41,871 nt of DNA from contig DALYED010000001.1 of NCBI GenBank assembly GCA_031972735.1, positions 50,832 through 92,702 on the forward strand. The letters run 5' to 3'. Under the pieces are notes generated by a model, which worked only from the letters and a program-made list of their open reading frames with translations, was not told where the DNA came from and ran no database searches. Below are positions 1 to 41,871 of the stretch, piece by piece (the stretch's first letter is position 1; each line of letters opens with the position of its first letter). The stretch is from Minisyncoccota bacterium (GTDB lineage Bacteria > Patescibacteriota > Minisyncoccia > Phycocordibacterales > UBA6899). A program made the position numbers and the translations under genes.

Positions 1-1836
1 AAAACAGAACAACAACAGACGACCACTTCATCACAATCAAAACCACCCATTGTTCCTGCAACTACTCTCACGGGGGTAAAAACGACCTCCCCGTCACTGG
101 CAAAAGCTGTCGAGACTCGTTCGGTTGCCGAGCTTTGGGTTACACAAGGAGGTAAACCTGTCAGCCAAGCAGTTGATCCAATAAACGACAAATCAGTACG
201 TCCCACTGTCTCTGCGCGACGTACTATGACGAGTGATATTTTGTTGCGTGGAAAAGGTGCTACGATCCAAGGTCTCCCTGCGCTCTTGCCTCAAGAGGAG
301 GTAAATCCCATTCCTAAATATTCAAGTAAGCCAATTGAATTACAAAAGCCACCAGAGCCAAAAAAAGTGGTTCCACCACCTCAAGAAAAAATAATCCCAA
401 CAGTTGCTGAAAATCTTGAGCGGAAAAATAAGTTGAAAAAGATTTTCGTTATCGCAATCAGTTTCATCGTTCTGCTCATTGTTCTTGCGGGAGCATTCAT
501 GCTCTACATGCGGATGAGAGGTCCTGCTGTTGCAAGTATCCTGACAGCAACAGTGTCTCAATTTATGTCTGCTACCTCATTCTCATATAATGGAAGCGCT
601 TCGAGTGACCTTGTGCTCACCTCGAGTGTGACAGGAGAAAGTAAGGTGGGAACTATGAAGTTTGCACTTGGGTACGCGGGACAGCTCAATGCAGATAAAA
701 ATGGTTTTGGAAATGGGAATCACCACATGAAGTTTAGTGGAGGGTGGCAATATGGAGACACGCCATGGAAAACTGATGTTGAAACTGACCTTCGAATGTT
801 TGCACAAAATCTCTATTTCCATGTTATGTCATTCCCATCGGCCGCCGCAGTCGACCCTGAATTATTCAGGACCTACTGGATCAAAGTGGATATTGGTGAA
901 ATAGCAAAGCAGCTTGCACTTGAAGCAGTTACTCCAAGTGATCAATATAGTGGTATTGCTGGTGAAGATACCACAAGTTTTAATGCAATTGTTCGAAAGC
1001 ATATGCCATTTATGGGTGGGGCCAAAGTAGGCACCGAAGTAGTAAATAGCATAAACACCATTCATTATTCGCTCACTACTGACCCAGAGAAGCTCTACGG
1101 TATTTCGGCTGACCTATACAAAAAATATACTGGTAAAACACTTGTGTTTAATGAGCAGGAGCGAATTGATTTTATCCACGCACTTGAGAAGCTGTCTTTC
1201 GATATTTGGATAGACGAAAAGACAAATAATTTGCTCCAAATAAAAATTGCCGCAACACTCAATGATAATATTGCAGGTATTCATGCCGTTGGTCCTTTGG
1301 ATCTTTCATTCTCATTCACTGGCTATGATTCACCGGTCATAGTCTCAGAGCCAGCTCCATACCTCTCACTTACTGAGCTTCAGACACGCATGGATGATTA
1401 TCGTAAATCAAAAGAAATACGAGATCGCAACGCTGTCCGCATTTTGAATCTTGGTGAAATTAAATATGCACTCGCAAGTTATCAATCTCAAAAAGGAAGA
1501 TTCCCAACCGTGCTTGCTGATCTCCGTCAAAATAGTATTCTTGCCTCGACAACACTTTCAGATGAAGTGCTCAAAAGTTTTTCATATTCTGCATTTATAA
1601 GAAGTGATGACTTCTCAAAAGCGAACAAGTGTACTGCAAAATCTATTAAATGTACCACTTATCATATTGGAGTAAATCTTGATGACCCAGCTGATCCCGC
1701 ACTTGCTTCAGATGCAGATCAAACCTCAGATATTCATGGGGCAGATAATGCAGGTTGTGCAATTGAACGTGAAAAACAGTGCTATGATCTCGTATTTACT
1801 GTGCAGTCCACAGCATCTTCAACGAAAGCACAGTAA
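1..1836 (+). CDS. Membrane-anchored protein, 5'-partial; Pro/Lys-rich N-terminal region, one TM helix, large extracytoplasmic domain ending in a pilin-head-like module
   Basis: Frame 1 has no stop from nt 1 to the TAA at 1834-1836, so the ATG at 226 is only the first in-window Met. One hydrophobic helix (IFVIAISFIVLLIVLAGAFMLYM). The C-terminal RDRNAVRILNLGEIKYALASYQSQKGRFP plus two Cys pairs (KCTAKSIKC, GCAIEREKQC) resembles a pilin/pseudopilin head. Central domain not recognised. Confidence 0.6.
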   Translation, partial: KTEQQQTTTSSQSKPPIVPATTLTGVKTTSPSLAKAVETRSVAELWVTQGGKPVSQAVDPINDKSVRPTVSARRTMTSDILLRGKGATIQGLPALLPQEEVNPIPKYSSKPIELQKPPEPKKVVPPPQEKIIPTVAENLERKNKLKKIFVIAISFIVLLIVLAGAFMLYMRMRGPAVASILTATVSQFMSATSFSYNGSASSDLVLTSSVTGESKVGTMKFALGYAGQLNADKNGFGNGNHHMKFSGGWQYGDTPWKTDVETDLRMFAQNLYFHVMSFPSAAAVDPELFRTYWIKVDIGEIAKQLALEAVTPSDQYSGIAGEDTTSFNAIVRKHMPFMGGAKVGTEVVNSINTIHYSLTTDPEKLYGISADLYKKYTGKTLVFNEQERIDFIHALEKLSFDIWIDEKTNNLLQIKIAATLNDNIAGIHAVGPLDLSFSFTGYDSPVIVSEPAPYLSLTELQTRMDDYRKSKEIRDRNAVRILNLGEIKYALASYQSQKGRFPTVLADLRQNSILASTTLSDEVLKSFSYSAFIRSDDFSKANKCTAKSIKCTTYHIGVNLDDPADPALASDADQTSDIHGADNAGCAIEREKQCYDLVFTVQSTASSTKAQ

Positions 1837-1944
1837 CTTTTGATTTGACAAAACCTTCACTTGAATTTCTTGTGATAATTCTGGTCCGCTATTTCTGCGC
1901 TTGTTTGCAGAAGTAGAAGCTTTCGTGTTAAATGAGGCGCACAT

Positions 1945-2958
1945 ATGGCGTTCATGACTTCAAAACTCGGCATCGATCTTGGTACTGCAAACACACTCGT
2001 GTATGTACCTGGTCGTGGCATTGTCTTAAATGAGCCTTCTGTCGTTGCTGTTTCTGAACGTGACAACCGCATCCTCTCTGTTGGTATCGAGGCAAAAGAA
2101 ATGATTGGTCGTACTCCTGACGATATTATTGCATACCGCCCAATGCGTGATGGTGTTATTGCTGACTATCGAGTCACTGAAGCAATGCTTCGTTACTTCA
2201 TTAATAAAGCCATGGGGCGTTGGAATCTTTTTAAACCAGAAGTCATGGTGTCAGTTCCTGCAGGAGTTACTTCGACAGAGCGACGTGCGGTTATTGAAGC
2301 CGCAATGCGTGCTGGTGCAAAGAATGCATATGTTGTGAAGGAGCCAATCCTCGCCGCTATTGGCGCAGGTATTCCTATCTACGAAGCTCGTGGGCATATG
2401 GTTGTTGATATAGGGGGAGGCACTACTGATGTTGCTGTAATTTCTCTTGGAGGTATCGTTGCATCAACATCAGTAAAGTGTGCTGGTAACCGCATCGATC
2501 AAGCCATCGCTGACTACATCAAGAAGACTTTTAACCTTGCGATTGGTGACAAAACTGCTGAGGATATCAAGATCAATATTGGTTCTGCGGTCCCACTCGA
2601 AGAAGAGCTCACTATGGTCATCAAGGGTCGTGACTTTGTTGCAGGACTACCACGCTCAATCAATGTCTCCACAAACGAGATTGTGAAAGCAATTGATAAA
2701 GAACTCCGTGAAATGGTAAAGGCAATCAAAGATGTGCTTCAGGAAACTCCACCAGAACTCTCAGCAGATATTATTGATCAAGGCATCATCATGACAGGAG
2801 GGTCATCACAGCTTCGCAATCTCCCAGAGCTTGTATTTCGTCGTACAGGAGTGAAAGCAATCCTTGCTGATGATGCACTTTATTGTGTGGTTAAAGGAAC
2901 TGGTGTGGCACTCGAACATCTCGACACGTATCGCAAGAGCATCATCGCGAAACGGTAG
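1945..2958 (+). CDS. mreB: Rod shape-determining actin homolog MreB (paralog 1)
   Basis: 337 aa with actin-fold motifs GIDLGTANTLVY, VDIGGGTTDVAVISLGG and MTGGSSQLRNLPEL. GAGG lies 7 nt upstream of the ATG. Confidence 0.93.
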   Translation: MAFMTSKLGIDLGTANTLVYVPGRGIVLNEPSVVAVSERDNRILSVGIEAKEMIGRTPDDIIAYRPMRDGVIADYRVTEAMLRYFINKAMGRWNLFKPEVMVSVPAGVTSTERRAVIEAAMRAGAKNAYVVKEPILAAIGAGIPIYEARGHMVVDIGGGTTDVAVISLGGIVASTSVKCAGNRIDQAIADYIKKTFNLAIGDKTAEDIKINIGSAVPLEEELTMVIKGRDFVAGLPRSINVSTNEIVKAIDKELREMVKAIKDVLQETPPELSADIIDQGIIMTGGSSQLRNLPELVFRRTGVKAILADDALYCVVKGTGVALEHLDTYRKSIIAKR

Positions 2959-3206
2959 GTCTTCATATTAGGCGCTCTTCTTCGTTGAATACTGCGGTAC
3001 TCCCTCGACGTACCAGCAAGTACGTCTCGGTTCGTTCCTCGTATTCGCCTAAAATAGCATCCAAATATGGAAACCTTCAATCTGTGTGACTCGCCTTACT
3101 CCAAAACTTCGCATCGTATCCAAATTTAGCTTTTCAAAAAATCGCAGACACTTAGCTTCACATCGCATATCTATTTCCTCCGCGCTATAATAAATTCAAT
3201 TTAGAT

Positions 3207-3890
3207 ATGCCTTTCACGTTAAATACAAAACATTTGCATCATGCGTATCTTGTAGAGGGGGAGCGTTCGATCTTGCTTCCAGAAATTTTGGAATATCTCT
3301 ATGAGGAAAAACTCACTGCAGTAAATAGTCCTGATCTTCACGTTCTCGAATTTGATTCATTTGGGATTGATGATGCTCATGAACTCCGACGTGAACAGCA
3401 GATGCGTGGTGCAGAGGGGAATAAAAAGTTTTTCATCGTGGTCTTTAATACCATGACCCACGAGGCGCAGAATGCGCTTTTGAAAACCCTCGAAGAGCCT
3501 ACTGAAGACACTCATTTCATTCTCCTTACACGTACAAAAGAAACACTTATCCCAACAGTACGTTCACGCGTACAACTTGTTGGTCAGAAGGGGAAGGTGA
3601 AAGCAAGCAATATAGGAAAAGACTTCCTTCGCATGGACTTACCAGAGCGTCTTCTTGAAATAGAGAAGTACACAAAAGTGAAAGCTGATCAGAAATCTGA
3701 AGCAAAGGATCTTGCTCGTGACTTCCTCTCTCACCTCGAAGAAGCGCTTTATTCGCATCTGGGGACTGATGCACAGTATGCTACCGCACTCCACGATGTG
3801 GTGAGTGCAAAGCGCTATCTTGGAGATAGGTCGCCTTCAGTAAAAATTCTTCTCGAGCACCTTGCACTCACCATTCCACTTCAAAAGTAA
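3207..3890 (+). CDS. holB: DNA polymerase III delta'-like clamp-loader subunit (short form)
   Basis: 227 aa with HAYLVEG, AQNALLKTLEEP and IPTVRSR (SRC-like), typical of delta'/HolB. Shorter than the roughly 330-aa canonical proteins. Confidence 0.75.
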   Translation: MPFTLNTKHLHHAYLVEGERSILLPEILEYLYEEKLTAVNSPDLHVLEFDSFGIDDAHELRREQQMRGAEGNKKFFIVVFNTMTHEAQNALLKTLEEPTEDTHFILLTRTKETLIPTVRSRVQLVGQKGKVKASNIGKDFLRMDLPERLLEIEKYTKVKADQKSEAKDLARDFLSHLEEALYSHLGTDAQYATALHDVVSAKRYLGDRSPSVKILLEHLALTIPLQK

Positions 3891-3994
3891 TAGTGGTATG
3901 TGATGAAAGTTGAGTTTCGGCTCAATTTTGATAAACTAAACAGCAATCTAGCTTTGTAGCAAACGAGAAACTAATAACTGATAATTGAATTTAT

Positions 3995-4546
3995 ATGGCG
4001 TACGATTTTTCCGATTTTAAAATCCGAATGAAAGATGTAGAAGAATGGCTCAAAAAAGAGTTCTCACAACTGCGTACAGGACGTGCCACTTCTGCAATCT
4101 TGGATTCGATTAGTATTGAATCTTATGGTTCTCAGACGCCTATTGCCCATGTTGGGTCAATCAGTATGGAAGACGCGAGGACACTTCGTATTGCTCCTTG
4201 GGATAAATCACAGGTAAAGGCAATTGAAGGAGCAATCCAAAAAGCCAATCTCGGTCTTTCTGTCACTTCAGATGATGCTGGTCTTCGAGTCATCTTTCCT
4301 GAATTAACCGGCGAGCGCAGACAGCAATTAGTAAAACTCCTCAAAGACAAGCTCGAAGATGCGCGTATTTCAATGCGCAAAGAGCGCGAAACACTGCTTA
4401 CTGAATGGAAGAAACTAGAGAAAGACAGTGAAATGTCTGAGGACGAACACTTCAAAGCAAAAGAAGAATTACAAAAACATGTCGATGAAGCAAATAAGCG
4501 CTTCGATGCGATGGCTGTCCAAAAAGAATCAGAAATTACTAGCTAG
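3995..4546 (+). CDS. frr: Ribosome recycling factor
   Basis: 183 aa. N-terminal ...EWLKKEFSQLRTGRATSAILDSI... and C-terminal coiled coil are typical of Frr. Confidence 0.93.
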   Translation: MAYDFSDFKIRMKDVEEWLKKEFSQLRTGRATSAILDSISIESYGSQTPIAHVGSISMEDARTLRIAPWDKSQVKAIEGAIQKANLGLSVTSDDAGLRVIFPELTGERRQQLVKLLKDKLEDARISMRKERETLLTEWKKLEKDSEMSEDEHFKAKEELQKHVDEANKRFDAMAVQKESEITS

Positions 4547-4618
4547 TTACGCAATAAAGAATGAGTGTTGCTTTTGCTTCACAATCCATCTTCATCGCTC
4601 ATAACTCACCACTCACTC

Positions 4619-5704
4619 ATGTCTATATTACTTTTCATCGCGATTCTCCTTGTACTCGTCCTCGTGCACGAAGCAGGGCATTTTACGGTCGCAAAGTTGT
4701 TTAAGATTCGTGTCGACGAATTTGCTTTCGGTTTTCCACCGAGGTTATTTAGTTTCAAAAAAGGTGAAACTACTTATGCATTTAATTTGCTTCCGCTCGG
4801 TGGGTACGTAAAAATTTACGGCGAAGATCCCAACGAAGTAAAGGGTGAAGACGCGCAGAGAAGTTTTGTCGCTCAGCCACGCATAGTGCAAGCAGGTGTC
4901 ATTGTTGCAGGTGTTGTGATGAATCTTGTCCTTGCATGGGTACTTATTTCTTCTACGCTTGCACTTGGTATTGCAGCTCCGGTTGATAATGATGAGGGTT
5001 TTCCAGTTACCAATCCTCGCCTGATGGTCACTGAAGTTTCCGAGAAAGGTCCCGCACAAACAGCAGGGCTTGTGGGTGGGGATTATCTCGTCTCACTCAG
5101 TGTTGATGGGGAACAAGTCGATGCAACCTCACCAGAGGTCGTTTCTGCTTTCATTAGCCCTCGCGAAGGAAAAACTATTGAAGTGCGCTATGAGCATGAA
5201 GGTAAGCTCGTGACTGGAGCAATGACCCCTGTTTCTGGTATTTCACAACAAGGTGCAGCAATAGGTATTTATATGGATATGGTTGGAACACTCAAGCTTC
5301 CAGCTCATCTCGCGCTCTATCATGGTGCAATCAAGACATGGCAATATACGAAGCTCACAGCAGTGGGAATCTATCAGTTTATTTCGGAAGCGATTACTGG
5401 CCACGCTAACTTCAATGACGTTACAGGTCCAGTTGGTATCGTCAAAGCTGTTGGTGCAGCATCTTCAATAGGTTTTGCAAATGTACTTCTCTTTACTGCC
5501 TTGATCTCGATCAATCTTGCAATCATCAATATTATTCCGTTTCCCGCACTCGATGGTGGAAGACTACTCTTCATTACTATTGAGGGAATCATGCGACGCC
5601 CGATTCCAACGCTGATAGCAAACTATGTAAATGTCGGAGGGTTCGCTCTCTTGATGCTCCTCATGCTTCTCGTCACCTATCACGATGTCGTCAAGTTTTT
5701 CTAA
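4619..5704 (+). CDS. rseP: Site-2 (M50) intramembrane zinc metalloprotease RseP-like
   Basis: HExxH in the first TM helix (LVHEAGHF), a central PDZ-like region and C-terminal IIPFPALDGG. Start moved from the track's GTG at 4565 to ATG 4619 (MSILLF...). Confidence 0.85.
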   Translation: MSILLFIAILLVLVLVHEAGHFTVAKLFKIRVDEFAFGFPPRLFSFKKGETTYAFNLLPLGGYVKIYGEDPNEVKGEDAQRSFVAQPRIVQAGVIVAGVVMNLVLAWVLISSTLALGIAAPVDNDEGFPVTNPRLMVTEVSEKGPAQTAGLVGGDYLVSLSVDGEQVDATSPEVVSAFISPREGKTIEVRYEHEGKLVTGAMTPVSGISQQGAAIGIYMDMVGTLKLPAHLALYHGAIKTWQYTKLTAVGIYQFISEAITGHANFNDVTGPVGIVKAVGAASSIGFANVLLFTALISINLAIINIIPFPALDGGRLLFITIEGIMRRPIPTLIANYVNVGGFALLMLLMLLVTYHDVVKFF

Positions 5705-5855
5705 AATCGGCGCGCTACTTGTGCTTCCTTCATCGGGTGGTGAAGCGCAGGTATAACTCATATCGCTTCATAAGCACTGCCTCAGTTCAGTTCTTCAAAT
5801 TTATCTCTTTTAAAAAAGGTTGAGAAGGAGGATGTTCATCTATATGAATAAAAAA

Positions 5856-5872
5856 CTCCGCTTGAGGCGGAG
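5856..5872 (-). terminator. Intrinsic terminator of the 102-aa gene
   Basis: CTCCGC-n5-GCGGAG, followed on the minus strand by TTTTTTATT. Confidence 0.7.
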
Positions 5873-5892
5873 ATGGTAGCACCGGGCTACGA

Positions 5893-6201
5893 CTAAAGAA
5901 AAGAATCTTGCATTTCAAGATGTTTCAGTGCTATCTGTTTTGGTTTCGAAAGATCATATACCTCAAGCAGTTTACCTTTCTGTCGCAGGACTTCCAGTTG
6001 CAGGTCTTGATTTGGTAATACAAAATAGTTGCACTTAGCGTATTCGTTCTGTTCACCTGAACATCCCATCAACTGGTGCATGACATAGAGATACCTTGCC
6101 CCCATTTTTACACCACTATCAAATGCGAGTGAGAGATCATAGTTGTCGACTCTTGGGTACATGTGAATCTTTCGTTGAAAAAAAGAACAAAAGCACGACA
6201 T
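5893..6201 (-). CDS. Hypothetical protein (102 aa)
   Basis: ORF with GGAGAGG 8 nt upstream of the ATG and its own hairpin plus T-run terminator at 5856-5872. No family recognised. Confidence 0.5.
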   Translation of the reverse strand: MSCFCSFFQRKIHMYPRVDNYDLSLAFDSGVKMGARYLYVMHQLMGCSGEQNEYAKCNYFVLPNQDLQLEVLRQKGKLLEVYDLSKPKQIALKHLEMQDSFL

Positions 6202-6267
6202 GTGCTCTGCCTCTCCAAGTATAAGTATCTATCCTGAACGTTTGGTGAAGTACATGAAAAAAAGAAA

Positions 6268-6289
6268 AGCACCGCATGGAAGCGGTGCT
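6268..6289 (-). terminator. Intrinsic terminator of the 74-aa membrane-protein gene
   Basis: AGCACCGC-n6-GCGGTGCT, followed on the minus strand by TTTTCTTTTTTT. Confidence 0.75.
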
Positions 6290-6294
6290 ACTGA

Positions 6295-6519
6295 CTATGT
6301 GCAGGTGAATTGCCTGCAAATCATTACCCAAACATAGTGATAGGAGAGATATGCTCCAATTACTCCGAATGAGATGGTGAGACACAGTGCAAGGAATATT
6401 TCTCTGGACCTCATCTTTGTTGATCGTATGAAGTATCCCAGCGTAAGTCCTATGAGAAATACTGCAAAGAAATGGATTGAGATGATGTAATAACCGTAGG
6501 GGAACAGAGTTGTAACCAT
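6295..6519 (-). CDS. Small hypothetical membrane protein (74 aa, 2 predicted TM helices)
   Basis: Start set at the ATG at 6519, preceded by GGAG (ggagaaatccATG), rather than the track's TTG at 6531. Two hydrophobic stretches. Own terminator at 6268-6289. Confidence 0.55.
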   Translation of the reverse strand: MVTTLFPYGYYIISIHFFAVFLIGLTLGYFIRSTKMRSREIFLALCLTISFGVIGAYLSYHYVWVMICRQFTCT

Positions 6520-6666
6520 GGATTTCTCCAAGTTGTTATTTTGCTGACTAAACTGTACACATAAAATATACTATTGTCAATATCTCGATAAACAAGTCTC
6601 ATCGTGTACAATAAGAATTATTTGAATTTTCTCATTACTATCCCTCACAGTTCAACACATTTTTCC

Positions 6667-7917
6667 ATGCGACAATCACAACTATTCACTAAGACCAGAC
6701 GAGAAGCCCCAAAAGATGAAGTGTCAAAAAATGCTCAGCTCCTTCTGCGTGCAGGCTACATTTACAAGGAAATGGCAGGGGCATATGCGTTTCTCCCACT
6801 TGGTCTTCGTGTGTTCAATAATGTCATGAATATTATTCGCGAAGAGATGAATGCCATAGGTGGGCAAGAGCTATTCATGACTGCTCTTCAAGAGAAAGCT
6901 GTATGGGAAAAGACCAATCGTTGGAGTGATGACGTGGTGGATAATTGGTTTAAAACAAAACTAAAAAATGAGGTAGAGGTAGGACTTGCATTCACACACG
7001 AAGAACCACTTACCAATCTCATGCGCGAATACATTAGCTCGTTTCGTGACCTTCCATTTGCAGTCTACCAATTTCAAACTAAGTTTCGGAATGAAACACG
7101 CGCAAAGAGTGGGATTATGCGTGGACGGGAATTTATCATGAAAGATTTGTATTCATTTTCTCGCACTCAAGCTGAGCATGATGAATTTTACGAAAAGGCA
7201 AAGCGTGCATATGTGAATGTATTTCATCGAGTTGGATTAGGAGAGACTACTTACGTTACTTTTGCGTCAGGTGGGACATTTTCCAAGTATTCACATGAGT
7301 TTCAGACGATCACTGATGCTGGAGAGGATATCATTTACATCGATAAGGAAAAAAATATCGCCATAAACAAGGAGGTCTTCACCGATGAAGTACTTGCAGA
7401 TTTAGGTGTAGATAGGGCGAATGTGATTGAGGCGAAAGCAGTTGAAGTAGGGAATATTTTCAGTCTGGGTACTAAATTTTCTGATGCGTTTGACCTCAAT
7501 TTTATTAACGAAAAAGGGGAGAAAGAAAAAGTTGTCATGGGTTCTTATGGTATTGGACCTGCGCGCCTCATGGGTACAATTGTGGAGACACTCTCAGATG
7601 AGAAAGGCATCGTCTGGCCAATTGCCGTTGCGCCATTCCGCTATCATCTTGTCTCACTCGCACCAGACGACGAAGCAGTAAAAAAACTTGGTGATGAAAT
7701 TTATCATGCACTCACCGCGAAAGGAATCGAAGTCCTTTATGATGACCGAGTATTACCTACTGCTGGTGAGAAATTTGCAGATAGCGACCTCTTGGGTATT
7801 CCAACCCGCATCGTTGTGTCAAAGAAAGTGATTGAGAAGGGAGTACTTGAAGTGAAAGATCGTAAAACAGGAGAAGTCTCTGCGCTTACGCTCGAGCAGT
7901 TCCTCGCAATGTCATAA
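6667..7917 (+). CDS. proS: Prolyl-tRNA synthetase, bacterial-type but lacking the INS editing domain
   Basis: The N-terminus MRQSQLFTKTRREAPKDEVSKNAQLLLRAGYI matches the bacterial ProRS N-terminus. About 416 aa from ATG 6667, against about 570 aa for INS-containing enzymes. Class II core and anticodon-binding C-terminus present. Confidence 0.92.
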   Translation: MRQSQLFTKTRREAPKDEVSKNAQLLLRAGYIYKEMAGAYAFLPLGLRVFNNVMNIIREEMNAIGGQELFMTALQEKAVWEKTNRWSDDVVDNWFKTKLKNEVEVGLAFTHEEPLTNLMREYISSFRDLPFAVYQFQTKFRNETRAKSGIMRGREFIMKDLYSFSRTQAEHDEFYEKAKRAYVNVFHRVGLGETTYVTFASGGTFSKYSHEFQTITDAGEDIIYIDKEKNIAINKEVFTDEVLADLGVDRANVIEAKAVEVGNIFSLGTKFSDAFDLNFINEKGEKEKVVMGSYGIGPARLMGTIVETLSDEKGIVWPIAVAPFRYHLVSLAPDDEAVKKLGDEIYHALTAKGIEVLYDDRVLPTAGEKFADSDLLGIPTRIVVSKKVIEKGVLEVKDRKTGEVSALTLEQFLAMS

Positions 7918-7927
7918 GTAAAAAAAT

Positions 7928-7952
7928 ATGACCCGCAGATTGTGCAGGTCAT
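7928..7952. terminator. Convergent (bidirectional) terminator candidate between proS and the 97-aa gene
   Basis: ATGACC...GGTCAT with an inner GCA/TGC pairing. An A-run lies upstream and GTTGTT downstream. Confidence 0.5.
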
Positions 7953-7956
7953 GTTG

Positions 7957-8250
7957 TTATCGATACAAGAAGGGTTTGTTTGCTTGGATTTGTTCAATGT
8001 ACAGTTTTCCATTGAGCGAAATGAAATATCTGATTATTTTCGTGCACGGTGACATGTGTTGTCCCGGTTTCAAATACGTCTTCTCGTAACCCTCAGTTGC
8101 AACTTGAGCAATTTTTTCAAACGAGTGATTTTTCCCACCACGCGCCCTTGCTCTTTGGTGTGGGGATACTGTGTCATCGCTCACAATCACGCAACATTGT
8201 TTATGAAAACCATGTTCACCTTGAGTCGTAATTACAGTCATAATAGACAT
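7957..8250 (-). CDS. Hypothetical protein (97 aa)
   Basis: AAGGAG lies 6 nt upstream of the ATG at 8250 (MSIMTVITTQGEHGF...). Divergent from mreB-2. No family recognised. Confidence 0.55.
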   Translation of the reverse strand: MSIMTVITTQGEHGFHKQCCVIVSDDTVSPHQRARARGGKNHSFEKIAQVATEGYEKTYLKPGQHMSPCTKIIRYFISLNGKLYIEQIQANKPFLYR

Positions 8251-8321
8251 GTCACACTCCTTCTTACAGTTGAACTGAACTCTAATTATATGATGGCACA
8301 AAAAATATCTTTGTCAATTTT

Positions 8322-8350
8322 TTGACGAGATGCCACCCGTACCCTAGAAT
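8322..8350 (+). promoter_or_regulatory. Sigma70-type promoter candidate for mreB-2: TTGACG-17-TAGAAT
   Basis: TTGACG at 8322-8327, a 17-nt spacer, TAGAAT at 8345-8350, and ATG 11 nt downstream. A divergent TTGACA (minus strand, 8317-8312) lies beside it. Confidence 0.6.
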
Positions 8351-8361
8351 GGGGAGCACTT

Positions 8362-9411
8362 ATGTTTGAACGATTTTACAACATGCTTGGAAGTGATATT
8401 GGTATTGACCTTGGAACGGCAAATACCCTTGTCTATCTTCGCGACCACGGCATCATTATTAATGAGCCATCTGTCGTTGCACTCAACCAAAAGACGAACC
8501 GTGTTGTAGCAGTGGGGATGGACGCAAAGCAAATGCTCGGACGTACTCCAGGGCATGTTGTTGCAATTCGCCCACTTGTCGATGGAGTGATCTCGGATTT
8601 TGAAGTCACCGAAGAAATGCTTGCTCACTTTATCAACAAAGCAGTCAAGCTTTCAAAGAAGCAGGGTAGACCTCGTGTTGTGATTGGAGTCCCATCTTCG
8701 ATTACCAATGTTGAAACACGCGCAGTGAGAGATGCCGCAATGAATGCAGGTGCACGTGAGGTGTACATTGTCGAAGAACCGATGGCTGCTGCTATCGGCA
8801 TTCATCTTCCAGTAAAAGAGCCAGTTGGATCAATGATTATCGATATCGGTGGTGGCACAACGGACATCGCAGTCATTTCGCTTGGCGGTATTGTAAACTC
8901 AAAAAATCTCAAGATTGCTGGAGATCGATTCAATACGGATATTATTTCTTATATCCGCGATGAATTTAAAATTCTTATCGGAGAGCGTACTGCTGAAAAT
9001 GTAAAAGTCGCAATTGGTTCTGCAATGAAACCAAAAGAGCCCATGGAGGCAGCTATTCGCGGACGTGACTTACTTACCGGTCTTCCTCGAGAGGTGATTG
9101 TCACCGATGCTGATATTCGTGAAGCAATTATTTCCTCGATTCAAGTACTTGTTGATTCAACAAAAGAAGTACTTGAGACAACCCCCCCAGAAATTCTTTC
9201 AGATGTGATGAATAGAGGTATTGTGCTGGTTGGAGGTGGAGCGCTCATTGTAGGGCTTCCAGAACTCCTTGCGCAGACACTTAAAATCCCTGTCACTACA
9301 TCAGATGACCCACTTACTGCGGTGGCGCGAGGTACAGGAATGGTGATTGAAAATATTGATGAGTACCGCGAGGTACTTATAGAGCACGATAACGAGCTTC
9401 CGCCGAGATAG
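8362..9411 (+). CDS. mreB: Rod shape-determining actin homolog MreB (paralog 2, heads the mreBCD-mrdA cluster)
   Basis: 349 aa with IGIDLGTANTLVY, IDIGGGTTDIAVISLGG and LVGGGALIVGLPEL. Confidence 0.93.
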   Translation: MFERFYNMLGSDIGIDLGTANTLVYLRDHGIIINEPSVVALNQKTNRVVAVGMDAKQMLGRTPGHVVAIRPLVDGVISDFEVTEEMLAHFINKAVKLSKKQGRPRVVIGVPSSITNVETRAVRDAAMNAGAREVYIVEEPMAAAIGIHLPVKEPVGSMIIDIGGGTTDIAVISLGGIVNSKNLKIAGDRFNTDIISYIRDEFKILIGERTAENVKVAIGSAMKPKEPMEAAIRGRDLLTGLPREVIVTDADIREAIISSIQVLVDSTKEVLETTPPEILSDVMNRGIVLVGGGALIVGLPELLAQTLKIPVTTSDDPLTAVARGTGMVIENIDEYREVLIEHDNELPPR

Positions 9412-9529
9412 TTCTTAAAATTCACAGACTACTAGTCTTTTCTAATAAAATCTTGTCACCATAGCACTAACTATGGCTCCAAGATATTTACTCAGTCCAA
9501 GACGGCGTATTGTATTGAATTTTAAGAAC
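9411..9529 (+). other. Structured mreB-2/mreC spacer: 13-bp perfect inverted repeat enclosing two hairpins
   Basis: GTTCTTAAAATTC (9411-9423) pairs with GAATTTTAAGAAC (9517-9529). Inner hairpins are AGACT-act-AGTCT (9426-9438) and CCATAG-n6-CTATGG (9459-9476). Confidence 0.6.
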
Positions 9530-9562
9530 TATAATATATAAATTTGTAGTATATTTAAAACC

Positions 9563-10387
9563 ATGATCACGAGTTTTCGACATGATGAGCAAAAAAAGAA
9601 AAAAAACAGGCGCATGCTTGTTATGCTTCTTTTGCTCTCACTCCTGATACTTGCGGTACGAGGTCCTGTTGCAAATGTTATGGGAGGGATACTTGCCTAC
9701 GTTGGACAACCATTCTGGCATCTCCGTGAGGTGGTCATCGGTCGCTATGAGAGTATTTCCACTGTACTCTCATCAAAAGCAAACTTACAAAAAGAAAATA
9801 CTCGCTTACAAGCTGTGCTTGATGAAGTAGCACTTGAAGCATACTCACGCAATCTTTTGAGGGATGAGAACGAGCAATTAAAAGCCATGCTTGGAAGATC
9901 TTCTGAGTATGTGTTCACACTGGCACGGATACTCTCTGGCCCCCCAGTTTCTCCATACGACACATTGCTTGTTGATGTAGGTGAGCAGCGTGGAGTATAT
10001 GTCGGAATGCCTGCATTTTCGCAAGGTGATTTTAAGGTTGGAGAAGTCACTCGCGTATGGGGGGATAGCGCACTTGTTTCACTGTACTCAACTCCAAATA
10101 CACAACTCTCAGTAACTATCAGTACGAGCTCGATTCCTACGGTGCTTACAGGACAAGGTGGCGGAAATCTTCGTGCGATCCTTCCACGTGGGACAACAAT
10201 AAAAGTAGGTGACCTTGTTTCTATCCCAGCTCTTGATCCAGCATACGCAGGAACTGTTGATGCAATTGATAGACCAGAAGGGAGTTCACTTGAAGCAGTT
10301 TATGTGAGACTTCCATTCGATATCATTAAAGAGTCGTGGCTGTATTTGGGAACCCCAAAAGCTATAAGCGCACCACCTAAAAAATAA
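9563..10387 (+). CDS. mreC: Rod shape-determining protein MreC
   Basis: 274 aa with an N-terminal TM helix, a coiled-coil (LQKENTRLQAVLDEV...NEQLKAML) and a beta-rich C-terminal domain. Lies downstream of mreB. Confidence 0.85.
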   Translation: MITSFRHDEQKKKKNRRMLVMLLLLSLLILAVRGPVANVMGGILAYVGQPFWHLREVVIGRYESISTVLSSKANLQKENTRLQAVLDEVALEAYSRNLLRDENEQLKAMLGRSSEYVFTLARILSGPPVSPYDTLLVDVGEQRGVYVGMPAFSQGDFKVGEVTRVWGDSALVSLYSTPNTQLSVTISTSSIPTVLTGQGGGNLRAILPRGTTIKVGDLVSIPALDPAYAGTVDAIDRPEGSSLEAVYVRLPFDIIKESWLYLGTPKAISAPPKK

Positions 10388-10396
10388 CATACATTC

Positions 10397-10675
10397 ATGG
10401 ATCAGTTGCGCTACAAACGGATACTTTTGGGACTGCTCCTCTGTGTAGGACTTTTTGTTTTCCCGTATTGGTTTGTCATGCTGGTAGCTCTTGTGATTGC
10501 AATAATCATCCCGTATTACATAGAATTCATAGTGCTTGTTGCGTTTGAAGAAATGCTTTACGCAGGGGCAGGAATAGGGCATGTGAGCGTCGTTATTCCA
10601 GTAGTACTCTTGCTGGGCTTCATTCTTCTTGAGGCAAGTCGTAGCCTTATTCGTGAGCGTATTTTACGTATATAG
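10397..10675 (+). CDS. Small polytopic membrane protein in the MreD position (MreD-like, much shorter than canonical)
   Basis: 92 aa, almost entirely hydrophobic. Sits between mreC and mrdA, where mreD normally lies. The assignment rests on position only. Confidence 0.4.
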   Translation: MDQLRYKRILLGLLLCVGLFVFPYWFVMLVALVIAIIIPYYIEFIVLVAFEEMLYAGAGIGHVSVVIPVVLLLGFILLEASRSLIRERILRI

Positions 10676-10698
10676 GAGTGTGGTAGTATTATTTTGCC

Positions 10699-12378
10699 AT
10701 GCGCCGTACTTCATTCTTTCACTCAAATAAAGACATCGACCCAGACGAGATTTTTCTTGATGACAAGAATATTCCTGAGTTTGATGTCCATCAGTTTGAA
10801 GGTCGCATCGAGCGGCCAATTCGTGAACGTACTATTTTTTTTCTCGCAACAGTTTTTGTCTTCATTGGGCTTACGCTTGTAGCACGCGCATCAATGCTCG
10901 AAGTGCGTGATGGAAGCATGTATGCAAAGAAAAGTGAGCAAAATAGACTTGATCATCAACAACTTTTTCCTGAGCGTGGAGTGATCAGTGATCGCAACGG
11001 TGTACCACTTGCATGGAATGTCCCAAATCCCGAAGATCAAGGCTTCTCACTTCGAAAGTATATTGATGAACCAGGATATGGAAGCATCCTTGGATTCCTA
11101 CATTATCCTGCACGGGACAAGTCGGGTGTTTTTTACCGCACTGATTACGAAGCAGATTCAGGAATTGAAAAATTCTACAACAATAACCTTAAGGGTAAGA
11201 GTGGGCTTCGTATCATTGAGACTGATGCGCTCGGCAATGTTGTATCTGCAAATGTTATCGATCCTCCTACTACAGGTGAGAGTTTAAAACTCTCAATTGA
11301 TTCACGAGTACAGTCCAGTCTCTACAAAACCATCGGGCACATAGCCGAAACAGAGGATTATCTCGGTGGTGCAGCTGCGATCATGGATATTACAAATGGT
11401 GAGCTTTTGGCGCTAGTGTCATATCCAACATACGACTCAAATATCATGACGGACGGTGAGGATCGTGAACAAATCGCCGCATATAACAAAGATAAAGGGA
11501 GTCCATTTCTTAATCGTACTATCGGAGGGCTCTTCACTCCGGGCTCAATCGTGAAGCCAATGTATGCTATTGGCGCACTTAATGAAGGGATAATTTCTGC
11601 AGACAAAGAGATCCTCTCAATTGGATATATTTCGATTCCAAACCCATACTTCCCAGATAAGCCAAGTCGATTCAATGACTGGAAAAATCACGGCTGGCTT
11701 GATATGCGCTCAGCAATTGCGTGGTCATCAGACGTATATTTTTATGAAATTTCCGGAGGGTTTGAGGGGCAAAAAGGTCTTGGTATTAAAAATGTTGAGA
11801 AGTATGCGCGCATGTTTGGGTACGGTTCAACCACTGGTATCGATCTCGATGGAGAATTGTCTGGCACAATCCCAAATCCAACATGGAAAGAAAAGAATTT
11901 TCCAAACGACCCCAATTGGCGCGTTGGTGACACATACTTCACTGGCATAGGTCAGTACGGCATGCAAGGTACAGTCCTGCAGGCTGTGAAAGAAGCTTCA
12001 ATCATTGCCTCAGATGGTGTAGTGGTGAGACCTCATCTTTCACTCGATATCGCAACCACCACTTCACAACTCGATCTTCCGTTAAAGTATTTCAAGGTTA
12101 TTCAAGAGGGAATGAGAGAAGGCGTGACGCACGGTACGGCATCAATTCTGAATATCCCAGAAGTAACGATAGCCGCAAAGACAGGTACAGCCGAACTCGG
12201 TGTAACAAAAGCAAGAGTCAATTCATGGGTGATTGGATTTTTCCCATATGATAAGCCTCGCTATGCATTTGCTGTAGTGATGGATAGAGGTGTCAAAGGG
12301 AACACCACCAATGCGAGCTTTACTACTCGTGCAATGTTTCGCACCCTCGCATCAACCACACCAGAATATCTCAAGTAA
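10699..12378 (+). CDS. mrdA: Class B penicillin-binding protein 2 (elongation transpeptidase)
   Basis: 559 aa with an N-terminal TM helix and the motifs SxxK (SIVKP), SxD (SSD) and KTG (KTGTA). Located in the mreBCD context. Confidence 0.88.
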   Translation: MRRTSFFHSNKDIDPDEIFLDDKNIPEFDVHQFEGRIERPIRERTIFFLATVFVFIGLTLVARASMLEVRDGSMYAKKSEQNRLDHQQLFPERGVISDRNGVPLAWNVPNPEDQGFSLRKYIDEPGYGSILGFLHYPARDKSGVFYRTDYEADSGIEKFYNNNLKGKSGLRIIETDALGNVVSANVIDPPTTGESLKLSIDSRVQSSLYKTIGHIAETEDYLGGAAAIMDITNGELLALVSYPTYDSNIMTDGEDREQIAAYNKDKGSPFLNRTIGGLFTPGSIVKPMYAIGALNEGIISADKEILSIGYISIPNPYFPDKPSRFNDWKNHGWLDMRSAIAWSSDVYFYEISGGFEGQKGLGIKNVEKYARMFGYGSTTGIDLDGELSGTIPNPTWKEKNFPNDPNWRVGDTYFTGIGQYGMQGTVLQAVKEASIIASDGVVVRPHLSLDIATTTSQLDLPLKYFKVIQEGMREGVTHGTASILNIPEVTIAAKTGTAELGVTKARVNSWVIGFFPYDKPRYAFAVVMDRGVKGNTTNASFTTRAMFRTLASTTPEYLK

Positions 12379-12435
12379 CGCGCCAAGGCATTTACATTTC
12401 TCAATACTTTAATCTTTTGTCAAATACACGATGAA

Positions 12436-12464
12436 TTGTTTCTCGTAGAAATGCGTGCTACTAT
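12436..12464 (+). promoter_or_regulatory. Promoter candidate for greA: TTGTTT-17-(TGc)TACTAT
   Basis: TTGTTT at 12436-12441, a 17-nt spacer, a TGc extended -10 and TACTAT at 12459-12464. ATG lies 9 nt downstream, with no SD. Confidence 0.55.
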
Positions 12465-12473
12465 GGCGAAACT

Positions 12474-12938
12474 ATGGACACACAAAAGGAGTATTTGAGT
12501 AAAGAAAAATTTGAAGAGCTTAAAAGTGAACTTGAATTTCTTACCCACGTTCGCCGTCGCGAAATAGCAGAAGCGCTTGAAGCTGCAAAAGCACTTGGTG
12601 ATCTTTCTGAAAATGCTGAATATCACTCAGCACGTGAGTTACAGGCAAGTGTTGAAGAGCGCATTATGGTCCTCGAAGAGATCATGAAGAACGCAGTCAT
12701 AATGGGTGGAAAACATAAGACAGATGCCGTAGGCATTGGTTCTGTTGTTACCGTAAAGCGCGGAAAAGACGAGAAGGTATTCACTATTGTAGGTAGCGAA
12801 GAAGCAGATGTTGCTGGTGGAAAAATCTCAAACAAATCACCACTCGGCGAAGCATCAATCGGAAAGAAGAAAGGAGATAAATTTTCGTACACAACACCAA
12901 GCGGAGAAGTTGAGTGCACGATTATTGAAATCAAATAG
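12474..12938 (+). CDS. greA: Transcription elongation factor GreA
   Basis: 154 aa. N-terminal coiled coil with ...RRREIAEALEAAKALGDLSENAEYHSARE... and a C-terminal FKBP-like domain. Confidence 0.93.
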   Translation: MDTQKEYLSKEKFEELKSELEFLTHVRRREIAEALEAAKALGDLSENAEYHSARELQASVEERIMVLEEIMKNAVIMGGKHKTDAVGIGSVVTVKRGKDEKVFTIVGSEEADVAGGKISNKSPLGEASIGKKKGDKFSYTTPSGEVECTIIEIK

Positions 12939-13020
12939 CAAAAGCAAATATAAGTATCTGGTATCTTGTGTATAGTATCCGTGCAAGATATGCATACTTA
13001 TACAGTATACTTTCATTCAT

Positions 13021-14484
13021 ATGGCTTCACTTGAAGAAATCAGAGAAGAACGAATCAAAAAAATCGCAACGCTCAAGTCGCGAGGGATTTCTCCATACCC
13101 AAGTAAAGTAGCACGTGATTTCTCACTCAAGGAAGTGCGTGATCAGTTCACAACACTAGAGCCACAAAAAAAAACGCTCTCACTTGTGGGTCGTGTGATG
13201 GCTATCCGTGGTCAAGGGGCAATACAATTTGTTGTCCTCAATGATGGTACTGGTACCTTTCAAGGTGTAATGAAGCGCGATGTCCTCGGCGAAGAGAGGA
13301 TGGATTTCTTTGCAGAGGTCGTTGATATTGGCGATTTTGTTGGGATAGAAGGCACACTCTTTACGACTCAGCGCGGTGAACAAAGTGTCGAAGTTATCAA
13401 TTGGACCATGGCAGCAAAGTCCCTGCGACCTCTTCCTGAGAAGTGGCATGGACTACAAGATCCCGAAGAGAAGCTTCGCCAGCGTTATCTTGATATTCTT
13501 TTTGACGATGAACTTCGTGACCTCTTTGTAAAGCGCTCAAAATTTTGGAATGCGATTCGCTCATTTTTACTTGCAGAAGGTTTTCTCGAGTTTGAAACAC
13601 CAGTGCTTGAAAATACTACTGGAGGCGCAGATGCAAAGCCATTTAAGACTCACCACAACGCACTCGATATTGATGTGTTTCTTCGTATTTCATGCGGAGA
13701 GTTGTGGCAGAAACGTCTCATGGTTGCAGGATACAATAATGTGTTTGAAATTGGTCGCATTTTTCGAAACGAAGGCATGAGCGCAGAGCATGCACAGGAT
13801 TACACACAGCTTGAGTTTTATGCAGCATATATCAATTTTGAAGACGGCATGAAACTCGTTCAGCGCATGTATCGCCATGTTGCACAGGAGGCATTCGGCA
13901 CACAGCAGTTCACTATACATGGATTCGAAGTTGATCTTGCAAAAGAATGGGAGCGCTATGATTATCGTGAGACGATTTTAAAATTCACTGATATTGATAT
14001 TGTTACTGCTTCACTTGCAGATATTGAACTTGCACTAAAAAGGCTGAAAATTGAATTTGATAAAAAAGGTTGGAACACCATTCGTGCAACTGACACACTT
14101 TGGAAATATTGTCGCAAGAAACTTGCAGGTCCAGGATTTCTCATCAATGTTCCTGTTGAAATGTCACCACTCGCAAAGCTTGCCGTGGGTGGAAAAGTAG
14201 TTGAACAATTTCAGCCAATCATTGCTGGAAGCGAAGTAGGGAAAGGTTACAGCGAACTGAATGATCCACTTGATCAAGCAGATCGTTTTCAGACACAACA
14301 GGATATGCGCGATGCAGGTGACGATGAGGCGCAAATGTTTGATCGCGAATTTGTCGAAGCACTTGAACACGGCATGCCACCTACCTGCGGGTTTGGAGTT
14401 TCTGAACGGTTATTTGCATTTCTTGCAAACAAACCTATTCGAGAATCACAAGTATTTCCACTGCTTCGTCCAAAGAAGTACTGA
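13021..14484 (+). CDS. lysS: Lysyl-tRNA synthetase, class II
   Basis: 487 aa with an N-terminal OB-fold, and class II motifs around FEIGRIFRNEG and GFGVSERL. Confidence 0.95.
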   Translation: MASLEEIREERIKKIATLKSRGISPYPSKVARDFSLKEVRDQFTTLEPQKKTLSLVGRVMAIRGQGAIQFVVLNDGTGTFQGVMKRDVLGEERMDFFAEVVDIGDFVGIEGTLFTTQRGEQSVEVINWTMAAKSLRPLPEKWHGLQDPEEKLRQRYLDILFDDELRDLFVKRSKFWNAIRSFLLAEGFLEFETPVLENTTGGADAKPFKTHHNALDIDVFLRISCGELWQKRLMVAGYNNVFEIGRIFRNEGMSAEHAQDYTQLEFYAAYINFEDGMKLVQRMYRHVAQEAFGTQQFTIHGFEVDLAKEWERYDYRETILKFTDIDIVTASLADIELALKRLKIEFDKKGWNTIRATDTLWKYCRKKLAGPGFLINVPVEMSPLAKLAVGGKVVEQFQPIIAGSEVGKGYSELNDPLDQADRFQTQQDMRDAGDDEAQMFDREFVEALEHGMPPTCGFGVSERLFAFLANKPIRESQVFPLLRPKKY

Positions 14485-14697
14485 TCGCACACACCTGCTT
14501 GTGCTATCAACAAATGGCAATAAGGAATTGAAGGAGGGTATGTGTAGTTAAAAATTCAGAAATTAGTCTTACGAAAAACACAAAGAAATCTAGTGTTTTT
14601 TTTGTTTTTATTTTATTACTGAAAGTATTTGACGTTATGTAAAAATCATTGCGTAGCACTTTTCTGTGGATAACAGGGGTAGGTGAGTGGTTGCAGA

Positions 14698-14743
14698 GTG
14701 GGAAGTGGTGGGATAGAATGGTACACATGTGGGAGAAAGTGGG
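14698..14743 (+). promoter_or_regulatory. Phased GTGGG direct repeats, candidate MraZ operator
   Basis: GTGGG occurs at 14698-14702, 14708-14712, 14729-14733 and 14739-14743, with spacings of 10, 21 and 10 nt. A degenerate ATGGT lies at 14718-14722. The last unit reads AAAGTGG. Confidence 0.6.
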
Positions 14744-14873
14744 AAATCGAGAAATCGATCCTGACCTTCAACATGGGATGGTAAAGGTAGAAAATTAACC
14801 CCTGTATTGTCCGCTTGTGGGAGTGAGACGGTGCGGGGGTTCTGCCTTAGAAATGGGCAAGTATCAAGAAACA

Positions 14874-14916
14874 CTGACTTTGGCGCAGTCTTCACGGTAG
14901 AGTGCGCCAAAGTCAG
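14874..14916 (+). other. 14-bp perfect stem-loop in the presumed mraZ 5' leader
   Basis: CTGACTTTGGCGCA (14874-14887) pairs with TGCGCCAAAGTCAG (14903-14916) around a 15-nt loop. No T-run follows. It ends 30 nt before the mraZ ATG. Confidence 0.7.
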
Positions 14917-14946
14917 GGCTTCTTCAAAAGTGGCTCTGAACAAATT

Positions 14947-15381
14947 ATGTTTATTGGGGAGTATATACATTCAGTCGATGATAAGAAACGCCTCTCTGTT
15001 CCCGCAAAGTTCCGCAAGGACTTAGGGAAGAAAGCGGTGATCACACTTGGACTCAACAAGTGTCTTTCGCTTTATCCGACAAAAGAATGGAATATCTTCG
15101 CAGAAAAGCTTTCGAAGCTTTCGATGGGTAAGTCAGAGGATCGTGGATTTTCTCGTGCAATGCTCTCTGGCGCATTTGAGGTCGAGATCGACTCGATCGG
15201 TCGTATTCTTATCCCAGAAGCTCTCAAGGGCTATGCTGGGCTCAAAGAGAAGGTGGTACTTACCGGTGTCTACGACAGAGTAGAGCTTTGGGATGAGACA
15301 ACCTGGAAGACCTACAAAGCAGAAATGGTTGCAAGTGCCGACAGTATGGCAGAACAACTCGGCGAACGCGGTGTATTTTAG
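14947..15381 (+). CDS. mraZ: Division/cell wall cluster transcriptional regulator MraZ
   Basis: The N-terminus MFIGEYIHSVDDKKRLSVPAKFRKDL is the canonical MraZ N-terminus. A second SpoVT/AbrB-like repeat (IDSIGRILIPEALK) follows. The track's GTG at 14902 is rejected. Confidence 0.92.
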   Translation: MFIGEYIHSVDDKKRLSVPAKFRKDLGKKAVITLGLNKCLSLYPTKEWNIFAEKLSKLSMGKSEDRGFSRAMLSGAFEVEIDSIGRILIPEALKGYAGLKEKVVLTGVYDRVELWDETTWKTYKAEMVASADSMAEQLGERGVF

Positions 15382-15515
15382 TAGGGAATTCAAATTTGGC
15401 ACACTAGTCGACTTACCTAATACAGTTCTGGGCACCGTAGCAGACGATGCTTTTCAGAAATTCTATTAGTCCAAGTCTTCGTACTGTATCCAAATGAGAA
15501 AGCCATTATCAAACC

Positions 15516-16400
15516 ATGAGTCACATATCAGTTCTTTTACAACCTTCACTTGATGCACTTAGCCTTAAACCAGGAATGACCATCCTTGATGCGACTTTTG
15601 GTAAAGGAGGGCATAGTACAGCTATTGCGACCATCATAGGAAAGACAGGAACACTTATTTCACTCGATCGAGACAAGAACGTCTTTTCAGAAGAAAAAGT
15701 TCAGGAACTTGAGCGTCTCACTACATTCATGCCTATTGTGGCAAATTTTAGAGATGTGGCAGAGGCGCTCAAGCATCTGGAAATAGATGGTGCATTGTTT
15801 GATTTAGGTCTTTCGAGTACTCAGCTTGAAGAATCAGGAAGAGGATTTTCGTTTCAACGCGATGAACCGCTCCTGATGACGTTTGAAGCAAATCCTGGCG
15901 AAGATGATGTGACCGCATTTTCCATTCTCAATAAATGGAGTGAGGAAACAATCGCAACAATATTGAAAGGTTTTGGTGAAGAACGTTTTGCTCGTTCGAT
16001 AGCACAGGGGATAGTTGAGGCACGACGCATGGGACCGATTGGTACCACCGCACAGCTTCTTGAAATCATTCTGGCTTCAACTCCAGCATGGTACAAGCAT
16101 GGACGCACTCACCCTGCCACACGGACGTTCCAAGCGCTTCGTATGGCAACAAACGATGAGCTCGGTGCAATCGAGCATGGACTCCGAGGGGCTGTAGAAA
16201 AGCTCAAGCCGAAAGGAAGGCTTGCGGTGATTAGTTTCCATAGCATCGAGGATCGAAAAGTGAAGCATCTGATAAAAGAGTTCGTCGGTGAGGGTCTCGT
16301 CACTCATGTGACCAAAAAACCGATAATTCCAAATGAGATCGAGCTTGAAGAAAATCCTCGTGCTCGAAGTGCAAAATTGCGAGTTGCAGAAAAGATTTAG
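15516..16400 (+). CDS. rsmH: 16S rRNA (cytosine1402-N4)-methyltransferase RsmH
   Basis: 294 aa with DATFGKGGHS, GFSFQRDEPLLMTF and C-terminal NPRARSAKLRV. Lies after mraZ. Confidence 0.93.
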   Translation: MSHISVLLQPSLDALSLKPGMTILDATFGKGGHSTAIATIIGKTGTLISLDRDKNVFSEEKVQELERLTTFMPIVANFRDVAEALKHLEIDGALFDLGLSSTQLEESGRGFSFQRDEPLLMTFEANPGEDDVTAFSILNKWSEETIATILKGFGEERFARSIAQGIVEARRMGPIGTTAQLLEIILASTPAWYKHGRTHPATRTFQALRMATNDELGAIEHGLRGAVEKLKPKGRLAVISFHSIEDRKVKHLIKEFVGEGLVTHVTKKPIIPNEIELEENPRARSAKLRVAEKI

Positions 16401-16569
16401 TTTGTTTATGAGTTTAGTGAGTTCTTTGTATGAAAAAATTACTGGTCACCTATAGGGCGACAATCGATAGGCATGTCCCTATTGAAATAAAGAGTCGCGT
16501 TGATAAGCAGAAAACTTCACAGCGAAGTATGTTTTCATTTATCCGCACTCGAGTACGCAGTGTTTAAAT

Positions 16570-16902
16570 ATGTTTAAGTCAGTTCTTCTCCAATTTGAAG
16601 AGCACGACAGAAGGATCTTCTGGATCTTTGTCGCTTTTTTTGTGTGTTCACTTTCCCTTTATATATATTTTCTTGGAATTTCTATCTTTGCAGTCATTGA
16701 ACGCAAAGGTGCAGAGCAGAGATCGTCAGTACTCACTGCCAACATCATGTCACTTGAATCAAAGTATGTGATGCTCAATAAGCAGATCGATCTTACCCTT
16801 GCTCGTGAACGAGGCTTTGTCGAAGTAATAAGTCCTGTGTACATTAGCGGTAATGCACGTGGAGAAAAGACACTCTCACTTCGTACTCGAGGCGCTGAGT
16901 AG
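16570..16902 (+). CDS. FtsL-like bitopic membrane protein
   Basis: 110 aa with one TM helix followed by a short coiled-coil. Lies between rsmH and ftsI. The assignment is positional and architectural only. Confidence 0.5.
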   Translation: MFKSVLLQFEEHDRRIFWIFVAFFVCSLSLYIYFLGISIFAVIERKGAEQRSSVLTANIMSLESKYVMLNKQIDLTLARERGFVEVISPVYISGNARGEKTLSLRTRGAE

Positions 16903-17028
16903 TATATAAATTTATATATATTGAAAATTCGAGTCGTAATATCATGTATAATGTAGAGTACGATGCGAGTACGACGAATTAATTTACTAGCAATACACAG
17001 AAATCGTTGATTTCTTTTTGCTCAACAC

Positions 17029-18804
17029 ATGCAACAAGAAGAACGTAAACGACTTCGCATCATTGCAGGAGTAATCCTTTTTTTCGGGTTACTTTTTATT
17101 GTGCGTCTCTACATGCTTCAAGTTGTTCATCACGACGATTTTACCAAGGAAGCACAGTCGCAATATATCGCAACACTTCCAAACCTCTACAATAGAGGAA
17201 ATATTTACTTTACCCAAAAGGACGGCAAACACGTTGCCGCCGCCTCTGTAGGTAGTGGTTATGTGATTGCGATAGTACCCAAGCTTGTCACGAACGAGCA
17301 GAGTTACTACGAAACTATTTCGGCTCTCATGCCACTCGATAAAAATGACTTTTTTACAAAAGTGGCAAAAAAGAATGATCCATACGAGGAGATTGCCACA
17401 CGAGTTCCTGATGACATTGCAAAAGAATTGAAAGCAATGAAACTTCCAGGTGTGCAAATCTTTAGGCAAACATGGCGTTTCTACCCAGCCGGATCACTCG
17501 CAGCTCAAACCATCGGGTTCGTTGGATACAACGGCAAACAACTCACAGGGCGATATGGACTTGAGTCATACTACAACGACACACTGACAAGGAATTCCGA
17601 AAATCTCTATGTCAATTTTTTTGCTGAACTTTTTTCAAATATTACTGATACAATCTTTGATCGTACCGAAGATCAAAGTGGTGATCTTGTACTCACGATT
17701 GAGCCGACCGTTCAGGCATATCTTGAAACTGAACTTCAAAGCGTCATGGATGAGTGGCATTCAGATGAAACAGGTGCGATCATCATGGACCCAAAGACAG
17801 GTGCGATCTATGCGATGGCGACAAATCCATCATTTGATCTCAATCAGTATGGCAAGGTGAAACATGTTGGAGTATTCGGTAATCCAAGTGTTGAAGATGT
17901 ATATGAGATGGGTTCGATTGTAAAACCACTTACCATGGCAGCAGGGCTTGATGCTGGCGTTATTAGCGAATCCACGACATATAATGACACTGGGCATATT
18001 ACACTCAACAATAAAACTTTTGGAAACTATGATGGACGTGGGCGTGGACCAAACACCCCAATGCAAAAAGTCCTCAATGACTCTCTTAATACAGGTGTGG
18101 CATTTGTGGTCGGCAAACTTGGCAATCAACGCTTTGCTGATTATTTACTCAACAAGTTTCATCTTGGCGAAGAAACTGGCATCGACCTTCCAGGTGAGCG
18201 ACAGGGTCTTGTTTCAAATTTAAGCTCAAAACGTGATATTGAATATGCGACTGCTTCATTTGGGCAAGGCATTGCGGTAACACCAATCAATATGATCGCT
18301 TCACTCGCAACACTAGGTAATGGTGGTATCACCGTTTCACCTCATGTTGTTTCAGAGATCGACTACACCTCAGGAAAAATAAAAAAAATTAGCCAGAATC
18401 CTCCAGAGCAAGCGATTAGCCCTCAAACATCTGAGCGCATAACGCGTATGCTTGTCACTGTTGTCGATAAGGCACTTTTGAATGGTTCTGTTTCAATTCC
18501 TGAATATTCGATTGCAGCCAAGACAGGTACCGCGCAAATTGCACGCTCCCCAAAAGATGGTGGTGGATATTATGAAGACAGATACCTCCATACTTTTTTC
18601 GGGTACTTTCCTGCATATAATCCAAGATTCATTGTCTTCATGTACACGTACTATCCAAAAGACGCGACTTTTGCATCACACACACTAACATTGCCATTTA
18701 TTCGTACTGCAAAGTTTTTGCTTCATTATTACAATATCCCTCCTGATCGAGGGGGTGCAAAGCCAGCGTTTCCAAATGTACAAAATACCAAAGTTCCTCA
18801 GTAG
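17029..18804 (+). CDS. ftsI: Class B penicillin-binding protein (division transpeptidase, FtsI/PBP3-like)
   Basis: 591 aa with an N-terminal TM helix and the motifs SxxK (SIVKP), SxN (SLN) and KTG (KTGTA). Located in the dcw context. Confidence 0.85.
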   Translation: MQQEERKRLRIIAGVILFFGLLFIVRLYMLQVVHHDDFTKEAQSQYIATLPNLYNRGNIYFTQKDGKHVAAASVGSGYVIAIVPKLVTNEQSYYETISALMPLDKNDFFTKVAKKNDPYEEIATRVPDDIAKELKAMKLPGVQIFRQTWRFYPAGSLAAQTIGFVGYNGKQLTGRYGLESYYNDTLTRNSENLYVNFFAELFSNITDTIFDRTEDQSGDLVLTIEPTVQAYLETELQSVMDEWHSDETGAIIMDPKTGAIYAMATNPSFDLNQYGKVKHVGVFGNPSVEDVYEMGSIVKPLTMAAGLDAGVISESTTYNDTGHITLNNKTFGNYDGRGRGPNTPMQKVLNDSLNTGVAFVVGKLGNQRFADYLLNKFHLGEETGIDLPGERQGLVSNLSSKRDIEYATASFGQGIAVTPINMIASLATLGNGGITVSPHVVSEIDYTSGKIKKISQNPPEQAISPQTSERITRMLVTVVDKALLNGSVSIPEYSIAAKTGTAQIARSPKDGGGYYEDRYLHTFFGYFPAYNPRFIVFMYTYYPKDATFASHTLTLPFIRTAKFLLHYYNIPPDRGGAKPAFPNVQNTKVPQ

Positions 18805-18845
18805 TGGTACCATATATGTATCAGTCAGTTTTCCAGTAAAATACC

Positions 18846-20165
18846 ATGAAACGATTTCTTAAACTCATTGTTGTCGCAGTGCTCACTTGGGAAGCCAACA
18901 TAGTACTCCGTAAGTACAAGCCTTTCATAGTTGCTGTGACTGGCTCGGTAGGGAAGACTTCAACAAAAGACGCAATCTTTGAAGTATTGAAGGGTACCAT
19001 TCAAGCTCGCAAAAGTATGAAAAGTTTCAATAGTGAACTTGGAGTACCTCTCACAGTACTTGGACTCGAAAATAAATGGTCTAGTGCATTTGGTTGGCTC
19101 GGGAACATCATTCGTGGCTTTTCGATGATCTTGTTTCCAACCCCATTCCCTCAATTGCTCGTGCTCGAAGTTGGTGCTGATCACCCAGGCGACATTAAAC
19201 GCATCACATCATGGCTTACCCCTGATATCACTGTGGTAACCCGTATTCCAGATCTTCCTGTACATGTTGAATATTTTTCATCACCAGAAGAAGTAAAAAA
19301 GGAAAAATCCGAACTTGTTAAAGCGATCAAGCAAACAGGAGTTTTTGTAGCGAATGCTGATGATCCAGCTGTAGTGGAAATGTCAGCGCTTACTCGTGCT
19401 CATATGATTACCTATGGATTTGGCGAAACTGCAATGATTCGAGGGAGTAAGCCACAGATTGCATATCGTGAGAAAGACGGACGCAACTATCCAGTTGGTA
19501 TGATGTTTCAGATCGATCACCATGGTGATGAATATCCAGTACTCCTGATGAATATCATTGGAGACCATGCTTGTACCGCAGCGCTTGCAGCATGTGCAGT
19601 TGGAGTTGCACGAGGAATACCAATGACACATATCATCGCATCACTTTCAGTACTCGAAACTCCACGCGGGCGCATGCGTATCATTGCTGGAAAAAATGGA
19701 AGCACTATCATTGATGACAGTTACAATTCATCACCAGTTGCGCTTTTGGCGGCACTCGAAACATTGAAAACCATTGATGCAAATCATCGTATTGCGGTGT
19801 TAGGTGACATGCTTGAGCTTGGTACGTATGCAAATACTGAACATTGGAATATCGGTCGCACTGTTGGGTCGTGGGTCGATCAGCTTGTTACCGTAGGTCA
19901 GCGATCTCGAGGGATTGCCGAGGGGGCAAAGACGGCAGGACTGCTTGAAGGCAAGATACGTACATTCATTAACTCAAAAGATGCAGGCGAGTGGCTACTC
20001 TCGGAGATAAAAACAGGGGATGTCATACTCGTCAAAGGCTCTCAAGGGTCAGGTGAAAACATGATTCGGATGGAGCGCGCAATCAAAGAAATCATGGCGC
20101 ATCCCGAGGATGCTGGCAAATTACTCGTAAGGCAAGAATCCGAATGGCTTGCTCAGTATAAATGA
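18846..20165 (+). CDS. murF: UDP-MurNAc-tripeptide--D-alanyl-D-alanine ligase MurF (lacks the canonical N-terminal domain)
   Basis: P-loop VTGSVGKTSTKDAI begins at about aa 31. The MurF-type motif FNSELGVPLTVLGL is present, and a Mur ligase C-terminal domain follows. Confidence 0.85.
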   Translation: MKRFLKLIVVAVLTWEANIVLRKYKPFIVAVTGSVGKTSTKDAIFEVLKGTIQARKSMKSFNSELGVPLTVLGLENKWSSAFGWLGNIIRGFSMILFPTPFPQLLVLEVGADHPGDIKRITSWLTPDITVVTRIPDLPVHVEYFSSPEEVKKEKSELVKAIKQTGVFVANADDPAVVEMSALTRAHMITYGFGETAMIRGSKPQIAYREKDGRNYPVGMMFQIDHHGDEYPVLLMNIIGDHACTAALAACAVGVARGIPMTHIIASLSVLETPRGRMRIIAGKNGSTIIDDSYNSSPVALLAALETLKTIDANHRIAVLGDMLELGTYANTEHWNIGRTVGSWVDQLVTVGQRSRGIAEGAKTAGLLEGKIRTFINSKDAGEWLLSEIKTGDVILVKGSQGSGENMIRMERAIKEIMAHPEDAGKLLVRQESEWLAQYK

Positions 20166-20192
20166 CATGCAACAAGAGTGATGCATGAAAAA

Positions 20193-20210
20193 ACAGCCCC
20201 ATGGGGCTGT
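20193..20210. terminator. Bidirectional intrinsic terminator (murF / 135-aa gene)
   Basis: Perfect palindrome ACAGCCCCATGGGGCTGT, flanked by an A-run upstream and a T-run downstream. Confidence 0.8.
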
Positions 20211-20225
20211 TTTGTGTTGGAATAA

Positions 20226-20633
20226 TCAATCCTGATCGTTTCCGTATATTGCACGCAACTTGCGTTCGGATTCTGCTTTTTGACTGCGACTGATTTGCAT
20301 CTCAATACCAAGCTTCTCTGTATATTCGTACAGTGCATAGGTGAGTCCATAGATCTGTGCACGACCATCTTTCGGGATCAAGATGGTCTGATGCTTATTT
20401 TCTTTAGGGAAATATCCACGCAGGCGGTAATTTCCTTGAAATTGAACGAGGTCAATCTCAGGACCAATCATTGTGGGTACAGAAGCAGGAATGAACGGGC
20501 CTATGAAATTCAGTACTCCGACTGATGAGGAGACGGCAATCACATAGGATGTGTCTTTCTCGATCGTGGTAGGGGAAATCGGTAGGGGAAATGAAAACCG
20601 CGTCACAGGTGGCGCAGTTATAAAGTCGTGCAT
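20226..20633 (-). CDS. Hypothetical protein (135 aa)
   Basis: ORF with AAGGA 9 nt upstream of the ATG. Shares the bidirectional terminator at 20193-20210. No family recognised. Confidence 0.5.
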   Translation of the reverse strand: MHDFITAPPVTRFSFPLPISPTTIEKDTSYVIAVSSSVGVLNFIGPFIPASVPTMIGPEIDLVQFQGNYRLRGYFPKENKHQTILIPKDGRAQIYGLTYALYEYTEKLGIEMQISRSQKAESERKLRAIYGNDQD

Positions 20634-20753
20634 GATTCTTTTCCTTATCGTGCAGGTTGTCGAAAGAACGGATGTTCAAATACCATTTTACACATATTTT
20701 AACCTGTGTCAAGAAAACTTCGCAAGCTAAGTAATAGGAGAGTGCGAAGCATG

Positions 20754-20782
20754 TTGACAGATATTCTTTTAATTATTACTGT
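20754..20782 (+). promoter_or_regulatory. Promoter candidate for yqhA-like gene: TTGACA-17-TACTGT
   Basis: TTGACA at 20754-20759, a 17-nt spacer and TACTGT at 20777-20782. The roughly 40-nt leader carries a GAGGG SD. Confidence 0.55.
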
Positions 20783-20828
20783 AAGCGTCGATAATTTGTT
20801 CTCCAATTCAACAAAGTGAGGGTAGTAT

Positions 20829-21359
20829 ATGAAATCTGAGAAACCGATTAAACTGCTTGGAAGTACAATTTTCTTCAGTCGTTGGCTCCAAGCACCCCTG
20901 TATCTAGGGCTCATAGTTGCGCAGGGTGTTTATGTATTTCATTTCATGAATGAATTACTCCATCTTGTACAGCGCACAACATCTATTTCTGAGACAGAGA
21001 TAATGCTTGTTGTGCTCGGTCTCATTGATGTTGTCATGATTGCCAACCTACTTATCATGGTGATTATTGGCGGCTATGAAACATTCGTTGCTCGACTCGG
21101 GAATGAAGATCATCCCGACCGACCAGAATGGCTTGGACATGTCAATGCAAGTACCATGAAGATAAAACTCTCCATGGCATTGATTGGAATTTCTTCAATT
21201 CACTTACTCAAGACATTTATTAATATCGATCATATTACCGATAAAGCAGTGATGTGGCAGGTCGTGATTCATATTACATTTCTTGTTTCGGCGATTGCGA
21301 TGGCATTTACTGATTACCTAATGAAAAAGACCGCAATCAGAACTGTCACTACTCACTAG
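20829..21359 (+). CDS. yqhA: UPF0114 family inner-membrane protein (YqhA-like)
   Basis: 176 aa. SRWLQAPLYLGL, IGGYETFV and SSIHLLKTF align by eye with E. coli YqhA. GAGGG SD, TTGACA-17-TACTGT promoter at 20754-20782, and a terminator downstream. Confidence 0.85.
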   Translation: MKSEKPIKLLGSTIFFSRWLQAPLYLGLIVAQGVYVFHFMNELLHLVQRTTSISETEIMLVVLGLIDVVMIANLLIMVIIGGYETFVARLGNEDHPDRPEWLGHVNASTMKIKLSMALIGISSIHLLKTFINIDHITDKAVMWQVVIHITFLVSAIAMAFTDYLMKKTAIRTVTTH

Positions 21360-21376
21360 TATCTTTGTGGAACACA

Positions 21377-21395
21377 ACAGCCCCATCAGGGCTGT
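21377..21395 (+). terminator. Intrinsic terminator of the yqhA-like gene
   Basis: ACAGCCC-catca-GGGCTGT followed by T8. Confidence 0.85.
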
Positions 21396-21492
21396 TTTTT
21401 TTGCACAAGGAGAAAGCAGGAGAGAAATGGGAGCTTCTTCAGAAGTAGTGGAAAGCACTTTGATTCTAAAGAGTGAGTAAAACTTTCTGATC

Positions 21493-21503
21493 ACTTAGGG
21501 TCA
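21493..21503 (+). repeat. Inverted partial copy of the tRNA-Glu acceptor 3' strand (CTTAGGGTCAC)
   Basis: The same 11-mer recurs at 21802-21812. TAGGGTCAC is the reverse complement of GTGACCCTA at 21681-21689 and 21856-21864. Confidence 0.7.
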
Positions 21504-21539
21504 CTTTGAACTTCGCGCTGAGTATTCTGTGTCAGGAGT

Positions 21540-21582
21540 CACTAAGTCTTTTGGTTTTACTTGCACACCAAAAGCCTAAGTG
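21540..21582. other. Long imperfect hairpin (14 of 16 bp, 11-nt loop)
   Basis: CACTAAGTCTTTTGGT (21540-21555) pairs with ACCAAAAGCCTAAGTG (21567-21582). Confidence 0.6.
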
Positions 21583-21647
21583 TTCACGACCCTGCCTCAC
21601 CATCTCGCAAAGCATCGATAAGGTTCCGGCTTCACAAAAAGAACAAA

Positions 21648-21665
21648 ATCCCGCGCAGGCGGGAT
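21648..21665 (-). terminator. Intrinsic terminator downstream of the 134-nt palindrome
   Basis: ATCCCGC-gcag-GCGGGAT, followed on the minus strand by TTTTGTTCTTTTT. Confidence 0.7.
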
Positions 21666-21678
21666 GTTTGTGTCTTTA

Positions 21679-21701
21679 TTGTGACCCTACAGAGAATCGA
21701 A
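21679..21701 (-). repeat. 23-nt perfect direct copy of the tRNA-Glu 3' end (T-arm 3' half plus acceptor plus 3' flank)
   Basis: TTGTGACCCTACAGAGAATCGAA at 21679-21701 is identical to 21854-21876, which lies within and just 3' of the tRNA gene. Confidence 0.9.
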
Positions 21702-21813
21702 GCTTACAGCTTCAGTACGCCTTTGCGATTTTCTCGAAGCAAAGCTTCTCGTAAATAGCGCAAAGCCCTTCGATTCTCTGACGCAGTGAAGCAGTTCACT
21801 GCTTAGGGTCACA
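21680..21813. repeat. 134-nt rod-like imperfect palindrome built on tRNA-Glu 3'-end sequence
   Basis: Outer 10-bp stem is 21680-21689/21804-21813 and the second 13-bp stem is 21690-21702/21768-21780. A bulged 8-bp hairpin lies at 21783-21802. Inner stems are 21719-21727/21759-21767 and 21736-21740/21744-21748. Confidence 0.8.
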
Positions 21814-21815
21814 GA

Positions 21816-21850
21816 CAAAAATGGCGCCTCTTGCGAGACGCTCATTTTTG
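21816..21850. terminator. Hairpin with flanking A/T runs immediately 3' of tRNA-Glu
   Basis: The core GCGCCTC-ttgc-GAGACGC has one mismatch and is extended by CAAAAATG/CATTTTTG. T-runs are present on both strands. Confidence 0.65.
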
Positions 21851-21856
21851 TATTTG

Positions 21857-21928
21857 TGACCCTACAGAGAATCGAACTCTGATTTGAGGCTTGAGAAGCC
21901 TCCGTCCTAACCGTTAGACGATAGGGCC
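21857..21928 (-). tRNA. tRNA-Glu (anticodon CUC), no encoded CCA
   Basis: Hand-folded cloverleaf. Acceptor GGCCCTA/TAGGGTC (one G-U pair), D arm GTCT-AACGGTTA-GGAC, anticodon arm GAGGC-TTCTCAA-GCCTC, T arm CAGAG-TTCGATT-CTCTG, discriminator A. Confidence 0.9.
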
Positions 21929-22061
21929 ATAAGTAAACATGGTAACATACAGGTTCGATTCTGAGAATCGGTCACACATAAATTTCCTGACGGAAATTTT
22001 GTTCGACCCAGTCTCGCGACGCTTGCCTTTCGAAGACTCAAACTTGCGTACCGCTCCGACC

Positions 22062-22124
22062 CTGAGTTCTGTACTCAAGCCAAGTCGTTGGCTTGTTACG
22101 ATGCTGACATCGTACAGAACTCAG
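22062..22124. other. Compact three-way-junction fold (possible structured RNA domain)
   Basis: P1 is CTGAGTTCTGTAC (22062-22074) pairing with GTACAGAACTCAG (22112-22124). Hairpin A is AAGCCAA-GTCG-TTGGCTT (22077-22094). Hairpin B is ACGATG-CTGA-CATCGT (22098-22113). Confidence 0.6.
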
Positions 22125-22153
22125 CTCCGCTTTTCGGCTTGAGCACCTTCATT

Positions 22154-22174
22154 TAACCGTGAGACGATAGGGCC
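22154..22174 (-). repeat. 21-nt copy (1 mismatch) of the tRNA-Glu 5' end (acceptor 5' strand plus most of the D arm)
   Basis: TAACCGTgAGACGATAGGGCC at 22154-22174 compares with TAACCGTtAGACGATAGGGCC at 21908-21928. The copy cannot close a D stem, so it is not a tRNA. Confidence 0.85.
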
Positions 22175-22294
22175 ACTACATATCTGAAAACTTCCACAGA
22201 ATAACGAATTTCGCTGATTCTGTAAAGGATTATCATGATTATGTCCATGCTGAGCTATCCTGATAATTTAGACAAGAACTGCTACAATAGCTCA

Positions 22295-22915
22295 ATGCTA
22301 AAGATATACCTCGTGCGACATGGGCAAAGTAGAGATAACCAACAAGGTATCTTGGGAGGGCATCGCGATGAACCTCTTACAGAACTTGGTGAGATACAAG
22401 CTAAGAATGTTGCACAGTATTTTCAAGAGCAGGGGATTGTGTTTGATTATGTCGCGACTTCTCCTTTTGTGCGTGCATATCGAACAACAGAAATTATTAC
22501 CGAAGCGCTCAAACTTCCGAAGCCACACGTAGTAGCGGATCTTATGGAACGGGACTTTGGTGTCATGACAGGAGAACGCGAATCAACAATCCTCGAACGC
22601 TGTGCTCCAAATGTCATCAGCACGAAAGACACCACATACTTTCTTACCGCAAAAGGTGCAGAACCTTTTCCTCAGGTGGGAAAGCGTGTGCGCAAAATCT
22701 TAAATTCGCTTTATAAGCGGTACAACAATGGAACAATACTCCTTGTTACTCACGGTGATGTAGGGAAGATGCTCTACGCGACCTTCTATCAGCTCGACTG
22801 GAAAGAAGTACTCCAGCTTGTAGATTTTCATCATGGTGATGTGCTCCTTCTCGCCCCAATTGAGACCACTGAAGAATCCTTCGCATACAGTCAGCCTGCG
22901 CAAAAAGATGCATGA
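22295..22915 (+). CDS. Histidine phosphatase family protein (phosphoglycerate mutase-like)
   Basis: RHG motif (IYLVRHGQSRDN) and second catalytic His context (LLVTHGDV). Start set at ATG 22295 (MLKIYLVRHG), with TACAAT 6 nt upstream. Confidence 0.85.
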   Translation: MLKIYLVRHGQSRDNQQGILGGHRDEPLTELGEIQAKNVAQYFQEQGIVFDYVATSPFVRAYRTTEIITEALKLPKPHVVADLMERDFGVMTGERESTILERCAPNVISTKDTTYFLTAKGAEPFPQVGKRVRKILNSLYKRYNNGTILLVTHGDVGKMLYATFYQLDWKEVLQLVDFHHGDVLLLAPIETTEESFAYSQPAQKDA

Positions 22916-23601
22916 AGTCTATTTCTTGCATCATACCGGCATACAATGAGTCACAGCGCATTCGCGCTACGCTTGAGGTGGCAGTCTCGCTTCTTGGGGT
23001 ACACCTCTCTGAAATTATTGTCGTAGATGATGCTTCGACTGATCAAACAAAAACCATCATTACACAATTCCCTCAAGTGCGATTGATTGCTCATGAGGCA
23101 AACGAAGGCAAGAGCAAGTCTGTTGCCGATGCGATTAGTGTATCAACAGGGGAATACATGTTCTTGCTCGATGCAGACCTTAAATTTCTGAATGCACAAC
23201 ATCTCATTGATATGCTCACCCCAATACAAGATAGTGTAAGTGATGTCAGTATCAGTTACCGCAAAAATGCGTGGCCACTCTTTCCGTTCAGATCGATTGA
23301 TTATCTTTCTGGTGAGCGGATTCTCCCTAAGGTGGTCCTTGTGCCTGCACTTATGCAGATGGCAAAACTTCCAAGTTACGGACTCGAGGTATTTCTCAAT
23401 CGAATCATCATTGCAAAGCAACTCAAGATAAAAGTTGTACGCTGGCAGGATGTTGAAAATGATTTCAATCAACATAAACATGGTTGGTGGAAAGGTGCAG
23501 TCATCATTGCGAGAATCTGGCTCAATGTCCTCTCTACGGCATCAATCATCGAGTTGTACGCTCAGAATATTCACCTCCGCAAACTGATTGTGCATGAATA
23601 A
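22912..23601 (+). CDS. Family 2 glycosyltransferase
   Basis: IIPAYNESQRI, VVDDASTDQT and the DxD motif (LLDADL). Has a 4-nt ATGA overlap with the upstream gene. Confidence 0.85.
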   Translation: MKSISCIIPAYNESQRIRATLEVAVSLLGVHLSEIIVVDDASTDQTKTIITQFPQVRLIAHEANEGKSKSVADAISVSTGEYMFLLDADLKFLNAQHLIDMLTPIQDSVSDVSISYRKNAWPLFPFRSIDYLSGERILPKVVLVPALMQMAKLPSYGLEVFLNRIIIAKQLKIKVVRWQDVENDFNQHKHGWWKGAVIIARIWLNVLSTASIIELYAQNIHLRKLIVHE

Positions 23602-23619
23602 TTCGCTTGAGAAATAAAA

Positions 23620-23647
23620 ACACCACCCTGTTTCGTGTGGGTGGTGT
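23620..23647. terminator. Convergent terminator (GT2 gene / secreted-protein gene)
   Basis: ACACCACCC-n10-GGGTGGTGT. The minus-strand side is followed by TTTTATTT. Confidence 0.7.
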
Positions 23648-23653
23648 TTCAAG

Positions 23654-24085
23654 TTATTTTTTTGAAAGATTTTCGTGGAGTGTTTTGATTTCGAGGATCT
23701 TGTTTGCAACGCGTATCGCACTCAGATTATTTGCGTCACATGAGATAGCGTAATGATACTCTCTCAAGTCAGTACTCATCCGTTCAATTGCATCTTCAAA
23801 TGCGCGGGCACTCTCTAGTTTTGTCCATGCGTCAATTGAGAGTAGTGTCGCCACCGCCTCTCTATTGTGGGGATTGTGTTCGATCGAGGCAGTAAGCCAA
23901 CGTCTTGCTTGTATCTTATTGCATTGCACCAGAAACAGCGTACCAATGAATCGGTCAGATTCACTATTTGCAATCGGATCCTCATATGGGTGTTCGTGGA
24001 TAGGGTAGGGTTGCTGGGCACTTGCTACTGTCGAACACAGCAATGCAAGCAATGTGGCGAGAAAGAACATTCCAAGTTGAAACAT
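23654..24085 (-). CDS. Hypothetical secreted protein (143 aa, signal peptide)
   Basis: GGGAG lies 6 nt upstream of the ATG. The N-terminal MFQLGMFFLATLLALLCSTVASA looks like a signal peptide. No family recognised. Confidence 0.6.
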   Translation of the reverse strand: MFQLGMFFLATLLALLCSTVASAQQPYPIHEHPYEDPIANSESDRFIGTLFLVQCNKIQARRWLTASIEHNPHNREAVATLLSIDAWTKLESARAFEDAIERMSTDLREYHYAISCDANNLSAIRVANKILEIKTLHENLSKK

Positions 24086-24224
24086 CGATATCTCCCAAAA
24101 TTGTTCTACTTCTTATCATTCATCCAATATGCGATTTAGTCAAACGTATTACCAGCAGTGAACGATTCGACTTCGTGCAAATTTGTGGTAAAAATAGTCT
24201 GGATGAACATCAAGGAGAATTATT

Positions 24225-24932
24225 GTGCATGTGATTTCTGAGAAGACTCTTCAGTCTAGTGAACTTGAATTTTTTACGAAAACATTTTCATTTGCTTGGA
24301 GTAATATCGCGCCAATGCTTTCGGAAAGTGAAACTCAAGCACATCTTATGGATGTGATACGCAGATACGACGAACCACATCGTCAATATCACACACTACT
24401 TCGTGTCATTACTTTACTCAGAGTAGTTAATGAGCATGTCGGAGCAAAGTACTTCCAAGAAGTTGGACCGATTGAGACTTCGCAATTTATTTTGCTGTGC
24501 GCCTATCACAATTTGATTTATGTGCCGAGTGCTTGTGGCAACGAAGCACTTTCTGCACTCTACCTGAAAGATATTGCGATAGAGAGTGGGACACGCATGG
24601 CTTGCGTCGAACCAGTGCTCCGGGGTATTACTGCTGCAACCCATGAATTTCCGCGTAGTAGGGGTCTTTCTCAGATTGAACACCTTTTTCGTGATGCATG
24701 CATGCTTGTATTTACTGCTAAAGATAAGGTGCAGTATTACCATATCGTAAATCAAATTGCAGATGAGTATGACGCCGTTGGTATGAACAAAAAACAGTTC
24801 AGCGCGGTGCGAAAAGTATACCTCGAAAATATCCTTCGACAAGCGCATGGAACAATTTTCCACACACAATATTTTACGAGATATAACGATATTGCAATGC
24901 GCAATATAACGCAAGAACTTGATCTCTTTTGA
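24225..24932 (+). CDS. HD-superfamily-like protein (COG4339-type) with substituted metal-ligand residues
   Basis: GTG start with AAGGAG 8 nt upstream. YDEPHRQYHTLLRV and LLCAYHNLIY align from memory with the family consensus Y.EPHR.YHN..HI and A.WFHD.VY, but with H->R and D->N changes. Confidence 0.6.
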   Translation: MHVISEKTLQSSELEFFTKTFSFAWSNIAPMLSESETQAHLMDVIRRYDEPHRQYHTLLRVITLLRVVNEHVGAKYFQEVGPIETSQFILLCAYHNLIYVPSACGNEALSALYLKDIAIESGTRMACVEPVLRGITAATHEFPRSRGLSQIEHLFRDACMLVFTAKDKVQYYHIVNQIADEYDAVGMNKKQFSAVRKVYLENILRQAHGTIFHTQYFTRYNDIAMRNITQELDLF

Positions 24933-24956
24933 GCTCATGAGTTTGCAATTGCGAGA

Positions 24957-24984
24957 ACGGACGCCATAGCTGATGTGTGTCCGT
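24957..24984 (+). terminator. Intrinsic terminator of the HD-like gene
   Basis: ACGGAC-n16-GTCCGT followed by T8. Confidence 0.7.
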
Positions 24985-25032
24985 TTTTTTTACTCTCTTT
25001 ACTGATATGGGTATATAAGTATTCTCACTGAG

Positions 25033-25551
25033 GTGAAATTACGTGAAAAGTCACCACTAGGGTATACTTTTTTGATGCCAACAAGGCGACAACTGCAAGC
25101 AATTTATCGCAAACTTTTTCCTGGAATGCGACTGCGTGTCGTGAGGAAGAAGCGGGTGCGTCGTGCGCGAAGCAAATCTGCAACATTGCAATATCAAACA
25201 CACAAAGAAACTGCACGCACTTTGGTACATCGCAAACTCGAGCAGTTCAATCATCACTACGGTTTTTCGTATCACAAAGTAGCAATACGCGACCAGCAGT
25301 CACGATGGGGAAGTTGCTCAAAGAAAGGCAACCTCAATTTTAATTATCGACTTATATTTCTTCCTGATACGCTTGCTGACGCTGTTATTGTTCATGAACT
25401 CTGTCACTTGAAAGAATTCAATCACGGCAAGAATTTCTGGGCGCTTGTCGCAGAGACCATCCCTGATCATCGTGAGCGAAAGCTAAAATTATCGAAGATT
25501 CCCTTTCGTGGATTAGGTGTTGCGCACAAGGATGTACAAGCTATGATGTAA
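25033..25551 (+). CDS. DUF45/YgjP-like zinc metallopeptidase (short form)
   Basis: SRWGSCS, VIVHELCHL (HExxH) and NHGKNFW are hallmarks of the family. The start is uncertain: GTG at 25033 or ATG at 25075. Confidence 0.8.
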   Translation: MKLREKSPLGYTFLMPTRRQLQAIYRKLFPGMRLRVVRKKRVRRARSKSATLQYQTHKETARTLVHRKLEQFNHHYGFSYHKVAIRDQQSRWGSCSKKGNLNFNYRLIFLPDTLADAVIVHELCHLKEFNHGKNFWALVAETIPDHRERKLKLSKIPFRGLGVAHKDVQAMM

Positions 25552-25553
25552 AC

Positions 25554-25814
25554 ATGAAACACACAGCACATAGTGGCTATATCGGAATGATCGGACTTCT
25601 TGTCTCAATTGCAATCATTGCACTCCTTTTTACTGGAGAGTATTTCTCTCCACGTCAAACAGATGCACTGCAAGAGGTTCAGCCTAAAACGGCAAGTGGT
25701 ACTATTCCTCTTACTGAGGTTGGGCAGATGCATGCAGATGTTGATGCTGCAAACGCACTGCGTGATACGCTCAACGCTAAAAATAAGGAGACGAATGCAT
25801 TGATGGTCGAATAG
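25554..25814 (+). CDS. Small hypothetical membrane-anchored protein (86 aa)
   Basis: The start lies 2 nt after the DUF45 stop, suggesting translational coupling. One N-terminal TM helix (IGMIGLLVSIAIIALLF). Confidence 0.5.
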   Translation: MKHTAHSGYIGMIGLLVSIAIIALLFTGEYFSPRQTDALQEVQPKTASGTIPLTEVGQMHADVDAANALRDTLNAKNKETNALMVE

Positions 25815-25853
25815 ATAGTAATTGGCATATTTTATGCTATAGTCACAACCATC

Positions 25854-26330
25854 ATGATTGGACTCGCACTTACCCCAGAGCAATTCAAAATTCTTCTTCG
25901 GATGGTCTATATTGCCAATACGGTGGCAAATAGCCACAGCGAAGACAGTGATTTTTTGAAAGAATATGACGAGCTAGAGCAATATATTTTTTCACGCGCA
26001 AAAGAAGCTGGATTCCCAGGTGCTACGGAGCGACATAAAGTTGATGAAGAAGTGCATCATCACCCCTCACCAATGTTTGAAAATGATGCTGAAGTCAACA
26101 AAATTCTTGATGAGTACGACACACGCGCGACATTTGAATTTCTCGGAGAGAAACTCGCAGAACGGGACCTTGAAAAGAAATATGGACCAAATGCAAAAGA
26201 TAGAATGCCCGCCACTGATTACGAAGAACTTCTTGTGGAACGCACAGAAGAATATGTCGTAGAATTCAATGATTTTGGATTTTCAAAAATCCGTGTAGAT
26301 GGCATGCAAGGAGGGGAGAATAAGCAATAA
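25854..26330 (+). CDS. Hypothetical acidic protein (158 aa)
   Basis: Clean ORF. An extended -10 (TGcTATAGT at 25835-25843) lies 10 nt upstream of the ATG. No family recognised. Confidence 0.6.
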   Translation: MIGLALTPEQFKILLRMVYIANTVANSHSEDSDFLKEYDELEQYIFSRAKEAGFPGATERHKVDEEVHHHPSPMFENDAEVNKILDEYDTRATFEFLGEKLAERDLEKKYGPNAKDRMPATDYEELLVERTEEYVVEFNDFGFSKIRVDGMQGGENKQ

Positions 26331-26338
26331 CGCATCAT

Positions 26339-26866
26339 ATGTCAGAGACTCCAGTTTTATTCCTCGATTTTGATCGCACATTATTTAACACAGAGCAGTT
26401 CTATGACTGGCTTGGAGATGATGTTTCAGCACAGCTGAGTGCACTCATGAGTGGAGAATTACTTGCTGAAAATTTTTCAGCAATGCTTTTTCCTGAAGTA
26501 ATTTCTTTCTTAGCGATTGCGCGTACTCATTACCATCTCGTCATTCTTACATTTTCTACTACTCCAGAACTTCAGCGAATCAAGCTTCGTGAATCCGGCA
26601 TCCTCAAGTACGTTGATGAGGTTATCATTACTGAAAGGGATAAAGGCCTTGAAGCAAAAGAGTATCTTTCGCTAAAACACAAGTCTGCGTTAATGCATTA
26701 TTTTGTTGATGACACTGAAAGCAAGATCCATGAAGTGTATGCACAGAATCGAAATATCACTTGTTACCTCATTGACCGGAGTAAGAGTGAAATGACAGTA
26801 TTGGATAATGGTGTGTTGGTTATTTGCGACCTAGCCATGCTCGCAAATCATTTAAAAATGAGGTAG
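26339..26866 (+). CDS. HAD-superfamily-like hydrolase
   Basis: N-terminal motif I DxDxT (LFLDFDRTLF). 175 aa. Starts 8 nt after the upstream gene. Terminator hairpin at 26873-26894. Confidence 0.65.
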   Translation: MSETPVLFLDFDRTLFNTEQFYDWLGDDVSAQLSALMSGELLAENFSAMLFPEVISFLAIARTHYHLVILTFSTTPELQRIKLRESGILKYVDEVIITERDKGLEAKEYLSLKHKSALMHYFVDDTESKIHEVYAQNRNITCYLIDRSKSEMTVLDNGVLVICDLAMLANHLKMR

Positions 26867-26872
26867 CAAAAA

Positions 26873-26894
26873 CCCCATGCTTGCGGACATGGGG
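26873..26894 (+). terminator. Terminator candidate after the HAD-like gene
   Basis: CCCCATG-n8-CATGGGG with a weak T tract (tattacttttcg). Confidence 0.5.
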
Positions 26895-27098
26895 TATTAC
26901 TTTTCGACCTGTTAATGTAATTAGCATAGCACAGAAAACAACAGTGTGGGGAATTTACCTGTGGATTGCTTTTTGTATTGAGAAATAAAATGGCTCTATG
27001 AAGCCAAATAATAATTTCATTTGAAAAAATTATTTTTCTAAATTTACAGTGAATTTATCATGAAATAATGCGTATGCAGATCATATGCATAAATAAAA

Positions 27099-27118
27099 AC
27101 CCGCAGTATGTTGCGGGT
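27099..27118 (-). terminator. Intrinsic terminator of the 92-aa gene
   Basis: ACCCGCA-n6-TGCGGGT, followed on the minus strand by TTTTTATTTAT. Confidence 0.8.
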
Positions 27119-27141
27119 CAATATAATTAATCTCGATAATT

Positions 27142-27420
27142 TCAAAAGAGGGGATATTGCTTTTGGATCAGAGGTTGCGGAGTTGGACGCACTTCTTTCA
27201 TGTGCTCTTTAAACATGATTGCAGCATGTGCATGGGCAGTGCGCTTAATCTGTTCGTGCGCAGAAGTCGGTTTTGTGACGACAACAGGTCTCAGGTCATC
27301 TGTGCAAGTGAAGACAAATGTTCTGCCTTCAACTATTATCTCGACTCGTGGGAGTTTGCGCTCTGGGTCTGCATAGTAAAAGCGTTTTTTTGATACGTAC
27401 AAGTTTCGGTTTGCACTCAC
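27142..27420 (-). CDS. Hypothetical protein (92 aa)
   Basis: GTG start with GGAGG 6 nt upstream. TTGCTA-17-TATAAT promoter and its own terminator. No family recognised. Confidence 0.6.
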   Translation of the reverse strand: MSANRNLYVSKKRFYYADPERKLPRVEIIVEGRTFVFTCTDDLRPVVVTKPTSAHEQIKRTAHAHAAIMFKEHMKEVRPTPQPLIQKQYPLF

Positions 27421-27465
27421 TTGAAGCCTCCATATCTTTGAAATGAAGAGAACTACGCTGTTGGA

Positions 27466-27494
27466 ATTATATCACAAAATTACATACTTAGCAA
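27466..27494 (-). promoter_or_regulatory. Promoter candidate for the 92-aa gene: TTGCTA-17-TATAAT
   Basis: On the minus strand, TTGCTA is at 27494-27489 and TATAAT at 27471-27466, with a 17-nt spacer. The roughly 40-nt leader carries GGAGG. Confidence 0.6.
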
Positions 27495-27528
27495 GCATGT
27501 ATCCACAATGCACTATGTTGGATCAATA

Positions 27529-27978
27529 TTATCCAACAAGTGATTCACAGACTGCTTTTACGTCGTTTCCGTCAGCTTGACCCTTGCACTCCTTCATGAC
27601 TGCTCCAACAAACTTTCCGATCGCACTCTTCTCAATCGTACCAAGCTCAGCTTTTTTTGCAGTTGCGATACTCATGATCTCATCTCGCGACATCATGGTT
27701 GGTAAAAATTCTTCAATGATCGCAAGTTCTGCCTGTTCTTTCGCAGCGAGTTCTGGACGACCTCCATCGGTAAATTGTTGTGCTGAATCTTTGCGTTGTT
27801 TGACGAGGCGTTTCAGTACAATAAAACATTCACTATCTCCAAGTATTTCCTGTGGAGTGTGACGCGTGGCAACCAGCTCGTTTACAAATGCAGTAAGAAT
27901 GGAGCGCAATACTTCCTTGCGAAGCTCGTCTTTTGCGCGCATTGCGTCTTTGATCTGTTCTTTGATTTTTTCGTGCAT
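27529..27978 (-). CDS. yqeY: GatB/YqeY domain-containing protein
   Basis: 149 aa. MHEKIKEQIKDAMRAKDELRKEVLRSILTAF... is the typical YqeY N-terminus. Confidence 0.88.
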   Translation of the reverse strand: MHEKIKEQIKDAMRAKDELRKEVLRSILTAFVNELVATRHTPQEILGDSECFIVLKRLVKQRKDSAQQFTDGGRPELAAKEQAELAIIEEFLPTMMSRDEIMSIATAKKAELGTIEKSAIGKFVGAVMKECKGQADGNDVKAVCESLVG

Positions 27979-28098
27979 ATATATGAAATTATGCTCTGAT
28001 TATAGCGTGGAAGGGATGTTGTGCTCTATTGACAAAAATTAATTATGTGATAATTTTAAACCGGATAGTACCAACAAATAACTACGAAGAGGTGAGAA

Positions 28099-28656
28099 AT
28101 GCGAGCAATTAAATTGCAACAACTTCTTGAAGAAAATCGACTACTACGAATCAAACTTGATCAAGCTGAAGAAATTGCAAAGCGTGATGAACTGACAAGG
28201 CTATATCGGCGTTGGTATTTCACGAAATGTGTCGAAGAAGACCTGTTGTCTTTTTCAAAAGGTATTCGTGAAGGTGACCATGAGCCGACTGCCTCAGTGT
28301 TTGTCATGCTCGACTTGAAAGGCTTCAAGCTTTTCAATGATCTTCCTGAAGGGCAGGTCGCGGGCGATGTTGCGCTCCAGCATGCCGGCAAAGCGATGAT
28401 GCGAGTACTGAGGAAAGGGGACAAGCTCGGTCGCATCGGTGGAGATGAATTTGGGTTGTGGCTCTTGGGGATGAACTTTAAGCGCCTGCAGGACAAAATC
28501 AATGAAATCAATGAGAGTCTTCAAAAAGAAAATGACTTACTCTCGGTCCATTTTGGCTATGCATTTTACAAACCAGGTATGGATTTTCAGGATCTCTATT
28601 CAGGTGCCTCTGTCTCGCTTCATAAAGCAAAAGAAGCAAGTCGTCGTAGTAAGTGA
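28099..28656 (+). CDS. Stand-alone GGDEF-domain diguanylate cyclase
   Basis: 185 aa with a short N-terminal coiled coil, DELTRLYRRWYF, an intact GGDEF (28438-28452) and an RxxD I-site (RKGD, 28411-28422) five residues upstream. GAGGTG SD. Confidence 0.88.
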   Translation: MRAIKLQQLLEENRLLRIKLDQAEEIAKRDELTRLYRRWYFTKCVEEDLLSFSKGIREGDHEPTASVFVMLDLKGFKLFNDLPEGQVAGDVALQHAGKAMMRVLRKGDKLGRIGGDEFGLWLLGMNFKRLQDKINEINESLQKENDLLSVHFGYAFYKPGMDFQDLYSGASVSLHKAKEASRRSK

Positions 28657-28676
28657 TATTGCCAGAAATCGTACAA

Positions 28677-28700
28677 AGCCACTCGAATACACGAGTGGCT
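28677..28700 (+). terminator. Intrinsic terminator of the GGDEF gene
   Basis: AGCCACTCG-aataca-CGAGTGGCT followed by TTTTTT. Confidence 0.85.
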
Positions 28701-28768
28701 TTTTTATGCACAATATACTCCAAGTAGAACTATTCTGATTATCGAAATACGCATGATAAGATTACAAG

Positions 28769-29851
28769 ATGGAAATAATATTACTCAGCATCATTGCTGT
28801 CCTTGTGTTGCTTGCCTCAGCGCTTGTTTGGATTGTACTTGGTCGTAAACAAACTGGAGGAGGTACTGAGGGGATGCTCCTCATGCAACAACAAATGGCG
28901 GAGCTTACCAAACAGATGGACGCTAAGCTCACTGAGTCTCGCCGTGATATGACTGATGCGGTGCGGACTCAATTCACTGAGTCACAGAAGCTACTTCGCG
29001 AGATCAATGATCAAATGAACAAGAGTCTGATTGATGTCGCACGCGAGCAGACAAAAACCAATGAATCCACGACCCGCTTTATGGCAATCGCTGAACAACT
29101 CGCAAATCTTGAAAAAGTACTCAAGCATCAAAAACAACGAGGAAATCTCGGTGAAGCGTCACTTGAATTAATTCTCTCGAATATTCTCCCTCCGGGTGCA
29201 TATAAGATGCAGCATCGTTTTGGAAATAACGACGCTGTTGATGCAGTGATTGTGACAAAAGATGGCATGATTCCTGTCGATGCAAAATTCTCGCTCGATA
29301 ATTACAATCGTGTCACGATGGCTATCGATGACAAACAGCGTGATGAGCTTGAGAAAGAATTCAAGAATGACCTCAAGAAACGTATTGATGAAACTGCAAA
29401 ATATATCCGCCCTGAAGAGGGAACACTCCCATTCGCATTTATGTTCATCCCTGCCGAAGGTATTTATTACGACCTGTTAGTTAATGAAGTGGGTGCAATA
29501 AAGGTAAATACACGCAATCTTATCGATTATGCATATAACGAAAAGAAGGTCATCATTGTCTCGCCGACCACCTTTGCTGCCTACCTGCAATCGGTGCTCT
29601 ACGGCTTTAAGGCGTTTAAAATCGAAGAAAGCGCCAAAGATATCATTAAGCGGGTTGATGAGCTTGGAAAGCACCTGAAGGCATATGAAGACTATATGGC
29701 AAGGCTAGGTAATGCGCTTGGAACCACGGTAAACCTCTATAATGCAGCCTATAAGGAGCTTGGGAAGGTAGATAAGGATGTCACTCGGATAACGGGTCAA
29801 ACCCCTGGTTTGGAGGCGAATTTGCTCGAAAAACCGAATACTGGGGAATAA
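28769..29851 (+). CDS. rmuC: DNA recombination protein RmuC
   Basis: 360 aa with an N-terminal TM helix, a long coiled-coil and a C-terminal RmuC nuclease-like region (...PVDAKFSL...FMFIPAEG...). Confidence 0.88.
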   Translation: MEIILLSIIAVLVLLASALVWIVLGRKQTGGGTEGMLLMQQQMAELTKQMDAKLTESRRDMTDAVRTQFTESQKLLREINDQMNKSLIDVAREQTKTNESTTRFMAIAEQLANLEKVLKHQKQRGNLGEASLELILSNILPPGAYKMQHRFGNNDAVDAVIVTKDGMIPVDAKFSLDNYNRVTMAIDDKQRDELEKEFKNDLKKRIDETAKYIRPEEGTLPFAFMFIPAEGIYYDLLVNEVGAIKVNTRNLIDYAYNEKKVIIVSPTTFAAYLQSVLYGFKAFKIEESAKDIIKRVDELGKHLKAYEDYMARLGNALGTTVNLYNAAYKELGKVDKDVTRITGQTPGLEANLLEKPNTGE

Positions 29852-29864
29852 TCCTCATATTCAC

Positions 29865-29893
29865 TTGCTTTTTTATTGATATTTCGGTAGTAT
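29865..29893 (+). promoter_or_regulatory. Promoter candidate for rplU: TTGCTT-17-TAGTAT
   Basis: TTGCTT at 29865-29870, a 17-nt spacer and TAGTAT at 29888-29893. The ATG at 29904 lies 10 nt downstream, with no SD. Confidence 0.6.
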
Positions 29894-29903
29894 GGCTTCC
29901 ACT

Positions 29904-30251
29904 ATGGCATTTGCAGTAATACAAACAGGCGGAAAACAATACAAGGTTGAGGCAGGCGATGTACTCAAAATCGAGAAGCTTTCACAGCCTCGCAAGGAGG
30001 GTGAACAGCCAGTCGTGTACGAGGACGGAGCCAAAATCGTTTTTGATCAGGTACTACTTATTGATGATGGTAGCACTACTAAAGTCGGAGCTCCTTATAT
30101 AGCAGGAGCAAAGGTAAATGCGACTGTCGTTGTTGCTGAAGCAAAGGGTAAGAAAGTAATGGTCGTAAAGTACATGGCAAAGTCACGATACTTTAAGAAA
30201 AATGGCCACCGACAACCTTTCACGGAAGTGAAAATTGAATCAATCGGATAA
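29904..30251 (+). CDS. rplU: 50S ribosomal protein L21
   Basis: MAFAVIQTGGKQYKVEAGDVLKIEKL matches the canonical L21 N-terminus. The ATG at 29892 overlaps the -10 hexamer TAGTAT, so ATG 29904 is preferred. Confidence 0.92.
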   Translation: MAFAVIQTGGKQYKVEAGDVLKIEKLSQPRKEGEQPVVYEDGAKIVFDQVLLIDDGSTTKVGAPYIAGAKVNATVVVAEAKGKKVMVVKYMAKSRYFKKNGHRQPFTEVKIESIG

Positions 30252-30444
30252 CCAATCAAAAAAGCGCCCCATAAAGGGGTTCTTTTTTAAAATCAAAAAT
30301 GAACAGAGAGGAACATCATGAAGTATTTGACGTGGCGAACAGTCGTTCAATCGATGAGGCTCTTTCATTTGCACCACTTATTTCAGGAGAAGAAGAATGC
30401 GAGGAAGAAGTGCTCGACATCGACTCGACACTCGGAGGGTAGTA

Positions 30445-31062
30445 TTACTTTCTACCTTCAAGTGCGTAGCGGAGTGTTTCGGTATCAGAGTACTCAAGTT
30501 CGGTACCAGTTGAAAGTCCTCGTCCAAGACTGGTGACTTTGATGAAATTTTGCTCACACAAAGGCGTGATGGCTTCACGAACATAATCCGCAGTGTGTTC
30601 AGACTCTGGAGTTACTGCGCATGCAAGGATGACTTCTTTTAAGTCACCAGACTCTTTTTCTATGACTGCAATGAGATCACTGATACGAATCCGAGTATTC
30701 GGTTCTTTTTCTAAGATAGGGAGTGCTCCTCCTAGTACAAAATAGCTACCACTGTAGGTACTGCTCCGCTCCAATGCTTCAAGATCTGAATCTTTTTCGA
30801 CAACCATAAGCAGTGCATGGTCACGTGTTGTATCAGTACATATTCCACATGTCGGACCTGCCTCATTGAAGCGCTTGGTGTAATAGCGGTGGCAACGTGC
30901 ACATTCTAAAATAGTCCGTTCAAGTGCCTCGATTTGCCGTATGAGTTCACTTACGTATGATTTATTCTGCTTCAGAAGGAAATAGACAAAACGCTTGGAT
31001 TGGCGTGTTCCAATTCCTGGAAATTCAGCAAAAAGTTGTGCGAGTCGGTGTATGGGGTCCAT
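30445..31062 (-). CDS. recR: Recombination protein RecR
   Basis: 205 aa with an HhH motif (FPGIGTRQSKRF), a C4 zinc finger (CARC...CGIC) and a Toprim domain. Confidence 0.95.
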   Translation of the reverse strand: MDPIHRLAQLFAEFPGIGTRQSKRFVYFLLKQNKSYVSELIRQIEALERTILECARCHRYYTKRFNEAGPTCGICTDTTRDHALLMVVEKDSDLEALERSSTYSGSYFVLGGALPILEKEPNTRIRISDLIAVIEKESGDLKEVILACAVTPESEHTADYVREAITPLCEQNFIKVTSLGRGLSTGTELEYSDTETLRYALEGRK

Positions 31063-31160
31063 AGGAAAATAGTATGCAGTGGGCGTAAGACAAATTTGGT
31101 ATGCGGTATCAGGTATACTGCACGCTCAATACGAGATATTGAATACAATATACCTGCATA

Positions 31161-32543
31161 TTAAAAGATGTCATCAAATGCTTTGTCTGATCCACCAGAG
31201 TAACCTTTGTCGATTTCTCTGAATGTCGTGTGTCGTCCGTCAAAGAAGAGCTCAACATAGCCTGTTGGGCCATTTCTGTGCTTCTCGATCATGATTTCTG
31301 CAATGTTTGGTTTATCTGAATTCTCGTTTTGCTTGTCATCGCGATGAATGAACATAACTACATCAGCATCTTGCTCAATCGAACCAGAGTCACGAAGGTC
31401 AGAGAGACGTGGCTTGCCACCGCGTTGCTCAACAGCACGAGAGAGCTGTGAGAGTGCAAGTACTGGGACATCGAGGTCTTTTGCGAGACCCTTGAGCGAG
31501 CGCGAGATTTCAGTTACTTGCTGGACCATCGAGTCAGTTGAGCGCATCGGTGTCATCAGTTGAAGGTAGTCGACAATCACAAGTCCAAGGTTGTGCTCAC
31601 TTTTCATACGGCGGACCGCAGAACGCATGTTCATGATGTTGATGCCTGCTTGATCATTGATAAAGATTGGAGCTTTTGAGAGTCTGTCCAAACCTTCGCG
31701 AAGATATGCAAACTCATGATCTTTTGAAAGTTGACCGGTACGAAGTTTCCATGAGTCGACCGAGCTTTCTGCCGAGAGCATACGGTCGATGAGTTGCTGT
31801 GAACTCATTTCGAGTGAAAAGATGCCTACAGGGATATTGTGTTCAACCGCTGCCTTACGGGCGATATCAAGTGCAAATGAAGTTTTACCCATCGAAGGAC
31901 GAGCAGCCAAGATGATAAGATCTGAGCGTTGAAGTCCAGATAGCATTTTGTCGAGACTAGGGAATCCTGTGGGAACACCACGCATGCCGTCTTTGTCAGC
32001 ATGAATTTTTTCGATGCGCTCCCATGCGACCACAAGGGCATCTTTGATCTTTTGTATTCCTTGCCCAGAAGAAATATTGGTCACAGAGTAAATCTTACTT
32101 TCTGCTTCGTCGAGAATTTCTTCAAGCGCAAGATCTTCTTGGTAGCCTAGCTGAGATACATGTTCAGAGACACGGATAAGTTCACGCAAAATATGCTTCT
32201 TGCGTACAGTTTCTGCATAGAAGCGTGAATTTGCTGATGAAGGAACAGAACTCGCAAGCTCTGCGAGATAGGTGCGCCCACCTATTTGGTCGAGCAATGC
32301 CTTCTCCTCGAGTCGCATTGCGAGTGTAAGGAGGTCGATTGGCTCATGCTTTGATTGGAGTTCAAGCATTGCTTCAAAAATCAGACGATGCTTCTCTGCA
32401 TAGAATGATTCTGCGAGTACGACATCAGAAATTTCATAGAGTGAATCGCTACGAAGCATGATGGCGCCAAGTAGCGCTTGCTCCGACTCAAGATGTTGAG
32501 GCGGTAAACGTAACCCTGTTGTCGGTACATAAGGACTCTTCAT
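31161..32543 (-). CDS. dnaB: Replicative DNA helicase DnaB
   Basis: 460 aa with PPQHLESEQALLGAIML at the N-terminus, Walker A ARPSMGKTSFAL and VIVDYLQLM. No intein-sized insertion. Confidence 0.95.
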   Translation of the reverse strand: MKSPYVPTTGLRLPPQHLESEQALLGAIMLRSDSLYEISDVVLAESFYAEKHRLIFEAMLELQSKHEPIDLLTLAMRLEEKALLDQIGGRTYLAELASSVPSSANSRFYAETVRKKHILRELIRVSEHVSQLGYQEDLALEEILDEAESKIYSVTNISSGQGIQKIKDALVVAWERIEKIHADKDGMRGVPTGFPSLDKMLSGLQRSDLIILAARPSMGKTSFALDIARKAAVEHNIPVGIFSLEMSSQQLIDRMLSAESSVDSWKLRTGQLSKDHEFAYLREGLDRLSKAPIFINDQAGINIMNMRSAVRRMKSEHNLGLVIVDYLQLMTPMRSTDSMVQQVTEISRSLKGLAKDLDVPVLALSQLSRAVEQRGGKPRLSDLRDSGSIEQDADVVMFIHRDDKQNENSDKPNIAEIMIEKHRNGPTGYVELFFDGRHTTFREIDKGYSGGSDKAFDDIF

Positions 32544-32743
32544 GTGATTGGATTATTTTAGCACGGAGTTGGTTCGAGTAGTAAAGGGGAAAAGCTGTGC
32601 ATGAAATAGCCCAATTTCTCAGTAATTTGACGTGGCGTTGAATATAAAGAAATATGGACAAAATGCTTCACGTAGTATTGCTGTTGACAGTGTGGTGGTG
32701 ACAGTTGAGTTTTCCTGACCTAAATTATGAGCGCAATAAAAAA

Positions 32744-32764
32744 ACCGCCCGAATGTAGGGCGGT
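32744..32764 (-). terminator. Intrinsic terminator of the marR-MFP-RND operon (palindromic, usable on both strands)
   Basis: ACCGCCC-n7-GGGCGGT, flanked by A7 and T7. Confidence 0.85.
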
Positions 32765-32779
32765 TTTTTTAAAAAAGTA

Positions 32780-35700
32780 TTAGTTTTTCATTTTTTTGAA
32801 CTCACCAGGCCAGCGGTAAAAGAATACTGGAACAAACACGAGTGTGAGTATCATCGCAAAAGTGAGCCCAAACATGATCGAGAATGCGAGCGGTCCCCAA
32901 AGTGGTGATGCAGTTGTAAGCGGTATCATACCTATGACAGTTGTGATGGTAGTGAGCACGATGGGGCGAAGACGTACTGCGGATGCTTCAACTATCGACT
33001 CATGAAGCGATAATTTATTGTCCTTATCACGAAGGATACGCAAGATTGAATCGAGAAGAATGATTGCATGGTTGATGATCACTCCAGCAAGTGCTATGAC
33101 TCCCAGCATCGATGAGAATGAAAGCGCTTGTCCCGAGAGTGCGAGTCCAAGGAATACTCCAATGAGTGAAAGGGGAATGATAAGAATAAGGTAGAGCGGA
33201 AAGCGCAGTGAATTGAATTCAAGCACGAGTATTGCGAATGCAAGGATCATGCCCGCCAACAGTGCAAACCCCATCTCACTGAATGTTTTATTGACGTCCT
33301 CATTTTCTCCACCGTACTTTACTTCAACAGATTGAGGTGTTTTAACATCAGCAAATTGTTTTTTGAATATGTTCGTCGCTTCAACTGCCGTCATGTCAGG
33401 AGAAAGCTGAGCAGAAACAGTAACGATACGCTTTCTGTCTTCATGACTGATTGCTGCACGACTTTCACTTACACTCGTGTCGATGAGTGAGCCCATTAGT
33501 ATTGTTCCTGAAGGAGTAGCGATGGGAATTTGTCTGATGCTATCAATAGTCGTTTTAATGGTGTCTTCGGGATTTACAAAGTTTGCATTAAGGTCGAGCT
33601 TCACTACAACATCGATATCTTTTTGGTCTTTTTTGATGGTAGTTGCAATATTTCCTGATACTCCAGTGCGTAGTGTCTGAGCGACCGCAGCAGCAGTGAG
33701 TCCTACTTGCGCTGCTTTGTCTCTATCAATGGCAATTTCAAACTGTGTGCCGTCATCGCGTAACGAGGTTTGGACATCAAGAGTCCCTGGGATATTTTTC
33801 AATATTTTCTCAGCCTTATCAGCTGCAATACCAAGCTCATTTAAGTCATCACCGACAAACTTGATCGCAACAGGTGCTCCTGATGGGGGACCGTTCGATG
33901 CTTGTTTAACGTGAATATCTGCATCGGTAATAGGTGCGAGTTGTTTGCGCAAATCCTCCATAATATCGTTCGAGGTTTTGTTTGCTCGATCCTTCTTGAG
34001 GATAACGGTAATATTTGCAAGCTTCGAGCCTGCTCCTGGTCCAGTGTCACTAAAGGCAGAGCTTTCTCCAACTGTCGTCACAAATGATTCGACATACTGA
34101 TTTCCATAGAGCATCTCTTCAACTTCGCGAGTCGCAAGATCGGTAACTTCAAGAACAGTACCTTGCGGTTTCTCAACCTGTACATAGATAAAATCTTGAT
34201 CACCAGCAGGGAAGAACGAAACTTTCACAAGACCGAATACAGGAAGCAGTATTGCTCCAATAAACCCAAGAAACATAAGTGAGAGAAATATGTTTTGAGA
34301 ACGACGGCTGTCGAGAATTCCACCAAGGAATGATTTGTACCATCCCTTAGCTTTTTCAAAATACACTTCCTGCATGTCTTCAAACTTGCTCTTATGTTCT
34401 TTGGTAAGCACAACTGCAATGAGTGGAACCATACCAAGTGCAACAACAAGTGATGCAATCAAGACGAAGATCAATGTGAAGGGGATAGAAGCAATGAATT
34501 TCCCGACAATACCAGAGAGGAAAAAGAGTGGTGCAAAAAAGACAACAGTAGCCATTGTGCCCGCGATAAGTGGCCATGAATATTCATTGATAGACGCAAT
34601 AGCTGCCTTCTCAGCACTTCCATGTATTTTGATACGGGTATGAATTGCTTCGGTGACCACGATACCAGAATCGACTAGAATACCGATTGCAAGAATAAGC
34701 GAAAAGAGGGAAAGAAAGTTTATGGTATTACCCGATGCATACAGACCAATGAATGCGATCACGAATGAAAGTGGGATAGAGAGAGCTGCTACCACTGATT
34801 CGCGCCACCCAATAGTGAGAATGAGCATCAATATCACAAGTCCTACCGTTTCAAGGCCGACACGAGTGAGTTCCTTCAGATCTTTTGTGACGAGTGCTCC
34901 TCGATCAAAAGAGATAACAACATTTGCTCCGATGAGCTCGGTTTTTTTAAGTTCTTCGATGCGGTTCACTACATTTTTTGCAATCAGCGTCACATCTCCA
35001 CCAGTTTTTTTGTAGATGTTCACCGTGATTGCTTGCGATGATGGCTCGCTCCCGATACTGATACGTGAATAGGATTTCGGTATTGCGAGCCCATCAGAGA
35101 CGAATGCAATATCACTCAAATAAATAGGTACTCCATTTTGAGAGGCGATTTCAAGTGGAGGGATCTGTGCTGGCTCATCTATCGAACCTGCAAACTTGAT
35201 TGGGTAGTTGATATCTGCCACCGTAATGTTTCCAATTGGGAATGATGCATTTCCTGTCGATAGTGCAGCGATCACTTGATCAACACGCAGTCCGTATTTC
35301 TCAAGGGCTTCTTTTTTGACGACTACTTGAACTTCATGCGCTCGTGTCCCAGTGACGGTAACTTTTGATACACCTTTAATTTTTTTGAGTTCATCTTTTA
35401 TGTCATCACCAAGTTTTGCAAGCGCACCTGCAGGTGCATCAACTGAGATTGAAGCGATTACGATTGGCTGATCTGCAAAATTCACTCGCGACACATTTGG
35501 TTCGTCTGCTTCTTTTGGAAGTTCAGCTTTTGCGCGGTCAACAGCATCTTTGAGGTCTTGAATTGATTTATCGACATTGGCACTAGCGGTAAACTGTGCG
35601 GTGACGACAGAAACACCCTCGAGTGAAGATGAGGTTACTTTGTCGATATTTTCTATGTTTGCAACTTCATCTTCGATCTTATTGGTGATCAATTTTTCTG

Positions 35701-35878
35701 TATCCTCTGCAGATGCACCACGCAGTGTCGTTGATACAATCCCAATAGGAACAACTACTTCAGGTGAAGATTCTTTTGGAATGGAGATCAGTGCAAAAGT
35801 ACCACTCACGGTGAGTGCAAACATTAAGAGATACGTGAATGCTCGCTTTTTGAGAAAGAATATCCAGAGGTCGTGCAT
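32780..35878 (-). CDS. RND-family efflux transporter (AcrB/HAE-like inner-membrane pump)
   Basis: 1032 aa with 12-TM RND architecture and two large extracytoplasmic loops. Starts 4 nt after the MFP gene. Confidence 0.92.
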   Translation of the reverse strand: MHDLWIFFLKKRAFTYLLMFALTVSGTFALISIPKESSPEVVVPIGIVSTTLRGASAEDTEKLITNKIEDEVANIENIDKVTSSSLEGVSVVTAQFTASANVDKSIQDLKDAVDRAKAELPKEADEPNVSRVNFADQPIVIASISVDAPAGALAKLGDDIKDELKKIKGVSKVTVTGTRAHEVQVVVKKEALEKYGLRVDQVIAALSTGNASFPIGNITVADINYPIKFAGSIDEPAQIPPLEIASQNGVPIYLSDIAFVSDGLAIPKSYSRISIGSEPSSQAITVNIYKKTGGDVTLIAKNVVNRIEELKKTELIGANVVISFDRGALVTKDLKELTRVGLETVGLVILMLILTIGWRESVVAALSIPLSFVIAFIGLYASGNTINFLSLFSLILAIGILVDSGIVVTEAIHTRIKIHGSAEKAAIASINEYSWPLIAGTMATVVFFAPLFFLSGIVGKFIASIPFTLIFVLIASLVVALGMVPLIAVVLTKEHKSKFEDMQEVYFEKAKGWYKSFLGGILDSRRSQNIFLSLMFLGFIGAILLPVFGLVKVSFFPAGDQDFIYVQVEKPQGTVLEVTDLATREVEEMLYGNQYVESFVTTVGESSAFSDTGPGAGSKLANITVILKKDRANKTSNDIMEDLRKQLAPITDADIHVKQASNGPPSGAPVAIKFVGDDLNELGIAADKAEKILKNIPGTLDVQTSLRDDGTQFEIAIDRDKAAQVGLTAAAVAQTLRTGVSGNIATTIKKDQKDIDVVVKLDLNANFVNPEDTIKTTIDSIRQIPIATPSGTILMGSLIDTSVSESRAAISHEDRKRIVTVSAQLSPDMTAVEATNIFKKQFADVKTPQSVEVKYGGENEDVNKTFSEMGFALLAGMILAFAILVLEFNSLRFPLYLILIIPLSLIGVFLGLALSGQALSFSSMLGVIALAGVIINHAIILLDSILRILRDKDNKLSLHESIVEASAVRLRPIVLTTITTVIGMIPLTTASPLWGPLAFSIMFGLTFAMILTLVFVPVFFYRWPGEFKKMKN

Positions 35879-35882
35879 GGTA

Positions 35883-37472
35883 TTAGGATTTAGTGATGGT
35901 TACTTTTTGACCATCTTTCAGACCGCGGGCGTCAGTCACAATGATCATATCAGGGGTGATTCCTTCTGTGATCACAATCTGGTCTCCGAGAAGGGTCCCG
36001 TCTTTGACACTATGCGCAACGAGCGTACTTGAACTATTTACCGTAAATACAACAGGACCAGTTGGAGTGATCTTAAGTGCCGAGAGGGGAATTTGAATCA
36101 CCGATGCTTTCTTTGTTGCTGAAGCCAGTGCTCGTGCTGCATTGATGCGCACACTCTGGCCATTGGTTAAATCACTCGTATTGCCAGTTATACCGATGCG
36201 AATTTCAATTTTTTTCGTTTTTGGATCAAGGGCAGATGCGATTCGTGTAATGACACCATTCGTCGTGTCATTAATGATGACTTTTCCTCCAACTTTAAGT
36301 ATTTTTGCATCATCGTCAGTGGCATATGCAAGAATTTCAAGTGCACCATTATTTGATACCACTGCAATATCTCCAAACGGTGCAACATAATCTCCAGTCT
36401 CAACTGCAAGAGAATTTATTGTTCCACTAATCGGACTTCGTACAATAGTCTTTTCAAGGCGTGATTGTGCCGCATTGAGTGTGCCAAGTGCAGATTTTAC
36501 ACTTGCATCTGCTGTAAGTGCAGAGCCTTGGCTACTTTGTGTAAGATTATTTGCCGCTACCTTACTTGCAGCAATACTTGCATTGAGACTGCTTCGTGCC
36601 GCTCCAATTGCGGTGAGTGATCCAGAAATACCACTACGCGCAAGTCCGTTACTTGCCCTAAATCCATCAATTCCGGATTGTGTTACGGAAGAGTCTGGGA
36701 TGGCATGGGTGAATGCGAAAGAGAGATCATCGAGATAATTTTTAATCGTACCCGTCTCACTTTCAATGGCATCTAATTCTGCTACGAGATCACTCTCTGT
36801 TGTTAGTGTGCGATTGTGTGACTCACGGTTCTTGAGCAAGTTTTCGATGGTCGCACGTACTTGTGGGAGTGCGATGGAGAGTTTTGCATCACTGGTGTTT
36901 ACAATGAATTGTGGATCACGTGTTTGTGGATTACGAAAAGCACCATCTGATTTAACGCGCACTGCATCATCAAGTGCGACATATGCAGCATTGATGGCAT
37001 TGAGTGCTGATGATTTAGCGCTTTCGAGTGAAAGATTCGCTGAGCCATTTGAAATCTCGGCTGTGTTATTTGAGAGCAAAGCTGAACCTTGCCCTGCCTT
37101 CGCAGCATCATACGCTCCACTTGCCTGAAGCAGTCCTGCGCGTTCTGCACTATTATCAAATTCGGCAATTACTTCTCCTGCGCTTACATAATCGCCAAGT
37201 TTCTTATACACCATCGCAAGCTTGCCTGATGACTCCGCTCGTACATTTGCCTCACTGCGAGACACAACAGTGCCTAAGAGTGGAAGAGGGGAAGTGTTCA
37301 GTGAAAGATCACCTACAGAAGAAAGTGTAACTCCACGATCTGCTTGTACTACTACTTCAGCATCTGGAGTAGTAGTACTCTTATAATTTACAGCAACGAG
37401 TACAATCACCACGATAATTACTATACTGGTAATTTTTTTTGTGAGTGACATATCTTTAATGAAATCAAACAT
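35883..37472 (-). CDS. Efflux membrane-fusion protein (HlyD/periplasmic adaptor family), unusually long
   Basis: 529 aa with an N-terminal TM anchor, lipoyl/barrel-sandwich-like ends (GDYVSAGEVIAEFD..., VETGDYVAPFGDIAVV) and a long Ala/Ser-rich helical insert. Confidence 0.8.
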   Translation of the reverse strand: MFDFIKDMSLTKKITSIVIIVVIVLVAVNYKSTTTPDAEVVVQADRGVTLSSVGDLSLNTSPLPLLGTVVSRSEANVRAESSGKLAMVYKKLGDYVSAGEVIAEFDNSAERAGLLQASGAYDAAKAGQGSALLSNNTAEISNGSANLSLESAKSSALNAINAAYVALDDAVRVKSDGAFRNPQTRDPQFIVNTSDAKLSIALPQVRATIENLLKNRESHNRTLTTESDLVAELDAIESETGTIKNYLDDLSFAFTHAIPDSSVTQSGIDGFRASNGLARSGISGSLTAIGAARSSLNASIAASKVAANNLTQSSQGSALTADASVKSALGTLNAAQSRLEKTIVRSPISGTINSLAVETGDYVAPFGDIAVVSNNGALEILAYATDDDAKILKVGGKVIINDTTNGVITRIASALDPKTKKIEIRIGITGNTSDLTNGQSVRINAARALASATKKASVIQIPLSALKITPTGPVVFTVNSSSTLVAHSVKDGTLLGDQIVITEGITPDMIIVTDARGLKDGQKVTITKS

Positions 37473-37489
37473 GATAATAATTTAGTTGA

Positions 37490-37942
37490 TTAAGTAACGA
37501 TTAAGTTATGAAGTACGGTGTCAAATGTTTCGGTGATACGCGTTCTGTCTTTTTCTGGGACAACTGCGAATATTTCGTGAAGTTCTTTTTCGATAACAGC
37601 GTGCGCCTTTTTGAATACCGCTTCACCTTTCGTAGTGAGTGTAAGTAGGTGTTTGCGTCGGTTTCCTTCAATCTCCTTTTTTTGGAGTAGTCCTTCTTCT
37701 GCCATTGTCGTGATATGGCGACTCACTGTAGCTTCAGTAAGGTGCAGAAAGTGTGCAACATCAGACTGTGATGCATCATCTTCGCAACGAAGTGGAAGCA
37801 TAATTAAGAATTGAGAGAAGGTAATTCCTTCTTCAGCAGCAAGTCGCTGTTCAAGACGTTTTTCGATAAGAAAATATGTCTCATGGAGGCTATACATGAA
37901 ACTCTTTGACCAATCGAGTGCATCAGTCTTTCTGCGTATCAT
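37490..37942 (-). CDS. MarR family transcriptional regulator
   Basis: 150 aa with a winged-HTH core (ITFSQFLIMLPL...QSDVAHFLHLTEATVSRHITTMAEEGLL...). It is the first gene of the MFP-RND operon. Confidence 0.85.
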   Translation of the reverse strand: MIRRKTDALDWSKSFMYSLHETYFLIEKRLEQRLAAEEGITFSQFLIMLPLRCEDDASQSDVAHFLHLTEATVSRHITTMAEEGLLQKKEIEGNRRKHLLTLTTKGEAVFKKAHAVIEKELHEIFAVVPEKDRTRITETFDTVLHNLIVT

Positions 37943-37950
37943 ACTTGAAT

Positions 37951-37968
37951 CTTAGCATACTAAGTATG
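37951..37968. promoter_or_regulatory. Overlapping palindromes upstream of marR, candidate MarR operator
   Basis: CATACT-a-AGTATG (37956-37968) and CTTAG-cata-CTAAG (37951-37964). The -10-like TAGTAT of the marR operon (minus strand) lies inside the palindrome. Confidence 0.5.
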
Positions 37969-37985
37969 AGGGGTCAATGAAGAAA

Positions 37986-39377
37986 CTATGGGAGTATTTC
38001 CTGACCTTTTTCGGTATCTTTCACGGTGTACCCGAGATGTAGTAGTTCATCACGGAGCATATCTGAAGAATTCCAGTCTTTTCTTTCTCGAGCATCACGT
38101 CTCTTTTCGAGTAGCGCAGTGATGATTGGGGGGAGAGGTGCACTTATCTTTTTTTGTACTGATGAAAGACCAAGTCCAAGAACTTCATCAAATAAAAGTA
38201 TGGTCGCTCGCTTGTCACTTGTCGTATGTCCCACATCCTTCATGAGTGTCCATATGAGTGCTATTGCGTGTGCTGTATTGAGATCATCATCAAGTGCTTC
38301 GCGAAACATCTCTACGTAGCTTGCGATAGGTGTGCCTCCCAAATCAGTGTGTTCATTGAAAAAGTTTGTGAGACGATTATATGCTGACTGTGCGCCTGCA
38401 AGTGCATCCCATGTGAAATTTACCTGCGTTCGATAGTGCGCCGTCAAAAGCCAGTAGCGGAAAGCAAGTGGCGGTATTCCTCTCTCGTGTAGATCAAGAA
38501 GTCGGTAAGTGTTACCAAGCGATTTTGACATTTTTTCTCCCTCAACATTCATAAAAGCACTGTGTAACCAAAAGCGAGCGAGTGGAAAATCGTTTGCACA
38601 CTGACTCTGTGCAATTTCGTTCGTGTGATGAACGGGAATGTGGTCTACTCCTCCCGTGTGAATATCAATAGTCCCTTCAAAGAAAGATTTGATTATTGCG
38701 GAGCATTCAATATGCCAACCAGGAAATCCACGCATGGTTATTCCAAGAGGTGAGTCCCATTCTTGTTCGCGCCTCTTTCCATCTTTTGGAGAAAATTTCC
38801 ATAATGCAAAATCAGTTGGGTTGATTTTTTCACCCATATCAACACGTAGCCCTGCTTTCATGCCTTGCACATCGAGATGCGCAAAGTCTGCATAGTTTGG
38901 GAATTTTCCTGTATCAAAATACACTCCATCAGAAGTGAGATATGCGTAGCCTTTTTGCGCAAGGAGTTCAATCATTGCTTTCTGCTCATTTACATAATGA
39001 GTTGCACGAGGGTAGTTTTTTGCAGGAAGAATCTCGAGTGCTTTAAGGTCAGCTAAAAATGCATCCGAATATTGAGTGATGATCTCCTCGACGTGCTTAC
39101 CTTCACGTCGCGCCCCGATTTCAATCTTGTCATCTCCCTCATCTTGATCAGAAACAAGGTGTCCAACATCAGTTATGTTTACAACCTGAGAAACTGTGAA
39201 TCCTTTGCTCTCGAGCGTCCTGCGCAAAATATCTGCAAAGACATACGCACGCAGATTGCCTACATGAACGTAATTGTAGACTGTTGGTCCGCAATTATAC
39301 ATTTTTACATGTGGGGGTGTGATAGGGGAGAATTCCTCCATGTTGCGACTAGCGGTATTGTACAACTTGAGTGCCAT
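37986..39377 (-). CDS. cysS: Cysteinyl-tRNA synthetase
   Basis: 463 aa, class I. HIGH-type motif (YVHVGNLR) and KMSKS (GEKMSKSLGN). Confidence 0.95.
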   Translation of the reverse strand: MALKLYNTASRNMEEFSPITPPHVKMYNCGPTVYNYVHVGNLRAYVFADILRRTLESKGFTVSQVVNITDVGHLVSDQDEGDDKIEIGARREGKHVEEIITQYSDAFLADLKALEILPAKNYPRATHYVNEQKAMIELLAQKGYAYLTSDGVYFDTGKFPNYADFAHLDVQGMKAGLRVDMGEKINPTDFALWKFSPKDGKRREQEWDSPLGITMRGFPGWHIECSAIIKSFFEGTIDIHTGGVDHIPVHHTNEIAQSQCANDFPLARFWLHSAFMNVEGEKMSKSLGNTYRLLDLHERGIPPLAFRYWLLTAHYRTQVNFTWDALAGAQSAYNRLTNFFNEHTDLGGTPIASYVEMFREALDDDLNTAHAIALIWTLMKDVGHTTSDKRATILLFDEVLGLGLSSVQKKISAPLPPIITALLEKRRDARERKDWNSSDMLRDELLHLGYTVKDTEKGQEILP

Positions 39378-39534
39378 ATGCTGATTAAATCATTATATCT
39401 GAAAATTCTCCATATTTGGTCAAGATAAATAGGTAGTGAGACTCGACAGTTGCGAGCATCAATATAAAGACGCGTGTTTGGGCCGGTGACAATGCCTCGC
39501 TTGTATTTAGCGCAAAAATGCCAGTTTTTGCTGA

Positions 39535-40446
39535 TTACAGCCACTTGCGACTACGAAAGAAAAGGAAAGCTATCACCATGATCGAGATCATGAGTCCAAG
39601 TACGGTCCACCATCCATATGGATGAGTCATGAGCGGAATAAACTTTGTGTTCATACTAAAGACCTGACTGAGTAGTGTTGCAGGTAAGACTGAAAATGAC
39701 GTAATCGTCAGTACTTTCATAATCTCATTTGTTTTCGTAGTAAGGAGAGAGTCGTTGGTGACACGAAGATCACTCAATATTTCTCGCTGGTCTTCGAGTA
39801 GCTCTTCTACTTTATAGTATTCGCCAACAATATTGTCGGTATAATGTCGAAATTCTTTTCCATAAAATTCTTCGCAGGCAATACCAAGCGAAGTGAGTAC
39901 TGGTTTGTGTAAGCGAAGTGCGCGATGAAATGCGAGTAGGTCGCGATGGATATTTGAAAGTGTTTCAACCATCGCACGCTCTTCTCCTCCAAAGATCCGA
40001 TCCTCGACATCCTTGAGACTTTCGGCAATGATCGAGAGTTCATGTTGAAGCGAGGAGTATATTTTGCGAATCATGTAAAAAAACAAATAACCAGCATGTT
40101 CTCCAATATCACTTTTGTCGAGAATTGAATTTACTTCAAATACTTTGGAAAATTTATGGAGTGGATCAAGGAGTTCGTATCGTACGGTAATGATAAATTT
40201 CTTACCGATGATGAAGTCAACTTCTTGTGTTGCATTTGAGTGGCTGTGGCGAATGGCAGGGAAGTGGAGAATGAGATAGATAAAATTCTCGTAGTGGTCT
40301 ACTTTAGGACGGAGAGAAGGGGTGAGGAGTTCGTCTGCAACGATAGGATGAATATCATATTCTTCCATGAGCGAACGGATTTCCTCATGAGAAGGGCGCT
40401 CGACATCGATCCAAGTTAAATCACGATACTTATTGCGTAAGATCAT
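39535..40446 (-). CDS. corA: CorA-family divalent cation transporter with SMN in place of the GMN signature
   Basis: 303 aa with a cytoplasmic funnel domain and two C-terminal TM helices. The signature position reads VFSMNT (39649-39657). C-terminal KWL. Confidence 0.85.
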   Translation of the reverse strand: MILRNKYRDLTWIDVERPSHEEIRSLMEEYDIHPIVADELLTPSLRPKVDHYENFIYLILHFPAIRHSHSNATQEVDFIIGKKFIITVRYELLDPLHKFSKVFEVNSILDKSDIGEHAGYLFFYMIRKIYSSLQHELSIIAESLKDVEDRIFGGEERAMVETLSNIHRDLLAFHRALRLHKPVLTSLGIACEEFYGKEFRHYTDNIVGEYYKVEELLEDQREILSDLRVTNDSLLTTKTNEIMKVLTITSFSVLPATLLSQVFSMNTKFIPLMTHPYGWWTVLGLMISIMVIAFLFFRSRKWL

Positions 40447-40529
40447 CTCTTTTATTATACGAAGATAATTCCATGTTGGCTATGTGTGAATTTTGAATAT
40501 TTCGCATAACTGTTAATAACGTTATCAAT

Positions 40530-40558
40530 TTGTAAATTATAGTTAACTTTGCGATAAT
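40530..40558 (+). promoter_or_regulatory. Promoter candidate for ctp: TTGTAA-17-GATAAT
   Basis: TTGTAA at 40530-40535, a 17-nt spacer and GATAAT at 40553-40558. ATG lies 7 nt downstream, with no SD. Confidence 0.6.
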
Positions 40559-40565
40559 AGTTCGC

Positions 40566-41871
40566 ATGAATACTTTCTTGAAGTCTCCTAAAGAGGTGGC
40601 AGTAATAGTCTTACTCGGTACCTCGTTGTTTGTTTCTGGTTTTTATCTTGGGGGAAAAGGGAGTCCAGCAATAAATGATGTTGTGGGATTAGTGAATACT
40701 AGTCTCCCTACTGCTACACCAACTTCGCCATCAGAGCTCGAAACATGTATTGATGCAAAGGGTGTAGAGGTGACGTGTGTACTCAATAGAGACGGGGTGG
40801 CGTCAAAGAGTGCCGATGCTGCTGATTTCAATCAGTTTTGGAAGGCGTGGAATATTATCAATGAGAAATATGTTCCCACAAAGCACAAAGCAGTTTCCAA
40901 TCAAGAAAAAGTATGGGGCGCCATCGGTGGTCTTGCAAACTCACTCGGTGATCCATATACCTATTTCATGCCTCCGCAAGAAAAGTCGCTATTTGAGCAA
41001 GATGTAAAAGGGACATTCGGTGGTGTGGGTATGCAAATTGGAGTAAAAGACGGTTTACTCACGGTGATTGCACCTTTAAAGGGGTCTCCTTCGGAACGCG
41101 CAGGAATTAAAAAAGGTGACAAAATATACCGAATTGATAGTGCGACCACCACAAATATGGATGTTGATAAAGCACTTTATTTGATTCGTGGTGAAGTAGG
41201 TAAGTCAGTCCACCTCACACTTATTCGCGAAGGTGCTAAGGCACCGATTGAAGTCTCTGTTGTTAGAGAGGTGATCCAAGTTCCCACCATTGATACTGAG
41301 AAAAAGGGTGATGTGTTTATCATTCGACTCTACGGATTTCCTGCAACAGGAGCGGATCTCTTCAGGACGGCACTCCGCGAATTTGTACAGTCGGGAAGCA
41401 ATAAGCTCGTACTCGATCTTCGTGGCAATCCAGGAGGATATCTTGAAGTTGCGGTTGATATGGCAAGCTGGTTCTTGCCTGAAGGAAGTATTGTTGTCTC
41501 TGAAGAAGAAAAGACAGGTACTGGAGCAATCTACCGCTCAAAAGGCTACAATGTTTTTGGCGACAAATTCCACTTCGTGATTTTGATTGACGGTGGCTCT
41601 GCCTCAGCAGCCGAAATACTCGCAGGAGCACTTTCTCAACATGATGTTGCGACACTCGTTGGAGCAAAATCATTCGGCAAAGGTTCAGTACAAGAACTTA
41701 TACCTATCACTCCTGATACATCGCTTAAGGTGACGATTGCACGCTGGATTACACCAAATGGCACCAATCTTTCTGCTGGAGGTCTTGATCCTGATGTAAA
41801 AGTTGATTTCACAAAAGAAGATGCCGAAGCAGGTCGTGATCCTCAACTCGACAAGGCTATTGAAATTCTTC
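40566..41871 (+). CDS. ctp: Carboxy-terminal processing peptidase (S41, Ctp/Prc-like), 3'-partial
   Basis: Not in the ORF track because no stop is reached before the window end. N-terminal TM helix, PDZ domain (GVGMQIG...GSPSERAGIKKGDKI), LDLRGNPGG, catalytic GGSASAAEI and SFGKGSVQ. Confidence 0.9.
   Translation, partial: MNTFLKSPKEVAVIVLLGTSLFVSGFYLGGKGSPAINDVVGLVNTSLPTATPTSPSELETCIDAKGVEVTCVLNRDGVASKSADAADFNQFWKAWNIINEKYVPTKHKAVSNQEKVWGAIGGLANSLGDPYTYFMPPQEKSLFEQDVKGTFGGVGMQIGVKDGLLTVIAPLKGSPSERAGIKKGDKIYRIDSATTTNMDVDKALYLIRGEVGKSVHLTLIREGAKAPIEVSVVREVIQVPTIDTEKKGDVFIIRLYGFPATGADLFRTALREFVQSGSNKLVLDLRGNPGGYLEVAVDMASWFLPEGSIVVSEEEKTGTGAIYRSKGYNVFGDKFHFVILIDGGSASAAEILAGALSQHDVATLVGAKSFGKGSVQELIPITPDTSLKVTIARWITPNGTNLSAGGLDPDVKVDFTKEDAEAGRDPQLDKAIEIL

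Follow-up and report, generated by a model that had tools for sequence, protein, structure and literature searches.

The spacer that surrounds the tRNA-Glu gene of this uncultured bacterium of the Parcubacteria/Paceibacterota (CPR) may well consist of short, non-autonomous insertion modules that have piled up where the tRNA end acts as an attachment hotspot. Within the 41.9-kb stretch of DNA that we have analysed (hereafter the window), copies of the tRNA ends, inverted copies and hairpin or terminator-like sites are gathered around the gene, and chance would not be expected to produce them. The genome was placed in the Parcubacteria by its LysRS.

The tRNA-Glu gene and the copies around it

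ARAGORN, run over the whole window, found a single tRNA, tRNA-Glu(CUC), at 21856-21928 of the minus strand, and the Rfam tRNA model matched 21857-21928 with 62.1 bits. The gene is intact and lacks an encoded CCA, and over 100 metagenome loci share its acceptor, D and T arms without any difference. A preliminary description had set the limits of the surrounding spacer at 21400-22234; these have to be corrected to 21360-22234, and the spacer reaches 22294 if the downstream gene begins where gene callers set it on other contigs.

The tRNA fragments listed in that description are all present, with some corrections. The most conspicuous is a perfect 23-nt direct repeat (21679-21701, identical to 21854-21876); a 20-nt version of this 3'-end pattern matches twice in the window where 0.02 matches are expected. 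The copy of the tRNA 5' end (21 nt with one mismatch, 22154-22174; chance expectation 0.00) is longer than had been stated, as it is extended by a degenerate anticodon arm to approximately 22136. Inverted copies (CTTAGGGTCAC) appear at 21494-21504 and 21802-21812, and a perfect inverted repeat of 13 nt joins 21690-21702 with 21768-21780. The plus-strand inverted copy at 21768-21813 is real, but it amounts to a nearly complete inverted tRNA 53-72, split by a hairpin of about 20 nt. The T-loop-like piece of the plus strand (21953-21977) is a head-to-head junction of direct and inverted T-arm pieces. The terminator scan marked both of the terminators named before, at 21824-21841 (minus strand) and 21648-21665 (both strands), and gave six terminator-like sites in all, where 1.0 would be expected. 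It was also possible to recover the long hairpin at 21540-21582.

Structure and recurrence of the downstream modules

The first downstream unit, here called X, can be read along the tRNA (minus) strand, on which all the features described in this section lie. It opens with a trailer and intrinsic terminator (21812-21856; terminator scan and inverted repeats I1 and I8), whose stem is prolonged into a long palindrome running from the tRNA 3' acceptor strand to a segment S (UGACCCUAAG, 21802-21811); equivalent palindromes in other loci carry compensatory changes. Segment S is complementary to the tRNA 3' acceptor strand and resembles the 5' acceptor strand equally well (GACCCUA vs GGCCCUA). This is followed by the hairpin P2 (CAGUGAA-CUGC-UUCACUG, 21784-21801), a perfect hairpin of 6-8 bp in all 18 modules compared, with varied stem sequences. 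Segment A (CAGAGAAUCGAAG, 21768-21780) is complementary to tRNA 53-64, that is, the T loop and the 3' side of the T stem, and pairs with the terminal segment E according to the 13-nt perfect inverted repeat and helices 2-3 of RNAalifold; the A:E stem is kept beside tRNA-Trp, Thr and Ser with differing sequences. Then come the long hairpin P3 (21719-21767; double compensatory changes in four of its five basal pairs) and a conserved GUACUG box with the hairpin P4 (21700-21718). The box, which is unpaired, and the GUA loop of P4 are invariant, and five of the six P4 pairs show compensatory changes. This GUACUG/P4 core is also found in upstream pseudo-tRNAs and in one stand-alone copy. The unit ends in the att-like segment E (21679-21701), where 23 nt of the tRNA 3' end (positions 53-72 and CAA) are repeated without a mismatch. 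The DNA flanked by the two repeats measures 152 nt and is non-coding. The terminator after unit X (21635-21665), which scores on both strands, is homologous to the trailer directly 3' of the tRNA in locus L088.

In our alignment A1, 92% of the cells are paired compared with 82.7% in shuffled alignments (none of 500 shuffles equalled it), and the covariation score is 0.332 vs 0.156, with 0.05-0.13 in slid controls. Of 23 modules, 18 form the better fold as the tRNA-sense strand and not as its antisense (mean -4.2 kcal/mol, Wilcoxon p=0.005), and the modules have 53 G-U pairs on the sense strand against 27 on the antisense. Unit X of the window has a minimum free energy of -63.3 kcal/mol (z = -6.9), and its two strands fold nearly equally well.

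The same downstream unit of about 135 nt recurs in approximately 20 of the 119 tRNA-Glu loci fetched from metagenomes, with a shared layout (inverted 53-64 at +61 to +78, direct 55-72 at +151 to +190); a covariance model of X gave 22 copies. A self-copy of at least 12 nt within 600 nt accompanies 38 of 120 tRNA-Glu genes, where by our own arithmetic about one is expected. In locus L118 the order tRNA, X, repeat is collinear with the window at 78% identity. Related units lie beside tRNA-Trp, tRNA-Thr and tRNA-Ser, and their ends match each neighbouring tRNA. A conserved core (P3-GUACUG-P4 or type C, see below) appears beside four tRNAs and at two tRNA loop positions. Unit copies are found almost only beside tRNAs, with one copy in the 41.9 kb of the window and one stand-alone copy among the housekeeping genes of L055. 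The latter does not mark the edge of an island, since the genes in the 8.4 kb between it and the tRNA are housekeeping.

Truncated, fused or decayed copies are common (L021, L069, L090 and window positions 21458-21504), some units lack the acceptor pairing (those of tRNA-Trp and tRNA-Thr in L030), a terminator is not present in every unit, and the 5' copies vary in length from positions 1-12 up to 1-34. Tandem arrays whose repeat includes the leader or terminator occur upstream in L118 and in L016, L043/L063 and at the tRNA-Ser of L078.

Beyond unit X the window contains a second kind of structured module, type C (GUGAAGCCGGA...GAGGCAGGGUCGUGA..., 21527-21635), which holds the long hairpin mentioned above and is 72-78% identical to sequences in L026, L088 and L118; its core is also seen beside tRNA-Trp and tRNA-Thr in L030. 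Further out lies an older, decayed unit X (GUGACCCUAAG ... UUUAGAAUCAAAG, 21458-21504), which aligns with the intact distal X of L088. On the other side of the gene there is a tRNA-Glu pseudogene (21953-22174). It comprises positions 1-21 (22154-22174), the degenerate anticodon arm (22136-22153), a type-C-like insertion (21970-22135) and a piece (21953-21969) in which positions 55-61 are fused to an inverted T-arm piece. The duplication of the 5' end, regarded as atypical in the preliminary description, belongs to a tRNA pseudogene riddled with insertions, and interrupted pseudo-tRNAs of this kind lie upstream of the tRNA in at least 12 loci.

No match to a known RNA family was obtained for these units. 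With the models of Rfam 15, those of tmRNA, Y RNA, group I introns and T-box among them, only the tRNA itself was matched, all other matches being noise far below the gathering scores. We have also compared the conserved boxes by eye with those of hammerhead, group I and II intron, T-box, SRP and RNase P RNAs and found nothing convincing. An intron of the tRNA was discarded: every copy that bears an insertion is a truncated tRNA, and the intron mode of ARAGORN just joins the 5' fragment to the neighbouring intact gene. Literature searches on CPR, tRNA-like RNAs, serine recombinases and related subjects gave no description of the modules.

Insertion, cargo and recombinases at the tRNA end

The duplicated ends had been read as attachment sites, as decayed or minimal elements or as a recombination hotspot, and comparison with relatives supports this in part, as the unit is present or absent exactly at the repeat. 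In L088 the tRNA is joined directly to the sequence that follows the repeat in the window and in L118; the indel is bounded by ...TTCGATTCTCTGTAGGGTCACAA, and its boundary falls at E. A second empty site with its boundary at the repeat is given by L079 compared with L052. Among closer relatives, the strain variant L007 matches the window at 99.7% identity as far as 21687 and then diverges, right after GGGTCACAA (read on the tRNA strand), inside the 3' copy; its divergent tail of 76 nt has no match among the fetched sequences. Exact-protein matches of the flanking genes reached short contigs only, and gave this strain variant and no synteny. With respect to attL/attR pairs, the window thus has a direct tRNA repeat of 23 nt flanking an insert beside an intact tRNA, and relatives have the empty site; a recombinase inside the flanked DNA is absent from the window and present in the elements of L038, L081 and L052. 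The fragments may accordingly be of att type, as had been proposed; they are not random scars, being the ends of a conserved structured family.

Larger insertions and genes are found at the same junctions. Both L052 and L079 have the tRNA and unit X, and in L052 12.4 kb have been inserted between them, flanked by GGGTCAC and holding a split serine recombinase; here unit X predates the insertion. Part of these 12.4 kb looks housekeeping (HisRS, ABC transporter), so the case may be one of rearrangement and not of an island. A gene of the Fic family is placed between repeated units in L074. Large serine recombinases adjoin the tRNA-Glu end in L038 and L081; they are 34% identical to each other and both end in VTLQRIEL and the stop, for which the antisense strand of the tRNA 3' end supplies the codons. 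The covariance model detected no X-like sequence in these two loci, and X is therefore not a deletion derivative of their elements. The earlier remark that no integrase is present holds for the whole window, which has no recombinase domain anywhere, and a loose motif screen for tyrosine recombinases gave none in approximately 0.8 Mb of fetched loci. A 530-aa ORF between the tRNA and a unit in L078 gave neither a Pfam domain nor any real similarity to the recombinases. P4 was considered as a serine-recombinase half-site and rejected because its stem covaries and its sequence is not kept.

Between the Mur ligase gene and the 3' side of the tRNA the window has two genes that are likely cargo of the hotspot, a 135-aa ORF (minus strand) and a UPF0114 gene (plus strand), together spanning 20226-21359. 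Neither has a homologue in any other fetched metagenome locus. Counting the window, 34 loci have the Mur ligase linked to tRNA-Glu; the two are 1.69 kb apart here, compared with 16 to about 260 nt in the 12 loci of this set where they lie closest together. Judged by this sequence comparison, the 1.7 kb between the tRNA and its usual neighbour, with the two genes, is lineage-specific DNA. The closest named relatives of the UPF0114 protein are labelled Gammaproteobacteria, and the closest relative, P0003, shares no synteny. Relative to the Mur ligase, the tRNA block is turned round in 13 of the 34 loci. A scan of the genome collection for the histidine phosphatase returned distant relatives only; in L001 (Patescibacteria) the tRNA beside this gene differs in anticodon and context, and we judged it uninformative. 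No match to the 875-bp spacer was found in the plasmid collection, and both the tRNA 3' end and the S-P2-A pattern were absent from the viral contigs.

Origin and meaning of the modules

Taking the units as insertion modules, the events at this locus might be reconstructed as follows. The tRNA-Glu 3' end would be the attachment site in this lineage, and each downstream unit would start just past a tRNA-type 3' end, between GGGTCA and CAA. The unit would supply its own terminator and terminate in a fresh copy of tRNA 53-72, so that insertion would keep the tRNA intact and recreate the site, while older units would be pushed outward and then decay. The order in the window (tRNA, intact X, type-C module, decayed X, two cargo genes, conserved Mur ligase) would fit such a sequence, and the upstream side, with its tRNA pseudogene full of insertions, would be the mirror image. 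As the units encode nothing, their movement by site-specific recombination would have to be in trans, and the only candidate enzymes seen are the large serine recombinases situated exactly at the tRNA-Glu end in related contigs. Against the insertion modules, the window is without a recombinase, unit and tRNA end were not found in viral contigs, and deletion between direct repeats could equally have produced the presence and absence of the unit. Moreover, P2, P3 and P4 covary without keeping their sequence, unlike the half-sites of recombinases, and this covariation points to a folded single strand.

A folded strand might also be the product of a gene. The chief rival reading, that the units are genes for structured tRNA-like RNAs, can coexist with mobility; it is possible, although we give it appreciably less credence. 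In the predicted fold there would be an acceptor-like stem (GACCCUA:UAGGGUC), P3 and P4 would be enclosed by a long 'T stem' (CAGAGAAUCG:CGAUUCUCUG), and the P2 arm would replace the D and anticodon arms. Transcription of such an RNA would accompany or follow that of the tRNA, tRNA-processing enzymes would excise it, and the tRNA-end copy would be functional, mimicking the acceptor/T helix of the cognate tRNA instead of being an insertion scar. The pairing and covariation of A1 above the shuffles, the perfect P2 of 18 modules with differing sequences, the invariant unpaired GUACUG box and GUA loop, the better folding and G-U excess of the tRNA-sense strand, the stability of the window unit, the terminator on the tRNA strand after it and the long stem rebuilt with other sequences beside tRNA-Trp, Thr and Ser all favour an RNA. 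However, there is no promoter-like site upstream of the unit and a terminator sits between the tRNA and segment S; some units have no terminator, and the acceptor pairing is missing in the Trp and Thr units of L030. The many truncated, fused or decayed copies would be odd for a needed RNA, the two strands of the window unit fold almost equally, no Rfam family matches, and template switching can keep the arms of palindromes matched without any RNA function.

Template switching also enters a more passive explanation, which we consider unlikely: partial tRNA duplications by unequal crossing-over or slippage, palindromes homogenised by template switching and small insertions, with neither a dedicated recombination system nor a function. 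The tandem arrays that include leader or terminator, the variable length of the 5' copies and the inversion of the tRNA block in 13 of 34 loci agree with it. Slippage would not, however, yield a conserved core at four tRNAs and two loop positions with unpaired bases kept, and the stand-alone copy among the housekeeping genes of L055, the cargo genes and recombinases at the same junction and the strand-asymmetric G-U bias also speak against it. The main suggestion of the preliminary description, that one or two large prophages or islands inserted at the tRNA and then lost nearly all of their DNA by deletion, appears improbable. It agrees with the direct repeats of the tRNA ends in a window without integrase, and partial tRNAs from successive integrations are seen in tycheposon islands (bioRxiv 10.1101/2020.12.28.424599). 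Random remnants would, on the other hand, not yield one unit of about 135 nt in some 20 loci, and the fixed layout, the intact covarying hairpins and the equivalents matched to other tRNAs are all unlike remnants. Finally, an assembly artefact or chance similarity is very hard to sustain. Short-read contigs from two samples do end at 21725 and resume at 21855 or 21900, and 21726-21854 thus lies outside their coverage. Nevertheless, the repeats have expectations of 0.02 and 0.00, the collinear order in L118 and the same arrangement in many independent assemblies argue otherwise, and the break at 21855 is the start of the tRNA 3'-end sequence common to fetched loci of many organisms. Assembly graphs may branch at that position when such organisms share a sample, and the units are probably a cause of contig breaks at tRNA genes.

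Several known systems resemble the proposed insertion modules in part. In the tycheposon islands of Prochlorococcus, the inserts are flanked by partial tRNA copies, new insertions displace the older ones outward, and the vicinity is strewn with degenerate partial tRNAs (bioRxiv 10.1101/2020.12.28.424599). Flanking partial tRNAs, outward stacking and scattered remnants are all seen in the window and related loci, but the units described here are only 135-220 nt and gene-free, they share a covarying multi-hairpin fold and an internal inverted att-like copy, and the recombinases at the tRNA-Glu site are large serine recombinases instead of the tyrosine recombinases of tycheposons. MITEs are likewise small and non-coding and have a stable hairpin and perfect inverted repeats like the 13-nt ones of A and E; the units lack a short target-site duplication, have tRNA-matched ends, occur only once in the 41.9 kb, and have a branched fold with covarying hairpins where MITEs have a simple inverted-repeat stem. 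CIMEs, which lie between att sites and have lost their recombination genes, are described as having arisen by deletion from a known autonomous element. The units are also att-bounded, without a recombinase and in tandem with other units; they are far smaller, and unit X is unlike the serine-recombinase elements by the covariance model, so that derivation from an autonomous element was not found. Like the tRNA-like domain of tmRNA, YrlA/Y RNA and mascRNA, the units have an acceptor-like helix and a tRNA-type 3' end, and the helix is predicted to stack on a T-stem-like helix as in those RNAs; unlike them, they have no T loop, no D-arm mimic and no Rfam match, and many copies are decayed. By analogy only, and from general knowledge of integrons, the units may also be compared with attC sites and CALINs. 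They are structured, imperfect palindromes whose outer segments (S and A) pair with E and whose centres vary and covary; they can alternate with cargo (L074) and occur where there is no integrase nearby. They differ in having no GTTRRRY / RYYYAAC core and no IntI-type integrase, the unit ends being GGGTCACA / TGTGACCC, and in outer segments that copy the neighbouring tRNA instead of a fixed consensus.

This last comparison leads to a variant of the insertion-module reading that we put forward tentatively: the attachment site of the units could be a folded single strand, of DNA or of RNA, which would make them mobile modules of a new kind. S and A would pair with E to form a duplex copy of the 3' end of the neighbouring tRNA inside the element. 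Integron attC and the folded CTX phage site would be analogous, except that here the 'programming' would be done by the tRNA next to the unit. Such a site would explain the covarying hairpins, the strand bias, the matched ends at four tRNAs and the cassette-like alternation with cargo.

CPR bacteria have tiny genomes, and to our knowledge their gene gain has been little described. The locus points to one concrete route, by which DNA would dock again and again at tRNA ends; a conserved family of small structured modules marks these ends, and their junctions also carry serine recombinases and cargo genes. Should the modules display their tRNA-end copy by folding, the result would be a structure-based site able to retarget by copying its neighbour, which would bear on island formation and might amount to a programmable integration system. 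If they are RNAs instead, they would be a widespread and undescribed family of tRNA mimics. Either way, they provide a handy marker of insertion hotspots in metagenome-assembled genomes.

Context and partial copies of the tRNA-Glu gene

The window is a piece of housekeeping chromosome (ProRS, LysRS, CysRS, DnaB, PBP2, MreB/C, MraZ/W and a Mur ligase) with an even base composition. The source organism is a CPR bacterium, since the named relatives of its LysRS are Parcubacteria or Paceibacterota (64-75% identity). Two full-length MreB paralogues (1945-2958 and 8362-9411) are found with MreC and PBP2 within one 10-kb stretch. The region 32780-37472 (-) codes for an RND efflux permease of 1032 aa and a membrane-fusion protein of 529 aa; Parcubacteria are usually regarded as devoid of an outer membrane, and RND efflux genes are unexpected there.

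The sole tRNA of the window is tRNA-Glu(CUC), at 21857-21928 (-). Each kind of partial copy reported in the preliminary description was recovered. The 3' end of the tRNA is duplicated directly and perfectly over 23 nt (21679-21701 = 21854-21876), the 5' end recurs at 22154-22174 with a single mismatch, and inverted copies occur (CTTAGGGTCAC at 21494-21504 and 21802-21812). The claimed absence of an integrase also holds, no recombinase domain being found in the whole 41.9-kb window. In addition, a 13-nt perfect inverted repeat joins 21690-21702 to 21768-21780. Besides the tRNA itself, the two tRNA-end patterns would be expected by chance 0.02 and 0.00 times in the window, and six terminator-like sites were observed against 1.0 expected. 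The inverted copy at 21768-21813, taken on the tRNA strand, corresponds to the complement of tRNA positions 53-72, broken by a hairpin of ~20 nt. The upstream copy (21953-22174) is a tRNA-Glu pseudogene interrupted by a module core.

A metagenome scan with the exact last 20 nt of the tRNA gave at least 120 loci. Nearly all the matches listed are complete tRNA-Glu genes, in which the acceptor, D and T arms are identical and the anticodon stem varies. Among them, the downstream layout of the window recurs in about 20 of 119 usable loci: a terminator is followed by positions 53-64 as an inverted copy (+61 to +78) and, more distally, by positions 55-72 as a direct copy (+151 to +190). 5' copies appear upstream in ~12 of the loci listed. 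By our own arithmetic, a self-copy of at least 12 nt within 600 nt would be expected for ~1 of the 120 tRNA-Glu genes listed, and 38 have one. Independent short-read contigs, each 100% identical to the sequence of the window, stop at 21725 in two samples or begin at 21855 or 21900, leaving 21726-21854 uncovered. The 21855 break is the start of the tRNA 3'-end sequence common to many fetched loci, and we infer that assembly graphs may branch at tRNA ends shared by community members, fragmenting contigs there.

Folded modules and the tRNAs they mirror

The downstream repeat unit of ~135 nt (unit X) reads, on the tRNA strand, UGACCCUAAG (segment S), hairpin P2, GUCAGAGAAUCGAAG (segment A), hairpin P3, GUACUG, hairpin P4 with a GUA loop, and CGAUUCUCUGUAGGGUCA (segment E). 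RNAalifold, run on a 12-locus alignment, predicts these helices, in which E pairs with both S and A. Paired cells made up 92%; the shuffled figure was 82.7%, and none of 500 shuffles came as high. The covariation score was 0.332, against 0.156 when shuffled and 0.05-0.13 with slid partners. Double changes affect 4/5 pairs of basal P3 and 5/6 of P4, and P2, with many different stem sequences, forms a perfect 6-8 bp hairpin across 18 modules. For the copy in the window the folding energy is -63.3 kcal/mol (z = -6.9). In 18 of 23 modules the tRNA-sense strand out-folds the opposite strand (mean -4.2 kcal/mol; p=0.005, indicative only, as the sequences share descent), and it has 53 G-U pairs versus 27. 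On this predicted bias the folded strand is more likely to be the one of tRNA polarity, and RNA and single-stranded DNA would fit alike.

A second structured core, type C (21527-21635), has the order GAAGCCGGA, hairpin, GAGGCxGGGUCGCGAG, hairpin, CUUGUGACC. In the window it includes the long hairpin noticed earlier at 21540-21582, and it is found at 72-78% identity in three metagenome loci (L026, L088 and L118). No Rfam family matches unit X or the type C units.

All tRNA-Glu units share the exact 20-nt end because the scan required it, and for this reason covariation of S and A with E is judgeable across different tRNAs only. In the fetched loci the module cores also adjoin other tRNAs, and the pairing segments are then copies of the tRNA concerned: tRNA-Trp (L030; A, CCAGGACUCG; E, CGAGUCCUGG + UGGGCCCG), tRNA-Thr (L030; A, GAGAGGAUUCG; E, CGAAUCCUCUC) and tRNA-Ser (L110; A, AAGGGAUUUGAA; E, UUCAAAUCCCUU + CCUCUCCGC; and L120; A, GUGAGAUUUG; E, CAAAUCUCAC). 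Since A and E copy whichever tRNA adjoins, the long stem survives complete sequence replacement, always mirroring its neighbour.

Upstream copies in the fetched loci are tRNA-Glu pseudogenes split by the cores at the anticodon-loop position, and some are also interrupted by a 20-nt palindrome rich in GC or by a small GIY-YIG gene. The palindrome (~20-30 nt) lies between positions 12/13 of the pseudo-copies (as CCTGCCTGCCGGCAGGCAGG in both L035 and L113, and in a longer form in L054). The GIY-YIG nuclease gene (Pfam E=9e-16; L054 and L113) is located ~60-300 nt upstream of tRNA-Glu, directly behind the tRNA-Glu 5' fragment and ahead of the intact tRNA, a placement that hints at an insertion of the homing-endonuclease type into a copy of the tRNA. 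Upstream of a tRNA-Ser(cga) (L078, ~7760-8060) there are tandem units of ~136 nt, each of which opens with tRNA-Ser positions 1-12 and continues as a hairpin whose apex, UGAA-CUGC-UUCA, is that of P2 in unit X. A stand-alone core (GAGUGAG-hairpin-GCAAGAC-P3-GUACUG-P4; L055, 9480-9592) sits amid housekeeping genes; the nearest tRNA is 8.4 kb away.

Insertions, recombinases and probable cargo at the site

The site is dynamic, and three relatives differ by whole units: tRNA, type C, X in L088; tRNA, X, type C in L118; and tRNA, X, type C, decayed X in the window. The limits of the X indel among the three fall exactly at the repeat. L007, a contig of a different sample, matches the window at 99.7% identity as far as 21687 and then diverges, directly upstream of GGGTCACAA (tRNA strand). 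L052 and L079 are 100% identical over 127 nt of tRNA and upstream flank and 98.7% in unit X, and L052 has, versus L079, 12.4 kb between the two, with junctions between CTGTAGGGTCAC and C... and between ...TTGTGGGGTCAC and A. Within this segment are a large serine recombinase, which is split, and a LexA-methylase fusion. L074 has a Fic-family gene with a copy of 'GG(G)TCA-CAA-terminator-X' on either side. In L038 (12059-13588, -; 509 aa) and L081 (508-2040, -; 510 aa) a large serine recombinase gene runs convergently with the tRNA. Both end in VTLQRIEL*, coded by the antisense of tRNA-Glu positions 50-72, the stop codon being the complement of positions 47-49. This common end, at only 34% identity, indicates an old element family that keeps its attachment sequence inside the end of the recombinase gene. 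A simple motif search found no tyrosine recombinases in ~0.8 Mb of fetched loci.

Among the matches listed, the Mur ligase is linked with tRNA-Glu(CUC) in 34 loci, including the window (ligase at 18846-20165), a linkage that extends across Parcubacteria. In the 12 most compact of them, 16 to ~260 nt separate the ligase from the tRNA 3' end; in the window the distance is 1.69 kb. The tRNA block and the ligase are convergent in 13 of the 34 (window included) and co-directional in 21, and the block of L118 has the opposite orientation to that of the window; with both orientations represented, the block has been inverted repeatedly. Between ligase and tRNA, the window has at 20226-21359 a 135-aa ORF and a UPF0114 gene, for which no homologue appeared in any other fetched metagenome locus. 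The closest named UPF0114 relatives are labelled Gammaproteobacteria, against a Parcubacteria genome, and the pair looks like horizontally acquired cargo.

Origin of the spacer

The simplest account of these sequences, to which we give an even chance, is that small non-autonomous modules, together with two cargo genes, have piled up in the spacer at a reusable attachment site. The tRNA-Glu 3' end would serve again and again for attachment, every module ending in a tRNA-end copy that would recreate the site, and older copies would be pushed outward and then decay.

Unit X itself may be moved by a large serine recombinase, but the recombinase elements of L038 and L081 lack X, in L052 X is older than the insertion, and its stems covary, unlike recombinase half-sites. 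Either in addition to insertion modules or as a rival to them, the units may be tRNA-like RNAs, a live reading that we regard as less likely. Slightly less probable still, by analogy with attC sites, they would fold as a single strand presenting a duplex copy of the tRNA end. Some of the observations could also be imitated by deletion between direct repeats and by template switching that homogenises palindromes.

Successive insertion of modules at the tRNA-Glu end would have in common with tycheposon islands the logic of successive integrations (bioRxiv 10.1101/2020.12.28.424599). The modules described here differ from tycheposons in unit size, conserved fold, internal inverted copy and the serine recombinases found at the site.
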